Below, piece by piece: positions 1 to 64,000 of a DNA stretch of 64,000 nt (positions are counted from its first letter, which is position 1; every line of letters starts with the position of its first letter). The notes below the pieces were generated by a model, which worked only from the letters and a program-made list of their open reading frames with translations, had not been told where the DNA came from and did not search any database. The position numbers and the translations under genes are program-made. Source of the DNA: a phage; the sequence record PQ724392.1. One strand, 5' to 3'.

Positions 1-479
1 GCCGTCCTGATATCTCGTTGGTTCCAGAATACAACCGGCTCCAGGCCATAGGTATTCAATTCACGCTCGGGAATACCCTCATTGCGCTGTAGGTCACGGA
101 TAAGGTCAACAAACAACGGGAAGTCAAAAGACATTCCACGACACCACATAAGGCTTTCATATTTGTTAATTCCATTACCATTCAGATAGTCAATCGCCTG
201 TTGGATACCAGTCAAAGTATCAACATCTTGCGCAGAAGGAGCCAAGTTAACACGGGCTTCTGCTGATTGCTTTTTCCACCAACCCATGGTTGTTGTATCG
301 AACAGACGCTTACCTTTTTGGTATTCAAGGCTAAACTTGATACGTTTGCCGCGATTAACCAGGGTTTCGAATGATTCCACAATAGCAGGGTCAGATTCGA
401 ATGTAATCAGAGCCAGGTCAATAACGGCTCCCTTCGAGCCGTTTCCTAGAGTTTCAAAGTCAATAATAGCATCAATCAT
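1..479 (-). CDS. dexA: exonuclease A (DexA), N-terminal part; gene runs off the window start
   Basis: Minus-strand frame starting at ATG 479-477 and open to position 1; N-terminus MIDAIIDFETLGNGSKGAVIDLALI with DnaQ-type DFET motif, matches remembered T4 DexA; lies next to dda as in T4. Confidence 0.75.
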   Translation of the reverse strand, partial: MIDAIIDFETLGNGSKGAVIDLALITFESDPAIVESFETLVNRGKRIKFSLEYQKGKRLFDTTTMGWWKKQSAEARVNLAPSAQDVDTLTGIQQAIDYLNGNGINKYESLMWCRGMSFDFPLFVDLIRDLQRNEGIPERELNTYGLEPVVFWNQRDIRT

Positions 480-556
480 CGCACATCTCTTTTAATTTTT
501 GAATTTCACCAGCAACCATCGCACATCTCTTTTAATTTCTGAATTTCACCAGCAAC
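477..556. repeat. 40-bp tandem duplication, 2 copies, 1 mismatch
   Basis: Copy 1 477-516 and copy 2 517-556 (catcgcacatctcttttaattt[t/c]tgaatttcaccagcaac) read directly; spans dexA start codon and 3' end of upstream ORF. Confidence 0.9.
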
Positions 557-787
557 ATAGTCGGAGATAAAAATCCCTGGCTCTTCATTGTTAAAATATT
601 CAATCGCGGCCATACGTTTCCGAATAAGATTCAGTTCCAGTAAAACATAATTACCCTGCACGACGATAGTCGGATTATCTTCGAAAAATTCAACCGCGTC
701 CTGAATACCATAGATAAGATTATCTAAATCTTCTTTATGTACTTTATACATAATATGCGTCGTACCTCGCTCGTGTGATTCCAACAT
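506..787 (-). CDS. hypothetical protein
   Basis: ORF track; start probably internal Met near 751 because 787 would overlap dda; C-terminal codons lie inside the tandem duplication. Confidence 0.4.
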   Translation of the reverse strand: MLESHERGTTHIMYKVHKEDLDNLIYGIQDAVEFFEDNPTIVVQGNYVLLELNLIRKRMAAIEYFNNEEPGIFISDYVAGEIQKLKEMCDGCW

Positions 788-2072
788 AAGCCAACTGGCT
801 CGCTAATGAAGCTTCGGCCATATGGATGCATGGAGTATAGATGAATGCTTTGTCCACTGAAACGCCTTGGGCCTTGTGGATTGTACTGACCGGAAGAGCA
901 CGAACTTTCAAGAAGGTCCTGCGCGCTTTCCAGAAGTCTTTCCACTCTGGACGTTTACCAGCGGCTTTCATCTGTTTGTATGTGTCAGCAACTTTCGCCA
1001 GATATGCCTGGAATTTTGGTTGCTGGTCTTCTGGTAAAACTTTAATGCGGTCAACCTGATATTCTTCATCTTCATCAATTGACTCAACTTCCAGGTCCCA
1101 GTAATTAATCACTAACTGGTGCGATTCGCCTTTACAACGGAGAATGGTGGAAGTGTATTTACAATCCTTGATACGAACCAACTGACCATTATTAAAAATG
1201 GTTTCGCTGAATTTCTTACCTTCAAATTCCAGCTCTTTCATGTGCGGCTCTTGCATAACCAGGACTTCATACGGTAAAAATGCTTTATCCGTTTCATATA
1301 GCTTGCGACGAATAATATTGTTCAGTTTTTCAACTGATTTATTCGTGTATGCATACATCCTGTTTTCCATCAACATATCAGCATCTTTTACAATACTGAA
1401 ATAGTTTACCATGAAATCCTTTAAAGCAGTTTGTGAGGTGAAACCTTGCACACCATGACCTTCATACATACAGTCACGGAACCAACCCCCATTACGAATT
1501 TCTGTCGCCACTTCAATGATAGGAGCATTACTTCGCATAACCTCAGTCAGATGAATCTGTTTGAACTTAGGATGCGTAAAGAATGGACTTATCTTTTGTT
1601 GTGTACTTCCTGGGTCAACCGGCTGCAGCTGGTGCATATCACCAATCCCAAGAATAGTACACCATTCAGGAACAGAGTTAAGAATAATCTTAAACAGAGA
1701 CCCGTCATACATACTTGCTTCATCGCAAACCAGAACATTACATTTTGACATGTCAGGCATTTCGCGCTGTTCAAAAACGTTTTGGTCTTCATATGTGGTC
1801 GGGTTAATCTTCAAGATACTATGGATTGTATTCGCTGTTTGACCAGACAATTTAGATAAAACTTTTTTCGCCTGGTGAGTTGGTGCAGCGAGCACAATTC
1901 CCATAACTCCATTACGCACTAAGTGGTCAATGACAAATTTTGTCAGAGTGGTCTTACCTGTGCCAGCTGGACCATTCAGAGTGATACATTCCCCTGAACG
2001 CCGCTGAATAGCTTCAGTGATATAATCAAAAGCTTCTTTTTGTCCTGTGTTCAAGTCTTCAAATTTAATCAT
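744..2072 (-). CDS. dda: Dda DNA helicase (SF1)
   Basis: 442 aa; Walker A GPAGTGKTT; near full-length match to remembered T4 Dda including C-terminal YV; ATG confirmed at 2072. Confidence 0.9.
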   Translation of the reverse strand: MIKFEDLNTGQKEAFDYITEAIQRRSGECITLNGPAGTGKTTLTKFVIDHLVRNGVMGIVLAAPTHQAKKVLSKLSGQTANTIHSILKINPTTYEDQNVFEQREMPDMSKCNVLVCDEASMYDGSLFKIILNSVPEWCTILGIGDMHQLQPVDPGSTQQKISPFFTHPKFKQIHLTEVMRSNAPIIEVATEIRNGGWFRDCMYEGHGVQGFTSQTALKDFMVNYFSIVKDADMLMENRMYAYTNKSVEKLNNIIRRKLYETDKAFLPYEVLVMQEPHMKELEFEGKKFSETIFNNGQLVRIKDCKYTSTILRCKGESHQLVINYWDLEVESIDEDEEYQVDRIKVLPEDQQPKFQAYLAKVADTYKQMKAAGKRPEWKDFWKARRTFLKVRALPVSTIHKAQGVSVDKAFIYTPCIHMAEASLASQLAYVGITRARYDAYYV

Positions 2073-2368
2073 GCCAATTTTACTCGCTTAACATATAAAG
2101 TATCTAAAATTAATTTCAATTCTCGTGCGTGTTCTTCAGTAGGAAAAACAGTTTTTGTTTCACGCTTATCAAACCACCACTTCCTGGGAATATACCGTGT
2201 TTCAATACGTCCCATGCGTAAATAGCGGTTTGTAGTATATGAATAGTTGGCAAGTTCATAATCTGCACCCGCTTTTGTGGCGTATAAGGTAACCTTTCCA
2301 TCATACTCCAATGGGTGTTCAAAACCATCTTTATCTTTATGGACCAGCACATATGCGTAGTACATCAC
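2069..2368 (-). CDS. hypothetical protein
   Basis: 99-aa ORF whose stop overlaps dda start; no motif recognised. Confidence 0.4.
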   Translation of the reverse strand: MMYYAYVLVHKDKDGFEHPLEYDGKVTLYATKAGADYELANYSYTTNRYLRMGRIETRYIPRKWWFDKRETKTVFPTEEHARELKLILDTLYVKRVKLA

Positions 2369-2369
2369 A

Positions 2370-3113
2370 TTAACCTCTAATCAGTTTAAAAATTGACGCG
2401 TTCAAAGGCAGACCACGTTTCAGTTTAAGGCGGTCAATGAATGACAACTTATCTAAACGCTCCAGACCTTGAATAATTTTATCATACATATCGTAACGCG
2501 TTTCAGCGTCAGATGATTTCATTTTCAGACGCCAGTCAGGACCACCCATAACCATTTTCAGCCCACGTTGACTAGTTCCGATGGAAGCCATTTGTCCATG
2601 GATACGAGCCTTGACTGCAATCACAGAAGGGGTAGTATCTTTAGCGCCACTTTTATAAAGCTCTTTTAAATGTTTTTGACGCTTCTTGATTCCACGTTCA
2701 GTATCTTTAATATTTTTAACAATTTTGCGAATTTTATAATAGTCAGCAGGAGTTACTTTAAAACTATTGGGCATCTTAGAACCGCCATTAATACGCACCG
2801 CCAAACGAGTCTGTGCACGTTTAAGTTCATCAAGAGATAAATCAGCACGTAAACCGTTGTACTTAGTTTTGACAGGGATAACATTGCCTTCAATATAACC
2901 TATATCATTGTTAAAGCGTTCAAAGGAAACTTTATCTTGAGTTGAATTTTCATCAAAACGTTCACCAGAATACGCACAGAATTCCTGTTTCAAAAGATTG
3001 GCGATATACTTACTAGACAGATTGAAATCCTTGTTACGACGTTTTGCAGACGTTTTGGTATGCTCGCGACGTTTGTAAACTTTTAATTCAAACTCTTCTT
3101 TTGACATATTCAT
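2370..3113 (-). CDS. HNH-family homing endonuclease-like protein
   Basis: 247 aa; CAYSGERF ... FERFNNDIGYIEGNV resembles HNH nuclease core; basic DNA-binding-like C-terminus; inserted between mod-like genes and dda. Confidence 0.5.
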   Translation of the reverse strand: MNMSKEEFELKVYKRREHTKTSAKRRNKDFNLSSKYIANLLKQEFCAYSGERFDENSTQDKVSFERFNNDIGYIEGNVIPVKTKYNGLRADLSLDELKRAQTRLAVRINGGSKMPNSFKVTPADYYKIRKIVKNIKDTERGIKKRQKHLKELYKSGAKDTTPSVIAVKARIHGQMASIGTSQRGLKMVMGGPDWRLKMKSSDAETRYDMYDKIIQGLERLDKLSFIDRLKLKRGLPLNASIFKLIRG

Positions 3114-3248
3114 GATATTTTTCTCATCTTACGGACGATTGAATAACTCAGTACGGAATCATTATATACTATTCATCTTTTATGTACACTACTTTTTCAC
3201 CTTTAACGCTTTTATTTTTACTGTGTATAATGGTTCTAAGGTCTTTGG

Positions 3249-3863
3249 TTAGTTCAAAACAGTTAAATGCCAAACAGTATACAGGTTATTCAATGGGTGT
3301 GTTTCAATCAAGTCTACGCGGAGCGTAGTCCCAGCGGGAAACATAAACTCATCTTCATCATTAACCAGGTGCAAGTTTGACTTCCTGGTTGCTTCTGGAT
3401 ATGCACCATTGAACTCTTCAGGAGGAGCACCGCAAATCATTTTGAAGATTGCTTCCTGATAGTTATACGCATATGGTGCATTGTTTATACAGAAAATGTT
3501 CCTTGTGCCATAGAAACTGTATGATGCAAAATTTCTTGCAACCTGCCAGTCCCTGGAAAAACTCATTACACGATTGAATTCAATTGTTGCGCCAACATAT
3601 CTTAAATCTTCCAGGTATTCCATGGTTTTCTTTGATATACCACGGAACAATGCTGCCGGCGGCGCAGTATTCAGATTGTTGCGGATAATCCTGGACAAGT
3701 CTTCTTGAATCAGGTCGGGTTTATTTTCCATACACTGCCAGAGTACTGATTGCTCATTATCTGTATAAAGAGCATCAATCTCCGCTTGACATTGGTTACG
3801 AAAAGACTCACTAGAAGCGGCAGTGTCAATAATTCCATTCAAAACGTCATCAGTGTACAGCAT
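3249..3863 (-). CDS. ADP-ribosyltransferase, ModA/ModB-like
   Basis: R-S-E pattern (LFRGIS, SFS, EDEF); paralog of next gene; start moved to ATG 3863 because the promoter/leader repeat lies inside the longer ORF-track frame. Confidence 0.6.
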   Translation of the reverse strand: MLYTDDVLNGIIDTAASSESFRNQCQAEIDALYTDNEQSVLWQCMENKPDLIQEDLSRIIRNNLNTAPPAALFRGISKKTMEYLEDLRYVGATIEFNRVMSFSRDWQVARNFASYSFYGTRNIFCINNAPYAYNYQEAIFKMICGAPPEEFNGAYPEATRKSNLHLVNDEDEFMFPAGTTLRVDLIETHPLNNLYTVWHLTVLN

Positions 3864-3925
3864 TTTATTATCCTCATCAGTAGTTGATAGGAACATCTTA
3901 ACGTGTCTTATTGCTCTTGTACACA
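3864..3925 (-). promoter_or_regulatory. early promoter cassette (-35 GTGTAC, N18, -10 TAAGAT, conserved leader)
   Basis: Gene-sense reads GTGTAC-N18-TAAGAT then leader CCTATCAACTACTGATGAGGA before ATG; member of repeated cassette family. Confidence 0.45.
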
Positions 3926-4468
3926 GTCAAGAACATAATAATCACCAACAAATCCAGCATCAACTACCACGAATTTCTGGTCAACTGGAACAAACCATTC
4001 AAGCTCAGAATCAATCATGTCCATGTATTCTTCGCGCCTTAATGTAGCTGCCCGGACGGAACCAGAAGCTGTATTGAAGAATTCCAGTGGAACGTCAAGC
4101 GCGATTTTGCGCATCGCATCATGGTAACAAAAAGCTTTGGTCTGATTCAATCTGACGATAGTCCTTGTCACATATTCCATTGCAGCAAAATCCCTGGCAA
4201 TACCATAGTCTTCTGTAAAGGAGGTTACCCGTCCAAATTCAAAAGGTTGCATTGATTCTTTTGCTTCATCTAACAAATCAATCTCTTGCTGGGTTACTCC
4301 GCGCCACAAGACTGTATCGGGTATAGACAACCTTGACTTGATGATTGAGTTGACATTTGAATGCAAGGTCTTATCAACCTTTGATGTGCGGCATTCAAAT
4401 AATGAAGCTATCTCCATTTCACTAAATTTTAACTGGTTGGGTTCGGTATCAGATTTGATGATGTTCAT
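3908..4468 (-). CDS. ADP-ribosyltransferase, ModA/ModB-like
   Basis: 186 aa; R-S-E pattern (LWRGVT, SFT, ELEW); paralogous to 3249..3863. Confidence 0.6.
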   Translation of the reverse strand: MNIIKSDTEPNQLKFSEMEIASLFECRTSKVDKTLHSNVNSIIKSRLSIPDTVLWRGVTQQEIDLLDEAKESMQPFEFGRVTSFTEDYGIARDFAAMEYVTRTIVRLNQTKAFCYHDAMRKIALDVPLEFFNTASGSVRAATLRREEYMDMIDSELEWFVPVDQKFVVVDAGFVGDYYVLDCVQEQ

Positions 4469-4524
4469 AATGGTCTCTCTGTTGTAAGAAAGACCATTAT
4501 GTCATTAGGAGGGGAGTAAGTAAA

Positions 4525-4794
4525 CTACTTAAACACTCCAAGTGGAACGCCAAAGACTGCAATGTCTACGGCCATACCAATCGGAGATTGGTATGATGGA
4601 GATTGATATGATGAGTAAGAACTTTTCGATTTTATCGGGGTTTCGACTTTAATTGTCTCGGATTCAGTCTTAAGCCTTTGTAAACGATTAATTTTTTGTT
4701 GCTCGATTTCCTTATGAGCATGTTTACGGTCGATATCCAGCGCCGATGTGGGAATATTTGTTAACCAGTTCATTGTTTCACCCATGGTGCCCAT
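4525..4794 (-). CDS. hypothetical protein with Ser/Tyr-rich tail
   Basis: 89-aa ORF; KSSYSSYQSPSYQSP low-complexity segment. Confidence 0.3.
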   Translation of the reverse strand: MGTMGETMNWLTNIPTSALDIDRKHAHKEIEQQKINRLQRLKTESETIKVETPIKSKSSYSSYQSPSYQSPIGMAVDIAVFGVPLGVFK

Positions 4795-4948
4795 GGAGGT
4801 GGGTCGTCGTAATATGAGGCCAGGTCGCGTAGAACTTCCATTGGGAGGCTAAAACCGTGCTTCTGTATAATCGCATCAAGTTCGTCAACTAGGTCCACAC
4901 GGGCTTCCGTAGGAGCTTTAGGCTCTTCAAAAAGTTCAAATAAATCCA

Positions 4949-5431
4949 TTAGTAACCACCGATAGGGCCGTAACCATACATACGAGCTCGGACTTTAGTA
5001 TCGTGCATAGCTTCTTCTGTTAAAGTAAAGCGCAGACCAATATCAAAGTGTTTCCAAATCTGACGTTCGACTTCAGCAAGGTCGTCGGTAGTGGAAATCA
5101 GATATGTGCGACCTTGAAGACGTTCAGTGGCCATTTTATCTCTATCTTTATAGAAAATGGTATCTTCGCCATAAAGGTCTGGGTGACGATAGCCTTTGAT
5201 GTGCAGAGCTTCGGAAACAGTAAACGGACACCCTTCGGCAACATTAACGTTTTTTCTATGAAATACCTTCAGCATAACGTTTTCTGGCATCGTCAAGTTC
5301 ATTAATTTTGTTTCCAATGCAGTGACCGAATCCATGCCATTGTAAACCATGATAAGACATGCGGTAGCATCGTAAGGTCGTGTTTGACCTGCCGAATCAC
5401 GGACATAGAATTCTAATTCGTATACTTTCAT
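4949..5431 (-). CDS. hypothetical protein
   Basis: 160-aa ORF co-oriented with neighbours; no motif recognised. Confidence 0.4.
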
Positions 5432-5573
5432 AATGTTTTCCTCTTACCGACTAATGGACCATCAGGAACTTTATTTTCCTTGATGTACTTTTCGTTTTCT
5501 TCCATCATTTTACTGCCAATTTTCAAAAGCAAATCCAGTGCTTCTTTTGCTCGGCGTTCAGCATCTTCTTGTG

Positions 5574-5768
5574 TCATGATTTATCTCCGTAGATATCACG
5601 CATCAGTTTAAGCGCTGCTCGTTCAGTCTTCTTTTCCTGCATGGCTTTAAGCCCGTTAACGGCCCATTCTTCGGCTTCACGTTGCATTTCTTCCTCGGCC
5701 CTGGCTACCCAGGAATCATCAATCCCTGGAGTAACCAACCAATCTTTAAGCCAACTTGTAATTCTCAT
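5574..5768 (-). CDS. hypothetical protein
   Basis: 64-aa ORF; N-terminus (SWLKDWL) resembles that of next ORF. Confidence 0.3.
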
Positions 5769-6122
5769 TTAATCACACGAGCTGGAAGACGAATCACAGC
5801 TTCCCGAATCATAGGAGGAATAAGACGAATCACCGGTCCACGAACTAACTGCGGCGGCGGTGACCACAATCGAAGTAGTATCGATACTGCTTCGCGCTTG
5901 GGCTTGGGCTTGGGCTCTTTGTTCTTGCAGTCGAGTTAAACGTTTTTGTAGGTCTTCTTCTGACATTGTAGAATATAGGTCTTTTGATTTCGATTTGACC
6001 ACTTCTTCCATCATGCCGTCACCCATGTAAACATATTCTCTTAGCTTAACATCCGGCAGGCTAACCGGAACCACACCTTCACCAGGTTTAGTCTTGAATA
6101 AATTCTTGAGCCAACTAATCAT
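5769..6122 (-). CDS. hypothetical protein with Ser-rich C-terminal tail
   Basis: 117-aa ORF ending DSSYSSYDSGSCDSSSSSCD. Confidence 0.35.
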   Translation of the reverse strand: MISWLKNLFKTKPGEGVVPVSLPDVKLREYVYMGDGMMEEVVKSKSKDLYSTMSEEDLQKRLTRLQEQRAQAQAQARSSIDTTSIVVTAAAVSSWTGDSSYSSYDSGSCDSSSSSCD

Positions 6123-6316
6123 AGGAAACCTCGTTTAAATTCAACTTGACCATCATCATAACGGATTTCAATATTGAATTCTAAAGAGTCATCGTCATGC
6201 ATCATGAATGAATGTACGATAACTTCATCAAACACACCCAGACCATACTTAAAATGGACATCATGAGCAATAATTTCATCTAAAGCTTTGTTTGGTTTAA
6301 TCCAACGGTTTAACAT
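6119..6316 (-). CDS. hypothetical protein
   Basis: 65-aa ORF, stop overlaps next start. Confidence 0.35.
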   Translation of the reverse strand: MLNRWIKPNKALDEIIAHDVHFKYGLGVFDEVIVHSFMMHDDDSLEFNIEIRYDDGQVEFKRGFL

Positions 6317-6392
6317 AGTATTCTCCTCTGTAATTGAAATAATTATACCGCTTCTATTAAAAGCAAAAAGGGAACCCGAAGGTTCCCTATAA

Positions 6393-6626
6393 TTAAACTA
6401 CTGGGGTAGGCGTAAACATCGCCGCGTTCTTAGTTCGCCAATCAGCTGCACTAGACGCTACGGTGACATAAGCGGCCTTTTCGGAAGGAAAAGTCTGATA
6501 GTGTGCATTCGCAATACGATGCTCATTTGAATAGATTTCAAACGGAACAGATACTTCAACACCTTTAACTTCTTTACCTTCACCAGCTGGATGCGTAAAG
6601 GTTTTGATATTAACGAAACCACCCAT
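6393..6626 (-). CDS. soc: small outer capsid protein Soc
   Basis: 77 aa; VNIKTF ... AHYQTFPSEKAAY matches remembered T4 Soc; TATAAATA late promoter upstream. Confidence 0.8.
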   Translation of the reverse strand: MGGFVNIKTFTHPAGEGKEVKGVEVSVPFEIYSNEHRIANAHYQTFPSEKAAYVTVASSAADWRTKNAAMFTPTPVV

Positions 6627-6657
6627 AATTAACTCCTTTGTTGTTTAATTACGGGTG

Positions 6658-6665
6658 TATTTATA
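6658..6665 (-). promoter_or_regulatory. late promoter -10 element TATAAATA
   Basis: Exact TATAAATA on gene-sense strand about 30 nt upstream of soc ATG. Confidence 0.5.
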
Positions 6666-6667
6666 AC

Positions 6668-7186
6668 TTAATAACCCCGGTCCTGACGAGCAAAGTTCTC
6701 AGCGTTTTTCAGGTAATACAATTTAAAGATTTCTTCTGCAGTCAGTCCAAGGCCATGGAACATGTTCAGAACAAAGTGCAGGATATCAATCATCTCAAAT
6801 TTAATTTCGAGCTGGTCTTCGGGAGACAACTCATCAATACGACGATTACGGAATTCAGCATGTTGGACTTTCCATGGTTTCCATACACTAGATGCAGCTT
6901 TCTCGCCATTAGACATACCACCGAGAGAAGTCAGAAGTTCACGGAATTCGTCGTCGACATAATCTTTCTGGTTACGAAGCCATGCAACAACATCACCTGC
7001 AGTAGTCAATTCATCTGGATGTGAGTTATATTCTGGTTTTTCAGTAGCCAGACGAACTTGCAATGATTTCTGCATATCAAGCATAATCTGCAGCGGGTCA
7101 GTACCTTTTGTAATCGCATTGTCATAAGCTTCTTCAGCTTTATCAACACCAGCAATCAGTTGGGAACACTCGTTAAAATGAGCCAT
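6668..7186 (-). CDS. 56: dCTP pyrophosphatase gp56 (MazG-like)
   Basis: Start set at ATG 7186 (MAHFNEC...); matches remembered T4 gp56 through the C-terminal KNAENFARQDRGY. Confidence 0.75.
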   Translation of the reverse strand: MAHFNECSQLIAGVDKAEEAYDNAITKGTDPLQIMLDMQKSLQVRLATEKPEYNSHPDELTTAGDVVAWLRNQKDYVDDEFRELLTSLGGMSNGEKAASSVWKPWKVQHAEFRNRRIDELSPEDQLEIKFEMIDILHFVLNMFHGLGLTAEEIFKLYYLKNAENFARQDRGY

Positions 7187-7251
7187 TATATTTTTCCTTA
7201 TCAATTCATGTTATTTTGTATGTTAATTATATCATATTGGGTTGAAGCATA

Positions 7252-7469
7252 AATACACGGAAGGAGGATATATGCTCAAACTATCTAGTCTAATTCAAGC
7301 CATCAAAGGCAGTCGTAAGCGAACGATTCTGGTCCTTTCGATACTCTGTTTAGTTCTACTCTGGAACTTCGTTGTTGCCCCTGTTGCATTGACACATGGT
7401 GTTATATTACCAGTCATTGCACTCGAATCGGTTGTAGATGTTTCACTGGCATTAATCGGCCTTATATAG
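7252..7469 (+). CDS. small hydrophobic protein, plus-strand
   Basis: ATG 7252 preceded by AAGGAGGA; hydrophobic 72-aa product; followed by hairpin with T-tract; CATAAATA upstream. Confidence 0.45.
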
Positions 7470-7529
7470 GTGGAACTATGTGAACATTATTCTATCAGAT
7501 TTGGAAATTAACCAGTAAGAAAGACAAGA

Positions 7530-7563
7530 AACATCATGGGCTAAAAAGTCCATGATGTTTTTC
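7530..7563. terminator. bidirectional stem-loop terminator
   Basis: 10-bp stem aacatcatgg/ccatgatgtt with T-rich flanks on both strands, between convergent plus ORF and gene 61. Confidence 0.5.
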
Positions 7564-7587
7564 TGTGGAACTTACCGGAATCCCTTC

Positions 7588-8616
7588 CTAAACTTTTGCG
7601 TACTTCGAAAGTCGCATTCTCGCCATCAACCCTTGAGCAACGTTATCGGCCATATATGATTCGATTTGTTCAGGGGTTGCGCCCTCCGATTTAACCATCT
7701 CATTTATGTCTTTCGTATGCCATGGTGCATTGTCCCAGAACATAACGGCTTCACCCGCTTCAACGAGCTTCTTCATACGTTTAATCGTATCCGGATGTCT
7801 TGGCTCGTTGTCCATTACCCATACTCGGGTTTCAGCATAAGGAACGGCTTCCAATGCTAATGTTCCACCAGTTATCGCAATGCTGTTAGGGATAAACAAA
7901 CTATCAATCGGACCTTCCATTACCCACACGCGCTTGCGCTCATCAATCTTGTCTACGCCATAGACTTTGGAAGCTTCTGGGTGAGCTTTGATTGTGATAT
8001 ATTTTTGTGGTGCATCTTTGCGAAGAGCTCGTCCTTGGAAAGATTCGATTTCTTTTTTGCCGTTGAAGATAGGAATAACCAAGCGTGGTTCATTCGTTTC
8101 ATTCTTATACGTCCCAGGATTAACGGAGTTAACTAATGCAGGCCATTTGTTTGTAAACCATAACCGGTTCCAAACATTGCTCGGAATACACCGACTTTTT
8201 ACATACTTAACTATCGGATGCGCTTCTGGTAAAGTATCGATTCTTTCGCAAAAAGCAAGCTCTTCAATAACCGGAGTTTTTTCTTGTTCTTTCGGAGCTT
8301 CTGCAACTTCATTACGTTGTCGACCGAAGGCGTTTTCCTTGTACTTCTCAACCATATATTCCCGGTGCAAATCCGGCTCAAACTCTTTTATGTATTTGCT
8401 TATATGCGTGGAGTAGTCACAGTTAAAACATTTCACGTAAACCGCACCATCAGATGGATTGGTATACGCCCAGAATCGAGCCTTGTGTGAATCTTTCTGG
8501 GAGTCACCACAAACCTTACAACGACAGTTTGCCTTAAATGTGCTCCCGGTGACTTCTCTGTAACGTGGTTGATACGATAAAGCTTTGACTGCAAATTCTC
8601 TATCAATATATGACAT
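7588..8616 (-). CDS. 61: DNA primase gp61
   Basis: 342 aa (T4 gp61 size); zinc-ribbon CRCKVCGD...CFNCDY; position between 56 and 41. Confidence 0.85.
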   Translation of the reverse strand: MSYIDREFAVKALSYQPRYREVTGSTFKANCRCKVCGDSQKDSHKARFWAYTNPSDGAVYVKCFNCDYSTHISKYIKEFEPDLHREYMVEKYKENAFGRQRNEVAEAPKEQEKTPVIEELAFCERIDTLPEAHPIVKYVKSRCIPSNVWNRLWFTNKWPALVNSVNPGTYKNETNEPRLVIPIFNGKKEIESFQGRALRKDAPQKYITIKAHPEASKVYGVDKIDERKRVWVMEGPIDSLFIPNSIAITGGTLALEAVPYAETRVWVMDNEPRHPDTIKRMKKLVEAGEAVMFWDNAPWHTKDINEMVKSEGATPEQIESYMADNVAQGLMARMRLSKYAKV

Positions 8617-8646
8617 AGTTTCCTCATTTCAATGGCCTCGGAGGAC

Positions 8647-8814
8647 CATTATACTGTAGGTTTATCGTCTTTATTCTTACGCTTTTTTGATGGGATTTGT
8701 TCAGGGCCTTTATTGACAACTGCCCCGGAAGTGGTACCTGTTGCGATATTAGTTGGGTTTCCACCTGCATCACCGGCAACCATATCTTCATTGATAAAAT
8801 CTTTGAATGTTTTC
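8647..8814 (-). CDS. small Gly-rich protein with CTS-like N-terminus
   Basis: 55-aa frame translated by hand: MKTFKDFINEDMVAGDAGGNP...; below ORF-track size cut-off. Confidence 0.3.
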
Positions 8815-8835
8815 ATAACACCCCCTTTCCGCTAT

Positions 8836-9027
8836 TTATACAATGAAGATAGCTTTATTGCCATTTGCATCAGTCACTTCATAGGTGTCTTCATGATACA
8901 ACGGAATAATCCAGGTAACACCATCATCAGCGATAACATGGATTGCTTCTTGGTCTTGCGACACGATTTCATATTCTTCAAAAATCTGGAAGACCGAAAT
9001 CTTAGAGCCCGTACACATTGCAGTCAT
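8836..9027 (-). CDS. hypothetical protein
   Basis: 63-aa ORF co-oriented. Confidence 0.35.
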   Translation of the reverse strand: MTAMCTGSKISVFQIFEEYEIVSQDQEAIHVIADDGVTWIIPLYHEDTYEVTDANGNKAIFIV

Positions 9028-9028
9028 A

Positions 9029-9388
9029 TTAACCTCGCTTCATGAAGGCATTAAAAATCTGGTCATCAATATCAGTAGGCAGTTCTTGAGCTTTAACCCA
9101 AGCCCCTTCCAGAATGTCATTTGCTTCAGTAGATATCATGACCCCAATTTCAGGGTTTCCGGTTATCCATGCTGCACAATCGCGTACATTCTTTTTATCA
9201 AATGGATAGCCACGAGTATCTTCATAAGGTCCACTCATTACCATAAATGAGCGAGCCTTTATAATAACATCATCTTTAACGATAATATAACCAATCGCCT
9301 GATTAAACCGAGGCTCACGAAATTCATAACGGGCATTACCATTATTATTGCTCACCAGTTCAAAATTCAGAAAATTATAATAACTCAT
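9029..9388 (-). CDS. hypothetical protein
   Basis: 119-aa ORF; C-terminus DDQIFNAFMKRG shared with next ORF. Confidence 0.4.
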   Translation of the reverse strand: MSYYNFLNFELVSNNNGNARYEFREPRFNQAIGYIIVKDDVIIKARSFMVMSGPYEDTRGYPFDKKNVRDCAAWITGNPEIGVMISTEANDILEGAWVKAQELPTDIDDQIFNAFMKRG

Positions 9389-9389
9389 A

Positions 9390-9830
9390 TTAATCTCGCT
9401 TCATGAAGGCATTAAAAATTTGGTCGTCAACTGAATATACAGGGGTTTCCAGAAGTTTCAAAAGACTGTTTTTAATGTACTTACCCGGGATACCCATATT
9501 AACAATACTGTCATTCAATTCATTATCAGGGTTGATGTCTTTAAATTCAAACCCATCAAATTCAACCTTGTCAGGAATACCATCAGCGAAAAAATAAACC
9601 AATTGGTGCATTGTATTGCGCGAAAATAATTTAGACTTGACCGCAATAAGTTCTTGCCAATGGTTTAATTCTTTGTTAAGAAGTTTATGAGCAAACGTAA
9701 TTCTATTATCACTATCAACAAGAAAATAACCCAGGTATTGAATGGGGTCGTCGCTCCAAAACATCCTGTATGCTTGTGCATTTTGATTTTTACAACGAAG
9801 TTTTTTGATAACTAAATTTCTGTTAATCAT
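9390..9830 (-). CDS. hypothetical protein
   Basis: Start moved to internal Met (MINRNL...) to avoid overlap with sp-like gene; C-terminus DDQIFNAFMKRD. Confidence 0.4.
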   Translation of the reverse strand: MINRNLVIKKLRCKNQNAQAYRMFWSDDPIQYLGYFLVDSDNRITFAHKLLNKELNHWQELIAVKSKLFSRNTMHQLVYFFADGIPDKVEFDGFEFKDINPDNELNDSIVNMGIPGKYIKNSLLKLLETPVYSVDDQIFNAFMKRD

Positions 9831-9831
9831 T

Positions 9832-10125
9832 TTATTCACCTGTAACCCATTGAACAATTTTGCTATTGTCAAATGAAGCATCGCAATACAGAACATAGTT
9901 ATACTGCATAACGCCACCAGAAGTCAATTGGTCAGATACTTCTTTAACCATATCAGGGCGGTCACGTTTAGTTATGTTCATGATATCAGCATAAATCTGG
10001 TGTTCAACATCAGTCTGGTCAGCAGTCATAGACCACTCACAAAGGTCTTTATCAAGTCCAGCGGTGACAGGTGCTGTGCCACAAGATGCTACGGCAAAAA
10101 TTGCTGCGATAATTAACTTTTTCAT
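9832..10125 (-). CDS. sp: Spackle-like secreted protein
   Basis: 97 aa (T4 Sp size) with N-terminal signal peptide and VASC lipobox-like motif; position between 61 and 41. Confidence 0.45.
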   Translation of the reverse strand: MKKLIIAAIFAVASCGTAPVTAGLDKDLCEWSMTADQTDVEHQIYADIMNITKRDRPDMVKEVSDQLTSGGVMQYNYVLYCDASFDNSKIVQWVTGE

Positions 10126-10184
10126 AATGTTCTCCTCAGTAGTTGATAAGGATAATATACTGCATTATTCCCTTATTGTACACT
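10126..10184 (-). promoter_or_regulatory. early promoter cassette (-35 GTGTAC, -10 TATATT, conserved leader)
   Basis: GTGTAC-N18-TATATT then ATCCTTATCAACTACTGAGGAGAA before ATG. Confidence 0.45.
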
Positions 10185-10525
10185 TATTTTTCACCTTCAA
10201 CTGAAAAACCGGTCAAGTTGTAATATTCAGCACGTGCAATATGAAGAGCTGCTTCAATATCAGTAAGGCAGATTTCTTCATTTAACAGTTGCGCTTCAAC
10301 GGTCAAAATCAGATTACGCAATGCGGTACCCTTACGCATGTCTACTTTATGAATTAGCTTGTCATCAACAAAAGCTTCAACCAGCGCATTATAGTTATCA
10401 GCAGTCTTCTGGACATACCAGTGAATACCTGCGGGGTGGAACATGCTAGAACGTTCAAAAGATGGTACACCAACAGCACTCACTTTGATTGTTACTTTTA
10501 CGCGGTCTTCTGGATTAAAATCCAT
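10184..10525 (-). CDS. Dmd-like domain protein with C-terminal extension
   Basis: 113 aa; shares NALVEAFVDD block with adjacent Dmd-like ORF. Confidence 0.4.
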   Translation of the reverse strand: MDFNPEDRVKVTIKVSAVGVPSFERSSMFHPAGIHWYVQKTADNYNALVEAFVDDKLIHKVDMRKGTALRNLILTVEAQLLNEEICLTDIEAALHIARAEYYNLTGFSVEGEK

Positions 10526-10738
10526 TTAGATTTCCTCAGATAAGTGGATGCGATAATCATATTCAAAAACTTTATTGTCATTAACAAAGGCTTTCACCAG
10601 CGCATTATTCACTTCCGCATACTGCACTGTAACCCATTCAATCATATTTTGGTCACTAACATCCAACATGGTTTCTTTGGTAAACATATTACCATTTTCA
10701 AACCAACCAATAAATACTACGTTCTCTAATTTATACAT
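10526..10738 (-). CDS. dmd: Dmd-like antitoxin (discriminator of mRNA degradation)
   Basis: 70 aa; VVFIGWFENGNMFTKE ... YAEVNNALVKAFVND resembles remembered T4 Dmd; position next to gene 41. Confidence 0.5.
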   Translation of the reverse strand: MYKLENVVFIGWFENGNMFTKETMLDVSDQNMIEWVTVQYAEVNNALVKAFVNDNKVFEYDYRIHLSEEI

Positions 10739-11056
10739 TTAGATTTCCTCGCAGAAGGCCCAGGCAGCGTGATAAACTGTTGCGCCTTTAGTATCATTTA
10801 AACAAACCACGTCAACCGGTGCAATCACACGATAAAGACGGGGTTCTCCTCCATATGAGCGAGCTGCTCTTCCTGCATAGATACGCGCCAAACCAATATC
10901 TTCAGTAAAAAACACACGCCCTAAATTTTTCTTACGTCCAACTTCTGACAGAACACCAGTTGCATCAGGAGGACAAAGCATATTTTGGATTCCAGCATTA
11001 GAGCTTGACCCATGATAATAAACTTTGTATTCTGCCTTGCAATCAATGGTTTTCAT
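10739..11056 (-). CDS. hypothetical protein (HGS motif)
   Basis: 105-aa ORF with YYHGSSS motif; function unknown. Confidence 0.4.
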   Translation of the reverse strand: MKTIDCKAEYKVYYHGSSSNAGIQNMLCPPDATGVLSEVGRKKNLGRVFFTEDIGLARIYAGRAARSYGGEPRLYRVIAPVDVVCLNDTKGATVYHAAWAFCEEI

Positions 11057-11095
11057 TTTATTCTCCAGTAGTTGATAGGGTCATTATAACATAAG
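11057..11095 (-). promoter_or_regulatory. early promoter (-10 TATAAT, conserved leader)
   Basis: CTTACA-N17-TATAAT then GACCCTATCAACTACTGGAGAATAAA before ATG. Confidence 0.45.
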
Positions 11096-11120
11096 AAAAA
11101 GGGGCTGTAAGCCCCTTTTA
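11096..11120 (-). terminator. stem-loop terminator after gene 41
   Basis: GGGGCTTACAGCCCC hairpin followed by TTTTT on gene-sense strand. Confidence 0.5.
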
Positions 11121-11127
11121 AAATATT

Positions 11128-12567
11128 TTAAAATTTCATTTGAGCAGCAAGGTCGTCCAGGTCGCTCCTGTTGACCCTGGTTTGTCGATTCATTTCAGCC
11201 TGGCGATTCATCTCACCGGTGGCTTCTTTAACCGTAGGACCTTGTTTAGGAGCTGAATCATCATCAACCTCATACCAGCGCTGATTACCTTTCTTAACAC
11301 CCATCTTGAATTTATTATAGTAGTTCTTATCACCATAACGAGACTTAAGCTGTTTGATTAACTGCAGCCCCATTTGAGCGAATTCTTCGGTCTCAACAAC
11401 ACCCAACATAAAGTCAGCTGTATGAGCAATACCAAAGGATTCTGCGATATCAGCCATATCAATCTCAGCTGCAACGTTCGCGCCCCTGGTTGTCTGCGCT
11501 GCAGTCCACAGGACCACATTTTTCTCGACTGCCAGACCACGAAGTTCTTCTGCAACCATCTTAATCAGACCGTAACTATTTTCGGTAAACGTTTTCAGTC
11601 TTGAGCTCGCACAGATTGCCAGGTAGTCAACAATAATCACATCCGGCACAAACCCTTGCTTCAGCTTGTACTCGTTCAGTAATGCACGGAAGGTGTCCGC
11701 ATGAGCACCGCCAGTTGGATATTGTTTTATTTTCAGAGTCCCAAGAGTCCCGGAAGCACGCCATTTTTCCATCTTAGCTTTATATTCTGCCCATGATATA
11801 TGACCTTCATCAATATCATCCAGAGACACATCCAGCAAGTTGGCATCAATACGTTTGGCACATACTTCTTCGGCCATTTCCATGCTTATATAAAGCACGT
11901 TATGACCAGTCTGAAGATAGTCAGCGGCTAACGAACAAAGTCCTAGAGATTTCCCGACGTTGGTCCCAGCCAGTAAAACGTTTTCTGTACCATACTCAAC
12001 TCCACCCTTCGTGATTTTATTCAGGATGTTAATGCGGAACGGAACCTTTTTCGATTTGTTCAGATAAGTCTGGAATCGAGCTTCGTAATCGTTTAACCAG
12101 TCATGGCCCAGTGCAGAGTCAAAACAGATGGACAATGCATCACGCATGATGTCAGGGATAGCACCGATATCCGGGATTCGTTTATCACGTTTATCTTTCG
12201 GAAGTTCGGCATTACTCTGGATTTCGATAATCCTGGATGTGGCATTGAACATCGCAGACTTCTGTACATACTTCTCGGTTTCTCTGACCAACCATTCCTG
12301 GTCTTCTGGAGTATCGGCCAGGACTCCTAAGAGTTTCTTTGTGCCTTCGTATTCAACTTCAGAAAGGTCAGAACTGTCGAGCGCGATATCAAGTGCAGTC
12401 TTAGTTGGCACCGCCTGATATTCTTTTACGTGTTCGTTAATCGTATTAAAAAGGGTCTTCGCTGGACCCTTTTCAAAATATGTGCTATTCAGATATGGCC
12501 AGACTTTAACAAAATATTCCTTGTTAAAGAGTAGCTGGGATAAAATAGTTTCTACCACTTCCACCAC
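11128..12567 (-). CDS. 41: replicative DNA helicase gp41 (DnaB-like)
   Basis: 479 aa; Walker A GTNVGKS; T4 synteny between 61 and uvsX. Confidence 0.9.
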   Translation of the reverse strand: MVEVVETILSQLLFNKEYFVKVWPYLNSTYFEKGPAKTLFNTINEHVKEYQAVPTKTALDIALDSSDLSEVEYEGTKKLLGVLADTPEDQEWLVRETEKYVQKSAMFNATSRIIEIQSNAELPKDKRDKRIPDIGAIPDIMRDALSICFDSALGHDWLNDYEARFQTYLNKSKKVPFRINILNKITKGGVEYGTENVLLAGTNVGKSLGLCSLAADYLQTGHNVLYISMEMAEEVCAKRIDANLLDVSLDDIDEGHISWAEYKAKMEKWRASGTLGTLKIKQYPTGGAHADTFRALLNEYKLKQGFVPDVIIVDYLAICASSRLKTFTENSYGLIKMVAEELRGLAVEKNVVLWTAAQTTRGANVAAEIDMADIAESFGIAHTADFMLGVVETEEFAQMGLQLIKQLKSRYGDKNYYNKFKMGVKKGNQRWYEVDDDSAPKQGPTVKEATGEMNRQAEMNRQTRVNRSDLDDLAAQMKF

Positions 12568-12896
12568 CTCTTTTTCATTTTAATCTTATCAATTTCATCT
12601 TGTATTTGCATTGTAACACACTTTTCTACATGCACTGCAAGCTCCGCTTTGCGGTCTTCAGAAGGGGTGCCGAAATCAACTGAAACTTTTCCCGATGGTT
12701 CAATTTTAATTCCGGTTACGTACACAATGTGATTGGACCCATCAGGGAGTGATAACAGAATTTCCTGCCGTACAGTTCCCATGGATTGCCGGATAATCTC
12801 CAAACTTTTTTCGTAGTAAGGTACAGAAGGAGCCTTAGCTCCCTCCGCATCTTTCTCGAAATTATCTAAATCAGATAAATCGATATCATTCATCAA
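12552..12896 (-). CDS. 40: gp40-like protein
   Basis: 114-aa ORF between uvsX and 41, the position of T4 gene 40. Confidence 0.45.
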   Translation of the reverse strand: MMNDIDLSDLDNFEKDAEGAKAPSVPYYEKSLEIIRQSMGTVRQEILLSLPDGSNHIVYVTGIKIEPSGKVSVDFGTPSEDRKAELAVHVEKCVTMQIQDEIDKIKMKKRWWKW

Positions 12897-14064
12897 GGTC
12901 TTCCATCATATCTAAATCGTTTTCGATATCTGCCGCAGATGGTTTTGCCTTACCTTCAGGGGCAGAGTATTTTTCAACCTTGGAGGCAATAAGCGCATCA
13001 ACTTCGGCGTCAACAACAGCATTGCTATCGATTGCACCCAGCTGGTAATGGCGTTTGATTGCATCACGGAAAGGTTCGTGCTTAAACAATGGGCCCCAGA
13101 ATTCGGTGCAGTTAGTATCTTTTGCACGCCATGATTTTTCTTCGCGGACCATTTCACCGGTCTCAACATCAAGATATTCACGGTTATACCAACCAACTTT
13201 CGGTTTCACCACAAATCCGATTTCCATTGCCATATCAAGCAGGCCAGAATACGGGTCAATACCCCCATCGAATTTTACATCAATGAAGAATTTACTTTTC
13301 TCTTTGACCATACGAGATTTTTCGGCGTTCAGAACAAATTGGAAACCTTCAAGTTCTTTACCAGTTTCTTTAATCTGGCGTTTGCCGATAATGAATACGG
13401 TGTCCGCAGAATACATAACACCTGTACCACCGGTCATAACGGTTTTGCTATACATCTCAATCGTCTCGATTGTATGGTTAACCGCGACACAAGGAATATC
13501 CTTGATACTAAAATATGGGGTAACAATACGGAACAGAGATTTCAGGGATTTAGCACGAGTCATATCGCCAACGACTTTTTCGTTCATCGCATCTTCTGTT
13601 TCTTTTTTCGACGCCATGTTACCGATTGAGTCAATAAAGATAATGACTTTTTCACCGCGCTCAATTGCTTCAAGCTGGTTAACCATATCAACTTTCAATT
13701 GTTCAACCGACTGGATTGGTGTGTGGATAACACGCTCCGGGTCTACTTTCATTGCACGCAGATAGGCTTCTGTGATACCAAATTCTGAATCATAGAACAA
13801 ACAGATTGCTTCGGGGTATTTGTTCATATATGCAGAGACCATCGTTAAACCCATATTGGATTTAAAGTGTTTTGACGGACCAGCAAAAATAGTCAAACCT
13901 GACTGCATACCACCATCTAGTGCACCGCTGATTGCAATGTTCAGCATCGGGATTTTTGTACGAACTACATCTTTATCATTAAAAAACTTGGACTTAGTAA
14001 GAGTCGCAGTCATTTTGGATGTAGAAGCTTTAATCAAACGGGATTTCAAATCTGCAATAGACAT
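12886..14064 (-). CDS. uvsX: UvsX recombinase (RecA-like)
   Basis: 392 aa; Walker A GPSKHFKS; T4 synteny. Confidence 0.9.
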   Translation of the reverse strand: MSIADLKSRLIKASTSKMTATLTKSKFFNDKDVVRTKIPMLNIAISGALDGGMQSGLTIFAGPSKHFKSNMGLTMVSAYMNKYPEAICLFYDSEFGITEAYLRAMKVDPERVIHTPIQSVEQLKVDMVNQLEAIERGEKVIIFIDSIGNMASKKETEDAMNEKVVGDMTRAKSLKSLFRIVTPYFSIKDIPCVAVNHTIETIEMYSKTVMTGGTGVMYSADTVFIIGKRQIKETGKELEGFQFVLNAEKSRMVKEKSKFFIDVKFDGGIDPYSGLLDMAMEIGFVVKPKVGWYNREYLDVETGEMVREEKSWRAKDTNCTEFWGPLFKHEPFRDAIKRHYQLGAIDSNAVVDAEVDALIASKVEKYSAPEGKAKPSAADIENDLDMMEDLDE

Positions 14065-14143
14065 TCATTTTTTCCATAGGCACCATTATATTTTTCTCAC
14101 AGGTTTAAGATAGGATAATTATATCACTGTATTTTTAGAGCAA

Positions 14144-14272
14144 TTAACGATTGAATCCACGATTAATTGCACGTTCAACAATCTTCCGGGTCTGACGTTT
14201 GTCCCACCAGTACATAAAACCAATACCAAATGCAGACAACAACCACAGACTAATCAATAGCATACCAATCAT
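14144..14272 (-). CDS. small single-TM peptide
   Basis: 42-aa frame translated by hand (MIGMLLISLWLLSAFGIGFMYWW...); below ORF-track cut-off. Confidence 0.3.
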   Translation of the reverse strand: MIGMLLISLWLLSAFGIGFMYWWDKRQTRKIVERAINRGFNR

Positions 14273-14298
14273 AATATTTTTCTCGCAGTTCAGAGTAA

Positions 14299-14406
14299 TT
14301 TAGTAAACGTTTCCACGTTTCCAGTTTTCTTCAGCCAAATGCTTATTACGCTTTTCTAATAGCAGCAAACCAATTACTGTTCCAACAATCAGAAGTAATA
14401 ATAGCA
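14299..14406 (-). CDS. small single-TM peptide
   Basis: 35-aa frame (MLLLLLIVGTVIGLLLLEKRNKH...) starting right after the lipoprotein stop. Confidence 0.3.
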
Positions 14407-14910
14407 TCAGTTAATACCTTGGCGTGCTTTCTCTTTAGCTACACATTTATTAATATAGCTCAGACGGTTTTGAGCAGAACGCTGATACATATCGCGATAC
14501 TCATTGGCTTTTGGAGAACCCGTCTCCGCTGCCTGATAAGCTTCTGCACGCATGATGTTTATCTGCATATTGATATATGACATGCAGACCTGTGAAATCT
14601 GGTTAACAGTATCCAGGTCATTTTGGCGCTTGGTTTCTGCTTCCAGTTTAGCAATGATTTCGTCATGCTTCGCAGCTTGTTCGCGTTTGTACTCAATTTC
14701 ACGTTGAGCATATTTCGCGCAGTTATTTCCACATTGATTGTTGTCGCGTTTGTAGATAAGTCCAGTACCACCTTTGAAATCAAAGGAACCATTATGCACC
14801 TGACGGTCTGCAGCAATTCGCGCTTTACCAATCTCATTGGCATTAACAACATCACCCTGGTAAGCACAACCAGATAGCAGCATAACAGCTGCGATAGCTA
14901 ACTTTTTCAT
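14407..14910 (-). CDS. putative lipoprotein
   Basis: Start at MKKLAIAAVMLLSGCAY (signal peptide plus LSGC lipobox); sits where T4 has beta-gt/42. Confidence 0.5.
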   Translation of the reverse strand: MKKLAIAAVMLLSGCAYQGDVVNANEIGKARIAADRQVHNGSFDFKGGTGLIYKRDNNQCGNNCAKYAQREIEYKREQAAKHDEIIAKLEAETKRQNDLDTVNQISQVCMSYINMQINIMRAEAYQAAETGSPKANEYRDMYQRSAQNRLSYINKCVAKEKARQGIN

Positions 14911-15060
14911 TGTATTTTCCTCAATTAAAACATTCATAACGGGCTTGGAGTCCCAAAAATATCCAACCCAAAATTAAAGTTGGAATCATATGCGGAGTCA
15001 TTATTGCCCAATAGATTGACATACTAAAAAATGCAATCAGTACAATAATTGTAATTATCT

Positions 15061-15303
15061 TCATTTGGTTTCCTTGATGATAATTAACTGTGCGTTTGAT
15101 TTACGTTCAGCAACGAGTGCCCAAATAAACGCAATAAACCACCCAACCATTGTCCAACCTAACAGAAGGTTAACAAAGAAGATTCCGCAATTACTTTTGG
15201 TTCCACGCAGTAGCGCGATAATCCACGGTAGAAAATAGGTCAGTGCAGCCAGGAAGAAAGAACCAGCACCAAGAACAACAGTACCTGCAATTAATGTTTC
15301 CAT
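15061..15303 (-). CDS. imm: Imm-like small membrane protein
   Basis: 80 aa, two hydrophobic helices, immediately downstream-adjacent to gene 43 as T4 imm. Confidence 0.5.
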   Translation of the reverse strand: METLIAGTVVLGAGSFFLAALTYFLPWIIALLRGTKSNCGIFFVNLLLGWTMVGWFIAFIWALVAERKSNAQLIIIKETK

Positions 15304-15375
15304 TTTAATATCCTTAAGTTAATCATCAGTAATTGATGGAGTAATCATACGGCAATCCTTTGCCGTTGTAAACAC

Positions 15376-18090
15376 TTAAAAGTCAAACATATCAAAAAGA
15401 GATGCTTTTTTCTCGTAATCAACCTTAGCTGCTTCAGAGAACCCTGTCAATGGCTTAACAAAAGTCTTCTGGAACAGCGTGTTGTAGTCCATCCACTGCA
15501 AGACTTGGTCACGAATTTCAATCGGGAGTTCAATCCCTGATGGCCATGCAATCACGGTTTCGCCAAACGGGTTACCAACTTTAAGAGGAAGCACATACAC
15601 CTTTTCCCCTTCCATGATTTGTGGAACAGTCTTCAGCCCTTTAGTTGCACGCATATATGCAAGCACACCTTTGATATGAGCCGGGCACTTAAATCCAGGG
15701 AAACCGCCCTCATTATATTTCTGGATGTTGTTAACCGATGATACACCCGCGATGGTCATGTAGTTAAGCTCATTAAATTCCTTATTGAATTCCTTGAAGT
15801 ATGTCTGCAGAGATTCTTCACCTTCTTGCAGCATACGGCGGATACATTCTTTCAGAGCTTTCTGACATGCTTTTGGTGTACTCGACTTTTGAGTTTCCAG
15901 GCCCATGATTTTCAGTTTCGGAACAGCATATCGTGTGCCTTCCATATCGTACACGTTCAGAGCATAACGCTTCTTCGCCGTCCAGAATCCACCAACACCT
16001 TTAGAACCAAGTGGAGGACATGCAATCGCTTCACGGTCCATAAACATAAGGTGCTGTTTGTTGTTCATGTATTCAGCCAGCTCACGGAAAGCTTTATCGA
16101 TTGCTGGTTCCAGACGGTCTTTCGCGAACTTGTCCATGAAGTCAACCAGGTGGTTTGTATCGCGGAATTTAGATTCACCACCAACCTTTTTAATCAGGTT
16201 ATCGCACTGGATATAAATGGAGTCAGTATCACCATAGAATACATATGTTTCACCACTTGTACCGCAAACACTATCAAAATATTCGTTAACTTTACGCTCA
16301 ATCCACTGCAATGCAAGTTGTCCGAAAGATGTAATCGCGGTTGCATTTCGCAGGTCAAAGTAACGGAACCAGATATTACCCAGAGCGCCATAACAACTGT
16401 TGATAAGCAGTTTACGGTTAATCTGTGCGGTCATGCCTGCAACTTCTTCCATTTGTGCTTTGTACAACATACCATTCAGAACTGTTTGATTCAGACCATG
16501 CAAGGTTGTTTTCATATTGTCATCAAAGTCATAACGATAATCAACTTCAGGCTCGGTTGTACCAGTTCCTGGATTACGCAGGGCTTCCTTAATCAGTTCA
16601 CCATTACGTTGAGCCGCAAGCATATAACCTTTATGCTCTTTACGCTGATTAAACACCTTGGTGACTTCTGTCGGAATAATACCCGCAACATCTTTAAAAT
16701 ACATCATACCGTTTGGAGCACAACTAAATGTATCAGATGGACGGTCAGCAGTTCCTGCAATGTATTCATACATCGGCGCTGGTGTAAATGACCCGGCAAT
16801 CGTTTCTGGACTAATGTTAATCTGTCGGATGATGCTCGGATACAGAGATGTTAAATCACAGCTCATAACATATTTGTATGCGTTCGGAATCGGTTCCTTA
16901 ACAAATGCACCCGGGAACGATTGACGAACATGCGATTTGGTTTCCGGAATGACTTTATTTTGAGTCTTCAGGCTGTTAAAGATAATCGCATCCCAAGTTT
17001 TGATTGGGCTGAATACAGACTGAATCTGCATTTTTGCGTAATAACCCATTGACTGGCTAAGGTTAATAAACTGACGCTTACGGTCAATCTGTACAACACG
17101 ATAAACATCGATGATGTTATAAGAAATATACCGTTGGTGATTTGATTCGCGCAGTTTAGAAATCGGGCCATCATACGGGAGTTTACCAACACCCAGCTCA
17201 GATTCCGCAACATAATCCAACGAATAAGATGGCTGGTTTGTGAAGCTGAACTTTTTATACAGGTCCAGATAATCCAGAACAGAGATACCCAGAATCTGAA
17301 TGATTTCTTGTTCTTCACCGAATCCGTTGTTAATGACCTTAACTTTTGTACGACGATGTGGACTCAGACGTTTTGCCGTAGCTTCACCAAACACATTTTT
17401 AAGGCGGTTGTAGATATATGGAATATCAAACTTCTCGATGTTCCAACCAGTTAACATAACCGGAGTTTTCTCGTTCCAGAATACCAAATACTGCTGGAGC
17501 ATTTCTTCTTCTGAATCGAAAGCCATATAAACAATTTTTTCCAGGATTTCTTCAGGGACTTCATCGCCGCCATCTTCTTGCAGCTTAGCAGCAATATCAA
17601 TAGACCATTGCTCCACAGTGGCGTATGGTGAGCTCAAAAGGTCAAAGACATAGAATTTATCGTCTACCGAATCATAGTGCGTCAGGGCATCAATAGGGTG
17701 ACGTGCTTCAGACGGCTCAGGGAACCCATCAGGAGATGTCACCTCGATATCGAAGTTAGCCACACGGATTTTACTTGAATCGTATTTGATTTCGTGCGGG
17801 TAACGGTCGGACAAGTATGCGAGTTTAAAGTCATCCATACCCATAGCTTCGAGACCCATTTCATTCATTCGCTTCATCCACTGGGATGCATCACGCATGG
17901 AATCGAATTCTTTTTTCACACAACCTTTATTATAGATGTCTGTATACTTTGCGGCCTGGTCTTCGCGGGCGTGCATAAACAAGCATGGAGCATAAGGGAT
18001 TTCACGAACACGTTCATGACCGTTCTTGTCAATGTATCGTTCGAGCAGATTGTCACCGATTTGTTCGATAGTTAAATAAAATTCTTGCAT
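15376..18090 (-). CDS. 43: DNA polymerase gp43 (family B)
   Basis: 904 aa; YGDTDS polymerase motif; exonuclease FDIE motif; T4 synteny. Confidence 0.95.
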   Translation of the reverse strand: MQEFYLTIEQIGDNLLERYIDKNGHERVREIPYAPCLFMHAREDQAAKYTDIYNKGCVKKEFDSMRDASQWMKRMNEMGLEAMGMDDFKLAYLSDRYPHEIKYDSSKIRVANFDIEVTSPDGFPEPSEARHPIDALTHYDSVDDKFYVFDLLSSPYATVEQWSIDIAAKLQEDGGDEVPEEILEKIVYMAFDSEEEMLQQYLVFWNEKTPVMLTGWNIEKFDIPYIYNRLKNVFGEATAKRLSPHRRTKVKVINNGFGEEQEIIQILGISVLDYLDLYKKFSFTNQPSYSLDYVAESELGVGKLPYDGPISKLRESNHQRYISYNIIDVYRVVQIDRKRQFINLSQSMGYYAKMQIQSVFSPIKTWDAIIFNSLKTQNKVIPETKSHVRQSFPGAFVKEPIPNAYKYVMSCDLTSLYPSIIRQINISPETIAGSFTPAPMYEYIAGTADRPSDTFSCAPNGMMYFKDVAGIIPTEVTKVFNQRKEHKGYMLAAQRNGELIKEALRNPGTGTTEPEVDYRYDFDDNMKTTLHGLNQTVLNGMLYKAQMEEVAGMTAQINRKLLINSCYGALGNIWFRYFDLRNATAITSFGQLALQWIERKVNEYFDSVCGTSGETYVFYGDTDSIYIQCDNLIKKVGGESKFRDTNHLVDFMDKFAKDRLEPAIDKAFRELAEYMNNKQHLMFMDREAIACPPLGSKGVGGFWTAKKRYALNVYDMEGTRYAVPKLKIMGLETQKSSTPKACQKALKECIRRMLQEGEESLQTYFKEFNKEFNELNYMTIAGVSSVNNIQKYNEGGFPGFKCPAHIKGVLAYMRATKGLKTVPQIMEGEKVYVLPLKVGNPFGETVIAWPSGIELPIEIRDQVLQWMDYNTLFQKTFVKPLTGFSEAAKVDYEKKASLFDMFDF

Positions 18091-18151
18091 TTGGTTTCCT
18101 TTATAGTCGAGTGATTGACTTTTGTTTTATGACTTGACGCTATTATACTAC

Positions 18152-18173
18152 AAAAGGGACCGAAGTCCCTTTG
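18152..18173 (-). terminator. stem-loop (GGGAC-CGAA-GTCCC) between regA and 43
   Basis: Hairpin read directly; followed on gene-sense by TATAAT and the gene 43 leader. Confidence 0.4.
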
Positions 18174-18180
18174 CTTTAAA

Positions 18181-18549
18181 TTAATTACCAATTGTATATT
18201 TGGCCACGAGCTTCCAGTCGTCTTTTTGTTTAAAGGAGATAACACGGAAGTTGTTTGTTACTGCGAACAATTCATTATGCTCTTCTTCTTTGATAGTAAT
18301 TAAGCCCCAGTCTTCGAGCAGTTGAGCGATGGAATCACGGCGCTGATAGTCTTCACCATCAATATCCACCTGGCGGCCATCCATGCGCAGCATTTCTTTG
18401 AAGTGAACAATATAGTAACGGCCTTGCTTTTGGAGGATGTGGCAGCTCTGGTACAGTACACGGTCTTTATTATTTGCGATGCCCATACGGGTCAGAGTTT
18501 CTTTAACTTTCAGGAAGTCTTCAGGTTGCTTTAATGTAATTTCAATCAT
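18181..18549 (-). CDS. regA: translational repressor RegA
   Basis: 122 aa (T4 RegA size); position directly downstream of 62. Confidence 0.8.
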   Translation of the reverse strand: MIEITLKQPEDFLKVKETLTRMGIANNKDRVLYQSCHILQKQGRYYIVHFKEMLRMDGRQVDIDGEDYQRRDSIAQLLEDWGLITIKEEEHNELFAVTNNFRVISFKQKDDWKLVAKYTIGN

Positions 18550-18550
18550 T

Positions 18551-19129
18551 TTACCATTCCAATATTTGTTTTTTAATTTCTTTTTGTTCTTTCACATTAC
18601 TGGTAACGGTCTTTAAGAATTCATCCGTTACCAGACCTTTTGTCTTTTTCAAAACATCTTTAAGACTACCTTTGACTTTCAATGTTTCCATATACATCAA
18701 AGCATCATCTGCATTAATTGTATAATATTTCATTAAAAGCTTTAACACAAGCTGGACGTTGACCGTATCTGGCTCAGCCTTCGCCCATTTACCATAACGC
18801 TTGCCTTGCGGAACCGCATGCAGCAAATAATTATAATGCTGTTGGTCTGTTAACCCGGAACCAATTAAGTTCATCACGTTCACCTGCATAATGCAATCGA
18901 CATGTTGGCTCAATGCGTTTTCCAACCAGAATTTATTGTAGTTTTCCGATTGAATCAGGTTCCGTGGTTTTTTACTAACGGTTATGTCATTAAGAATCGC
19001 GAACAATTCATTTTCTGCTTTCTCTTTGTATGAATCGGACAATTCCTGAATTTTGTTAAAGTCGCGTGATTTCCACACAACCTCATGTTCGTTTAATTGA
19101 ACGTCATCATCAAAGAGACTTACAGCCAT
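18551..19129 (-). CDS. 62: clamp loader small subunit gp62
   Basis: 192 aa; overlaps end of 44 as in T4. Confidence 0.75.
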   Translation of the reverse strand: MAVSLFDDDVQLNEHEVVWKSRDFNKIQELSDSYKEKAENELFAILNDITVSKKPRNLIQSENYNKFWLENALSQHVDCIMQVNVMNLIGSGLTDQQHYNYLLHAVPQGKRYGKWAKAEPDTVNVQLVLKLLMKYYTINADDALMYMETLKVKGSLKDVLKKTKGLVTDEFLKTVTSNVKEQKEIKKQILEW

Positions 19130-20079
19130 TTCATTTCCCCAGCCAGTTGAGCAAACAGATAAGTCAAGTGAACTTCGGTATTGGCTGCAATGCCATGGTA
19201 CTGATTATTCTCACCCACAATCTCATACATACGGATGATGCTTGCACCAGTCAGTTTGCCATACATTTCATCAGCCAGCTTTGCAATGAAGCTTGAATAA
19301 TCATTTGCATGCTTAGGAGCCAGCCCACGGAGAACTTTAAAGTTACGGTCCTTAAGGGCATCAATCACATCATCAATTGGTGTGCGATTGTTTGTCACGA
19401 TGCTCAGAATACCGGAATCAATAACACCCTTTGCAGAGTAACGGTCAAGCTCATTAATTGTCTTACGCAGGTCCGGGAAGTTATGCTTAACCAGAGCAGC
19501 AACAACTTTCAGGTCTTCGATTTCAACGCCTTCGTTTTTACATATCGCGACTGCACGATGAATCATTTCTTTCATCATAGTGGTCTGGTCAGCTGGAGTT
19601 GCTTCACCAAACTTAATTACGCGACAACGAGACTGCAGCGGAGTGATGATGCCATCGATATTGTTCGCGGTCATAATGATTGAACAGTTGCTCGAATAAG
19701 CTTCCATAAAGCTACGAAGGTGTCGTTGTGATTCAGCCAGACCCGCGCGGTCGAACTCATCGATAACAATTACCTTGCGGCGACCTTCGATTGATTTAGA
19801 TGATGCAAAGCGAGTCAATTCATTACGCACAAAGTCAATTCGGCAATCGGAGCCGTTAACAAACAGCATATCAGAATTCGTATCTGCGCACATAGCTTTT
19901 GCAACTGTTGTCTTACCAGTACCAGGGGAACTACTGACCAGAATCAAGTTAGGAATTAAACCTTTTTTAACAATCGCCTCTAATGTTTCTTTATCATGAG
20001 CCGGGAGAATACACTCTGATAATGTACCTGGGCGGTATTTTTGTTCCCACATGAATTCTTTGTCATTAACCGTTAACAT
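19120..20079 (-). CDS. 44: clamp loader ATPase gp44
   Basis: 319 aa; Walker A SPGTGKTT; Walker B VIVIDEFD. Confidence 0.9.
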   Translation of the reverse strand: MLTVNDKEFMWEQKYRPGTLSECILPAHDKETLEAIVKKGLIPNLILVSSSPGTGKTTVAKAMCADTNSDMLFVNGSDCRIDFVRNELTRFASSKSIEGRRKVIVIDEFDRAGLAESQRHLRSFMEAYSSNCSIIMTANNIDGIITPLQSRCRVIKFGEATPADQTTMMKEMIHRAVAICKNEGVEIEDLKVVAALVKHNFPDLRKTINELDRYSAKGVIDSGILSIVTNNRTPIDDVIDALKDRNFKVLRGLAPKHANDYSSFIAKLADEMYGKLTGASIIRMYEIVGENNQYHGIAANTEVHLTYLFAQLAGEMKWL

Positions 20080-20116
20080 ATATTTTCCTCATATTAGTTT
20101 CTACTTTGTACTCCAT

Positions 20117-20130
20117 GGGGCCGAAGCCCC
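20117..20130. terminator. stem-loop GGGGC-CGAA-GCCCC between 45 and 44
   Basis: Hairpin read directly in 56-nt intergenic gap. Confidence 0.4.
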
Positions 20131-20135
20131 ATTTA

Positions 20136-20831
20136 TTAATCTTGGAATTCGTGGCTAGAGCCTTGTTCCATTGCAATCACATAGCTTGCTTGTGTGCCTT
20201 CAAACTTCGTAGCAAATTTATCATCTTTCGCCCAAAGCATAACACGGTAATCAGCCGGAATCATTTTCATGTTCAGTTTGTTAATGATAAATTTAAACGC
20301 TGCATCGCCTTCGTAATCACCACACACTAGGGAATACAATGGACGCGCTAACTCTTTATCTTCGAGCTGATTATAACCATGGATAACAATCTTACCGTCT
20401 TTGTTGGTGATTGCAAAAGTATCCAGAGACAAACCACCAGCCACACGCAGAAGCTGTTGCAGGTCACTACCTTTCAGGTCGAAAATAACCTTAGCTACCG
20501 GGAAAGGAATCTTCTTAGCAGGGAACACGATAGTGCTCGGGTCTGCTGCAGGCCAGTGAATCGTTGAACGTTGGTCTTTGATAATGATGTTTGATGCGTC
20601 TTCAGCCAGAGATACTTCAGCTTGGTCAGTTACCAGGCCCAGGATACTTAAGAAGCCGTTCAGGTCATAAATTGCAGCTTCAAAGTCAATTGTATCATTG
20701 ATTTCGGCTTCGCCATATGACGCTCCAGTTACGGAACGAGTCAGGATGGTATTACCTGGCTTAAGCATAATGCCAGAGTAAATGGAAGTGAAGTTTTTCA
20801 GAACTGCGATAGTGTCTTTAGAGAATTTCAT
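20136..20831 (-). CDS. 45: sliding clamp gp45
   Basis: 231 aa; extended match to remembered T4 gp45 (MKFSKDT ... LLLWAK). Confidence 0.9.
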   Translation of the reverse strand: MKFSKDTIAVLKNFTSIYSGIMLKPGNTILTRSVTGASYGEAEINDTIDFEAAIYDLNGFLSILGLVTDQAEVSLAEDASNIIIKDQRSTIHWPAADPSTIVFPAKKIPFPVAKVIFDLKGSDLQQLLRVAGGLSLDTFAITNKDGKIVIHGYNQLEDKELARPLYSLVCGDYEGDAAFKFIINKLNMKMIPADYRVMLWAKDDKFATKFEGTQASYVIAMEQGSSHEFQD

Positions 20832-20858
20832 TTAATTACCTTTTATTCAAATCAAAAA

Positions 20859-21290
20859 TTAAGCAACAACTGCCATTTGTTTGCGGATAGCTTCCGGAAG
20901 AGATTCAATATACTCTGGAAGTTGTGCAGCAATAATAGAACCAGCTTGCACCAGATGGTCATCAGAGTTAACGCAATAATCATCTTCAAGACGTTCGGAA
21001 CCGTCACGGTCGATAACCAGTTTAGCACCAGCAGCCAGTGAATCGTTATAGTGATTACGCATCAGTTCAATCCACTTATCAGATACATCAGTATCAATCA
21101 CACCATACAGCATGAATTTAATTTCTTGCGGCAGAGACTGCAGACGGGTAGCAGATGCTTCATCACAGGCCAGAACCCAGGATTTACGAACACGGTTTTG
21201 GTTATGCGGGTTAGCGTCGGTGCGGATGGTTTTAACTTGGATATCTTTAGCAGTTACGTTGTTCATAATATTCTCTCTATTCATTATCAA
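20859..21290 (-). CDS. rpbA: RpbA-like RNA polymerase-binding protein
   Basis: ORF at the T4 rpbA position between 46 and 45; start uncertain. Confidence 0.4.
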   Translation of the reverse strand: MIMNRENIMNNVTAKDIQVKTIRTDANPHNQNRVRKSWVLACDEASATRLQSLPQEIKFMLYGVIDTDVSDKWIELMRNHYNDSLAAGAKLVIDRDGSERLEDDYCVNSDDHLVQAGSIIAAQLPEYIESLPEAIRKQMAVVA

Positions 21291-21542
21291 TTAATCAAAG
21301 TATTCATATGCGAACCAGGCATTGTGTCTGTTCGCGATTATTTTAACATATTCTTCACCGAAAGCGTTTTGCAAGTCACGTTCAGTGACAAGGTGTTCAT
21401 CTTTCGAAAAGGTATTAACTAACACATACCGTTTAATTTCAGGGACAGCCAGTAAATGCTGCCCGGTTAAGAAGTCAGCCATAATAGCCTCTATTATAAC
21501 ATCCTTGTTTAAAGCATTATTCCATAACAGTGAATCGACCAA
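21291..21542 (-). CDS. hypothetical protein
   Basis: 83-aa ORF between 46 and rpbA. Confidence 0.4.
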   Translation of the reverse strand: MVDSLLWNNALNKDVIIEAIMADFLTGQHLLAVPEIKRYVLVNTFSKDEHLVTERDLQNAFGEEYVKIIANRHNAWFAYEYFD

Positions 21543-23199
21543 CTTTTTTCATCTGGAGATGTTGCCCGTATGCTTCCGGGTCATGGTCTCGGTGACTGAT
21601 AATAAAGATGTTGGTGTCTTCCAATTTGTTCAGGATGGTAGCAATTGCTTTAACACCCTCTACATCAGTGGCCGAGTCAAAAACTTCATCCAGAATCAAT
21701 GTGTTAATATTAACACCAGATACTTTCGCAGCAATATCGCGCCATGTAAACAGCAATGCAATATCTATACGAGCTTTTTCACCCTGGCTAAATGATGCAT
21801 AACTAAAGTCTTCACGTCCACGAGATTTAATCGTTTCGTTGAACTCTTCATCTAACGTAAAGCTATAATCAGCTTCCATAACTTTAAGATAAGCGTTTAT
21901 CTGCTTATTAAAGATAGGAATATATTTCTTAATAATCGCGCCCTTGATACCAGAATCTTTCAACATATCCGTTAGGATACCACGTTGATATTTTTCCATC
22001 ACAAGGTCAGATTTCTGTTTGACTATTTTATCAAGCTGGTCTTGAAGCATTTTAATGTCTGCTGCATGGTCAATGAATTCTGACTTGGCCTGCTCGATTA
22101 ATGCTTTAACCCTTTTAGCTTTTTCGACAGTCTGGACTAAGGTTTGTTTCTTAGTTTGAATGTCTTGTGCTATTGTACGCTGGTTTTGTCTTGCCTTGGT
22201 ATACGCATCAAATTGCTCCTGAACAGCATTCTGGCGAGCTTTATGCTTATCAGCCGATGCATTACATTCTTCAATCTTTGACTCAATCCTGGCGACAATA
22301 GGGTCTCCTGGATGCAACTGACTAGCACAGGTCTGACAACAACCACCTTTCTCGTACAGACCAACAACCTTTCGATAATCGTCAATCTTCGATTTAATCA
22401 GGAATGATTCCTGCTTTAACTTTGTGAGTTCGTGCTCAGGGTCTTCTCCCAAGATTATCTCGGTCAGTCTTGTCGTTGCTTCTTCGATAGTTGCCTTGAT
22501 TCCACGTGCTTCTGTGGCAAGTTCATCATACATCGTTTGCAGTCGCAACAGATTATCGCCTGACAATTTTCTTTGACGGTCTTCGTTGTCCTGATAGATT
22601 TTAATCTGTTGAACGATACCGTCATGCTGTACATCCATCACCTGGATTTGGCTATTGACTTCGCGGATAAGAGATTTGTTCAGCTTATCCATATCGGCCA
22701 GTACAGAAACCTCTAACAGGTCTTCGACGAGTTTTCTTCTTGCAGGAGTGGATAGGCCCATAAAAGGGGTATATCCAGCTGTGCCGAGTACGACAATTTG
22801 TTTGAAACTGGCGTATGACATTCCGATAAGCTGTTCAAATTCCGCTTGGAAGTCTTTACTGCTGGCAGATTCATCAAGACGTTTACCGCCACAAGAGATT
22901 TCAAAAACATTGGGTTTTTGCCCGCGTTTGATATAGTATTCTTTTCCATCATATTCCATCCACAATTCAACGAGCATATCTTTTTTGTTGCTCGAGTTAA
23001 TCAACTGGCCTTTCTTTACATCACGGAAAGGCTTACCGAACATAGCAAAGGTAACCGCTTCAAGGAACGTAGATTTACCCGCGCCATTCTTGCCGGTGAC
23101 CAGAGTTTTCTGGACTTTATCCAGTTCAACAGTAATCGGTTTAGCACCAACCGACATAATATTTTTATAGATAACTTTCTTAAGCTTAAACGTTTTCAT
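21517..23199 (-). CDS. 46: recombination nuclease subunit gp46 (Rad50/SbcC-like)
   Basis: 560 aa; Walker A GKNGAGKST; coiled-coil middle with CxxC zinc hook; C-terminal LDEVFD. Confidence 0.9.
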   Translation of the reverse strand: MKTFKLKKVIYKNIMSVGAKPITVELDKVQKTLVTGKNGAGKSTFLEAVTFAMFGKPFRDVKKGQLINSSNKKDMLVELWMEYDGKEYYIKRGQKPNVFEISCGGKRLDESASSKDFQAEFEQLIGMSYASFKQIVVLGTAGYTPFMGLSTPARRKLVEDLLEVSVLADMDKLNKSLIREVNSQIQVMDVQHDGIVQQIKIYQDNEDRQRKLSGDNLLRLQTMYDELATEARGIKATIEEATTRLTEIILGEDPEHELTKLKQESFLIKSKIDDYRKVVGLYEKGGCCQTCASQLHPGDPIVARIESKIEECNASADKHKARQNAVQEQFDAYTKARQNQRTIAQDIQTKKQTLVQTVEKAKRVKALIEQAKSEFIDHAADIKMLQDQLDKIVKQKSDLVMEKYQRGILTDMLKDSGIKGAIIKKYIPIFNKQINAYLKVMEADYSFTLDEEFNETIKSRGREDFSYASFSQGEKARIDIALLFTWRDIAAKVSGVNINTLILDEVFDSATDVEGVKAIATILNKLEDTNIFIISHRDHDPEAYGQHLQMKKVGRFTVME

Positions 23200-23420
23200 G
23201 TATTGTTCTCACGAATTGTTTGTTCAGCATATTCTAGCATTTCTTCGGAAGAAGCAAACACGTCGTCAAGTTCCATGGCCCATGAAACACCTTCAGAATA
23301 TTCAGAAGTGACATACATAGTTCCGGTATACCAAGAACCATCCACGTCCCATTCTACATTACCGAACCGGCCATCGCCAATATGAAAATCATGTTTATAC
23401 ATTTTCATCATTATAAGCAT
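23196..23420 (-). CDS. hypothetical protein
   Basis: 74-aa ORF, stop overlaps 46 start. Confidence 0.4.
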   Translation of the reverse strand: MLIMMKMYKHDFHIGDGRFGNVEWDVDGSWYTGTMYVTSEYSEGVSWAMELDDVFASSEEMLEYAEQTIRENNT

Positions 23421-23658
23421 CCTTGATGCATGATTCAGCCATATGAATTAATGTTTCTGGAGTATCATCTACCATTACATTAAAGCTAAATTCCACAGCC
23501 CAATCGGTGACTACATAGACTTTGATAAGTTGACCGGTTTCCCGGTCAGTGATAGCTTCAAACCAATACTTAATAGTATTCGGTTGATTATCGTCGTCAA
23601 CAACATCACATTCGCGGATATGCTCAAGTCCCGCTTCATTAAAATCATAAAGTCTCAT
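23395..23658 (-). CDS. hypothetical protein
   Basis: 87-aa ORF between 47 and 46. Confidence 0.4.
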   Translation of the reverse strand: MRLYDFNEAGLEHIRECDVVDDDNQPNTIKYWFEAITDRETGQLIKVYVVTDWAVEFSFNVMVDDTPETLIHMAESCIKDAYNDENV

Positions 23659-24674
23659 GGTTGTACCTCAAGATATAATTTGTTGGCCAATGCTTTAAGA
23701 GCTTTTGATTCTTTCTCATTGGTGTCAGGTAATGCATCAATATATTCTGCCATCATATCAGTTAAGCGTTTTATGTCTAACTCTTCTTCGGAGTCAGTCG
23801 TATCAACACTGTTATCAACCTTATTGACAACACGCAATTCATGTACACGCTTTTCTAATTCAGATTCGAACTTGGTCAGGTCTTTATCGACTTTTTCTAC
23901 AATAACACGGACTGATAGGTCTTTGAAGTCGTCGTAGTTAATAGTTTCGTTTGGATAGAAAATCTTCCGATGCCAGGTGGTTTCATTCGGAATAAATTTC
24001 ATCTCTTCGGTTTCTGTATCAAATTCCCAGAATCCGCGCGGGTCATTCTCATCACCTGCTGTTAATGTCCATGGTGTCCCGATGTACTTAACGTTTGCAG
24101 CTTCTGAAATGGTATGGAAGTGCCCAGACCAAACTTGCTTGTACTTCTTAAGGAAATCGGGCTCAAGCCCGTGGGATTTCAATCCTTTATAGAAATAAAA
24201 CCCGGTTAATTCCCAGTGACCAATGCAATATTCAGCACCAGAAGTTTTGATGTGTTGATGAATGTCAGTCGCGTTCTCGTCACACATCCATGGAATCATA
24301 TCAATCTGACAGCCGTCAAAATCAACAGTCGTTGGCTTGTCGTAGATTTTAACATGGTCATACTTATTCAGGAGTTCGGTGATAGCATTAGGATGAATCT
24401 TATTCTTCAGATTCATGTCATGGTTCCCGACTATCGTGTGCATAGTAATTCCTGCTTCACGAAGGAGTTCCATAATCTCGCGGCTGAATTCCATTGTCTT
24501 ATGCGTTACAGCCTTACGGACGTCAAAAATATCACCATATTGAATCCAGACTTTAATTCCATTTGCTTTGGAATATGCAATCGCCTGTAAAATACCATCC
24601 CGTTGAATGTTTTGAGCCCATGGGTCGTCAGCTTTGACACCCAAGTGCCAATCACCTAAATTTAAAATTTTCAT
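23655..24674 (-). CDS. 47: recombination nuclease gp47 (Mre11/SbcD-like)
   Basis: Start set at ATG 24674 (MKILNLGDWHLG); ORF-track start at 24701 is a TTG; phosphoesterase motifs GDWH, GNHD. Confidence 0.9.
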   Translation of the reverse strand: MKILNLGDWHLGVKADDPWAQNIQRDGILQAIAYSKANGIKVWIQYGDIFDVRKAVTHKTMEFSREIMELLREAGITMHTIVGNHDMNLKNKIHPNAITELLNKYDHVKIYDKPTTVDFDGCQIDMIPWMCDENATDIHQHIKTSGAEYCIGHWELTGFYFYKGLKSHGLEPDFLKKYKQVWSGHFHTISEAANVKYIGTPWTLTAGDENDPRGFWEFDTETEEMKFIPNETTWHRKIFYPNETINYDDFKDLSVRVIVEKVDKDLTKFESELEKRVHELRVVNKVDNSVDTTDSEEELDIKRLTDMMAEYIDALPDTNEKESKALKALANKLYLEVQP

Positions 24675-24814
24675 AAGCCAAGCGCCGTTATCGCAGTGCA
24701 AAATAAAATTATTGAAATGAACCCGTCAGGAGTAGAAAAGAATCCTATCCAACAAGCTCGTGTGAATGTGTAGAATGCCATGAATAACACAACATATCCT
24801 AAAAATAATTCCAT
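24671..24814 (-). CDS. small hydrophobic peptide
   Basis: 47-aa frame translated by hand; GAGGAG SD; TGA stop overlaps gp47 ATG. Confidence 0.35.
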   Translation of the reverse strand: MELFLGYVVLFMAFYTFTRACWIGFFSTPDGFISIILFCTAITALGL

Positions 24815-24831
24815 ATAATCTCCTCAGTTGG

Positions 24832-24862
24832 TTCATTTTATCATCCCGAATATAAAGCAAAA
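24832..24862 (-). promoter_or_regulatory. MotA-type middle promoter candidate
   Basis: Gene-sense tttTGCTTTA-N12-TAAAAT, immediately after a hairpin+T-tract terminator. Confidence 0.4.
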
Positions 24863-24883
24863 AAGGAAGCACTAGGCTTCCTT
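24863..24883 (-). terminator. stem-loop terminator
   Basis: AAGGAAGC-acta-GCTTCCTT hairpin followed by TTTTTT on gene-sense strand. Confidence 0.5.
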
Positions 24884-25200
24884 TCCAATTAATACACCAT
24901 ACAGAGGTTCATGAGAAGACCTGAACTTGATAGGCTTATATTTAATAGTACCTTCATTTTCTGCTTTAATACGAGCGGCTTCAAATTGAAGTATCATCTC
25001 ATTTTTGTCAGATTTAATCTTATCAAAATCCGTCGAATTCGTCATTCATATGACCTCTTAAAAATCAGGATGTTCGTCTTGAAATATATTACCCAATCGT
25101 TTTAATTCGTCGGAAGTAAGAATATCTACATCATCAATAGTCATAATACACCTCTTAAACTTTTTCGTATTCGTCATTCATTAACCGGCAGTCCATGTTA

Positions 25201-25401
25201 TCATCGTTGCCACCACTTCTTAAGTTGATGTGAATCCACCCAAACCTTGGCTACAGGCTCAATCCGAAAAATTTCATCGGAATACTGCCCAACCATTTTA
25301 TATTCGGTTTCAGTCTGCTTGATACAGATATTACCATATGAGCGAAGTCTGAAAGCGGCTCCAATAAGAAGCCGTTTAAAAGGTTTATTTACTAATGCCA
25401 T
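25201..25401 (-). CDS. hypothetical protein
   Basis: 66-aa ORF co-oriented. Confidence 0.3.
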   Translation of the reverse strand: MALVNKPFKRLLIGAAFRLRSYGNICIKQTETEYKMVGQYSDEIFRIEPVAKVWVDSHQLKKWWQR

Positions 25402-25696
25402 TTACGATTTCCCAAATTTGTTTGCGAGTAGTTTCCCACATCAACTTAATCAGGTCTTCCGTAACTGGTTGGCGGTAAATTCCACGCAGTTTAACTAAAG
25501 CATATTTGTATGCTTCAAAATTGTTTTCCAGCACTGCCCCTTGAGCATGCTTATTCAGTCGTGCAATTTCACGAGCATTCTTTTTCAGAATCTTTGCTGC
25601 TTGACTCTGTGCTTCGAGCGCGTTCGCTTCTTCGAGACGTTCCTGTGCTTCTTCAATCTGCTTATCGGTCAGTTGAGAAATATCTGGAGCTTGCAT
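25385..25696 (-). CDS. hypothetical protein
   Basis: 103-aa ORF co-oriented. Confidence 0.4.
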   Translation of the reverse strand: MQAPDISQLTDKQIEEAQERLEEANALEAQSQAAKILKKNAREIARLNKHAQGAVLENNFEAYKYALVKLRGIYRQPVTEDLIKLMWETTRKQIWEIVNGISK

Positions 25697-25697
25697 A

Positions 25698-25949
25698 TTA
25701 ATCCTTGGGAGTTAACTCAATTGTAAAATATAGATTAGCATTATCCACATGATAACGGTAATCAACGTTATTATCCGGCGAAGTAAATTCCAGATTCCGG
25801 ACGTTTAAAGGGTCGATATCAATTGGAAGACCTTTTATGTCTCGCAGATAAAGTTTAATGAAATATGGGAGCGCAGTAAAGTCTTCCTCGATTTTATCTA
25901 AAAAATCGGTAATATCAAATTGATGTTCCATATAAAAAATCCAAATCAC
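25698..25949 (-). CDS. hypothetical protein
   Basis: 83-aa ORF co-oriented. Confidence 0.35.
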
Positions 25950-26472
25950 CTTCTTTATCTTTGGCGCTCTTATCAGACCCTGGCGCTTTAACTAAAGAGG
26001 ATTCGTACTGTGTCATTTTGTCATAGATGTCCTGGATAAATGTTTCATCAGCCAGAGCCACCATATCGTCGTCACGTGAATCATACACGTTATGAACGAA
26101 GTAGCTATATTTCTTTGCCATTTCTTTACGTTCTTTTTTGATACGCTGAACGAAAGCATTGAAGCAAGCCATTGTTATGTAAGCATGTGGATTATCGTAT
26201 TTTGTTTCGTCGAAGTTATGAAGACCTTTTATTGCGGCCTCAATTCCGTCTGCAATCATTTCTTGCTTCCAGGATTGGGTATATCCGGAGAAGTTGAAAC
26301 GTTTGCTAAGACCTTCGGCTATAAGCATAATTGCCAGACCAATAACATCGTTCTGGCGAATAATTTTATTCGGGTCGGTGTTCGCATTCAGCTTCTGTTT
26401 CCACTCCGAAATAGCTTTCAGAAGCTCTTTATTATTTACATAGTTATTCTTGGTTAATTTAATTTCGTTCAT
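25915..26472 (-). CDS. 55: late transcription sigma factor gp55
   Basis: 185 aa, the size of T4 gp55; position between 47 and nrd genes. Confidence 0.8.
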
Positions 26473-26522
26473 ATCGCCTCGCTTAGTATATGAATATTAT
26501 ATCATCCTTAATACAAAGCATT
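26473..26522 (-). promoter_or_regulatory. MotA-type middle promoter candidate for gene 55
   Basis: Gene-sense aaTGCTTTG-N12-TATAAT upstream of gp55 ATG. Confidence 0.4.
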
Positions 26523-26787
26523 AGCGAAGTAAACAGTAAGCCTGAAAGACCTTCTCCATAATTGCCTTAAATTCATGAATGTCAATATAAGGAATAACCT
26601 CGGCATCGCTAATGAATTCCATCAGGCGGTCATGTTCGTTGCGGTATTGCCCTTCATTCAGCATACCGATATGGGACTCCCAAGAGCCATACCCTTCTGC
26701 GTGCGGGAAGAATGTTATTTTCATAAATTCATCCACCCAAAACGTTCCCAGGTCCTGGACGGATATCATTGTATGATTGATGTGCAT
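26521..26787 (-). CDS. hypothetical protein
   Basis: 88-aa ORF co-oriented. Confidence 0.35.
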   Translation of the reverse strand: MHINHTMISVQDLGTFWVDEFMKITFFPHAEGYGSWESHIGMLNEGQYRNEHDRLMEFISDAEVIPYIDIHEFKAIMEKVFQAYCLLR

Positions 26788-27053
26788 CAGTACACCATCT
26801 GAGCAGCTTCTAAAACATCGTCAAGCTTATCAAACTGGTCAACATAATCAATCCCACCTACTTCATCTTTAGCATACAACCAATACTGATGGAATTCATA
26901 TTCAATAATAAAGTGGTCACCTTCAATCTGGAGAACACCAACATCATTAAATTGAACTGCATAACCCGCCAGACGTACATCATTCAGGAGTTCTTCTTTC
27001 ATAGTAATCATTTCCAGGTTTTTCTCATAATGAGAGAGTTTAATTTTAATCAT
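26787..27053 (-). CDS. hypothetical protein
   Basis: 88-aa ORF co-oriented. Confidence 0.35.
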   Translation of the reverse strand: MIKIKLSHYEKNLEMITMKEELLNDVRLAGYAVQFNDVGVLQIEGDHFIIEYEFHQYWLYAKDEVGGIDYVDQFDKLDDVLEAAQMVY

Positions 27054-27294
27054 TTAAGTAGTCCAGGAATTCGTCTAATGTCATGCCTTCCGCCCAAGCT
27101 ATTTTAGGGTCAGGCATTTTCATATAAGTGGTCTTAGAGCTTATAGGAAGTATCCTGAAATCATAATGACTTCCACGTAGCCTCTTAGCCTCTTTTATAA
27201 TAGTTTCACTATTAACCATCATAGATGTACGTTGGAAACCAGATAAAGCTTTAAGGACGATTATGGCTGATACACCTTCTGGTAAATTATTCAT
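27046..27294 (-). CDS. hypothetical protein
   Basis: 82-aa ORF co-oriented. Confidence 0.35.
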   Translation of the reverse strand: MNNLPEGVSAIIVLKALSGFQRTSMMVNSETIIKEAKRLRGSHYDFRILPISSKTTYMKMPDPKIAWAEGMTLDEFLDYLND

Positions 27295-27617
27295 TTCGCA
27301 CCCTTAACAATTTTTAGGTCAACAAAACCTTTCTTGCGCTGGGAATTCATGCGCTTGATGGCTTTATCAGAAACTTCTTTGTTTTCGCGCAGAAGCGGCA
27401 GACCAAACGCTACTACATCAAATTCGTGCAGGATATACTGGACAAGGCTTTCACGAATACGCGCTTTACCCATTGTCTGACCTTCTGCAATAATCAGTTT
27501 CTGTACATCGCCTTCCCACTGGTCCAGAATCTCAGGGGTAACAAAACCAGATTTCATCAGAGTGTTAACTTTAGCAAATGCGAAATTAGCGATGATGTTA
27601 GTGATAGATGCAGTCAT
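27291..27617 (-). CDS. hypothetical protein
   Basis: 108-aa ORF co-oriented. Confidence 0.4.
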   Translation of the reverse strand: MTASITNIIANFAFAKVNTLMKSGFVTPEILDQWEGDVQKLIIAEGQTMGKARIRESLVQYILHEFDVVAFGLPLLRENKEVSDKAIKRMNSQRKKGFVDLKIVKGAK

Positions 27618-27689
27618 GATATATTCCTCAGTCTCATTAAATTAAAATTTTATTATCCTGGGGCCATTATACCATGACCCCGTTGATTT

Positions 27690-27887
27690 TTATTGCGCTT
27701 TAGCCGCTTTCCAGCCTTCATACATCATTGCGGCTGATATCAATATTGCTCCTGAGCAACTTGAATATTTGTGATTCCAAAACCAGTTCAGAAAAACTTC
27801 GTCATCGATACCTTGAGCTATCATATTTTCAAAAAACTGGCGACGAGCTTCAGCAATTCGCTGTGATAATTTAGATTCAGGGTTCAT
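27690..27887 (-). CDS. hypothetical protein
   Basis: 65-aa ORF co-oriented. Confidence 0.35.
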   Translation of the reverse strand: MNPESKLSQRIAEARRQFFENMIAQGIDDEVFLNWFWNHKYSSCSGAILISAAMMYEGWKAAKAQ

Positions 27888-28019
27888 TTAAATTTTCCAG
27901 TTACCGTTTTCATCAATAAATTCAATCCAGTCATTTACTGACCACTTAGTTGTATCGCCTTTGGGGGCAGAATTTAAAGTGTATAACCCCTGCTTAAAAA
28001 GCATTCGTTTGATATTCAT
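27888..28019 (-). CDS. hypothetical protein
   Basis: Start moved to internal Met to avoid overlap with next ORF. Confidence 0.3.
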   Translation of the reverse strand: MNIKRMLFKQGLYTLNSAPKGDTTKWSVNDWIEFIDENGNWKI

Positions 28020-28026
28020 ATTTTCC

Positions 28027-28320
28027 TCAACTGTAGCGATAACATTCGTTTGATTTACGTTTTGCAACACGATGAGAAGTATTGTAATCCAAATCATCCT
28101 CAACGTATACATCTTTTTTCAACTGACGAACTTCTTTACGCAGTTGACGATTCATCTCATTCTTGACTTCTGAATCAACGCCACAAAAACGTTTCCATTT
28201 GTCCGAACGGAAGATATTTTTATTCAAAGTTTCTTCTGATACACCGTCAGGTGCTTTACGTCTAGCTATGCAATTAAAATCTTTAGAAGACAATTCTTTA
28301 CGACGGATAGTTTTACCCAT
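28027..28320 (-). CDS. hypothetical basic protein
   Basis: 97-aa ORF, Lys/Arg-rich. Confidence 0.35.
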   Translation of the reverse strand: MGKTIRRKELSSKDFNCIARRKAPDGVSEETLNKNIFRSDKWKRFCGVDSEVKNEMNRQLRKEVRQLKKDVYVEDDLDYNTSHRVAKRKSNECYRYS

Positions 28321-28322
28321 AG

Positions 28323-28577
28323 TTACCTCAACAGTTTGTATCCAATAAGATTTTTAATGTACTGGATATCTTTGACATCCAAATCCAACTTAAGGTCTTT
28401 CAGACGGTCGCACAGGGTCAAAAAGGTTACATGCTTCCAATTCTTCACTGGGCAGCAATAAGTCTTAGGACCATTTGCAATTTCAATATTCTTATCAGTG
28501 ACGGTGAGAAAAATTAGGCGCTCATCATCCAGATTAAGGGTAATGATATTTTTCATTGAGTGTAATTTCAGGCTCAT
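28323..28577 (-). CDS. hypothetical protein
   Basis: 84-aa ORF co-oriented. Confidence 0.35.
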   Translation of the reverse strand: MSLKLHSMKNIITLNLDDERLIFLTVTDKNIEIANGPKTYCCPVKNWKHVTFLTLCDRLKDLKLDLDVKDIQYIKNLIGYKLLR

Positions 28578-28750
28578 AATTTAATTTCCTTAGCTATCGA
28601 ACAAAACACTCCACGGTCACAAATCATTTTAATACCAAGGTCAATTATGGTATACCACACATCCAGGCTAGATATTTCAGTTACTAAAACAGCTTTGCCG
28701 TTGATTGAATAATACTGGTTGACTTTAATTTCTTTATCTTCAATAACCAT
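28574..28750 (-). CDS. hypothetical protein
   Basis: 58-aa frame translated by hand (MVIEDKEIKVNQYYSINGK...); stop overlaps next start; preceded by promoter cassette. Confidence 0.35.
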   Translation of the reverse strand: MVIEDKEIKVNQYYSINGKAVLVTEISSLDVWYTIIDLGIKMICDRGVFCSIAKEIKL

Positions 28751-28820
28751 TTTGTTTTCCTCATCAGTAGTTGATGGGATAATGATACACCGTTCAAAGG
28801 GGCTTGTACACCCCTTTTTT
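28751..28820 (-). promoter_or_regulatory. stem-loop + early promoter cassette (PeSL-like)
   Basis: GGGGTGTACAAGCCCC hairpin containing -35 GTGTAC, N18, TATCAT, leader TATCCCATCAACTACTGATGAGGAA. Confidence 0.5.
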
Positions 28821-29136
28821 AATCTTCAATTAAGTCCTGGTCGTACCCCAGGGATATCAGTTTTGTTTTAAAGGCAGGAATATTGGTCATTTTTTCATCA
28901 TTGACAAAAATCACCGGGTAACGAATGTTAAGAGTAGGATATCCAGCACGCTTAGCCAAAGACACGATTAAAGGCCTGTCATAAGCGATTTCAGAGCCTT
29001 GTTTGTTAAGGACTGAATAGAATGTATAAGGAAGGTTTAAGGAGCCCAGAAGCCCCCTGACGTGCATACAACCAGGGCATCGACCGACTTCTTCGGGGAT
29101 ACCATAGATTTCAATCTTAGTCGAGTTTTGGTCCAC
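28819..29136 (-). CDS. nrdH: NrdH-like glutaredoxin
   Basis: 105 aa with CPGC redox motif; adjacent to nrdG/nrdD. Confidence 0.6.
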   Translation of the reverse strand: MDQNSTKIEIYGIPEEVGRCPGCMHVRGLLGSLNLPYTFYSVLNKQGSEIAYDRPLIVSLAKRAGYPTLNIRYPVIFVNDEKMTNIPAFKTKLISLGYDQDLIED

Positions 29137-29416
29137 AGGAAATCACTCCTTGGTAGTTCCAGGTTTTAATAACTTCTTCATCGCTGGCGGTTGCATACGG
29201 GACATAAATCTGAATAAGGAAACCTGTGTCATCGAAAGAGAAATAAACCGTCGGTTTGATTCCATGAATCTCAGATAGAGCATAGATATCTTTAAGGTCT
29301 TCTTCTTTATCAGCAAAGAATTTCGGGTCCAGGTCACAGTCGTGGAAGTACCATTCATCACCGAACTTGTCCCACGCGGTCCAATTAGTAGCTACATATT
29401 CTTCAAAACGTTTCAT
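29117..29416 (-). CDS. hypothetical protein
   Basis: 99-aa ORF co-oriented. Confidence 0.4.
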   Translation of the reverse strand: MKRFEEYVATNWTAWDKFGDEWYFHDCDLDPKFFADKEEDLKDIYALSEIHGIKPTVYFSFDDTGFLIQIYVPYATASDEEVIKTWNYQGVISCGPKLD

Positions 29417-29652
29417 TCTTTCACCTTCATCATTTTAGCAATAACACTATGCACAGCCTGGATTCGTTTGTCGAACTCAGACCCTTCGAGGCCCTTTTCA
29501 GTACTCAGGGCACCAATCATCACAAACAGCAATCCAAATGGGATAACCAGGATTAAAAGGCACACAATAAACAGAACAAATGTAATATTGGCCAGGATAT
29601 CAGAAACAGCATTACGAAATTTATTCATATTTACCCTTAATTGATTAACCAA
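29413..29652 (-). CDS. small membrane protein
   Basis: 79-aa ORF with one long hydrophobic helix. Confidence 0.4.
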   Translation of the reverse strand: MVNQLRVNMNKFRNAVSDILANITFVLFIVCLLILVIPFGLLFVMIGALSTEKGLEGSEFDKRIQAVHSVIAKMMKVKE

Positions 29653-29742
29653 GCATTGATAAGCACTAAACTATACTGCGAATAAAATTCTGGACCAAAA
29701 TGAAAAATCATATCATTTATAGTATCCATAATATAATTAAAT

Positions 29743-30213
29743 TTAATCATGTTTCCACACCCCATCGGTATTTGACCAAAGTCGCTGATTATCTGACCCT
29801 CGCCACAGTTTTTTGGTCGGAAGATTTTTCTCATACTTCCCATCAATAATAACATCAACATATTTAAGCATTTCTAGTTGTTTAATATCTTCAAACTTAT
29901 ATCCTGTCCACATCCAAATGCTTTTATTTGGATAAAGATTTTTAACAGTTTGAACCACAGATTGAATAACATCTCGGTTATCAGGATAGAGAGGGTCTCC
30001 TCCAGTTATAGTTAATCCTTCTATATAATCATTATTCAAACATTCAATTAATTGTTCTAGTGTTTTACCAGTGAATGGAACACCATTTCTAGCATTCCAT
30101 GTTGATTTATTATAACACCCTTCGCATTTATGCAAACAACCTGTGACGAAAAGAACGACCCTGCATCCAGGGCCATTAATAAAATCACAAGGATAAATTC
30201 TATCATAATTCAT
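29743..30213 (-). CDS. nrdG: anaerobic ribonucleotide reductase activating protein NrdG (radical SAM)
   Basis: 156 aa; CxxxCxxC radical-SAM motif (CLHKCEGC); stop overlaps nrdD. Confidence 0.9.
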   Translation of the reverse strand: MNYDRIYPCDFINGPGCRVVLFVTGCLHKCEGCYNKSTWNARNGVPFTGKTLEQLIECLNNDYIEGLTITGGDPLYPDNRDVIQSVVQTVKNLYPNKSIWMWTGYKFEDIKQLEMLKYVDVIIDGKYEKNLPTKKLWRGSDNQRLWSNTDGVWKHD

Positions 30214-32027
30214 TGGTGTTTAACCCTATGCATGATTTCTTTATTTTTGCCGAGATTAAATCCGCGTTCGTTCGGATTTCCCAAATAACCACAAGTTCTT
30301 CTTATTGTGTTCATCTTTTTAGGGTCAGTTTCTCCACAAATAGAACAAACAAATCCGTTTTCAGTAGGAGTCATTTCATGGGTACTTCCACACGTAAAAC
30401 ATTTATCTACTGGCATGTTAACACCAAAATAATCTAAATGTTGCGCAGCATAATCCCATACAGCCTCAAGACCTTTTAAGTTATTTTTCATATCAGGAAG
30501 TTCAACATAAGAAATGTGACCACCTGTCGCAATGAAATGATATGGAGCTTCGCGGGAAATCTTTTCAAACGGGGTGATATTTTCTTCTACTGAAACATGG
30601 AAACTATTAGTGTACCAGCCTTTATCAGTAACATCCTTTACACTTCCATATTTTTCAGTATCAAGTTTACAGAAGCGATAACAAAGGTTTTCAGCAGGTG
30701 TAGAATACAAACTAAAAGCAAAACCGGTTCTTTCAGTCCACTGCTTAAGACGAGCATTCATTTTAGTTAAAATTTCTTGCCCAATATCACGACCGGCAAG
30801 AATATTCAATTCGTGAATACCAATGTATCCCAAAGACACTGAACTTCTACCGTTTTTAAATAACTCAATTATATCATCATCAGGTTTAAGACGAACCCCG
30901 AATGCACCTTCTTGGTAAAGAATAGGAGCAACAGTCGCTTTAACTCCTTTTAAGGAATTAATTCTACACATCAAAGCTTCAAAACACAAATCCATTCGCT
31001 CATTGAACAATTCGATAAATTTCTGTTCATTGAACTGTGTTCCAATATAAGAATCTAACGCAATGCGAGGAAGATTCAGTGTTACAACACCAAGATTATT
31101 ACGTCCATCAAGAATTTCATTACCAGTCGAATCTTTCCATACGCCCAAGAAACTACGGCAACCCATTGGAGAAACAGGAATAGATGAACCAGTGATAGCT
31201 TTATTATTCTTAGCTGAAATAATATCAGGATACATCCTTTTGCTTGCACACTCTAGAGCAAGCTGCTTAATATCATAGTTCGGGTCGTCTTTATAAAGAT
31301 TAACACCTTCTTCAACGAACATAACAAGTTTAGGGAAAATAGGAGTTATCCCATCGCGACCAAGACCTTTGATACGATTTTTCAGAATTGCTTTCTGAAT
31401 CATTCGTTCAGTCCAGTCAGTTCCCGTACCAAATGTAATGGTTACAAAAGGCGTTTGTCCGTTTGAACTAAAGAGAGTATTTACTTCATATTCATAAGCT
31501 TGGAATGCATCGTATACGTCTTTTTCTGTTTTAGATTGGGCATAATTCAATGCATCAGTGATTTGCCATTTTTCTGCATCTTCAATATGTTTTGCGTATG
31601 TACGTTTAACATAAGGAGAAAATACTTTGTCTACATTAGCAAAAGTCGTTCCGCCATATTGGTGAGAAGCAACCTGTGCAGTAATTTGTGCCATAATTGC
31701 AGTAGCAACACCGATTGATTTAGGAGTTTCAATCTGTGCATTACCAAGCTTAAATCCGTTCTCAAGCATTCCTTTTAAATCTACTAAACAGCAATTAGTA
31801 AATGGAAGAGCAGGGGAATAATCAATATCATGGAAATGAATAATTCCACTTTCATGGGCTTTCATAATAAAAGACGCGACCATATTTTTGGCAATATGTT
31901 TAGATACAATACCAGCCATAAGGTCCCGTTGAGTTGGAAAAACACGAGAATCTTTATTAGCATTCTCGTTTAAAAGGTCTTTATTAGTTTTATGAATCAA
32001 TCCTTCAATTTCGTTTTCAATTGTCAT
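30210..32027 (-). CDS. nrdD: anaerobic ribonucleoside-triphosphate reductase NrdD
   Basis: 605 aa, the size of T4 NrdD; C-terminal glycyl-radical region RTCGYLG and Cys cluster; contiguous, no intron. Confidence 0.95.
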   Translation of the reverse strand: MTIENEIEGLIHKTNKDLLNENANKDSRVFPTQRDLMAGIVSKHIAKNMVASFIMKAHESGIIHFHDIDYSPALPFTNCCLVDLKGMLENGFKLGNAQIETPKSIGVATAIMAQITAQVASHQYGGTTFANVDKVFSPYVKRTYAKHIEDAEKWQITDALNYAQSKTEKDVYDAFQAYEYEVNTLFSSNGQTPFVTITFGTGTDWTERMIQKAILKNRIKGLGRDGITPIFPKLVMFVEEGVNLYKDDPNYDIKQLALECASKRMYPDIISAKNNKAITGSSIPVSPMGCRSFLGVWKDSTGNEILDGRNNLGVVTLNLPRIALDSYIGTQFNEQKFIELFNERMDLCFEALMCRINSLKGVKATVAPILYQEGAFGVRLKPDDDIIELFKNGRSSVSLGYIGIHELNILAGRDIGQEILTKMNARLKQWTERTGFAFSLYSTPAENLCYRFCKLDTEKYGSVKDVTDKGWYTNSFHVSVEENITPFEKISREAPYHFIATGGHISYVELPDMKNNLKGLEAVWDYAAQHLDYFGVNMPVDKCFTCGSTHEMTPTENGFVCSICGETDPKKMNTIRRTCGYLGNPNERGFNLGKNKEIMHRVKHQ

Positions 32028-32497
32028 TTTAAACTCTTTCTAAGCTGCTTCTTAAATGAAGTCATTAATTGTGTTTTGGTGTCAGATTCATTATAAGTCA
32101 TACCATTCAAAAGCATTTCCCGAATCATTTCTTCTTTCCCCAGACGACCGAACTCTTTGGCTTTGTCTGTTACAAAATTGGGGTGAATATTGTTTTCGGT
32201 ATAATCAGATTTCAGATAGACAAGCAAACTCTCTAACCATTCCAGGTAGTCAACATCGCGACTTTTCAGACCCGAACGGCTGAACTTATGCTTCATTTGT
32301 CCTTCTGTCCCATTGCACAGATTGCATAGTAACCCGCGAACCTTACCAGCTTTTGGCCCGTTCAATTCGTGGTCATGGTCAAGATGGTTGGCCTGAACAT
32401 CGGAGTCCAAATCACGGTGGCAAATTGGACACTTACCAGCTTGTGCATCATAAAGTTTTTGTTTTTCTTCTTTGTATAATTTGCCAGTCAACAACAT
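32024..32497 (-). CDS. 49: endonuclease VII gp49 (Holliday junction resolvase)
   Basis: 157 aa; CPICHRDLD ... HLDHDHE ... CNLCN zinc/His motifs typical of Endo VII. Confidence 0.85.
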   Translation of the reverse strand: MLLTGKLYKEEKQKLYDAQAGKCPICHRDLDSDVQANHLDHDHELNGPKAGKVRGLLCNLCNGTEGQMKHKFSRSGLKSRDVDYLEWLESLLVYLKSDYTENNIHPNFVTDKAKEFGRLGKEEMIREMLLNGMTYNESDTKTQLMTSFKKQLRKSLK

Positions 32498-32532
32498 AAT
32501 AAACCCTTACCATTATTAGATAAGGGTATTTA

Positions 32533-32709
32533 TTAAATCTTATAAAACGCGCGGTGTAACCGTTTAAATTGACGAATCATCTTTTTAGTAGGACGAGTAT
32601 ACAATCCTACACAGGTAGCCATAAACTGGTCAGTTGGACTTCCTTTAATAAGAAGTTTCCAGACCTTGACACCATTTAACTTTTCGGTATAGACTAATGC
32701 AGTTTTCAT
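32533..32709 (-). CDS. small basic protein
   Basis: 58-aa frame translated by hand (MKTALVYTEKLNGVKVWKLL...); TAATG overlap with upstream ORF. Confidence 0.35.
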   Translation of the reverse strand: MKTALVYTEKLNGVKVWKLLIKGSPTDQFMATCVGLYTRPTKKMIRQFKRLHRAFYKI

Positions 32710-32981
32710 TAAACAATCCTAAAACAAGGATAATGACATTCAACGTTACCATTATCAATTATCATATACTCAGTGATACAGGTCCATGACCCTTCAATTT
32801 CTATGGTATCAAAAAGGTATTCATCTGTTTCAACAACGTCCCAAACATTACATTCAACATCAGGGTCAAAACGTTGTCTTAACGCCTGGATAACATCGCC
32901 ATTTTTAAATCCTGCGTCTTGAAGCTCTTTCATAAATCCTGATTGAGCAGCCGCATGAATATTAACAATTTCTAAAAACAT
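32709..32981 (-). CDS. hypothetical protein
   Basis: 90-aa ORF co-oriented. Confidence 0.35.
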   Translation of the reverse strand: MFLEIVNIHAAAQSGFMKELQDAGFKNGDVIQALRQRFDPDVECNVWDVVETDEYLFDTIEIEGSWTCITEYMIIDNGNVECHYPCFRIV

Positions 32982-33271
32982 TAAAAGGCCTCATCAGAAA
33001 AGCGGAGTTGAGCTTCAAGCCAATGGATATAATCCGCCGCGGCAAAAATTAAAGCAGATTCTTCATCAGGTAACTTACGGGAATCCGACAGTTCATAAAG
33101 TGATTTTTCAATCAGGCGGCCTTTATGACGGCCAATTTCAATTTTGGTACTCATATCCAAACTCCATATCGATTAAATCATTGTTTGAAGGTTCATTATA
33201 ATCTATTTCGGAATCGTTGTAAACAGGTTCCTCTGGCTCGACGGTTTCCCATCGAGCGGTGTACCATGGTT

Positions 33272-33592
33272 TTATAGCGTAATCCATTCTCTGATAGTTT
33301 GGGTTACGACACGTTCTTGGAGCTTGACCAGTTCAACAGTCGGGACCATATGGTCCCAGTCGGTATGATAAGAGCCGGTACGAGTTTCGTTTACAGCCAC
33401 ATGTACATTATGTTTTTTGCTGAAATAAATTGCCTGGCGATATTGGTATTTGCCAGATTGTGTCCATTCGCCTAATTCAACCGGAACCAGGTAGTCCGAA
33501 AATTCAAACTCGTATGATTCAGTAAACGCATCATGGTCTTCAATGATTTCGCTTAAAACAGCATCAACATCTAATTCATTTTCAATAGTCAT
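33272..33592 (-). CDS. hypothetical protein
   Basis: 106-aa ORF co-oriented. Confidence 0.35.
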   Translation of the reverse strand: MTIENELDVDAVLSEIIEDHDAFTESYEFEFSDYLVPVELGEWTQSGKYQYRQAIYFSKKHNVHVAVNETRTGSYHTDWDHMVPTVELVKLQERVVTQTIREWITL

Positions 33593-33897
33593 TGGTCACT
33601 CCAATAGCTTGATACTTCAAAATCAGGCTCGCCGTCGTCCCAGTACCAGGGACCCACCGGATGCCAATCGCCATGCTTATCTTCTTCATATTCTATAGAT
33701 TCAAGCCCAACGTATTGCCATTGGACTTCATAAGCAGTACCGCCGATTACAACAGTGTTCTCACCATACGGGTTAGCCACAGCAAAGTCAATACCTTCTT
33801 CCTTTGCCAGGGCGACCATGTATTCGTATAGTTTATATTCCAGGTCGTCTTCGTTGCCATCGCCCAGATAAATTGTTTGTCCGTCTAATTCACTCAT
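33589..33897 (-). CDS. hypothetical acidic protein
   Basis: 102-aa ORF, stop overlaps next start. Confidence 0.35.
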   Translation of the reverse strand: MSELDGQTIYLGDGNEDDLEYKLYEYMVALAKEEGIDFAVANPYGENTVVIGGTAYEVQWQYVGLESIEYEEDKHGDWHPVGPWYWDDGEPDFEVSSYWSDQ

Positions 33898-34230
33898 AAT
33901 TCCACCATAAATTCAAATAACTGGTCGCGTACACAAGTATCAGTCCAACCCCATTCGTTGGCTTCTTCTTTTAACCAATCCGGGAGATTTGCCAATACGG
34001 TTTCTTTACTAGGCGCAGGAGTATCAAACTCTCTTGCGCAGGTTTTATAGGCCATATCAAATTCGGTCATTTAAAGTTCCAGAATGAAGCACCAACCAGA
34101 AATAAAGGCCAACAAATCATAGACGTCAGCCACCAGCAAAAGTCACCTGCACCGAAATCATCTAATTTAGCTAGGGTCTTAGCATAACCAATACCGATGA
34201 TAAGATACAAAATACCCAACAATAATTCAA

Positions 34231-34494
34231 TCATTTAAAATATTCTCGCAGTTCAGTGAATCCGCCAATATGACTTCCGTCAGGAGCAAATACTTGCGGC
34301 ATGGTCAAACCAATTTGAGATTCGCGACCAAGTGCAGCCAGGAGTTGGGCAATCTTCTCATCATCAAACACACCTTTTTCTGGCATAACGTTGATGAACT
34401 CGTAAGGTTGTTTTTTAACATCCAAAAAACGTTTTGCATTATCGCAGAATACACAGCGATGAATAGATGAATCATAACCATATACTTTAAACAT
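34231..34494 (-). CDS. nrdC: thioredoxin/glutaredoxin NrdC
   Basis: 87 aa; CVFC redox motif; size and position as T4 NrdC. Confidence 0.8.
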   Translation of the reverse strand: MFKVYGYDSSIHRCVFCDNAKRFLDVKKQPYEFINVMPEKGVFDDEKIAQLLAALGRESQIGLTMPQVFAPDGSHIGGFTELREYFK

Positions 34495-34495
34495 A

Positions 34496-34738
34496 TTATT
34501 CCTTAATTCCTAATACTTGTTTGAAGGTCTCAGTATAATCGGGGTATTGACCGGTTTGTTCTTTATGTTTGACCATAATACCATAAACTTCTGAACGCAT
34601 ATTATTATATGAACGAGTTAAAGCAGATTTCAATACTGAATAACTATCCGGAAGTTTACCGTGTTCTTTATAATAGGCCAGAGTTAATTCACGGACCGCC
34701 TTATCAGCAGTCTCAAGATATTCTTTACGCTTTGCCAT
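34496..34738 (-). CDS. hypothetical protein
   Basis: 80-aa ORF co-oriented. Confidence 0.4.
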
Positions 34739-35036
34739 TATCTACAATCTCATTATAAGCTGTATAGGCCGCTATTGCAATACACTCTTCTAACGGTAAA
34801 TTTGTATTTGGTTGGTTTATTAAAGCCGAATTAGCCCGGATTTTAAAAACAGTAATGGCATAATCAATTGAAGATTGAATATTACGATGGATGGAATCTA
34901 TACTAACTGTTGCACCGCAATCTTCAACGTATTGGAGACATATTCGGGTCGTTAATTCCTGAAGTTCTTTAAACAAGCCTTTCATCTCATCAGTCTCAAT
35001 GATATTTTGACTTTTAAATGGGTTTAAATTATTCAT
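34725..35036 (-). CDS. hypothetical protein
   Basis: Start moved to internal Met (MNNLNPF...) to resolve overlap. Confidence 0.35.
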
Positions 35037-35316
35037 TTTCTTCTCGCTCAAATTTGTGTTTGCAATGTCTGCATTTATAACGAAGATTACTAGTCTGCCA
35101 ATGGACCAACTGGACCTGCTCAGTTCCACATTCTGGACAGTTTGGAACACGCTTAGAGGCGCGTTCACGGCGACGAACCATAGCCATTACCATATCCCAG
35201 TCAGTAACCTGGTTATAATCATCAGTCCAGTTTAAAAGACCTTTATTAACCCCCGCTGCGGGGGTCCATTCTGGAAATGCAGTTTCTGCAATATCTTCAG
35301 CTAAACGTTGTTTCAT
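35029..35316 (-). CDS. zinc-ribbon protein
   Basis: 95 aa with CPEC ... CRHC pairs. Confidence 0.4.
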   Translation of the reverse strand: MKQRLAEDIAETAFPEWTPAAGVNKGLLNWTDDYNQVTDWDMVMAMVRRRERASKRVPNCPECGTEQVQLVHWQTSNLRYKCRHCKHKFEREENE

Positions 35317-36302
35317 TTCAGCAGCTCCAGAGCTTGTTCCAGTTTATCCAGACGATTAGTTGATTCTTCCCAAAGTCGCTTGGCTTTGGTATAGTCTTCA
35401 GTTGCCTTTTTATTAACAGCAAGAGCTTTATTATACGCCATTTCCAGAGCAACAATTTCAGGCGCTTTTTGTTCCACTGGCTCATTATTCAGATTATCAA
35501 TCAGGTCTTCAAGGGTGGTTTCTTGCGGAGCATTCATAATTTCCTCACTTTTCTTTTTATAAATTTCTGCATCAGTTGGTTGTTTTGCGCATTTAACTTC
35601 ACGCAATGTCACCACAATTTTCCAACCTTTCCAACCATGAGCACTGGTGATAGGGTCTACTTTAATTTTTTCAACAGTGCGCATATAATTAAGGGCACAT
35701 TGCAGCTGTGAAGTAAGCGTGCTCGCGGCATCAAGATACTTTTTGACATTTTCTGGAGTAGCCACTGGCGTAAAGAATCCATACTTAACTGTAATAATTA
35801 CCTGGTTTTCACCAGACTCTTTAACCTTTATCATGTGCTCAGCCAAATGGGAGATAGTGCGATAATCGCTACCCATCAATTTTGTCGCTGATTTGATGAT
35901 AGACATTTTGTTATCTCTGAATTCACGAGCCCAGCAATTTGCGAATTCAGAAACAGTATAGCCTTGTTTATCAAGGTAGTATTTTTCAACATCACCAAAC
36001 CAATGATATCCAATTGTACCTTTACCATGTCTGGATTCAACGCCAAACTTATTAAGAAGGTCTTTATTAACTAGGTATGCCAGGACTCGGGAACCTTTAA
36101 AAGTTTTCTTGATATCATCTTTACCGGCACGGCTCGCAATAGTCGCAATGTCTTTCTTGAAGCGCCCGGATGCAACAATCGTCGAGTCAATCTGATTTAA
36201 CCAGTAATTGATAATTAAAAGGATAGCCGATTCACCTATTAATGGTTTTACTTTTGCATCGATAGTGGTGTTAAAGGCCTGGATATATTCGTTACGTGTC
36301 AT
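35313..36302 (-). CDS. hypothetical protein with C-terminal coiled coil
   Basis: 329-aa ORF; C-terminal heptad-like tail (RLDKLEQALELLK). Confidence 0.45.
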   Translation of the reverse strand: MTRNEYIQAFNTTIDAKVKPLIGESAILLIINYWLNQIDSTIVASGRFKKDIATIASRAGKDDIKKTFKGSRVLAYLVNKDLLNKFGVESRHGKGTIGYHWFGDVEKYYLDKQGYTVSEFANCWAREFRDNKMSIIKSATKLMGSDYRTISHLAEHMIKVKESGENQVIITVKYGFFTPVATPENVKKYLDAASTLTSQLQCALNYMRTVEKIKVDPITSAHGWKGWKIVVTLREVKCAKQPTDAEIYKKKSEEIMNAPQETTLEDLIDNLNNEPVEQKAPEIVALEMAYNKALAVNKKATEDYTKAKRLWEESTNRLDKLEQALELLK

Positions 36303-36360
36303 AGTGTTCTCCTCATAAAGTAGGAATTCATTATACTCCCTCCATCCTTGGAAGTAAACA

Positions 36361-37272
36361 TTATTTTAATGCTAAAATCGCCGCCTGCAATTTATTGCGT
36401 TGTGTTTCCATATTCTTGATGCGATTCAGAACATCCTGAATACCCTTTTTCTCATCTTCAATCAGACCGTTTAAGCGGTTGACTGATTCCTGGATAGCAT
36501 CAGCATGATAGCTCTCAATAGGCTTCATTGGTGGGTTAAAGATTTCAAGAGAGCTGTTTGGCTGGATTTTCCATTGATACATATTTTTAACTTCCAGTGG
36601 TGAAATTTTAGCCTGGTCGTAAGATTTAAACTGACCTGTAACTGCTGGGTTATATGCTGCAGTAGGGGTTTCCATTTCTGGTTCCTTTTTCTCTTGATAA
36701 GGAGCATAAGACAAAAGATATTCTTTAGTTAATTTAATATCAATGACTATAGTTTTAAGGAATTTTTCTGTTTGATGGATATAATTTGTATCTTCTTCAA
36801 ACGTGTATGCTTCAACGGCATGACGCATATAAAACAGAGCAATACCCATAACCTCTTTAAAGGTATCACAAAGAGCAACATCACCCTTAGTAGTTGGCTT
36901 GAACTTAATCTGCACGCCATCGTTCTTGATATTAATAATCAAGTTATCGGAGTTAAAATTATAGTTCTTGATGTTAACCGGAGCCTTGCGAATACGAAGC
37001 CCCGCAGCCAGGATTTCCTTAATGCTCTTACGAACTGTGGCACCAAACAAAAACGCAGGGCGGCGGCAGTAATCATTCAGAGAGTTAATTCTTACAATAC
37101 GTTGCCCATACCCCTGGGTGGCAGAACCTGATTTGATTTTACCAAAGTTAACCAGAGAATTCATCGCGATAAGACGGGTTGCACGACCTTCACGCTGTTC
37201 AAATCGAGAATATTCTTTACGTGTTTTAATTTTCATATCATAATCCAAATAATTTTTCATAGAGTTTAGCAA
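36361..37272 (-). CDS. hypothetical protein with C-terminal coiled coil
   Basis: 303-aa ORF; C-terminal tail (IKNMETQRNKLQAAILALK). Confidence 0.45.
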   Translation of the reverse strand: MLNSMKNYLDYDMKIKTRKEYSRFEQREGRATRLIAMNSLVNFGKIKSGSATQGYGQRIVRINSLNDYCRRPAFLFGATVRKSIKEILAAGLRIRKAPVNIKNYNFNSDNLIINIKNDGVQIKFKPTTKGDVALCDTFKEVMGIALFYMRHAVEAYTFEEDTNYIHQTEKFLKTIVIDIKLTKEYLLSYAPYQEKKEPEMETPTAAYNPAVTGQFKSYDQAKISPLEVKNMYQWKIQPNSSLEIFNPPMKPIESYHADAIQESVNRLNGLIEDEKKGIQDVLNRIKNMETQRNKLQAAILALK

Positions 37273-37474
37273 AAGGCCAGGTCACACACATTATAACAGC
37301 GACTACCCAGAATATAGGCCAGCAAAATGTTGTGAACGCCGCATCATACTCGTCCCCACTTTCGTAGGGACTATCAAACTTGTGGAGCAACAGGGTAGTA
37401 ATAAAACCTATCACAAGATAACCAAAAATAATGCTGATAATCAAAATAGTCATATTAATCCTTAAGCAATTCAA
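37238..37474 (-). CDS. small membrane protein
   Basis: 78 aa, two hydrophobic helices. Confidence 0.4.
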   Translation of the reverse strand: MNCLRINMTILIISIIFGYLVIGFITTLLLHKFDSPYESGDEYDAAFTTFCWPIFWVVAVIMCVTWPFAKLYEKLFGL

Positions 37475-38300
37475 TAACGTTCATCAGTTTCTGACGTTCG
37501 GCTTTCGCCGCGTTATTCAGTCCCGACAGACGGAAAATTTCATCATCTTGCTGCTGGATGGTGATGTTAAGCTCTTCAATCTGTTTAGTGAAAAGCTCAA
37601 TTTGCTCTGAATATTTTTCATTGCTTCGCACTGGAACAGGTTCCATTTTAGGAGCTTGTTCTGAAGGGCTGACTTCAAATTGGTCTTTAATTTGGCATAA
37701 TTTAATACGCTGGACGCCTCCAGTTTTAACATCATAAAAGGTAAGAATACCGTGACATTCCAGTACAGACAATGCCAAACGAAGATGGAATTTCCAATTA
37801 TCATATTGACATCCACTAAAAGAAGAAATACTGTATTCACCTTCTTTTTGACCTTTAATAACATTAAATAGTTTATAATCTAAAGAATTATTGGTTTTAA
37901 AGGTCATTTGTTTATCTTGACCGCTTGCTAAACGAGCGCCTAATGCCAATAAACGGCGCTGGTTTTTCCAAAGGTCTTTAACCACTTCATCAAACGTCAT
38001 GGTGTTAATCGCACGACCATAAAGGTCATAACCTTTATTATAATTTTTAAGTAAAATTTTGGCATTAGCACGAGACAACATACCTGAACGATGAAGAGAT
38101 TTCATGACTCGGTCTTCTAATGTAAGAAGACCAGTGGTCTTTTCAAAGATTTTAGTGAATTCAGCGGAATTAGTACAAACATTGAACTTATTCCACATCA
38201 TATATAGAACATTTAAAACCACATCTTTGGTGCTTGGTATACGACCAAATTTAACAACTTTTTTAACTTCAGAACGAATTTCATTAATTGCTTGCGACAT
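37455..38300 (-). CDS. hypothetical protein with C-terminal coiled coil
   Basis: 281-aa ORF; C-terminal tail (KAERQKLMNVIELLKD). Confidence 0.45.
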   Translation of the reverse strand: MSQAINEIRSEVKKVVKFGRIPSTKDVVLNVLYMMWNKFNVCTNSAEFTKIFEKTTGLLTLEDRVMKSLHRSGMLSRANAKILLKNYNKGYDLYGRAINTMTFDEVVKDLWKNQRRLLALGARLASGQDKQMTFKTNNSLDYKLFNVIKGQKEGEYSISSFSGCQYDNWKFHLRLALSVLECHGILTFYDVKTGGVQRIKLCQIKDQFEVSPSEQAPKMEPVPVRSNEKYSEQIELFTKQIEELNITIQQQDDEIFRLSGLNNAAKAERQKLMNVIELLKD

Positions 38301-38363
38301 AATAATTTCCTCAATAGATTAATCAAAGGTCAGAACCATTATACCATCCTTGGTATAAAGCGT

Positions 38364-38888
38364 TTATGCGAGAACCGTCTTTAAACGCTCTTCAAACTTC
38401 TGAAGGAGTACCTGGCGCTCTGCTCTTTGTTTGGTATAGGTTTCAATACGCTCTGAAGTGAGATTGTATTGTTCATTAACTGATTCCCTCATGAATTCAG
38501 GAATCTCTTTACATGCTTTGATTTCATTGAACTTATCAAGCACCGCTTGTTGTTCAGCAATCAGACCATCATAATATTGGATATCTGATTTGATGTTTTG
38601 TACATCAGATTCAGTAGGCATATTTTTCTTTGCTCTTGTCGCCTGATACTCAGCATTAGTCTCTCTTGACCAGAACAAAGAGCGGTTTTTATTGGTGTTT
38701 TTATACACATCAACAATACCAACTGAATCAACAGTCACAATCCAGTTCCAGGCGTTTTTATAAGTTTGACCGCCTGATACTGTAATCTCACCCGCACAAG
38801 CAACATCATTAAAGAACTTGCTTTGTGCTTCTGATTTAAAATTACCATTATTGTAATTAATCAGATTAAAGATTGATTTCGCTTCCAT
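38364..38888 (-). CDS. hypothetical protein with C-terminal coiled coil
   Basis: 174-aa ORF; preceded by promoter cassette. Confidence 0.45.
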   Translation of the reverse strand: MEAKSIFNLINYNNGNFKSEAQSKFFNDVACAGEITVSGGQTYKNAWNWIVTVDSVGIVDVYKNTNKNRSLFWSRETNAEYQATRAKKNMPTESDVQNIKSDIQYYDGLIAEQQAVLDKFNEIKACKEIPEFMRESVNEQYNLTSERIETYTKQRAERQVLLQKFEERLKTVLA

Positions 38889-38954
38889 TTTATTCTCCAG
38901 TATTTGGTAACTCAGTATGGGAACATTATACGTCTATCCCCATACCATGTACAC
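38889..38954 (-). promoter_or_regulatory. early promoter cassette (-35 GTGTAC, -10 TATAAT, long conserved leader)
   Basis: GTGTAC-N18-TATAAT then GTTCCCATACTGAGTTACCAAATACTGGAGAATAAA before ATG. Confidence 0.5.
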
Positions 38955-38956
38955 AT

Positions 38957-39259
38957 TTAATTAAAAGTTCTTTCAGTATTTTCACCGCTGAACCAGACGC
39001 TCTTAACGGCTTGCTGGGCGCGGTAGAGCTGCTCCGCCATATAAACACCAAGGGCCTCAGCTTTACGCGTTCTGTGAGCTTCTGCGGCGACCATTTGCAG
39101 CTTATCCATCATGATAAGAGCTTTACATTTCTCCTTCAGAGCATATCGCTTCTTCTCTTCTGGAGTTTTGACCATTCCTCTTAACTTGTGCATTTTCAAC
39201 TTAAAATGGTCAGCAGATTTCAGACATGCATCAATCATGTCAATTTCATACTTTTTCAT
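38957..39259 (-). CDS. hypothetical protein
   Basis: 100-aa ORF co-oriented. Confidence 0.4.
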   Translation of the reverse strand: MKKYEIDMIDACLKSADHFKLKMHKLRGMVKTPEEKKRYALKEKCKALIMMDKLQMVAAEAHRTRKAEALGVYMAEQLYRAQQAVKSVWFSGENTERTFN

Positions 39260-39265
39260 AATTCC

Positions 39266-39472
39266 TCACTTGCGACGACGTTTTGGTAATGGTTTAGGGA
39301 AGAACATTGCTTTACCTGCAGGGGTTAAAGTCACACGCAAAGCATTACCAATACCAAGGGATGCTTTAACCAGACCTTTGGCTTTTAACTCACCAAATGC
39401 TTGACGTTGTTCAGGGTCACGAGTGTTAACCATCAGACCTTTTTCACCAGCAGCTTTGATTAATTCTAACAT
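39266..39472 (-). CDS. hypothetical small basic protein
   Basis: 68-aa ORF ending KRRRK; preceded by promoter cassette. Confidence 0.4.
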   Translation of the reverse strand: MLELIKAAGEKGLMVNTRDPEQRQAFGELKAKGLVKASLGIGNALRVTLTPAGKAMFFPKPLPKRRRK

Positions 39473-39543
39473 TTTATTCTCCGTTTGTTTATTTGGTAAC
39501 TCAGTATGGAATCATTATGCCTCATGACCATCTGGTTGTACAC
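39473..39543 (-). promoter_or_regulatory. early promoter cassette (-35 GTGTAC, -10 CATAAT, long conserved leader)
   Basis: GTGTAC-N18-CATAAT then GATTCCATACTGAGTTACCAAATAAACAAACGGAGAATAAA before ATG. Confidence 0.5.
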
Positions 39544-39589
39544 ATATACTAAATAAAAATACTTAATAAAACCATAAAGGAGAAAGTTT

Positions 39590-40336
39590 ATGATTTTATC
39601 CGGAAGAACTGTTGATGAACTCAATGAAAAAGTCCAGGCTGCCTTGGCTAATAATTGGTATTTGTTTGGTTCTACTATGGTGTTGCCGAATACTCCTACG
39701 GATAGCAAAGAGCGTTTTTTCCAAACTATGTCCAGCTCGGAAACTCAGATACCGGGCCCGCCTGGTCCAAAAGGAGACCCGGGTGTACCAGGACCAAAAG
39801 GAGACCCAGGCGGGGATGGAAAGTCTTCTTATCAGATATGGCTTGACTTGGGAAATACAGGAACTGTTGATGATTTTTTAACTGATACAGCAGGAAAGAG
39901 GGAAAAATCCGAGGTGTTTTGGAGTGGTATAAACGTTCTATTAACTAATGGTGTGACTTCAAACATAATTAGTATTTTAAAGGGGATTCCGCCGACTGCA
40001 GGGACTCTATCTCCGTTTTTTAGAACCACTGATGATAAGTTGTGGCCATATAACCAAGACAGAAGCCTAATGTTTAAACTCAACCTTATTGGTAATTTTA
40101 CAGGAGCCTCGCAAGCTCGAAGTATAACATTAAATTTCGTTGGAACCAACGGAAACACTTATATACAGAATCGTCCGGAAAATGCTACAGATATTTTGTC
40201 TTTTACAACGTTCTTTAGCATTGATAAAGATGGGGCAATGGCAACCAATGGTACAGCTATAACTGTTATGCCAAATGGCGGCAACTTTACAATAACCTCT
40301 GCATTGTTAGTAGCCGAACAAACAGTGACTTCATAA
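39590..40336 (+). CDS. collagen-like repeat protein with C-terminal globular domain, plus-strand
   Basis: ATG 39590 preceded by AAGGAGAAAG; eight G-X-Y triplets (GPPGPKGDPGVPGPKGDPGGDGKS); followed by hairpin + T-tract; only sizeable gene antisense to its neighbours. Confidence 0.6.
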   Translation: MILSGRTVDELNEKVQAALANNWYLFGSTMVLPNTPTDSKERFFQTMSSSETQIPGPPGPKGDPGVPGPKGDPGGDGKSSYQIWLDLGNTGTVDDFLTDTAGKREKSEVFWSGINVLLTNGVTSNIISILKGIPPTAGTLSPFFRTTDDKLWPYNQDRSLMFKLNLIGNFTGASQARSITLNFVGTNGNTYIQNRPENATDILSFTTFFSIDKDGAMATNGTAITVMPNGGNFTITSALLVAEQTVTS

Positions 40337-40345
40337 ACAAAAAAA

Positions 40346-40365
40346 GGGCCAGATGGCCCTTAGAT
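40346..40365 (+). terminator. stem-loop terminator of the collagen-like gene
   Basis: GGGCC-agat-GGCCC followed by TTAGATT, 10 nt after stop codon. Confidence 0.5.
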
Positions 40366-40602
40366 TGCACTCCAAAAATTATGGAATCTTATAGTATTGA
40401 TAGCCCAGTTAACAAACCTGCGAGTTTGCTTGGGAGTTGGTTTGCATGTGTACTTGATATTGACCCGACGACCAGTTTCCCGACAGACTGCTTCGAGATA
40501 CCAGCGTCGACCTTTATTAGGTCTTCCGTATGATAAGAAGACCTTCATTTCTTCATTAACGATAATAGGAATTGTGGTTGTCAAGATATACCTCTTCAAC
40601 AA
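40360..40602 (-). CDS. small basic protein (start uncertain)
   Basis: 80-aa ORF overlapping the nucleotidyltransferase 3' end; internal Met would remove the overlap. Confidence 0.3.
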   Translation of the reverse strand: MLKRYILTTTIPIIVNEEMKVFLSYGRPNKGRRWYLEAVCRETGRRVNIKYTCKPTPKQTRRFVNWAINTIRFHNFWSAI

Positions 40603-41566
40603 ACTTGTCCCAGAACTTCATGTCCACCTTCGCAGGCATACCGTTCTTAGCAGCCTGGATGGCCAGGACTTCAACTTCATCAACAGTATTTTCCAACAGG
40701 CCTTGAACTACTTTGAAAGGCATATCACCAGCTTTTATTGCTTTAATAATAGAAGCGTTTTTGAGCGGATAAACCAGGTCACCAGTTTGATAGATTTCCT
40801 TCAGCTGATATCCAGCTCGATAAGCATGGCTCAGAGCTTTCCAGTCAATACCTTCATTCGCTTCAGCCTTACGAGCACGTTCACCATATTCGGCATCAAG
40901 TTTATTCAGAGATTGCTTGAGCTCGATTAATGACAAAGTAGTTTGGTATTTACGACCGAGAATAGTATAGAACGTTTGAGGACCTGTTTTCTCATGGTTA
41001 TGAAATATCCATTCACAGAACTCGTTTTCAGGGAGTCTGTGTTTGATATCTTCTACCTTAGTACGTCGTTGCTTAGTAGAACCATCTTCTTGATAATCGA
41101 CCCATTGTTCAGGAATCTGGTTAACAATTTCCAATACACCACGCAGTGCAGCCAATCGAGAACCTTTAACACCATATTTGGAAGCTTGCTTACGGACGTA
41201 CCCCAAATAGGCTTTCATGTTAGTTGTATAGAACCGTGAACGGTTGTCCTGAATAAACTTCCATACATCTGGTAAATCGGATTTGACTACCAGGTCAGCC
41301 GGGGTGTGAATCATATCCAGAGCAACGGTTTCGCCATCGGCCGCCAGTTTAAAGAAATATTTCAGACTATAAAGTTCATGGTCAACATCATCTTTTGTAT
41401 TTTTGGTAGCCGTGTTATTCGTGTTCAGGTTTGTATGATTCATCGCGGTTCCGAGCAGGATATCTCGCGGATGTGGAACAAAGATTTCTTTAAAATCGAC
41501 ATCAGATTCTGGGGTACTTGTTCCATAAAGATGGCTACCGAAGTAGCCTTTCATAACTGTTCTCAT
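40556..41566 (-). CDS. Pol-beta superfamily nucleotidyltransferase-like protein
   Basis: 336 aa; N-terminal GSHLYGTSTPESDVDF fits GS-x9-SD-x-D NTase signature, followed by DDVDH; ATG overlaps stop of upstream membrane ORF. Confidence 0.5.
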   Translation of the reverse strand: MRTVMKGYFGSHLYGTSTPESDVDFKEIFVPHPRDILLGTAMNHTNLNTNNTATKNTKDDVDHELYSLKYFFKLAADGETVALDMIHTPADLVVKSDLPDVWKFIQDNRSRFYTTNMKAYLGYVRKQASKYGVKGSRLAALRGVLEIVNQIPEQWVDYQEDGSTKQRRTKVEDIKHRLPENEFCEWIFHNHEKTGPQTFYTILGRKYQTTLSLIELKQSLNKLDAEYGERARKAEANEGIDWKALSHAYRAGYQLKEIYQTGDLVYPLKNASIIKAIKAGDMPFKVVQGLLENTVDEVEVLAIQAAKNGMPAKVDMKFWDKFVEEVYLDNHNSYYR

Positions 41567-42015
41567 TTCTTCGCCTCAAAATGGATTACTGGGCACATCT
41601 TAGATTTACGAGCTTTGATATATTGAATGAAAACATTTTCTTTAATTTCCTTTCCTTCACGTTTAGCTTTAATGCGTTCCCATTCTTTTTCTTCTTTACG
41701 TAAATCGTACCAGGCCCATAAATTCATTAGACCATACATTAGACCAAATGCTACCGTCAGAATAAGAGCCAGTGTAGCTAGTCCTAAAATAAACCCTAAA
41801 CCTAAACCGACCGGGGTGCTTAATACAAAGAAATGCTCTAATACACCTGCGCCCGCGACAGTTAATCCAAAAACCATACTACCGATAAAAACGGCACAAA
41901 CAAAACAAGCCCAAACCATTTTCCAGAAATAAGCACACAAAGAGTGTGGACGAGAATGACGGTCATAAAAACGGTCGTGGAAACGAGCGTGCCATGAGTT
42001 TGTATTGATAATCAT
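41563..42015 (-). CDS. multi-pass membrane protein, translationally coupled to NTase
   Basis: 150 aa; 3-4 hydrophobic helices; Lys/Glu-rich C-terminal tail; ATGA overlap with downstream gene. Confidence 0.45.
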   Translation of the reverse strand: MIINTNSWHARFHDRFYDRHSRPHSLCAYFWKMVWACFVCAVFIGSMVFGLTVAGAGVLEHFFVLSTPVGLGLGFILGLATLALILTVAFGLMYGLMNLWAWYDLRKEEKEWERIKAKREGKEIKENVFIQYIKARKSKMCPVIHFEAKK

Positions 42016-42026
42016 AATAATTTTCC

Positions 42027-42587
42027 TTAAGAGTTCATAGTTGGGATAACAGAGTTCAGATAAGAGACTAAAACTTTTAGCTCGTCCTTAGTAAATACCA
42101 CTTCACTTTCGCCGTCATGTCTTTGGACAATAGATAACAGGTCACGGCCGTTATGTTGATGCACAGTTAATTCAGTATTATAATCTAGTTCTTCTTCATC
42201 GCCTTCAAACGTTTCACTAGAGCGAATCAGTGCATCTTGTCCCGGAACTTTCCATTCAACTTCCGGTTTACATTCTTCCTGGAAGAGTTTGAAAATACAA
42301 TCAAAGAATTTATCAGAATCGCTAATGCTCAGGCATTCTATACCATTTTCCAGATTAAACCCATTTTCATTTTTATAGATATAAGCGTATAGCTCATCGT
42401 TAATATCGACAGGAGCACTGTTACGTCCATTGAGATAGTCAGCTCTATCCAAAACCATTAAATCATAAAGTGGTTTAATATCTTGGATAGTCAGTACGAT
42501 TTTATCGTCTTCTTGACAAAGCTCAATTGCGTTATTAACCACTTCAGCAGTCAGTTCGCCAAACAATTCAGTTGTTTCAATAATCAT
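42027..42587 (-). CDS. strongly acidic hypothetical protein
   Basis: 186-aa ORF with large excess of Asp/Glu over Lys/Arg. Confidence 0.45.
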   Translation of the reverse strand: MIIETTELFGELTAEVVNNAIELCQEDDKIVLTIQDIKPLYDLMVLDRADYLNGRNSAPVDINDELYAYIYKNENGFNLENGIECLSISDSDKFFDCIFKLFQEECKPEVEWKVPGQDALIRSSETFEGDEEELDYNTELTVHQHNGRDLLSIVQRHDGESEVVFTKDELKVLVSYLNSVIPTMNS

Positions 42588-42597
42588 TTTCTGTTCC

Positions 42598-42882
42598 TCA
42601 ACGGTTATGTTTTAAAATACTATAAAGCGCTTCTACTTGGCTTGCATCCAGGTAAATAACATCATCATCTTGCTCAATGGAAATCCCACCGGTATTACCT
42701 TTAACAAAATTACATTCGCATACTTCAACTGGGCGGTATACGTCACCAACTGGATGCTCAGGCTCCAGAACAATCACACCATTTTCAGAATTACCGCTTG
42801 GGTCATATAACATTACATTTTCCTCACTAACCACGAAAAGAATAAACCGATTAAAATAGGACCTATAATCATTGTTGACCAA
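42598..42882 (-). CDS. hypothetical protein
   Basis: 94-aa ORF co-oriented. Confidence 0.35.
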   Translation of the reverse strand: MVNNDYRSYFNRFILFVVSEENVMLYDPSGNSENGVIVLEPEHPVGDVYRPVEVCECNFVKGNTGGISIEQDDDVIYLDASQVEALYSILKHNR

Positions 42883-42904
42883 GCCCAGGGTTCTAAGTAA
42901 TAAA

Positions 42905-43162
42905 TCATCTCATGCTCCTGTGCCAACAATTTCTTGGTTCACGTTTAAAAATTTCATCATGCATTGATTGACAACCAACACAATATATCACACCTTTAAT
43001 CGCTTGTCTCCGCGCTTCAGGAATTTTTTCGTCGCAGTCAAAACAGAATTCAGCAGACTCCCTTTCAACTGCAACTTGTGCTCGTGCGTGAACGATAGCG
43101 GCTTGGACAACCGCTTCCATCTCTAACTGTTCAGCACCATCTTTTGTAAATCCAACAGCCAT
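42905..43162 (-). CDS. zinc-ribbon protein
   Basis: 85 aa with CFDC ... CVGC pairs. Confidence 0.4.
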   Translation of the reverse strand: MAVGFTKDGAEQLEMEAVVQAAIVHARAQVAVERESAEFCFDCDEKIPEARRQAIKGVIYCVGCQSMHDEIFKREPRNCWHRSMR

Positions 43163-43344
43163 TATGCTTTCAACTCATTCAGATACTCAACCATGGCTGC
43201 TTTAGAGTTAGCCAAATCTCGTTTACACTGCTCTATTCCGGAATATGAATAGCCTTCACAATGTTCGACTGCAATATCATAAGAATCGCGTTCAATAGCA
43301 GTAGCAAGTTTAAGGATTTTTTCAATCTGTTCAGTAGTTAACAT
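43162..43344 (-). CDS. hypothetical protein
   Basis: 60-aa ORF co-oriented. Confidence 0.35.
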   Translation of the reverse strand: MLTTEQIEKILKLATAIERDSYDIAVEHCEGYSYSGIEQCKRDLANSKAAMVEYLNELKA

Positions 43345-43348
43345 AATA

Positions 43349-43585
43349 TCACCAGTATTTTTTGATGGTAGAAATTAATTCTTGAGCTTGAGTGGTCTTC
43401 AGCTTACACCCACAACCCTTTAAGGTATCTTTAAGGAGCCATGGCTCCTTGAGCTCGTCCTTTTCCAGTCGGATTCTATATCCGCGGTAATCAGCAAATA
43501 TGCTTCCGTCATCAAATATCTTAATTTCAAGAATATGATTATTGGTTTCATATTCTAATGAAACCATGGTATTTGTAAGTTTCAT
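43349..43585 (-). CDS. hypothetical protein
   Basis: Start moved to internal Met (MKLTNTMVSL...) adjoining upstream stop. Confidence 0.35.
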   Translation of the reverse strand: MKLTNTMVSLEYETNNHILEIKIFDDGSIFADYRGYRIRLEKDELKEPWLLKDTLKGCGCKLKTTQAQELISTIKKYW

Positions 43586-43791
43586 TATTCCACCACATAT
43601 GATAATGAGAAAATTGCCGATGAAAGATGAGTAGCATCTTCTTCGCACAGTTCAAATGGAGCTTTCTGTAAGAGTTCAACCACTTCTTCATCAGTGGCAC
43701 TGTCCATAAAGATTGCATAATCATTAAGATAGATAACAACCTCATCACCAGTATTAACTGCATCAATCTTGATATTTTTAATTCTCATCAT
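43585..43791 (-). CDS. hypothetical protein
   Basis: 68-aa ORF directly downstream of promoter cassette. Confidence 0.4.
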   Translation of the reverse strand: MMRIKNIKIDAVNTGDEVVIYLNDYAIFMDSATDEEVVELLQKAPFELCEEDATHLSSAIFSLSYVVE

Positions 43792-43850
43792 GTTCTCCTC
43801 AGTAGTTGATGGGATAATAGTACACCCTTTTTATGAGGATGTAAACCCCC
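43792..43850 (-). promoter_or_regulatory. early promoter cassette (-35 GTTTAC, -10 TACTAT, conserved leader)
   Basis: GTTTAC-N18-TACTAT then TATCCCATCAACTACTGAGGAGAAC before ATG. Confidence 0.5.
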
Positions 43851-43889
43851 TAAATGAAAAAAGGTCCACCCGAAGGCAGACCTTTTGAA

Positions 43890-44273
43890 TTACTCTAGTG
43901 TTAACAGATACTTAGTCTGAAAGAAAACTCCAACGATATCGTCCAGAGTCGATTGAATAGCCTTAGGTACAACTTTATAGACTCTTTCCGAGCTTTTAAT
44001 CATTTCATCTAAAAACAAAATTGTATCTTTCGGCAAGTCCGAGGCGGACGGTAATGCAGCTTTGTATTGTTTCCCGCTGTAACCTAACCATTGCTCACTG
44101 AACTGGTCGAGTGGACCTTGGATTTCTGTGAAGTAGAAATCATAAGCTTTATGGCGGGCGTAACTTTTGGTTTCAAGATGGGCAGATTTAAAATAAGCCA
44201 AAGAGACTAACAACCACCCAATATATGAATCCACCTCAGACCCACGACCCGTTACGAAATCATCAAATTTCAT
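43890..44273 (-). CDS. hypothetical protein (rI.-1 position)
   Basis: 127-aa ORF immediately downstream of rI. Confidence 0.4.
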   Translation of the reverse strand: MKFDDFVTGRGSEVDSYIGWLLVSLAYFKSAHLETKSYARHKAYDFYFTEIQGPLDQFSEQWLGYSGKQYKAALPSASDLPKDTILFLDEMIKSSERVYKVVPKAIQSTLDDIVGVFFQTKYLLTLE

Positions 44274-44604
44274 CTTCCAATTTTACCTTCATTAATTTAG
44301 CGTATTCGACTGCAGCAGCACGGCCATCAATTTGACATGTGATTTCATTTACACATTGGCTCTTATTGTTCCATTCAGTTTTAATAAAAGCCCAAAATTG
44401 TTCGGACTGCTCGACGCTTGGTTCTTTGAATTGCGAATAGATTTGCATCGCACTATCTGCATACTGGGTAAATTTACCATCTGTCGCAGAGGACATATTT
44501 GGGCCTAAACAGCCCATTAGTAATAGACTTAGAGAAAGTCCTCGAATAAGGTCCATAAAGGACTCCTTATTGTTGGTCATGATTACGCTTTGCAGCCTTA
44601 ACAT
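44263..44604 (-). CDS. rI: lysis inhibition regulator RI
   Basis: Signal-anchor then SVEQSEQFWAFIKTEW ... EYAKLMKVKLEDE, matching remembered T4 RI C-terminal half; start likely internal Met. Confidence 0.7.
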   Translation of the reverse strand: MLRLQSVIMTNNKESFMDLIRGLSLSLLLMGCLGPNMSSATDGKFTQYADSAMQIYSQFKEPSVEQSEQFWAFIKTEWNNKSQCVNEITCQIDGRAAAVEYAKLMKVKLEDEI

Positions 44605-44630
44605 AGCGGAATACTAGTTAGTAACTGTAT

Positions 44631-44906
44631 TTATAATCTTTTAAATTTGAAACAATACATTGCAAATAAATCAGAAAAATGTCTATCAACCCATATTCTT
44701 TGCACTGGACTAGTCACAGTCAGCATATAATGTGATTTTTGTAAATTTATTCCATTTTTATTCGGGCATTCTTTATTAACAGAATGGTACGTGCTTGCTA
44801 CTATTTCAATTTCCCTTTCATATCTCTCGCTATCTGTTTGTGTGGGAATAAATGCAATTCCAGCAATAACAAAAATAGAGATATACGTCCAAACCTTGTA
44901 TACCAT
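44631..44906 (-). CDS. small membrane protein
   Basis: 91 aa with N-terminal hydrophobic helix; between tk and rI. Confidence 0.4.
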   Translation of the reverse strand: MVYKVWTYISIFVIAGIAFIPTQTDSERYEREIEIVASTYHSVNKECPNKNGINLQKSHYMLTVTSPVQRIWVDRHFSDLFAMYCFKFKRL

Positions 44907-44913
44907 GCGAACC

Positions 44914-45486
44914 TCAGCTTGTTAATTCGAGCCAATGTTTTCTGCATAAAGATACGTACGATTCATTCCCACCGACTAACACTTGCTCGCCGTCCTTTAC
45001 AGCAGCACCGTCGATTACTCTCGCGGTCATGGTTGCTTTCCGGCCGCAATGACAGACGCCCTTTAATTCAACCAGTTTATCCGAAATAGCCAGAAGTCTG
45101 GCTGAACCGGGAAATAATTGACCCCGAAAATCTGTTCTTAACCCGTAACACATAACGGGGATATTGTAATTATCAACCACTTGAGCTAACTGGTCAATTT
45201 GCTCTGGTAACAAAAATTGAGCTTCATCGACCAGGACGCAATGGATATCCTTTTGAGACTCGGCCCATTTATAGAATTCAAACAGGTTCATGTCGGCCGT
45301 TACCAGGTTTGCTTCCTGGCTAATACCAATACGTGATTTAATTTCAGATTCCGAGTCCCGATTATCAATAACAGGTTTTAGCAAAAGCACACTCATTCCA
45401 CGCTCTTTATAGGAATAAGCTGCAGTCAGCAATGAAGCTGTTTTGCCTGCATTCATTGCTGCGTAATGATAAATTAAACTCGCCAT
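44914..45486 (-). CDS. tk: thymidine kinase
   Basis: 190 aa; MASLIYHYAAMNAGKTASLL P-loop; extended match to remembered T4 Tk. Confidence 0.9.
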   Translation of the reverse strand: MASLIYHYAAMNAGKTASLLTAAYSYKERGMSVLLLKPVIDNRDSESEIKSRIGISQEANLVTADMNLFEFYKWAESQKDIHCVLVDEAQFLLPEQIDQLAQVVDNYNIPVMCYGLRTDFRGQLFPGSARLLAISDKLVELKGVCHCGRKATMTARVIDGAAVKDGEQVLVGGNESYVSLCRKHWLELTS

Positions 45487-45495
45487 ATCACCTTC

Positions 45496-45681
45496 TTAAA
45501 GCGTATTCACATAAGCTATTAATTCGTTTTCTTTCGCATCAAATCGATTAGCAAATTCTTCCTGATGTTCGGCATCTATCGGACCATATTCATCGTAAAA
45601 AGCGTTTGCTTCTGTATGCTCATCCAAAAGCTCATGGATAAGCTCAAACAATCTACTTTTCTGACTAATACTTAAACTCAT
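45496..45681 (-). CDS. hypothetical protein
   Basis: 61-aa ORF co-oriented. Confidence 0.35.
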   Translation of the reverse strand: MSLSISQKSRLFELIHELLDEHTEANAFYDEYGPIDAEHQEEFANRFDAKENELIAYVNTL

Positions 45682-45884
45682 TTCGGTTCACCATATCGCA
45701 CAAATTTAGGATGTTCGCAATAACCAGAATGAAAACCTTCACCCTTATGATTAGAACATCCTTTATTAGAACAGTACCACCAGTAATCAAATTCACATTC
45801 CATTTCGTCGTTGCATAAAGCTGCGATTACTGGCCATTCGCATTTTTCACATTTGGCCGTTTTAAGAATTCGGGCTTGGCTCAT
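45678..45884 (-). CDS. Cys-rich small protein
   Basis: 68 aa with multiple CxxC pairs. Confidence 0.4.
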   Translation of the reverse strand: MSQARILKTAKCEKCEWPVIAALCNDEMECEFDYWWYCSNKGCSNHKGEGFHSGYCEHPKFVRYGEPK

Positions 45885-46078
45885 AATTCAATTCCGTCCA
45901 TAGCCAAAATTCTTTTTCGTTGGGCCTTGAGAGCTTCATTAGCCCGGTCATAATCTTCTTGACTACCGCTAGGCTGTAAAGCCGCTACTTTTTTGGCCAA
46001 GTGAATAAGCTTATCCAAGTTTTCAACAATACGTTCTTGTTCTTCATTCAGGCTCATAACCATTGCACCTTTAAGCAA
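45881..46078 (-). CDS. hypothetical protein
   Basis: 65-aa ORF co-oriented. Confidence 0.35.
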   Translation of the reverse strand: MLKGAMVMSLNEEQERIVENLDKLIHLAKKVAALQPSGSQEDYDRANEALKAQRKRILAMDGIEL

Positions 46079-46266
46079 TATTCTTCTACATGCTGTTTAC
46101 GTTTATTTTTATCTATAAAAGTATATTCAACAAATGTTCCAATATAGTCTTTATCTACATCATGTGGACTATTAATTGGGCATTTAGTACGGCAAATGCG
46201 TTCCCATTGACGAATAATTTCCACCTTGTTTTTAGGGTCAAACGGATGCGGGTAATGTGCTTTCAT
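46054..46266 (-). CDS. hypothetical protein
   Basis: 70-aa ORF co-oriented. Confidence 0.35.
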   Translation of the reverse strand: MKAHYPHPFDPKNKVEIIRQWERICRTKCPINSPHDVDKDYIGTFVEYTFIDKNKRKQHVEEYCLKVQWL

Positions 46267-46717
46267 AATCCACCACTATTAAATCAATATCAGGAGTAAA
46301 CATGTCGATTAATTTAGAAACCTTTTCCCAATCTCCACCTGCAATACCACAACCAATGCGAGGAATGTAAATTACCGGTTTAAACAAAAGGGTTTCTGCT
46401 TGTAGATTTAATTCTATCATACAATTTACTAAAGCACCATAATCAAGATTAGGGCCCGGTTCATATTGGGTGTACAAATTATAACACATACCAAACCCAG
46501 TAGGTTTATGTTTAAAAACAATAGACATATCGCCTAATTTATCACGAGAACCATATTCAGTGGTGGTTTTATCTATTTCTAAAACTTTTGGATAGGCCTT
46601 CGCCAACTGTCCAGCTACACCAGAACCCATTGTGTGAAAGCAGTTGCAACCATGAGCAATAATATTGCCTTGAAGAAAGAGGGCGACGATATCGCCCTTA
46701 ATATACTGGGTAATCAT
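46238..46717 (-). CDS. macro-domain protein (ADP-ribose binding/processing fold)
   Basis: 159 aa; HGCNCFHTMGSGVAGQ and PRIGCGIAGG match the two glycine-rich macro-domain loops; ATGA overlap with upstream gene. Confidence 0.6.
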   Translation of the reverse strand: MITQYIKGDIVALFLQGNIIAHGCNCFHTMGSGVAGQLAKAYPKVLEIDKTTTEYGSRDKLGDMSIVFKHKPTGFGMCYNLYTQYEPGPNLDYGALVNCMIELNLQAETLLFKPVIYIPRIGCGIAGGDWEKVSKLIDMFTPDIDLIVVDYESTLPASV

Positions 46718-47073
46718 TTAGAGTTCAATCCTCTATTATATGAATCCACTAACCTGTCAACCATACTGGTGCAGGCCGCCTTATATTTTGCACTTGAAAG
46801 AATGCAATCCATTTCAAATAATTTCTTTTCATATTTGTTGGATAATACATTCTTTTTCAAAAGTGTATGTTCAACATCATTTTGGCCATCTTTATATGCC
46901 GCGGTGAGCTTGGCACTGAACTGGATTATACAATCCACATTGCTTGCTGCGCAATAATCTTTGGCCGTCCTCGTTGCATATTCTATGATGCTGTTGTTGT
47001 CGTCGCTCTGTACTGAAGCTATTCCTCCCGTGCTGAATACTAACCCTATGGCTAAAGTGATAACTCTTACCAT
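46714..47073 (-). CDS. secreted/periplasmic protein
   Basis: 119 aa with N-terminal signal peptide. Confidence 0.4.
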   Translation of the reverse strand: MVRVITLAIGLVFSTGGIASVQSDDNNSIIEYATRTAKDYCAASNVDCIIQFSAKLTAAYKDGQNDVEHTLLKKNVLSNKYEKKLFEMDCILSSAKYKAACTSMVDRLVDSYNRGLNSK

Positions 47074-47075
47074 TT

Positions 47076-47618
47076 TTAATCCACCGTTTTTAATAGGCCT
47101 CGTGATTTTAAGTAGTTAGCTTTTTCTAGGACCTGTGAAGCATACGTATTACCAGCTTTCACATTCCATCCTGCGTTATATGATGATAGTGTTTTCCTTA
47201 TATCCCCCTTATGAATATTCAACCAGTATGAAAGCTCAATGTAAGCCCAGCGTGCACTGTTCTCTCTCTTGCTTATCATCTTGATTATTTCTTTATCTGT
47301 CATTGTCCACCCAACCTGTTTCACGCGTTCGCGCACGGTTGGAAGATAATTTTGGAATATACCATATGCATGATGCTTATCTTTATTTAATCCAGTATTA
47401 ATCCCAGCAGAACTCTCCTGCCAGGTTAAACCAGCCATGATATATCCCAAACCATTATGTTGGTGCGGATTTTCTTTGTACTTACCATTTTTCTGGAACT
47501 GTTCTCCAAACGCATAAGCATATTGGAGGTTTTCCATTTGTTCATTACTGAAAGTAGGCTCTACGCTATGGGCAGACATACTAACTGTCAATAGTAAGGT
47601 GGCGATTACTTTTTTCAT
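47076..47618 (-). CDS. secreted lytic transglycosylase-like protein
   Basis: 180 aa; signal peptide; TWQESSAG ... AYGIFQ resembles SLT catalytic Glu-Ser and GLMQ-like motifs. Confidence 0.4.
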   Translation of the reverse strand: MKKVIATLLLTVSMSAHSVEPTFSNEQMENLQYAYAFGEQFQKNGKYKENPHQHNGLGYIMAGLTWQESSAGINTGLNKDKHHAYGIFQNYLPTVRERVKQVGWTMTDKEIIKMISKRENSARWAYIELSYWLNIHKGDIRKTLSSYNAGWNVKAGNTYASQVLEKANYLKSRGLLKTVD

Positions 47619-47628
47619 GAATTCCCCA

Positions 47629-48087
47629 TTAGATATAAATCACTTTTGTGCTAATTTTTCCTTCCAGACGATTAGAGTTAACAAACGCCATACGACAACA
47701 CATGGTCGGAGACTTCCCAGGAATAGCGGGGTTAACTGTCATTCCTAACCACAGGTTCTTGTCTGTAATTTCCAGACGAAGTGGACGGTAGTTCACATTC
47801 GGGTCAATTTGTGCTTCAACTTCCGGGAGTGGTTTCATCTCCAAGAATTCAACGATTTCTTTTACATGTGGTGTGATTTTTCCAAACAAGTCAAAAACAT
47901 ATTGTTCATCAATTTCACGTTGGATTGCACGGTCCAACAGATGTGGACTGTACTTAATGAAGAATGCCTCAAGGCCTGCTTCTTTACAAGCCTTGTTGAT
48001 AGCATTATTAATTTTGAGGAACTCCGTTTCAAAAATGCGACGAAGTTTATTGCGGCGAATGTAAACACTTGAATCGATAGTAGTCAT
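47629..48087 (-). CDS. regB: endoribonuclease RegB
   Basis: Start set at ATG 48087 (MTTIDSSVYIRRNKLRRIFETEF...), 152 aa; matches remembered T4 RegB; promoter cassette lies inside the longer ORF-track frame. Confidence 0.7.
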   Translation of the reverse strand: MTTIDSSVYIRRNKLRRIFETEFLKINNAINKACKEAGLEAFFIKYSPHLLDRAIQREIDEQYVFDLFGKITPHVKEIVEFLEMKPLPEVEAQIDPNVNYRPLRLEITDKNLWLGMTVNPAIPGKSPTMCCRMAFVNSNRLEGKISTKVIYI

Positions 48088-48143
48088 AATTATCTCCTTT
48101 TGTTTGATGGGATAATCATAACTCATTTCAATCTGCTTGTACA

Positions 48144-48144
<1 letters not shown>
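48088..48144 (-). promoter_or_regulatory. early promoter cassette (-35 GTGTAC, -10 TATGAT)
   Basis: GTGTAC-N18-TATGAT then TATCCCATCAAACAAAAGGAGATAATT before regB ATG. Confidence 0.5.
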
Positions 48145-48723
<579 letters not shown>

Positions 48724-48727
<4 letters not shown>

Positions 48728-48942
48728 TTCACTTCCTCATCAGATGCATTATCATATTCTACCAAACGAAGGCCATCATATCCGCCACGAACAGAGATAT
48801 ATGTACTCGGATAAACAATTTCTTTACCATTCCATTGGCCACCGTCCCAACATTCCATAAAGCCTTGTTCGCCCTGTTCGTGGAACCAGTCAACAAACAT
48901 CTTCAGAGCTTCTTCAGAACCTTCAATAGTCAATTTAGACAT
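48724..48942 (-). CDS. hypothetical protein
   Basis: 72-aa ORF co-oriented. Confidence 0.35.
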
Positions 48943-49231
48943 ATTTTTTCCAGTCAGAAATCATATGAATCTCTTGGTCATACGTCAAGAGACTACGAGT
49001 TATAATGCCCTTACAAGGCCCTGAGATGAACTCGAGGGTGAAGTAAGGAACCTGTTTCATTAATCGGATACTAGGAGCGTGGCATCTAAAACGAGAGCCC
49101 TTAAAGGGCCCTGACATGAATACATATTCTAATGGATAGAAATAAGCATATTCAAAATTTGTAGTAAGGTCCTCTCTTCGGACCTTACGTGAGAAATAGC
49201 AGAACTCAAAAAGTTCTTCATCAGTCATCAT
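48935..49231 (-). CDS. hypothetical protein
   Basis: 98-aa ORF co-oriented. Confidence 0.35.
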   Translation of the reverse strand: MMTDEELFEFCYFSRKVRREDLTTNFEYAYFYPLEYVFMSGPFKGSRFRCHAPSIRLMKQVPYFTLEFISGPCKGIITRSLLTYDQEIHMISDWKKYV

Positions 49232-49755
49232 TGCATTCCTATCACAAAGAACAGTGGCAGAGGTTTAGAACCTTGGCACATAAATTTATTCATCATTGTC
49301 TGATAAGCTTCATAGAACTTATCCATCGCTGGTAGGCGAATAGGCTCTTCAATAATAATCAATAATCGGGTAACAGACAGTCCACGATATTTGTGAAAAT
49401 GATCTTCATCTAAAAATGAACGAACAGTATCATATACAACAAAACCAGGTCGTTCAACATTAAGATGTGGCTGTGCTTTAGAAACCCGCTTTATTATATC
49501 ACAGATTTCTCGTGAGCGATGCGAAGAACTCGACATAACAATTACATCATTACCCTTAGAAACCCAATCCGCAGCGAACTGCGCAATGGCACTTGTTTTA
49601 CCTGTTTGTCTTCCGCCGTCAAGTCTAAGAGTACCAAACTCTTGCATTCTTGAAGCGGGTTCATACCAGGTGTATTGGTCTGAATCTAAGCGTTCAATGG
49701 CGCGTTCAGCGAAGGCGTGCATTAAGGTTAGATAAATTGGAGTTAAAAATTTCAT
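49228..49755 (-). CDS. small P-loop NTPase
   Basis: 175 aa; Walker A GGRQTGKTS and Walker B-like LLIIIEEP. Confidence 0.45.
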   Translation of the reverse strand: MKFLTPIYLTLMHAFAERAIERLDSDQYTWYEPASRMQEFGTLRLDGGRQTGKTSAIAQFAADWVSKGNDVIVMSSSSHRSREICDIIKRVSKAQPHLNVERPGFVVYDTVRSFLDEDHFHKYRGLSVTRLLIIIEEPIRLPAMDKFYEAYQTMMNKFMCQGSKPLPLFFVIGMQ

Positions 49756-49915
49756 AGTTGCCTCTTAGTTGTGGGGCCGTTCCTTGGCACATAATTCATC
49801 CGTGTATCCGTATGTAAACCCCTTACCGCACTTGGGCTCGACCTTATTACAGGTAGGGAAAGGTCCATCACTCAGAGGACGCGACGTTCATGAGGAGAGG
49901 GCCGGCTTGCCTTTA

Positions 49916-50215
49916 TTAGAAAGAACCAGAGCCTTTAATTGTGTTCTGGCGACCTTTATTTTCTAATTCAGAATGGTCGATTTCATATGCTTGTGCTACG
50001 CCAAAGGCCTTTTTAACTTTAGCTAAAGAGCCTTTAGATGTGACAATATTAAAAGTATTGCCTTTAGTAAAATCAACCAAATCCACTTGTACACCCTGTT
50101 TACCGAGGCTTGCTACAATAGCATCAACATATTGTTGGTCTAAATTGCCCTGGACTCCGATTTGAAATGCTTTGGGAGCTTTGGCTTCAGTAATAAATTC
50201 TTGATACGTTTTCAT
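49916..50215 (-). CDS. internal-protein-like gene with capsid targeting sequence
   Basis: Internal start MKTYQEFITEAK matches T4 IP CTS pattern (MKTYQEFIAE); ORF-track frame extends 13 codons upstream. Confidence 0.5.
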   Translation of the reverse strand: MKTYQEFITEAKAPKAFQIGVQGNLDQQYVDAIVASLGKQGVQVDLVDFTKGNTFNIVTSKGSLAKVKKAFGVAQAYEIDHSELENKGRQNTIKGSGSF

Positions 50216-50263
50216 TTTATATTCCATTGTTTGGTTGATAAAATCATTATACAACCTTTTTAG

Positions 50264-50680
50264 TTAAGCGTACACAGCTTTCCCATAGTATTTGTACCAA
50301 GCAGGCTTTTGAGAAATTTTCTCATTCAGTCTAGCTTGACTGATTTCAATTGACCAGATTGATGGTTGATAATCATTCTTCCATTCATCAGGAATATCAG
50401 TTAAATCTTGGGTAGAAATATCTTTTATGTTAAACCCTCGCTTTAAACATTCCGCAATAAGTTCTTGATGCCGGTTTTTAAGGAACAAAAGCTTATCATA
50501 AAAGAAGGTGACATGACCAGTCCCTAAAAGGAAAGATGATGGGATTTTAAAGTCAGAAACCTTTTTACCATTTTGTACATGCTTACGAACAGCACCAAAC
50601 ACGCGAGGAAGTTCACGATATTCAGCCATAAGATGTTGGTCAGCGAGTTCAGATACCAGGGTTAAATTAATGCGAGTCAT
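50264..50680 (-). CDS. denV: endonuclease V (pyrimidine dimer DNA glycosylase)
   Basis: 138 aa; [35 protein letters not shown] ... [11 protein letters not shown] matches remembered T4 DenV nearly throughout. Confidence 0.9.
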
Positions 50681-50735
50681 GTTTGTTCTCCGTAGTTGAT
50701 AGGGTCATTATAACCCTATCATTTGGAGATGTACA
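50681..50735 (-). promoter_or_regulatory. early promoter (-35 ATGTAC, -10 TATAAT)
   Basis: TGTACA-N17-TATAAT then GACCCTATCAACTACGGAGAACAAAC before denV ATG. Confidence 0.45.
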
Positions 50736-51005
50736 TCATTTCTTAGAGTATTGACCCATAAGTTTAGCGATATCACCCAATTTCTGATTAAACAAATAAT
50801 CCACTTCTTTGCCAGATTTATCTACAATTTGCCACTGACCATTTCCTTTGTTGCCAAAGGTCCAATCACCAACTTTAAATGAAGTTCCATTAACTTTTTT
50901 AATAGAAGTAAACTCAAAGCCTTCTTTCTTAGCTAAAAATGCCATGCGGCTTTCATCTGATTCATTTAATACAGATTCAGCCAAAAATTCTTGATACGTT
51001 TTCAT
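50736..51005 (-). CDS. internal-protein-like gene with capsid targeting sequence
   Basis: 89 aa starting MKTYQEFLAESV. Confidence 0.5.
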   Translation of the reverse strand: MKTYQEFLAESVLNESDESRMAFLAKKEGFEFTSIKKVNGTSFKVGDWTFGNKGNGQWQIVDKSGKEVDYLFNQKLGDIAKLMGQYSKK

Positions 51006-51013
51006 ATTTTACC

Positions 51014-51505
51014 TTATTTGTATGCGTCAAAAGTTCCGGTACGGAACGTTTCTATAACTCGTTTGGCTCGGTTCGGAGTCTGGACTTTATACCATCTTGA
51101 GTCCGCCAGTTCCTTGGCAGCCGCTTCCCATGATTTAGCCTTCAGCAATCGCATACCCTTAGGAAAACCAGCAACACCAGCAACACCCATCTGGAATACC
51201 ATATTAATGAGTGCACAACGACGAACTTCATCCAGTACATCATAAACAGGTTTTAAGACAGGATGTCTCAAGATTCCGGCTTTAGCCTTTTCGACCGAAC
51301 GGTTAAACAGTGTTTCGGCTTCGTGCTGGGTTATACGACCATTACAGACACGACCCATGAGCTTATCGAGCTCGGCGCGAGCAACATCTTTAGATGGGTT
51401 CTTAGTTATCAGTTGTCCGATGCCAATGGTCCAATAGCCTTCAGTATCTTTATACAAATCCAACTTACAACCTTCATCTATACGTAACATTTCGAATATA
51501 TTCAT
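51014..51505 (-). CDS. e: lysozyme (endolysin, T4 e)
   Basis: 163 aa; [12 protein letters not shown] ... TPNRAKRVI ... FRTGT.DAYK matches T4 lysozyme including catalytic Glu11/Asp20. Confidence 0.95.
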
Positions 51506-51531
51506 AATACCCCCTTATATAGGGGTATTTA

Positions 51532-51990
51532 TTATCCGAAAATTTGAGTCATTACCTTGTACATCGATTTGCCCATCACATACTGCCATTGACTCGGTTT
51601 AATCAGAGCAAATGCATCGAACTCTGGAACCGAACTACCATCCGGGAAGGTATGATAGGCAGAGCATTTACTATGTCTGAACTGCTCATGCTCGACCGGA
51701 ACCGTGTACAAAAACAGGTGAAGATTTTTGTTATCTGAATAACGGAATTCACCCAGGTCCTTTAAGAATGCCGGGTCGTATTGGGTAAACCCAGTTTCTT
51801 CTTCGGTTTCACGGATAGCCGCTTCAATCGGGGATTCACCAGCTTCAACATGACCCTTGGGGGTGTCCCATTTGTGTGCAGGCATACCTGGTTTACGAGA
51901 ACCAGTCACACGACCCATGAATAACTCTTTATCTTCGGTCATGAAAATAATGCCAGCAGATAATTCTTTCACCTTGTTTTTCTTACTCAT
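51532..51990 (-). CDS. nudE: Nudix hydrolase NudE
   Basis: Nudix box GHVEAGESPIEAAIRETEEETG; adjacent to e as in T4; start uncertain. Confidence 0.75.
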   Translation of the reverse strand: MSKKNKVKELSAGIIFMTEDKELFMGRVTGSRKPGMPAHKWDTPKGHVEAGESPIEAAIRETEEETGFTQYDPAFLKDLGEFRYSDNKNLHLFLYTVPVEHEQFRHSKCSAYHTFPDGSSVPEFDAFALIKPSQWQYVMGKSMYKVMTQIFG

Positions 51991-52219
51991 CGTCACGTTT
52001 CCATGATTGGTTAAAAATATCACTCATTAAAAATTCAAGTCTATTTTCCAATGAAGGGCTTTCACTACTAGAAACTTGAACCATGTAGTCAGAAATAGGT
52101 CGGAACATATCCAAGTCAGTTTCTAAATCATCTTTGATTTTCTCTTCTGGTGTTCCAGTGTCATAGGAATACAGATAAGAATCACATGACTCGGATTTAA
52201 TATAAATTGCAATACTCAT
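51983..52219 (-). CDS. hypothetical protein
   Basis: 78-aa ORF co-oriented. Confidence 0.35.
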   Translation of the reverse strand: MSIAIYIKSESCDSYLYSYDTGTPEEKIKDDLETDLDMFRPISDYMVQVSSSESPSLENRLEFLMSDIFNQSWKRDDE

Positions 52220-52803
52220 TTACGGCATTCCTCAATAAAGGAGTTCAATGTATTTTTCTTAGTGATATCGTCATATACCTTTTTAACTTTAGAAATACGA
52301 AAAGGTACTTCAATAACCATAGTCCATAAAAATGATGCAATAAGCCCAGCGAGAGCAGTAGAAAAGCACGCACCCATTACAGCTACAGGTGCTTCATTTT
52401 TGCCTGTCAAGAAAAACCACAGGAATGGTAAAAATAAGATTCCAGCCCAGGCATAAAACCTGGAACAAATTAACTTATCAAATTCATCACTCCAGGTACG
52501 AAATCCATATTTCTTGCTATAAGAAATTAATGGGTCGGGTGTCTGTTCTTTGAGCGGTTCTGGTTGATGCCCATTAATGATGTATCCCATTTTATATTCC
52601 TTAATTAAAAGCTCTTTCACATGACGATTGCATCGCGACCAATCAACATTTTCCACCTTGATTCCTTCATCACCATCATCAAGGTTCGCCCAATATTTTT
52701 TGGTAATCATAAATTCATCTCTTGATACAATTATACCTGCATTTTCTGCCCGGCGGATGAAGTTTACATCAACACCCATGCACCCGGGCTCATAAAGGGC
52801 CAT
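52216..52803 (-). CDS. membrane protein, FIxEC C-terminal family
   Basis: 195 aa; two hydrophobic helices; ends FIEECRK. Confidence 0.4.
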   Translation of the reverse strand: MALYEPGCMGVDVNFIRRAENAGIIVSRDEFMITKKYWANLDDGDEGIKVENVDWSRCNRHVKELLIKEYKMGYIINGHQPEPLKEQTPDPLISYSKKYGFRTWSDEFDKLICSRFYAWAGILFLPFLWFFLTGKNEAPVAVMGACFSTALAGLIASFLWTMVIEVPFRISKVKKVYDDITKKNTLNSFIEECRK

Positions 52804-53489
52804 TACCAGCCCTCCATAGGGAATTCCAGATATACTTGAGCATTAACGCGGATTTCATTTGTAATCTTTTTAACACGGTCAGTATTACGAGACACACGAC
52901 CAAACCAGCGCCACCCGTTACTTACTGCGCGAGAACCTGTATGCCATGTCTGCCAATCAAACTGGAGCAATGTGCGGTCAGGAGCATCCCACTTGGTTAA
53001 TTCATTGGACTCAATTTTTTCCAGAACTTCTTTATGCCACTGACGATAGATAAGTTCGCCTTCAGGAATCTGACTAAATTGCGCAGTTCCGGTTGCAAAA
53101 TAAGTAGGACACACATCAGCGTTAACAAGACCAAGAATATGTTCAGAATGGTAACGAGGATTATCATAATCAGGTTGCCCTGCAGTAATAAAGTGTTGAC
53201 CAACCGGAATATCCGGGCGTGGTACATCGTCATGGTGATAACCTGGGATAGCAGGATACCAACCAGGCATCAGCATATGAACCCGAGAATCAAATACAAC
53301 CTGGTCGGTGTTCCAATCATCCGGCAAACTCATGATAAAGCTACGAGTAATAGGACCGCCATTGTCAAAAGCGAAAGCCAATGAGCTGTTGAAGAACATA
53401 GTTTCGTTTTTGATTTTATCATTAGAAATTTTACCAGCGAAACTGCCTACTGCATGAGCTTGAGAATTAAAAGTTTTTGGACCGTTCAT
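52803..53489 (-). CDS. hypothetical protein
   Basis: 228-aa ORF; His-rich patches (YHHDD, YHSEH); function unknown. Confidence 0.4.
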   Translation of the reverse strand: MNGPKTFNSQAHAVGSFAGKISNDKIKNETMFFNSSLAFAFDNGGPITRSFIMSLPDDWNTDQVVFDSRVHMLMPGWYPAIPGYHHDDVPRPDIPVGQHFITAGQPDYDNPRYHSEHILGLVNADVCPTYFATGTAQFSQIPEGELIYRQWHKEVLEKIESNELTKWDAPDRTLLQFDWQTWHTGSRAVSNGWRWFGRVSRNTDRVKKITNEIRVNAQVYLEFPMEGW

Positions 53490-53548
53490 AATATTTTCCT
53501 CATTGATTGTGGGACCATTGTGTCATAGTCCCACTTAGATGTACATAC

Positions 53549-54508
53549 TTATTTTGTGAAAGGACGAATTAAATGCTGGTTAGCTTTGAAACGTTTAACA
53601 TAGTCTTCGTGACCCAGGGTGTTGTACATATTAACCACTTCCTGGTAATGTTCCCAGGCATACTCGCGGAACCATCCAGAAGTAATGGAGGTGCAGACTT
53701 TTTCCAGCGCAATATGGAAGCTCACGGATGGAGAGATATTGAACTCATTGGGAACCTGCGAACGCTCCAGAGCGAGTACACATGCTTCTTCATAAACCCC
53801 TGCCAGTTTAATAATCTCAGGGAGTGCTTCAAATTTTTCACGCGAGGTCATAACTTCTGAATCATCCTTCATATAGAACTTATATGCAGGCTTATCAGCA
53901 AGCGCCACGGCCTCGTGGATGGAGTCATGGTCAAGGGTATAGATTGTATCATTAAAGAAAGTTTTCTTGCCCACGTCTAGTTTAGGGTGGCTATACGACA
54001 ATGTTTCTGCCTGGCGCTGCAGCATGATTTTCTGCAGTTCATCATTAAGAACAACACCCTTATTGCGAAGGTAATTAATATGACTCATGGTCTTCAGGAA
54101 GAATGGATTGTTCTTCAGGTAACGATGAGACAGTTTAATTGCCAGACAAATATCAGGAGTCGCCCAATAGAAACCTGTAAGACGGTCTTTCTTAATATGA
54201 TTTTCAGCGTATTTCAAGAGACGATAACTTGAGGTGAAATCTTCATCTTGAAGCTCACCAGTAATTTCTCGTACGTTAGTCAGGGCACGGACAATATAAG
54301 CTTCAAAATAGGTTTCTTTTCCATTGTACATACATTTAAAAGCTTGGACATCAGGGTTATCCACAGGAACATGAGCACCGAACATACGTGCTTTAAAGTG
54401 GTTCCAGGAGCCCTGGTCAGCGATAAAGTCCCAATCAGAGTTTTCAATTTTCTGACTTTCAATCAGACCAGCGTTATGTAATGCACGAGAACCAATAACT
54501 AACATCAT
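53549..54508 (-). CDS. hypothetical protein
   Basis: 319-aa ORF co-oriented; no motif recognised. Confidence 0.45.
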   Translation of the reverse strand: MMLVIGSRALHNAGLIESQKIENSDWDFIADQGSWNHFKARMFGAHVPVDNPDVQAFKCMYNGKETYFEAYIVRALTNVREITGELQDEDFTSSYRLLKYAENHIKKDRLTGFYWATPDICLAIKLSHRYLKNNPFFLKTMSHINYLRNKGVVLNDELQKIMLQRQAETLSYSHPKLDVGKKTFFNDTIYTLDHDSIHEAVALADKPAYKFYMKDDSEVMTSREKFEALPEIIKLAGVYEEACVLALERSQVPNEFNISPSVSFHIALEKVCTSITSGWFREYAWEHYQEVVNMYNTLGHEDYVKRFKANQHLIRPFTK

Positions 54509-54699
54509 AATATTTTCCTCATTAGTAAAGACGAGTTACTTCATATTTTCCAAGTGCCGATTTTTTCGCTTCAATTCGTGAGGCAGCAAGATTGGCGGCC
54601 TCTAGTGAAGAAAATTGAACCACTTGAGAAGTATTCTGTCTTACTCCACCTTGCGGGTGAGTGACAAAAACAATAAAAACATTATACATAATATTTTCC

Positions 54700-54900
54700 T
54701 CAAATAATACCGTATGCGTAAATATCTCTTTTAATGCAGGAAACTACTTCTTCCAGAGAATCACAAACACGTTCTGTGACGCCTGCGTAATCACCACTGA
54801 TGGTTACTTTAATGCCATCAGAAACTTCCTGGAGATTAACCTCCAGTTGGTTGACTTTGGCTTCGTTCAGAACTTTGATTAATTCGTTTGCGATAGACAT
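54700..54900 (-). CDS. hypothetical protein
   Basis: 66-aa ORF directly downstream of promoter cassette. Confidence 0.4.
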   Translation of the reverse strand: MSIANELIKVLNEAKVNQLEVNLQEVSDGIKVTISGDYAGVTERVCDSLEEVVSCIKRDIYAYGII

Positions 54901-54958
54901 TTTTATTCTCCTGTTCTGATAACGTGATTGTCATCAGTTGATAGGAGTATAGTAACAC
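54901..54958 (-). promoter_or_regulatory. early promoter (-35 GTATAC, -10 TACTAT)
   Basis: GTATAC-N18-TACTAT then ACTCCTATCAACTGATGACAA leader. Confidence 0.45.
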
Positions 54959-54964
54959 AGTTTT

Positions 54965-55309
54965 TTAGACTTGTATACTGCTTCTACAATATTCTAAAAA
55001 TAATTTATCGTTGTCTACCTTATCCCAACGACGCCAAGATGGATTCCAGACCAGAGCGTTGTCACCGCAATCATTGAGCTTAAAGTGGTCGTAGTACATA
55101 GCTATATGTCTGGTTTCGTCACCAGAGAACCCCAGTATATGCTCACCGTGGGTATGATACATATGATGATGCATTGAGAGGTCGCATTTGTAAAACATCT
55201 CACGTTTACCACGAACGAACAAGAAGGCTTGCCCATTCATATAGAATTCTTTATCTGTTTTCAAAAGATATTTGAATACCGAATCTTTATGCATAATTCC
55301 TCCTACCAC
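54965..55309 (-). CDS. His-rich hypothetical protein
   Basis: 114 aa with MHHHMYHTHGEH cluster. Confidence 0.4.
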   Translation of the reverse strand: MVGGIMHKDSVFKYLLKTDKEFYMNGQAFLFVRGKREMFYKCDLSMHHHMYHTHGEHILGFSGDETRHIAMYYDHFKLNDCGDNALVWNPSWRRWDKVDNDKLFLEYCRSSIQV

Positions 55310-55324
55310 ATCCTTGTGATTAAA

Positions 55325-55552
55325 TTATTTTCCTAACGAAATACGAGTAGGTTTTTTACCGAAATATTCTTCATAGGAACCATCTAAACGACCCGCTTTA
55401 GACCGACAATACGAATCATACTTTTTGTAATAAGTCAACTCGTTATTATAACGTGGATGTCTATCAGCCATAATAATACTTAATGGCCAACCTTTGGCAT
55501 AATCACGAAGACCATTTATTTTACGAATATATCTTTTCTTTAATTTTAGCAT
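55325..55552 (-). CDS. hypothetical basic protein
   Basis: 75-aa ORF co-oriented. Confidence 0.35.
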   Translation of the reverse strand: MLKLKKRYIRKINGLRDYAKGWPLSIIMADRHPRYNNELTYYKKYDSYCRSKAGRLDGSYEEYFGKKPTRISLGK

Positions 55553-55770
55553 GAGCTCGGGTGCCAGATTTTACCGTCAGGTTGAGCAACGAAGGTACGA
55601 CCAGCTTCTTCACCATAACAAGAGCTGTTCAGCCAGTCTTCAAGACGAACCTCACCATCATATTCGTCAAGCTCAATACCGAAATCTTGAGCGTTAGCCA
55701 TATCTTTTACTTTCTTATACAATGCAGCCAGTTCAAGTGCTGCTTTTTCTAATTCATTAATATCAGACAT
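55546..55770 (-). CDS. small protein, WxSSSxxC-tail family member
   Basis: 74 aa ending KIWHPSSC. Confidence 0.4.
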   Translation of the reverse strand: MSDINELEKAALELAALYKKVKDMANAQDFGIELDEYDGEVRLEDWLNSSCYGEEAGRTFVAQPDGKIWHPSSC

Positions 55771-55779
55771 TTTTATTCC

Positions 55780-55992
55780 TTAGCATTCGTAAGAGGATGA
55801 TACCCAAGAGGTACCACTAATAGTAATACAACCGTTATAAAGCGTGATATGTCGTTCTAAGTCACGAACACCATCAATGTAGATATCAGCTTCTTCGCGT
55901 TCTTCTTTACAAATCTGGATAACGTTTTCAATAGCTGCCGCGGCAGTACGGATTGCACAATCTAATTCACGAGACATATAATTCCTTAACAT
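55780..55992 (-). CDS. small protein, WxSSSxxC-tail family member
   Basis: 70 aa ending TSWVSSSYEC. Confidence 0.45.
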   Translation of the reverse strand: MLRNYMSRELDCAIRTAAAAIENVIQICKEEREEADIYIDGVRDLERHITLYNGCITISGTSWVSSSYEC

Positions 55993-56267
55993 TCAGAAGA
56001 GGAGGACACCCAACCGCCATTTTCCAGGTCAGTTGTATAGTCATGAGTGTTAACAATAGCCCATTCAGGATGGCCATGTTCTTCCCAATGGGCAAGGTCA
56101 GCTTTCAAGGCACCAGGAGAATAATAGTCACCGCCCATACCGCGAGCAGGGTATATATTAAAATGAGTCTCATATTTGTTTGCAATTTCCTCGGCACGAC
56201 GAATAGCTTTATGGATATCATTTACTGCGTTAGCCAGTTCTTTATTTTTACGGTAATCATTCATCAT
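55986..56267 (-). CDS. small protein, WxSSSxxC-tail family member
   Basis: 93 aa ending GGWVSSSSEC. Confidence 0.45.
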   Translation of the reverse strand: MMNDYRKNKELANAVNDIHKAIRRAEEIANKYETHFNIYPARGMGGDYYSPGALKADLAHWEEHGHPEWAIVNTHDYTTDLENGGWVSSSSEC

Positions 56268-56276
56268 AGCGTTTCC

Positions 56277-56567
56277 TTAGCACATTGCCGAAGAGGAGAC
56301 CCAAGCACCAACTGTAACGACACCGTTTTCAACTTCGCCGCCGTTGTTTTCAATTTCATCTTTAAACCACTGGGAGCACTCATAACCGACAGGATAATAT
56401 GTACGGCCTGAACCATAATCACCGGTACCGAATTGGATACCATATTCATCTGCGATTTCTTCACAGTGTTTTTCAATTTCAGAGGTCTTATTTAGAAGAG
56501 AATAGATAGCTTTTTCTGCAGATTTCTCATCATAATACTTGGGGATAGCAATTTCAATTTTATTCAT
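56277..56567 (-). CDS. small protein, WxSSSxxC-tail family member
   Basis: 96 aa ending GAWVSSSAMC. Confidence 0.45.
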   Translation of the reverse strand: MNKIEIAIPKYYDEKSAEKAIYSLLNKTSEIEKHCEEIADEYGIQFGTGDYGSGRTYYPVGYECSQWFKDEIENNGGEVENGVVTVGAWVSSSAMC

Positions 56568-56917
56568 GATTTACATTCCTTAATAAAGGTTTCAAGGTCA
56601 TTACGTTTTGTTTTGTCTAGGAACTTATTATACTCAGCCATTGCTGAAGCATATCTCTTCCGACTAGGAGCATTCACGGCGTTTGTGTGACAAATATCAT
56701 ACACAACCGGGATAAAATAAGCCACAACAGCCGGAGCGATTATCATAAAGAAACCCATCTCAATGGGCATGACTCCCTCGATTGCAGCCATAACCGTGGT
56801 CATTACCAGACCAACCAAACCACCGAGCATACCGGTGACAATTCCCAATAATAAATTGCCGCCAATATCATATTCAGCCAATTGATAAACATGTGATGCA
56901 AGACTAGGCCGTTCCAT
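56564..56917 (-). CDS. membrane protein, FIxEC C-terminal family
   Basis: Start moved to internal Met; hydrophobic helices; ends FIKECKS. Confidence 0.4.
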   Translation of the reverse strand: MERPSLASHVYQLAEYDIGGNLLLGIVTGMLGGLVGLVMTTVMAAIEGVMPIEMGFFMIIAPAVVAYFIPVVYDICHTNAVNAPSRKRYASAMAEYNKFLDKTKRNDLETFIKECKS

Positions 56918-57299
56918 TACGAACCTCCTTAATAAATTCTTCGGCACATTTAATTTTGTGCTCTTCTTGTAGGGAAACACATTTTTGTTCCCACTCTTTA
57001 ACTCGCCCACGATATCCTTTATTCATATGATTTTGATGCCACACATTTATCAATATCATACTCAGGACCGTAATAAAAGGAGCTGCGATTATTAGCGCCC
57101 AGGCAACTCCAACACTGATGATATCCATATCCCCACAAAGCACCATCATTATAACCCCAACGATGCACATGGACAAAGCTCCAAATGGAGGCATAAGGTC
57201 TTTATCAATCTTGTCTGCGTATACAAATTTTTCTGGTTTACTTGGCAGATATAGCGTTCGCATTTTGAACCCCTTTAGCATATTCACGACATTCAGCAA
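56904..57299 (-). CDS. membrane protein, FIxEC-like C-terminal family
   Basis: 131 aa; two hydrophobic helices; ends EEFIKEVRNGTA. Confidence 0.4.
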   Translation of the reverse strand: MLNVVNMLKGFKMRTLYLPSKPEKFVYADKIDKDLMPPFGALSMCIVGVIMMVLCGDMDIISVGVAWALIIAAPFITVLSMILINVWHQNHMNKGYRGRVKEWEQKCVSLQEEHKIKCAEEFIKEVRNGTA

Positions 57300-57810
57300 T
57301 AAAACGATTAAGCTTACGTTTCCGTTTACGACCCTCTAATGTATACTCAGCCGCCAAATCAAGAAGCTCATCTTTATCATAATTTTTAATATCAGTATAA
57401 GTTGGGCGGCGGTCAACCATTCCAAAGTGGTCACCATTTTCCAACATCAAATAACACACCAAATGGTCATCATCGTCCGCATTAATAAGCTGCTTATAAT
57501 CACTTGGTTCATTTAACGCATACACAGAATAACTCAGCCCAGCGAATTCCACTCGTTGAATACCCAGATTTACGTCAATAATTTCCAAGGCATCTGCAAA
57601 AGAAAGGTCTTCAGCTAAAGCAAAAATAAAAGGCAATTTGGTAGTATCGCCGCGACTTGTTGTTCTTCTTAAGAAATCATTGGAATAGCCCAAGTCGCGT
57701 CGGATTCTATAAAGAACTGTGTTAGTTTCAGTGGCAAGACCACTACCGCCAAACCATTCCACATTTGATAAAAGATTATCATATAAAGTCATAATTTTCT
57801 CCTCTCCCAA
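57238..57810 (-). CDS. hypothetical protein, FIxEC C-terminal family
   Basis: 190 aa; C-terminus NRFIAECREYAKGV. Confidence 0.4.
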   Translation of the reverse strand: MGEEKIMTLYDNLLSNVEWFGGSGLATETNTVLYRIRRDLGYSNDFLRRTTSRGDTTKLPFIFALAEDLSFADALEIIDVNLGIQRVEFAGLSYSVYALNEPSDYKQLINADDDDHLVCYLMLENGDHFGMVDRRPTYTDIKNYDKDELLDLAAEYTLEGRKRKRKLNRFIAECREYAKGVQNANAISAK

Positions 57811-57834
57811 TTAGGGGGCTTTGCCCCCTTTATC

Positions 57835-58428
57835 TTACTTAAGTGAATTGATGTATTCTTCAATGTCAGCGGACGTGGTATCCACACCAACCTGTGGACC
57901 TTTGAAAGTTTCAACACGCATCAAGGTGTCTTCAATATCAATCTTAGTCAATGCAGCGATTTCAACAACATCATCTGCAGTCGCAATACCCAGGGCAGAT
58001 ACCTTACGGGTTTCGCGGATGTATTCCAGTTTAACAGCTAGTTCCTGACGAGAATCATCCAGCTCTTTAACTTTCAATTTAATTTCATTACGCATTTCAA
58101 CATAATCGTCTGCCTTCTTACGAAGTTGTTTAGCAGTGCGACGATACAGGAGACCCAGTTTAGCATGGACCTGGACATCCGCGCCATCAGCAATCAGTTT
58201 GCGGATTTCACGCTCTTTTGAGGCGGCGAGTTGGTCTTTTTCATTCGCTAACTCGCGGATGCGTTTTTCTTCATTAACAGACTTAACGTGGGCGGTCTGG
58301 AGCTCAGTAATCTTGTCAATCAGGGTAGACGCCGCTTGAGTATATTGGTCTTCAATAGACAGGTTTTTTGCCATTGCAGTACCCAGTTTGGAGCGGATGA
58401 ATTCAACAAGTTTCTTTAAAGTATTCAT
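57835..58428 (-). CDS. PspA/IM30-like coiled-coil protein (tentative)
   Basis: 197 aa, predicted all-helical with long heptad-like charged repeats; resemblance to PspA is by eye only. Confidence 0.35.
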
Positions 58429-58500
58429 GGTATTTCCTTCAGTTGGTTAATGTTTTATTATCCAGGGAACATACTATCATGTTCCCATTAAAGCACTAAT

Positions 58501-58806
58501 TTAGATTTTGTTTTCCTGCACACCATAATAAAGTTCATCAGACACAATATCCAGGATGCGGCGAACATATTCATCATGGTATTGGCAGTCAAAATCAAAT
58601 GCAACAGTAGTTTCCGCTTCACGAGTGAATTTAACTTGCACATTCAGGTGATTAACAACGTTAGTTAATTTATCAGTAAAGAACTCTTTTGCTACCGCCT
58701 GTTGGACTTGCACTTTAAACTTGGTGTTACGAATCATATTTTCAGCAGATGCGAAATTACCAGTTTTATCAAAGTCAACAAGCGCCAGGTTGATGATGAA
58801 TTTCAT
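58501..58806 (-). CDS. hypothetical protein
   Basis: 101-aa ORF downstream of promoter cassette. Confidence 0.4.
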   Translation of the reverse strand: MKFIINLALVDFDKTGNFASAENMIRNTKFKVQVQQAVAKEFFTDKLTNVVNHLNVQVKFTREAETTVAFDFDCQYHDEYVRRILDIVSDELYYGVQENKI

Positions 58807-58885
58807 TTTATTCTCCAGTGTTTTATTTGGTAACTCAGTATGGAATCATTATGCCTTAAAGCAGGGGGCTTGTATACCCCCTTTT
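58807..58885 (-). promoter_or_regulatory. stem-loop + early promoter cassette (PeSL-like)
   Basis: GGGGGTATACAAGCCCCC hairpin containing -35 GTATAC, N18, CATAAT, leader GATTCCATACTGAGTTACCAAATAAAACACTGGAGAATAAA. Confidence 0.5.
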
Positions 58886-58889
58886 TGAA

Positions 58890-59333
58890 TTAAATTTCAA
58901 ATTCTTTGCGGAAGTTGGAAGCATAAGACTGAACTGATGCTTTGTTGAATCCAAACTCACGCACAATCATATCAATAACAGCTCTGCGAGCAGCACCATT
59001 AGACATATTAACAGTTTTGAACATATCATAGCATAAATCTTTGTTGCTCATACCGGAGCGTTTAGGTGCCTTACGTTCAGCTTTTGGTTCAGCTTTAGGA
59101 GTAGGTTTAACTTCTGGTTTAACCTGTCCATCATTCAGACCTTTAAAAATTTTACCTGCCAGAGTTGCCAGTTTAGCAGCTTCGCCACGAGTGATACCAA
59201 ATACTGCCGGGTTAAATGAAATACCTTCAGCTGCCAGACGTTTGAAGAACATACGTGCTGCGGATTGTGCTTCAGCTTCAGAAGAGTTGTTTAATGCCAG
59301 CTTAACGTACTTAACCAGTTTTGAAGTTTTCAT
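58890..59333 (-). CDS. hypothetical protein, paralog of 59415..59840
   Basis: 147 aa; shared C-terminal block GAARRA.ID..V ... VQSYASNFRK. Confidence 0.45.
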   Translation of the reverse strand: MKTSKLVKYVKLALNNSSEAEAQSAARMFFKRLAAEGISFNPAVFGITRGEAAKLATLAGKIFKGLNDGQVKPEVKPTPKAEPKAERKAPKRSGMSNKDLCYDMFKTVNMSNGAARRAVIDMIVREFGFNKASVQSYASNFRKEFEI

Positions 59334-59403
59334 TTTATTCTCCAGTGTTTATTTGGTAACTCAGTATGGGATAATTATACACTATCCCACCTGGAAGTAA
59401 AAC
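59334..59403 (-). promoter_or_regulatory. early promoter cassette (-35 GTTTTAC, -10 TATAAT, long conserved leader)
   Basis: GTTTTAC-N17-TATAAT then TATCCCATACTGAGTTACCAAATAAACACTGGAGAATAAA. Confidence 0.5.
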
Positions 59404-59414
59404 ACTTTTCTCAA

Positions 59415-59840
59415 TTATTTTTGAGCTTTGCGGAAGTTGGAAGCATATGACTGAACAACAGTCTTTTTGATATCATGGGTGTTAACCAGAACATCAATCA
59501 GGGCGCGTCGAGCTGCACCATCTGCCATATCAATTTCTGCAAATGCCTGGAAGCAAATGTCACGAGCATTACCAGATTTAGACTGGATTTTTTCTTCTTT
59601 AACTTCTTCAATTGGGAATTCAATCATTTCAGCTTGGATTAATTCAATGATAGATTCTTTTGACTGTTTGGTGTTTACCTTCAGTTCAGAATTAAGGGAC
59701 TTAGCGATGGCAACAATCTGGGTTGAAGTCAGATGAATAAGTGCATCTTCACGAATGCAGATTTCACATACTTCGTCGGCAACCATTTTGTTAGTGATGC
59801 GGGTAACAGAGAATGCAGAAGTCAGGGTCAGGAAGTTCAT
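59415..59840 (-). CDS. hypothetical protein, paralog of 58890..59333
   Basis: Start set at ATG 59840 (MNFLTLTS...) because promoter cassette lies inside the longer ORF-track frame. Confidence 0.45.
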   Translation of the reverse strand: MNFLTLTSAFSVTRITNKMVADEVCEICIREDALIHLTSTQIVAIAKSLNSELKVNTKQSKESIIELIQAEMIEFPIEEVKEEKIQSKSGNARDICFQAFAEIDMADGAARRALIDVLVNTHDIKKTVVQSYASNFRKAQK

Positions 59841-59925
59841 TTTATTTCTCCAAAGTTTTGTTTGATTCAGTGTGTAACTCAGTATGGAATCATTATGCAT
59901 CCAGTCAATTCGGATGTACACTACT
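59841..59925 (-). promoter_or_regulatory. early promoter cassette (-35 GTGTAC, -10 CATAAT, long conserved leader)
   Basis: GTGTAC-N18-CATAAT then GATTCCATACTGAGTTACACACTGAATCAAACAAAACTTTGGAGAAATAAA. Confidence 0.5.
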
Positions 59926-59981
59926 TTTTGAAGAAAATTTCAAATTTATTCGGGGTATAAAAAAGCCCGCAATGCGGGCTG

Positions 59982-60536
59982 TTAGTTCTTATAAAAGCGG
60001 AACGGATTTATATGAAAGGCGAGCATAGCCTTAGGGATTGGTCGGGACAGAAGACTCTTGAGCTTCCAGCCACAATAAACGCGCAGATAAAAGGTGATTC
60101 CACCGACCTTAAGATAAGGAACAGAAGCAAAAACACCCCAGGCATTATCCGTCCACATCCAGAGCCAGCCATGGTGAGCTTTGTCTGGGGAGCCGGATTC
60201 AACATCAGGATTACCTTTATAATGGAATTCTGAATTGCAATCACGACCAAGCTTGTGGTAAGCAAAATTGTATGCTTTATTTCGCCAGAGCCAGGCTACT
60301 CGTTGGAAGTAAACACCTAACGGCCATTTTCGGATTTTTGACCAACGTTCGACATGACCCCGGTCGCCATCAATCGGATTGTCATATGTCATCATCCAAT
60401 CAAATCCGAACGGAAGTTTACCAGTCTTTTTATTATGGAATGGAACTACAAATGGAGCCAGGATAACGGCCAGAATCATGGAGATAAAATCCAGCGGAAC
60501 TAACAGAATCCAACTCAAATATTTTAACAGTTTCAT
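59982..60536 (-). CDS. membrane protein
   Basis: Likely start MKLLKYLSWILLVPLD; N-terminal hydrophobic helices; TATAAATC late-like element upstream. Confidence 0.4.
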   Translation of the reverse strand: MKLLKYLSWILLVPLDFISMILAVILAPFVVPFHNKKTGKLPFGFDWMMTYDNPIDGDRGHVERWSKIRKWPLGVYFQRVAWLWRNKAYNFAYHKLGRDCNSEFHYKGNPDVESGSPDKAHHGWLWMWTDNAWGVFASVPYLKVGGITFYLRVYCGWKLKSLLSRPIPKAMLAFHINPFRFYKN

Positions 60537-60560
60537 ACGTTTCTCTTTAGTTGATTTATA

Positions 60561-60588
60561 AAAAAGCCCCAACCTTTCGGAAGGGGCT
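60561..60588 (-). terminator. stem-loop terminator
   Basis: AGCCCC-loop-GGGGCT followed by TTTTTT on gene-sense strand. Confidence 0.5.
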
Positions 60589-60625
60589 ATACCTTGTCGG
60601 GGTTCCACCTGCAAGGCAAGTGTTC

Positions 60626-61009
60626 TTATCCGCGAGCGAATGCCATTGCAGCGCGTTCGTTGGCACGGTCGGTGATGTTCAAGAATTTATCACGAGCGAT
60701 TTCGATTGGAGCGCCAACCCAGTCAGCAGCTCCATTACCCGGAGACTGTTTAGGGCGAACCATATAAGTTGAAACTTTGGAACCGGCTAGTTTGGCACCT
60801 GGCGCCGCGGCATTTTTAACGTCTTTAGCTTTGATGCCAAACCCAGTTACGATACCCCAAGAAACGCCATTAACTGGTTTCTTGAACATAACACGGTCAC
60901 CAATTGAAACACCGGCTTTTTCTGGAGCCACTAAAGAAAATTTACCAGCTTCAGTCAGTACAGATTCGGTGATGGTATTGCGATTTAAAAATTCTGCATA
61001 TGTAAGCAT
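60626..61009 (-). CDS. hypothetical protein with CTS-like N-terminus
   Basis: 127 aa starting MLTYAEFLNR; exact TATAAATA upstream. Confidence 0.45.
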   Translation of the reverse strand: MLTYAEFLNRNTITESVLTEAGKFSLVAPEKAGVSIGDRVMFKKPVNGVSWGIVTGFGIKAKDVKNAAAPGAKLAGSKVSTYMVRPKQSPGNGAADWVGAPIEIARDKFLNITDRANERAAMAFARG

Positions 61010-61030
61010 TTTGTTTTTCCATTATTAGGG

Positions 61031-61038
61031 TTGTTGTT
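61031..61038 (-). promoter_or_regulatory. late promoter -10 element TATAAATA
   Basis: Exact TATAAATA on gene-sense strand about 25 nt upstream of ATG 61009. Confidence 0.45.
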
Positions 61039-61049
61039 AATATTTATAT

Positions 61050-61240
61050 TCCATAGTACCGGATGCACCATCCGCTCGGATTTCTCATACTACCGGGCGC
61101 ACCGCCCGCTCTGGAAAAACTCCGTAAAAGGGTGCGCCGTTTCAGCTGTGGTAGTAAAGAACCAGAACACAGTAAAACTGTGGGAGGAACTATACTTCAG
61201 GGAACTTCAGTCCGACGACTTACCGGTAGCGACCCGGTTT
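61050..61240 (-). other. structured intergenic element with paired hairpin repeats
   Basis: Two ~24-nt direct repeats each folding into a short hairpin with CAC loop, plus downstream complement of the second; no ORF; adjacent to tRNAs. Strand not determined. Confidence 0.3.
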
Positions 61241-61241
61241 C

Positions 61242-61481
61242 TCATTCAATTGTAATAGCTAATTTGACTTTAACAACCTTATAATTGGAATCAAGGTCAT
61301 TGAATTCCATAAAATTTGTTGCTAATCTGCGAGTCGGGAAACTTAGATATTTATTATGCTCAGGTGGAGCAGTTAATGCAAACCATGGGACTTGTTTATC
61401 ATTTTCATCAAACTCATCAAAGCTATAAACCAGCTCGTTGTTGGTTATATCCATAACTGCATATGATTCACTAATAACCAT
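61242..61481 (-). CDS. hypothetical acidic protein
   Basis: Start moved to MVISESY; the ORF-track N-terminal extension is the reverse complement of tRNA-Arg. Confidence 0.4.
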   Translation of the reverse strand: MVISESYAVMDITNNELVYSFDEFDENDKQVPWFALTAPPEHNKYLSFPTRRLATNFMEFNDLDSNYKVVKVKLAITIE

Positions 61482-61486
61482 AATAT

Positions 61487-61563
61487 CCTCGGTAATTGGT
61501 CGGGGTGGTGGGATTCTAACCCACAACCTACGGTTTAGAAGACCGTTGCTCTATACAATTGAG
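61487..61563 (-). tRNA. tRNA-Arg (anticodon TCT), CCA encoded
   Basis: Folded by hand: acceptor CGGGGTG/CACCCCG, D-arm GCTC/GAGC, anticodon stem ACGGT/ACCGT with loop CTTCTAA, T-arm GTGGG/CCCAC, discriminator A + CCA. Confidence 0.8.
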
Positions 61564-61565
61564 CT

Positions 61566-61639
61566 ACACCCCGGGTGGCCCCATCCGGACTTGAACCGGA
61601 AACCTGCCAGTTATGAGCCGGATGCTCTAACCAATTGAG
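61566..61639 (-). tRNA. tRNA with anticodon CAT (Met or lysidine-type Ile)
   Basis: Folded by hand: acceptor GGCCCTG/TGGGGCC (two G-U), D-loop with GG, anticodon loop CTCATAA, T-arm TCCGG-TTCAAGT-CCGGA; 2-nt spacer to tRNA-Arg. Confidence 0.7.
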
Positions 61640-61654
61640 CTACAGGGCCTAAAA

Positions 61655-61930
61655 TTAAATTACAAATCCAGCGGGAGCATTATCATCTTTAACCATATGC
61701 TGAATTGTATGATAAGTCATTTCTTCTGGAGCAACCAGATAAGCCGCCGTATTAACCAACGGGATTAATTTGACTTTATTAAATGTTGGACAACCAATTG
61801 ACATAAAGGTTTCGCCTGTTGGATGCTGAATTTCGCCAAATTGGCACTCATACGAGATAGAGCAACGTTTGGTAGTGGTTGTCTTTGTTTTAGGGTCATA
61901 AAAAGCTAATTTTAATACTAACATAAACAC
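61655..61930 (-). CDS. hypothetical protein
   Basis: 91-aa ORF co-oriented. Confidence 0.35.
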   Translation of the reverse strand: MFMLVLKLAFYDPKTKTTTTKRCSISYECQFGEIQHPTGETFMSIGCPTFNKVKLIPLVNTAAYLVAPEEMTYHTIQHMVKDDNAPAGFVI

Positions 61931-62045
61931 CTCAAGTAAAATTAAGTAAAGTAAGTTTGATTAATAGCACATGCTATTATGAAAGGTTCTTTGAGGGAAG
62001 AACCTTTGGTAATAGAGGGTACTTATTAATAATAACACATTTTTA

Positions 62046-62528
62046 TTAAAGCATATCAAGCGCTTTAACAGATGGGATTCGGATTTCTTCTTCGATTATA
62101 TATAGCTTAACATAAGAAATTACACGCATGAAATCGCCATCATATTCGCAAGCCATACCAAGGAGCTCAGTAAGGGCTTCATTCAGGTAGTATTCTTCAT
62201 CATCGCCATTTAGCAATGCATCTAAATCTTCTACACCCAAAACCTTACTTAAAAATTCATGGGTTAACTGACCAGATTTTACGCCAGATTCAATGTGGGC
62301 AATAACCAAGTGTTTAACCACATCCCATTTTGAATTACCACATTTGTTGTGGTTGTTGCAATGCGAACCATGGAAAAGTTCCAGGATATATTTGTACTGT
62401 TGGATTTCTTGTTCTTCTACACCAAATACAGTCTGGGTTTTATAATTATCACCATCATTTTCCCAGGTTTCAATTTCAATCACATAACCTTTAGGGATGG
62501 TCTGACCAAATTTGATATTCATTCGCAT
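62046..62528 (-). CDS. hypothetical protein
   Basis: 160-aa ORF co-oriented. Confidence 0.4.
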   Translation of the reverse strand: MRMNIKFGQTIPKGYVIEIETWENDGDNYKTQTVFGVEEQEIQQYKYILELFHGSHCNNHNKCGNSKWDVVKHLVIAHIESGVKSGQLTHEFLSKVLGVEDLDALLNGDDEEYYLNEALTELLGMACEYDGDFMRVISYVKLYIIEEEIRIPSVKALDML

Positions 62529-62908
62529 GTGCCTTCATCAACAATAGTATGTGTATTGGCATTGACAATCTGCCACCAGTCAAAGCGATTGGAACCATAA
62601 CAAGGCTTATTCTCGTTTTCTTTAATGATAACACGCAGTTCATCTTCAGTCGCAGCCTTTGCGATTAAGTCAGCATAACCGCCACGAGGATAATAGCTAT
62701 CACCAGCAAAGAGCAAAAAGTTTGTTTTGATATTCTTGAATTCTTCAAGAGTAATAACTGTTCCACCCGGTTGAACAATATCTACATAACTATATCCTAA
62801 TTTCTGTGCTTCATTTACCGCTTCGAGCAGGGTGTCGTGTGCCCACCCAATTTGACAATCTGGTTTTTCAGATGGGTTTGCCTGATAATCCGCATACACT
62901 TTATACAT
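62519..62908 (-). CDS. hypothetical protein
   Basis: Likely start MYKVYADYQ. Confidence 0.4.
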   Translation of the reverse strand: MYKVYADYQANPSEKPDCQIGWAHDTLLEAVNEAQKLGYSYVDIVQPGGTVITLEEFKNIKTNFLLFAGDSYYPRGGYADLIAKAATEDELRVIIKENENKPCYGSNRFDWWQIVNANTHTIVDEGTCE

Positions 62909-62909
62909 T

Positions 62910-63095
62910 TTACTCACCTTTGGAGATTTTATCCATAACGAAAGAGATTGAACCAATTAAAAATGCAACTACTAAAGAGATTATATTCTCAGAAGTTGAA
63001 AGCATATTCAACATAAAGCCAGCAAACATGCTAAAACCAAAAGCGGTAACAGCAACAAGGGCAGTAACATTTCTAATTAATTCGCAACGTTTCAT
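62910..63095 (-). CDS. small membrane protein
   Basis: 61 aa, hydrophobic; directly downstream of promoter cassette. Confidence 0.4.
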   Translation of the reverse strand: MKRCELIRNVTALVAVTAFGFSMFAGFMLNMLSTSENIISLVVAFLIGSISFVMDKISKGE

Positions 63096-63154
63096 TTTAT
63101 TCTCCTCAGTAGTTGATGGGATAATTATAATGCAGTTATCCCATCGCGTATACT
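63096..63154 (-). promoter_or_regulatory. early promoter cassette (-35 GTATAC, -10 TATAAT, conserved leader)
   Basis: GTATAC-N18-TATAAT then TATCCCATCAACTACTGAGGAGAATAAA. Confidence 0.5.
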
Positions 63155-63397
63155 TTATTTTAAGTCTTCCAGACGTTTTTTCATCTTGGTGCCGTTCTTA
63201 GCAATCTCGCCTGCATCGGAACAAAGAGCAAGGAGAGCTTTAACTTTACCCTGGTCGCCTTTAAAAGATGATGCATCTACTGAATCAGCAAGTTCTTTGA
63301 TACGTGCAAACAGGCGCTCTGCTTCAGCAAGGGCTTGACCAAGTTTAACTTCCATACCATGAGAAGATTCTGTTATAAATGTTTGATAAGTTTTCAT
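63155..63397 (-). CDS. internal-protein-like gene with capsid targeting sequence
   Basis: 80 aa starting MKTYQTFITES. Confidence 0.5.
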   Translation of the reverse strand: MKTYQTFITESSHGMEVKLGQALAEAERLFARIKELADSVDASSFKGDQGKVKALLALCSDAGEIAKNGTKMKKRLEDLK

Positions 63398-63413
63398 GTT
63401 GTCTCCAAGCCAT

Positions 63414-63436
63414 AAAAAGGGGATAATTATCCCCTT
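63414..63436 (-). terminator. palindromic stem-loop terminator
   Basis: GGGGATAATTATCCCC followed by TTTTT on gene-sense strand. Confidence 0.5.
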
Positions 63437-63442
63437 GTATTA

Positions 63443-63742
63443 TTACATCTTACTACCACGGATTACACCATAAGCGGCGAAGTCGTCAGTGATATTTTTA
63501 GGGGTGTTCTTACCAGTTTCAATGAAGGCAATGCTTGATTTCTGACTAAAAGAGGTAATTTTGTTATAGTTAGAGTCAAGGAAGGTATAACCATTTTTAC
63601 GCAACTGGTCAAAGTCTTCAGCGTCGCCTTTACCTTTGAAGTCAACCCATTTGTAGGTGTTTTTCTTCTGAAGGCCAAGAGGCCAGGTTTTTGCTTCCGC
63701 CAGGTAATTGTTTTCTACCAAAAATTCATGAAAAGTTTGCAT
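63443..63742 (-). CDS. internal-protein-like gene with capsid targeting sequence
   Basis: 99 aa starting MQTFHEFLVEN. Confidence 0.45.
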   Translation of the reverse strand: MQTFHEFLVENNYLAEAKTWPLGLQKKNTYKWVDFKGKGDAEDFDQLRKNGYTFLDSNYNKITSFSQKSSIAFIETGKNTPKNITDDFAAYGVIRGSKM

Positions 63743-63750
63743 TTGAAATC

Positions 63751-63948
63751 CTATTTAAGATAAATTGCATATTTTTTATAACCAGCTGTCTCATGACGGA
63801 GACCCTTGTCATTGGCAAAACGCTCAATGTTATTAATTTGGTTCTGGTCAAGTTCTGAAATGTCAAACGCGAAAAAGTTGCGTTTGTTGCCAATTGTTAT
63901 ATGGTCAGTTAAGTCAATGCTATACAGGTGATTGATATTGTCAATCAT
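63751..63948 (-). CDS. hypothetical protein
   Basis: 65-aa ORF co-oriented. Confidence 0.3.
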   Translation of the reverse strand: MIDNINHLYSIDLTDHITIGNKRNFFAFDISELDQNQINNIERFANDKGLRHETAGYKKYAIYLK

Positions 63949-64000
63949 AGCTTTGACTGCTTTACTAATTTTTACTTCTTCATTCAGTTGTGACTCGTTG

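Follow-up and report, generated by a model that had tools for sequence, protein, structure and literature searches.

The tRNA pair G19:C56 is regarded as almost invariant; the ribosome, RNase P and further elbow readers stack on its outer face, and C56 may be important for TruB and TrmA. In E. coli the tRNA-Arg(UCU) encoded by argU is rare, and this rarity is commonly given as the reason why phages carry copies of their own. The argU tRNA has the same anticodon and identity elements as the phage tRNA described here, and presumably the same ArgRS; its elbow is canonical G19:C56, unlike that of the phage tRNA-Arg. The 19:56 pair is described as the elbow's only tertiary Watson-Crick pair and as exposed (PMC4810234), and it caps an A58-G18-R57-G19-C56 stack whose flat face is touched by ribosomal protein L5 and by other elbow readers (PMC4810234, PMC7912444). 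A pair other than G19:C56 is documented in tRNAPyl of Methanosarcina, where U19:A56 forms a tertiary Watson-Crick pair and mutation to G19:C56 stabilises the tRNA (PMC5758916). For tRNA-Arg, or for tRNAs of T-even phages, no report of U19:A56 was found in open-access full texts; older tRNA compilations may list it.

Here we analyse a tRNA-Arg(UCU) gene in 64,000 nucleotides of phage DNA (PQ724392.1; “the window” in the following). Our data suggest that this is very probably a functional, AGA-reading phage tRNA-Arg(UCU) in which the elbow pair has been swapped for U19:A56 in a structure-preserving manner.

The tRNA genes of the window

The window stems from a T-even-type coliphage (Straboviridae, Tevenvirinae). 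Its G+C content is about 40%, and the minus strand carries 69 of the 73 long ORFs. The 351 bp around the tRNAs are at least 99% identical to the Escherichia phages ECML-359, TH54, pEC-M719-6WT.2 and others, and 95% identical to vB_EcoM_VR20. ARAGORN identified two minus-strand tRNA genes in the window, and both occupy the counterpart of the T4 tRNA region. The features referred to below are as follows.

61497..61573, minus strand: tRNA-Arg(UCU) gene, 77 nt including the encoded CCA (ARAGORN and Rfam); acceptor stem from C1-G72 to G7-C66, discriminator A73
61552..61560, minus strand: D-loop AAUUGUAUA of tRNA-Arg, numbered A14 A15 U16 U17 G18 U19 A20 U20a A21
61555: U19 of tRNA-Arg
61554: A20 of tRNA-Arg, the main bacterial ArgRS identity nucleotide (PMC9976931)
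61537..61539, minus strand: anticodon UCU of tRNA-Arg, reading AGA and, by wobble, AGG (ARAGORN)
61513..61519, minus strand: T-loop UUAGAAU of tRNA-Arg, numbered U54 U55 A56 G57 A58 A59 U60
61517: A56 of tRNA-Arg
61574..61649, minus strand: tRNA(CAU), upstream of tRNA-Arg (ARAGORN; Rfam, 62.2 bits)

Read on the minus strand, the 5´ part of the tRNA-Arg is CGGGGUG UA GCUC AAUUGUAUA GAGC A ACGGU CUUCUAA ACCGU and the 3´ part is AGGUU GUGGG UUAGAAU CCCAC CACCCCG A CCA. The cloverleaf comprises stems of 7, 4, 5 and 5 bp, a 7-nt anticodon loop with U33, a variable loop of 5 nt and a 7-nt T-loop. All stems are perfectly paired, with zero non-canonical pairs flagged in the cmscan structure line, and the gene scores 73.7 bits (E = 9.4e-16) against Rfam RF00005, the gathering score of which is 29. 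The remaining conserved core (U8, A14, G18, A21, U33, G53, U54, U55, A58 and C61) is complete. The bacterial arginine identity set comprises A20, C35, U/G36 and A/G73 (PMC9976931); A20, C35, U36 and A73 are all found in this tRNA. In place of the canonical G19 and C56, however, the tRNA carries the complementary U19 and A56.

The preliminary description of this DNA had placed a tRNA-Arg at 61487-61563 without naming a strand. The interval hits the same gene but is shifted by 10 nt downstream, so that it omits the first 10 nt of the tRNA and takes in 10 nt beyond the CCA; ARAGORN and Rfam agree on 61497-61573 and on the minus strand. Its reading of the T-loop as TTAGAAT with an A at position 56 was confirmed on the minus-strand sequence and in the ARAGORN bracket output for identical sequences, and its T at position 19 of the D-loop is base 61555, as established by the sequence, gap-free homology and covariation (see below). 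It had also proposed to run ARAGORN on the region. This run calls tRNA-Arg(tct); prediction did not fail, and the ARAGORN loop boundaries did not restore G19/C56.

Two normally invariant positions that are off consensus could also mark a decaying or non-functional copy in which invariant positions are drifting. We regard this as extremely improbable, and the pseudogene reading was rejected in view of score, stems, conservation and the nature of the changes. The covariance-model score lies above that of the canonical neighbour (73.7 versus 62.2 bits), the stems are perfect, and the remaining core nucleotides as well as the arginine identity elements are intact. The (near-)identical sequence occurs in about 20 phages and the variant is kept in more than 200, and the two changes are exactly complementary.

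The adjacent tRNA with a CAT anticodon, described earlier as canonical at both positions, is indeed so, with D-loop AAUUGGUUA (G18 G19) and T-loop UUCAAGU (C56). ARAGORN calls it “Met”. In an alignment, the acceptor stem GGCCCUG and other features are common to this tRNA and the annotated T4 tRNA-Ile, and one near-identical phage record annotates it as trnI; it is a homologue of T4 tRNA-Ile and probably a lysidine-dependent reader of AUA. There is zero spacer at the junction of the two tRNAs (61571-61577): C1 of tRNA-Arg directly follows the 3´ end ...GGGGCC-A-CC of the upstream tRNA. The CCA of tRNA(CAU) is therefore incompletely encoded, and A76 would need to be added after RNase P has cut a dimeric precursor. 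Promoter and terminator scans remained at shuffle background.

Further downstream, about 50 nt (61197-61246) are 96% identical to a T4 segment overlapping the 5´ end of rnaD (species 2 stable RNA). In T4 this segment adjoins the tRNA-Arg; its counterpart in the window is located about 250 nt from the tRNA-Arg, with a small ORF in between. The stretch is also kept in RB51, JS10, SP18 and KAW3E185. The G+C-rich region 61040-61245 downstream of the tRNAs folds no better than shuffles (z = -0.8, not significant).

Numbering and covariation of positions 19 and 56

Position 56 is unambiguously an A because the T-loop comprises 7 nt. In the D-loop there is one G among nine bases, and the Rfam alignment sets this loop in another register: cmscan places U17 and G18 under the G18 and G19 of the model and treats “au” as an insertion, so that the single G comes to lie at 19, with a posterior of 6/10. 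Taken at face value, this would set G19 against A56 as a G-A mismatch and leave the elbow irregular or unpaired, without any compensation. Evidence from homologous tRNAs bears directly on this scenario.

The preliminary description had suggested an alignment with the tRNA-Arg genes of related phages, and in this alignment 19 and 56 covary. Among the T-even relatives, AAUUGUAUA always occurs together with UUAGAAU (window, TH57, RB51, JEP6, N2, teqskov, KAW3E185 and ESCO10), and GG always occurs together with UUCGA or UUCAA (JS10, SP18, Merlin, Serratia 4S, TG1, PWKp18 and 24-2-1). The same association was recovered from IMG/VR in scans in which one partner was left free. With the U19 D-arm and UCU fixed and the T-loop free, A56 was present in 24/24 contigs, which span at least seven acceptor-stem families; conversely, fixing the A56 T-arm and leaving the D-loop open gave GUAUAG (U19) in 9/9 contigs, in three additional D-loop contexts. 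A scan of IMG/VR anchored on the anticodon arm alone retrieved mostly canonical genes, plus the T-even U:A genes and one tRNA with a GA D-loop and UUUGAAU, i.e. A19:U56.

For 62 distinct aligned tRNA-Arg(UCU) sequences, 19:56 is G:C in 42, U:A in 17 and A:U in one; the two other rows are cases in which MAFFT slid the D-loop by one column. The cloverleaf cells of this alignment are paired in 99%, compared to 70% in shuffles and 28-46% with slid partners, and all 21 cloverleaf pairs are backed by compensatory changes. Across all isotypes (892 unique tRNAs from 319 loci, ARAGORN), a base other than C at position 56 is almost confined to tRNAs without GG in the D-loop. All four Watson-Crick combinations are found at 19:56, with U:A, A:U and C:G each occurring in several isotypes and with two to three discordant cases. 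GG combined with a non-C56 was seen three times, namely as a numbering artefact, a G-U wobble and an apparent mismatch. The earlier claim of a paired change to U19:A56 that keeps the elbow pair is well supported by these scans and counts.

The Rfam register was produced by the cmscan alignment itself, but it is hard to reconcile with these data. The base directly 3´ of the invariant G tracks position 56 (U/A, G/C, A/U and C/G), and the G is constant throughout, as G18 should be. Moreover, the GG-containing relatives read UUGGAUAGAGC where the tRNA-Arg reads UUGUAUAGAGC, without any gap, and A20 falls into one column for the canonical relatives and the tRNA-Arg of the window; it follows from this gap-free homology that the G is G18 and the next base U19. 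We consider an uncompensated G-A mismatch very improbable, and the Rfam alignment was dropped as a numbering guide in view of its low posterior and of the gap-free homology and covariation, by which the register G18-U19-A20 can be taken as fixed. Tools for tRNA detection and numbering schemes should not presume a GG in the D-loop.

U19 and A56 would thus pair in three dimensions, as judged from their covariation. A U:A pair is an isosteric replacement for G:C, and so the interdigitation of D-loop and T-loop, the L-shape and the flat outer face of the elbow would be kept, at the cost of one hydrogen bond compared to G19:C56. The sole departure from a textbook tRNA lies in this Watson-Crick tertiary pair, and purifying selection would act on the pair 19:56 and not on each base.

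Several other tertiary contacts vary in the same data sets. The Levitt pair 15:48 covaries in the 62-sequence alignment (columns 15 and 51), with A15:U48 in 38 and G15:C48 in 22 sequences; A15:U48 is found in 16 of the 17 U19:A56 sequences, that of the window included (window bases 61559 and 61525). A19:U56 occurs in Val, Arg, Thr, Gln, Glu and Met phage tRNAs, three of them in the IMG/VR locus L130 alone, and C19:G56 in Leu, Thr, Gly and Cys phage tRNAs. Taken together, phage tRNAs from IMG/VR loci (L130, L235, L311, L313 and others) show all four Watson-Crick versions of 19:56. In a group of environmental phage contigs from IMG/VR (L138-L158; e.g. L138, L139, L141, L145 and L153) many tRNAs show more radical elbow changes. 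In some, T-loops UGCAAAU or UGCGAGU, with G55 for U55, occur with UAG for UGG in the D-loops, an apparent 18:55 covariation; in other tRNAs of this group the T-loop AGCGUUA, with A54...U58, swaps the U54:A58 reverse-Hoogsteen pair. These elbow changes are stranger than U19:A56 itself.

Distribution and origin of U19:A56

U19:A56 is a known kind of variation that is not particular to the window, and the gene is already in GenBank in identical form. The tRNA-Arg matches the annotated one of VR20, and also that of RZ, at 100% identity; TH57, a match to the window locus that is classed as Gaprivervirus, has an identical tRNA-Arg as well. At an identity of at least 99% the window type is represented by 18 records, and overall it occurs in about 20 GenBank phages. 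The RB51-type U:A tRNA-Arg is represented by 201 GenBank phage records, 139 of them at an identity of at least 99%. In total, about 220 T-even phages in GenBank carry a U19:A56 tRNA-Arg, and so do many metagenomic phages. The 19:56 feature is annotated in none of the T-even-type tRNA-Arg records compared (VR20/RZ/TH57 and RB51/JEP6/KAW3E185/ESCO10).

The species genomes of GTDB contain 60 matching stretches, about 45 of which belong to Pseudanabaena/Pseudanabaenales and include complete chromosomes. The remaining matches are from Eggerthellaceae/Coriobacteriaceae, Lentisphaerales, Paceibacterota and a few other MAG contigs, and some of these non-Pseudanabaenales matches may be phage DNA. The tRNA-Arg(UCU) of Pseudanabaenales (L163-L222; e.g. 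L206, the chromosome of Pseudanabaena minima, L202 and L193) has U19:A56 in the context GUUGUAUAGAGC ... GGUUAGAGUCC, and the other tRNAs in these loci are canonical. Like the tRNA-Arg of the window it shows G18-U19-A20-U20a-A21, the UCU anticodon and the D-stem GCUC/GAGC; its T-loop is UUAGAGU. In contrast, it lacks an encoded CCA and has discriminator G, the acceptor stem GGGCUAG and another anticodon stem, and 15:48 is G:C instead of A:U. The occurrence in about 45 species genomes and in complete chromosomes, the lack of an encoded CCA and the conserved stem GGGCUAG argue for a native cellular gene. The flanks of the Pseudanabaena tRNA-Arg genes are mostly not conserved in a synteny comparison. 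The Pseudanabaenales tRNA-Arg represents a clade-wide cellular case of U19:A56.

With respect to the origin of the variant, the U:A genes of RB51 and of an IMG/VR contig (L161) share 93-95% identity with that of JS10 (G:C) outside the two loops, and all three have one acceptor stem, CGAGGCA...UGUCUCG. Therefore, either the state was switched within the T-even tRNA-Arg lineage or a D-loop/T-loop module was exchanged between genes. Both states are present within Dhakavirus and within Gaprivervirus. The step from G:C to U:A comprises two transversions with no wobble intermediate, and whole D-loop/T-loop modules possibly move between tRNA genes. U19:A56 would be inherited in a widespread lineage, or in several lineages, of arginine tRNAs.

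Function, arginine bias and comparison with known systems

The tRNA-Arg is predicted from its sequence to be expressed, processed and charged. In an infected enterobacterial host it would add to the capacity for reading AGA (and AGG) codons, and it probably shares a dimeric precursor transcript with the tRNA-Ile-like tRNA(CAU) upstream. In the 73 long ORFs of the window, AGA accounts for 11.3% of the arginine codons (5.1 per 1000), and AUA accounts for 10.9% of the isoleucine codons in the long ORFs. In E. coli both codons are about half as frequent. This doubled usage fits the usual role of phage genes for tRNA-Arg(UCU) and tRNA-Ile(CAU).

A different question is whether U19:A56 is a neutral swap or an adaptive trait tied to arginine tRNAs. 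A first isotype scan with A20 fixed (83/83 Arg) was circular, as A20 itself is specific for arginine, and was superseded by two matched scans of IMG/VR. In the patterns of these scans, GCUCA-N2-4-G[U or G]-N1-3-AGAGC-N19-GGU-N5-GUU[A or C]GA, neither position 20 nor the anticodon was constrained, and both scans had one D-stem and one variable-loop anchor in common; 80 matches of at least 120 were listed per pattern, and the canonical control covered the UUCGA T-loop only. Among the matches listed, 43 of 54 unique U19/A56 tRNAs were arginine tRNAs (anticodons UCU 23, CCU 11, UCG 6, CCG 2 and ACG 1), compared to 29 of 102 unique G19/C56 tRNAs. For the matches listed, and with unique sequences treated as independent, the odds ratio is 9.8 (Fisher p 1e-9).

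A purely neutral swap would not lead one to expect such an enrichment, although it is limited to the matches listed. The base at 19 directly precedes A20, the chief determinant for ArgRS, to which the enzyme has to gain access in the D-loop, and a weaker or reshaped 19:56 pair beside it could tune the binding of ArgRS; recognition by enzymes that modify the T-loop or D-loop, or by other elbow readers, could also be altered. The variant further turns up in hosts that are not related to each other (T-even coliphages, many environmental phages, about 45 Pseudanabaenales genomes, and MAGs of Eggerthellaceae, Lentisphaerales and Paceibacterota), and the tRNAs near the Pseudanabaena gene are otherwise canonical. 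Nevertheless, we regard an adaptive swap as rather unlikely. Common descent could explain the bias: one old tRNA-Arg lineage that drifted between arginine anticodons would give an equal enrichment, with the unique sequences not being independent, and the enrichment rests on 80 matches listed per pattern and a control restricted to the UUCGA T-loop. In addition, U19:A56 is also found in Thr, Asn, Pro, Gly, Ile, Lys, Met and Ser tRNAs, and most tRNA-Arg are canonical, including those of T4, JS10 and SP18, which presumably function just as well in that host. A search of the open-access full-text literature found no paper that connects 19:56 with ArgRS.

A bolder version, which we put forward only tentatively and consider improbable, is that G18-U19-A20-U20a-A21 together with UUAGAR defines a distinct, recurrent class of arginine tRNAs with all arginine anticodons, in which the elbow has a function beyond a neutral swap. 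With about the same low likelihood, this class, taken jointly with a functional elbow, would span T-even coliphages, many uncultured phages and several bacterial clades. If true, the elbow would, for example, tune ArgRS recognition or let the tRNA evade a nuclease or other enzyme that recognises C56 or the face of G19:C56; should the arginine bias be functional, arginine identity would gain a structural element. Otherwise, U19:A56 is a clean textbook case of the covariation of a tertiary pair.

Among the known systems, tRNAPyl shares with the tRNA-Arg of the window only U19:A56. tRNAPyl is an atypical amber suppressor with structural similarity to mt-tRNA-Ser (PMC5758916), whereas the tRNA-Arg is otherwise a canonical class I bacterial-type tRNA with G18, U54, U55 and A58. 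An identification of the window tRNA as tRNAPyl was excluded on the basis of its anticodon (UCU, not CUA), its 9-nt D-loop with G18, its 5-nt variable loop and its U54 U55. The tRNA-Arg genes of RB51, JEP6, KAW3E185 and ESCO10, as well as those of VR20, RZ and TH57, match that of the window in UCU, AAUUGUAUA, UUAGAAU, CCA and the position in the tRNA cluster. The RB51 type differs in a few stem pairs and is about 86% identical overall (93% over positions 8-63). In contrast, the T4 tRNA-Arg (T4t001), although also a phage tRNA-Arg(UCU) in the homologous region, has canonical G18 G19 and C56 and belongs to a separate sequence lineage (GUCCCGC... with D-stem GGUG). The tRNA-Arg(UCU) genes of JS10 and SP18, again in the homologous region, combine the RB51-type acceptor stem with a canonical elbow (G18 G19, C56). 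The tRNAs of T4, JS10 and SP18 therefore provide natural canonical-elbow controls from the same host range. The phage tRNA with U19:A56 and the G19:C56 tRNA of JS10/SP18 form a natural isogenic pair in which the identity of the elbow pair can be weighed against its geometry, with a bearing on folding, modification, charging and translation.
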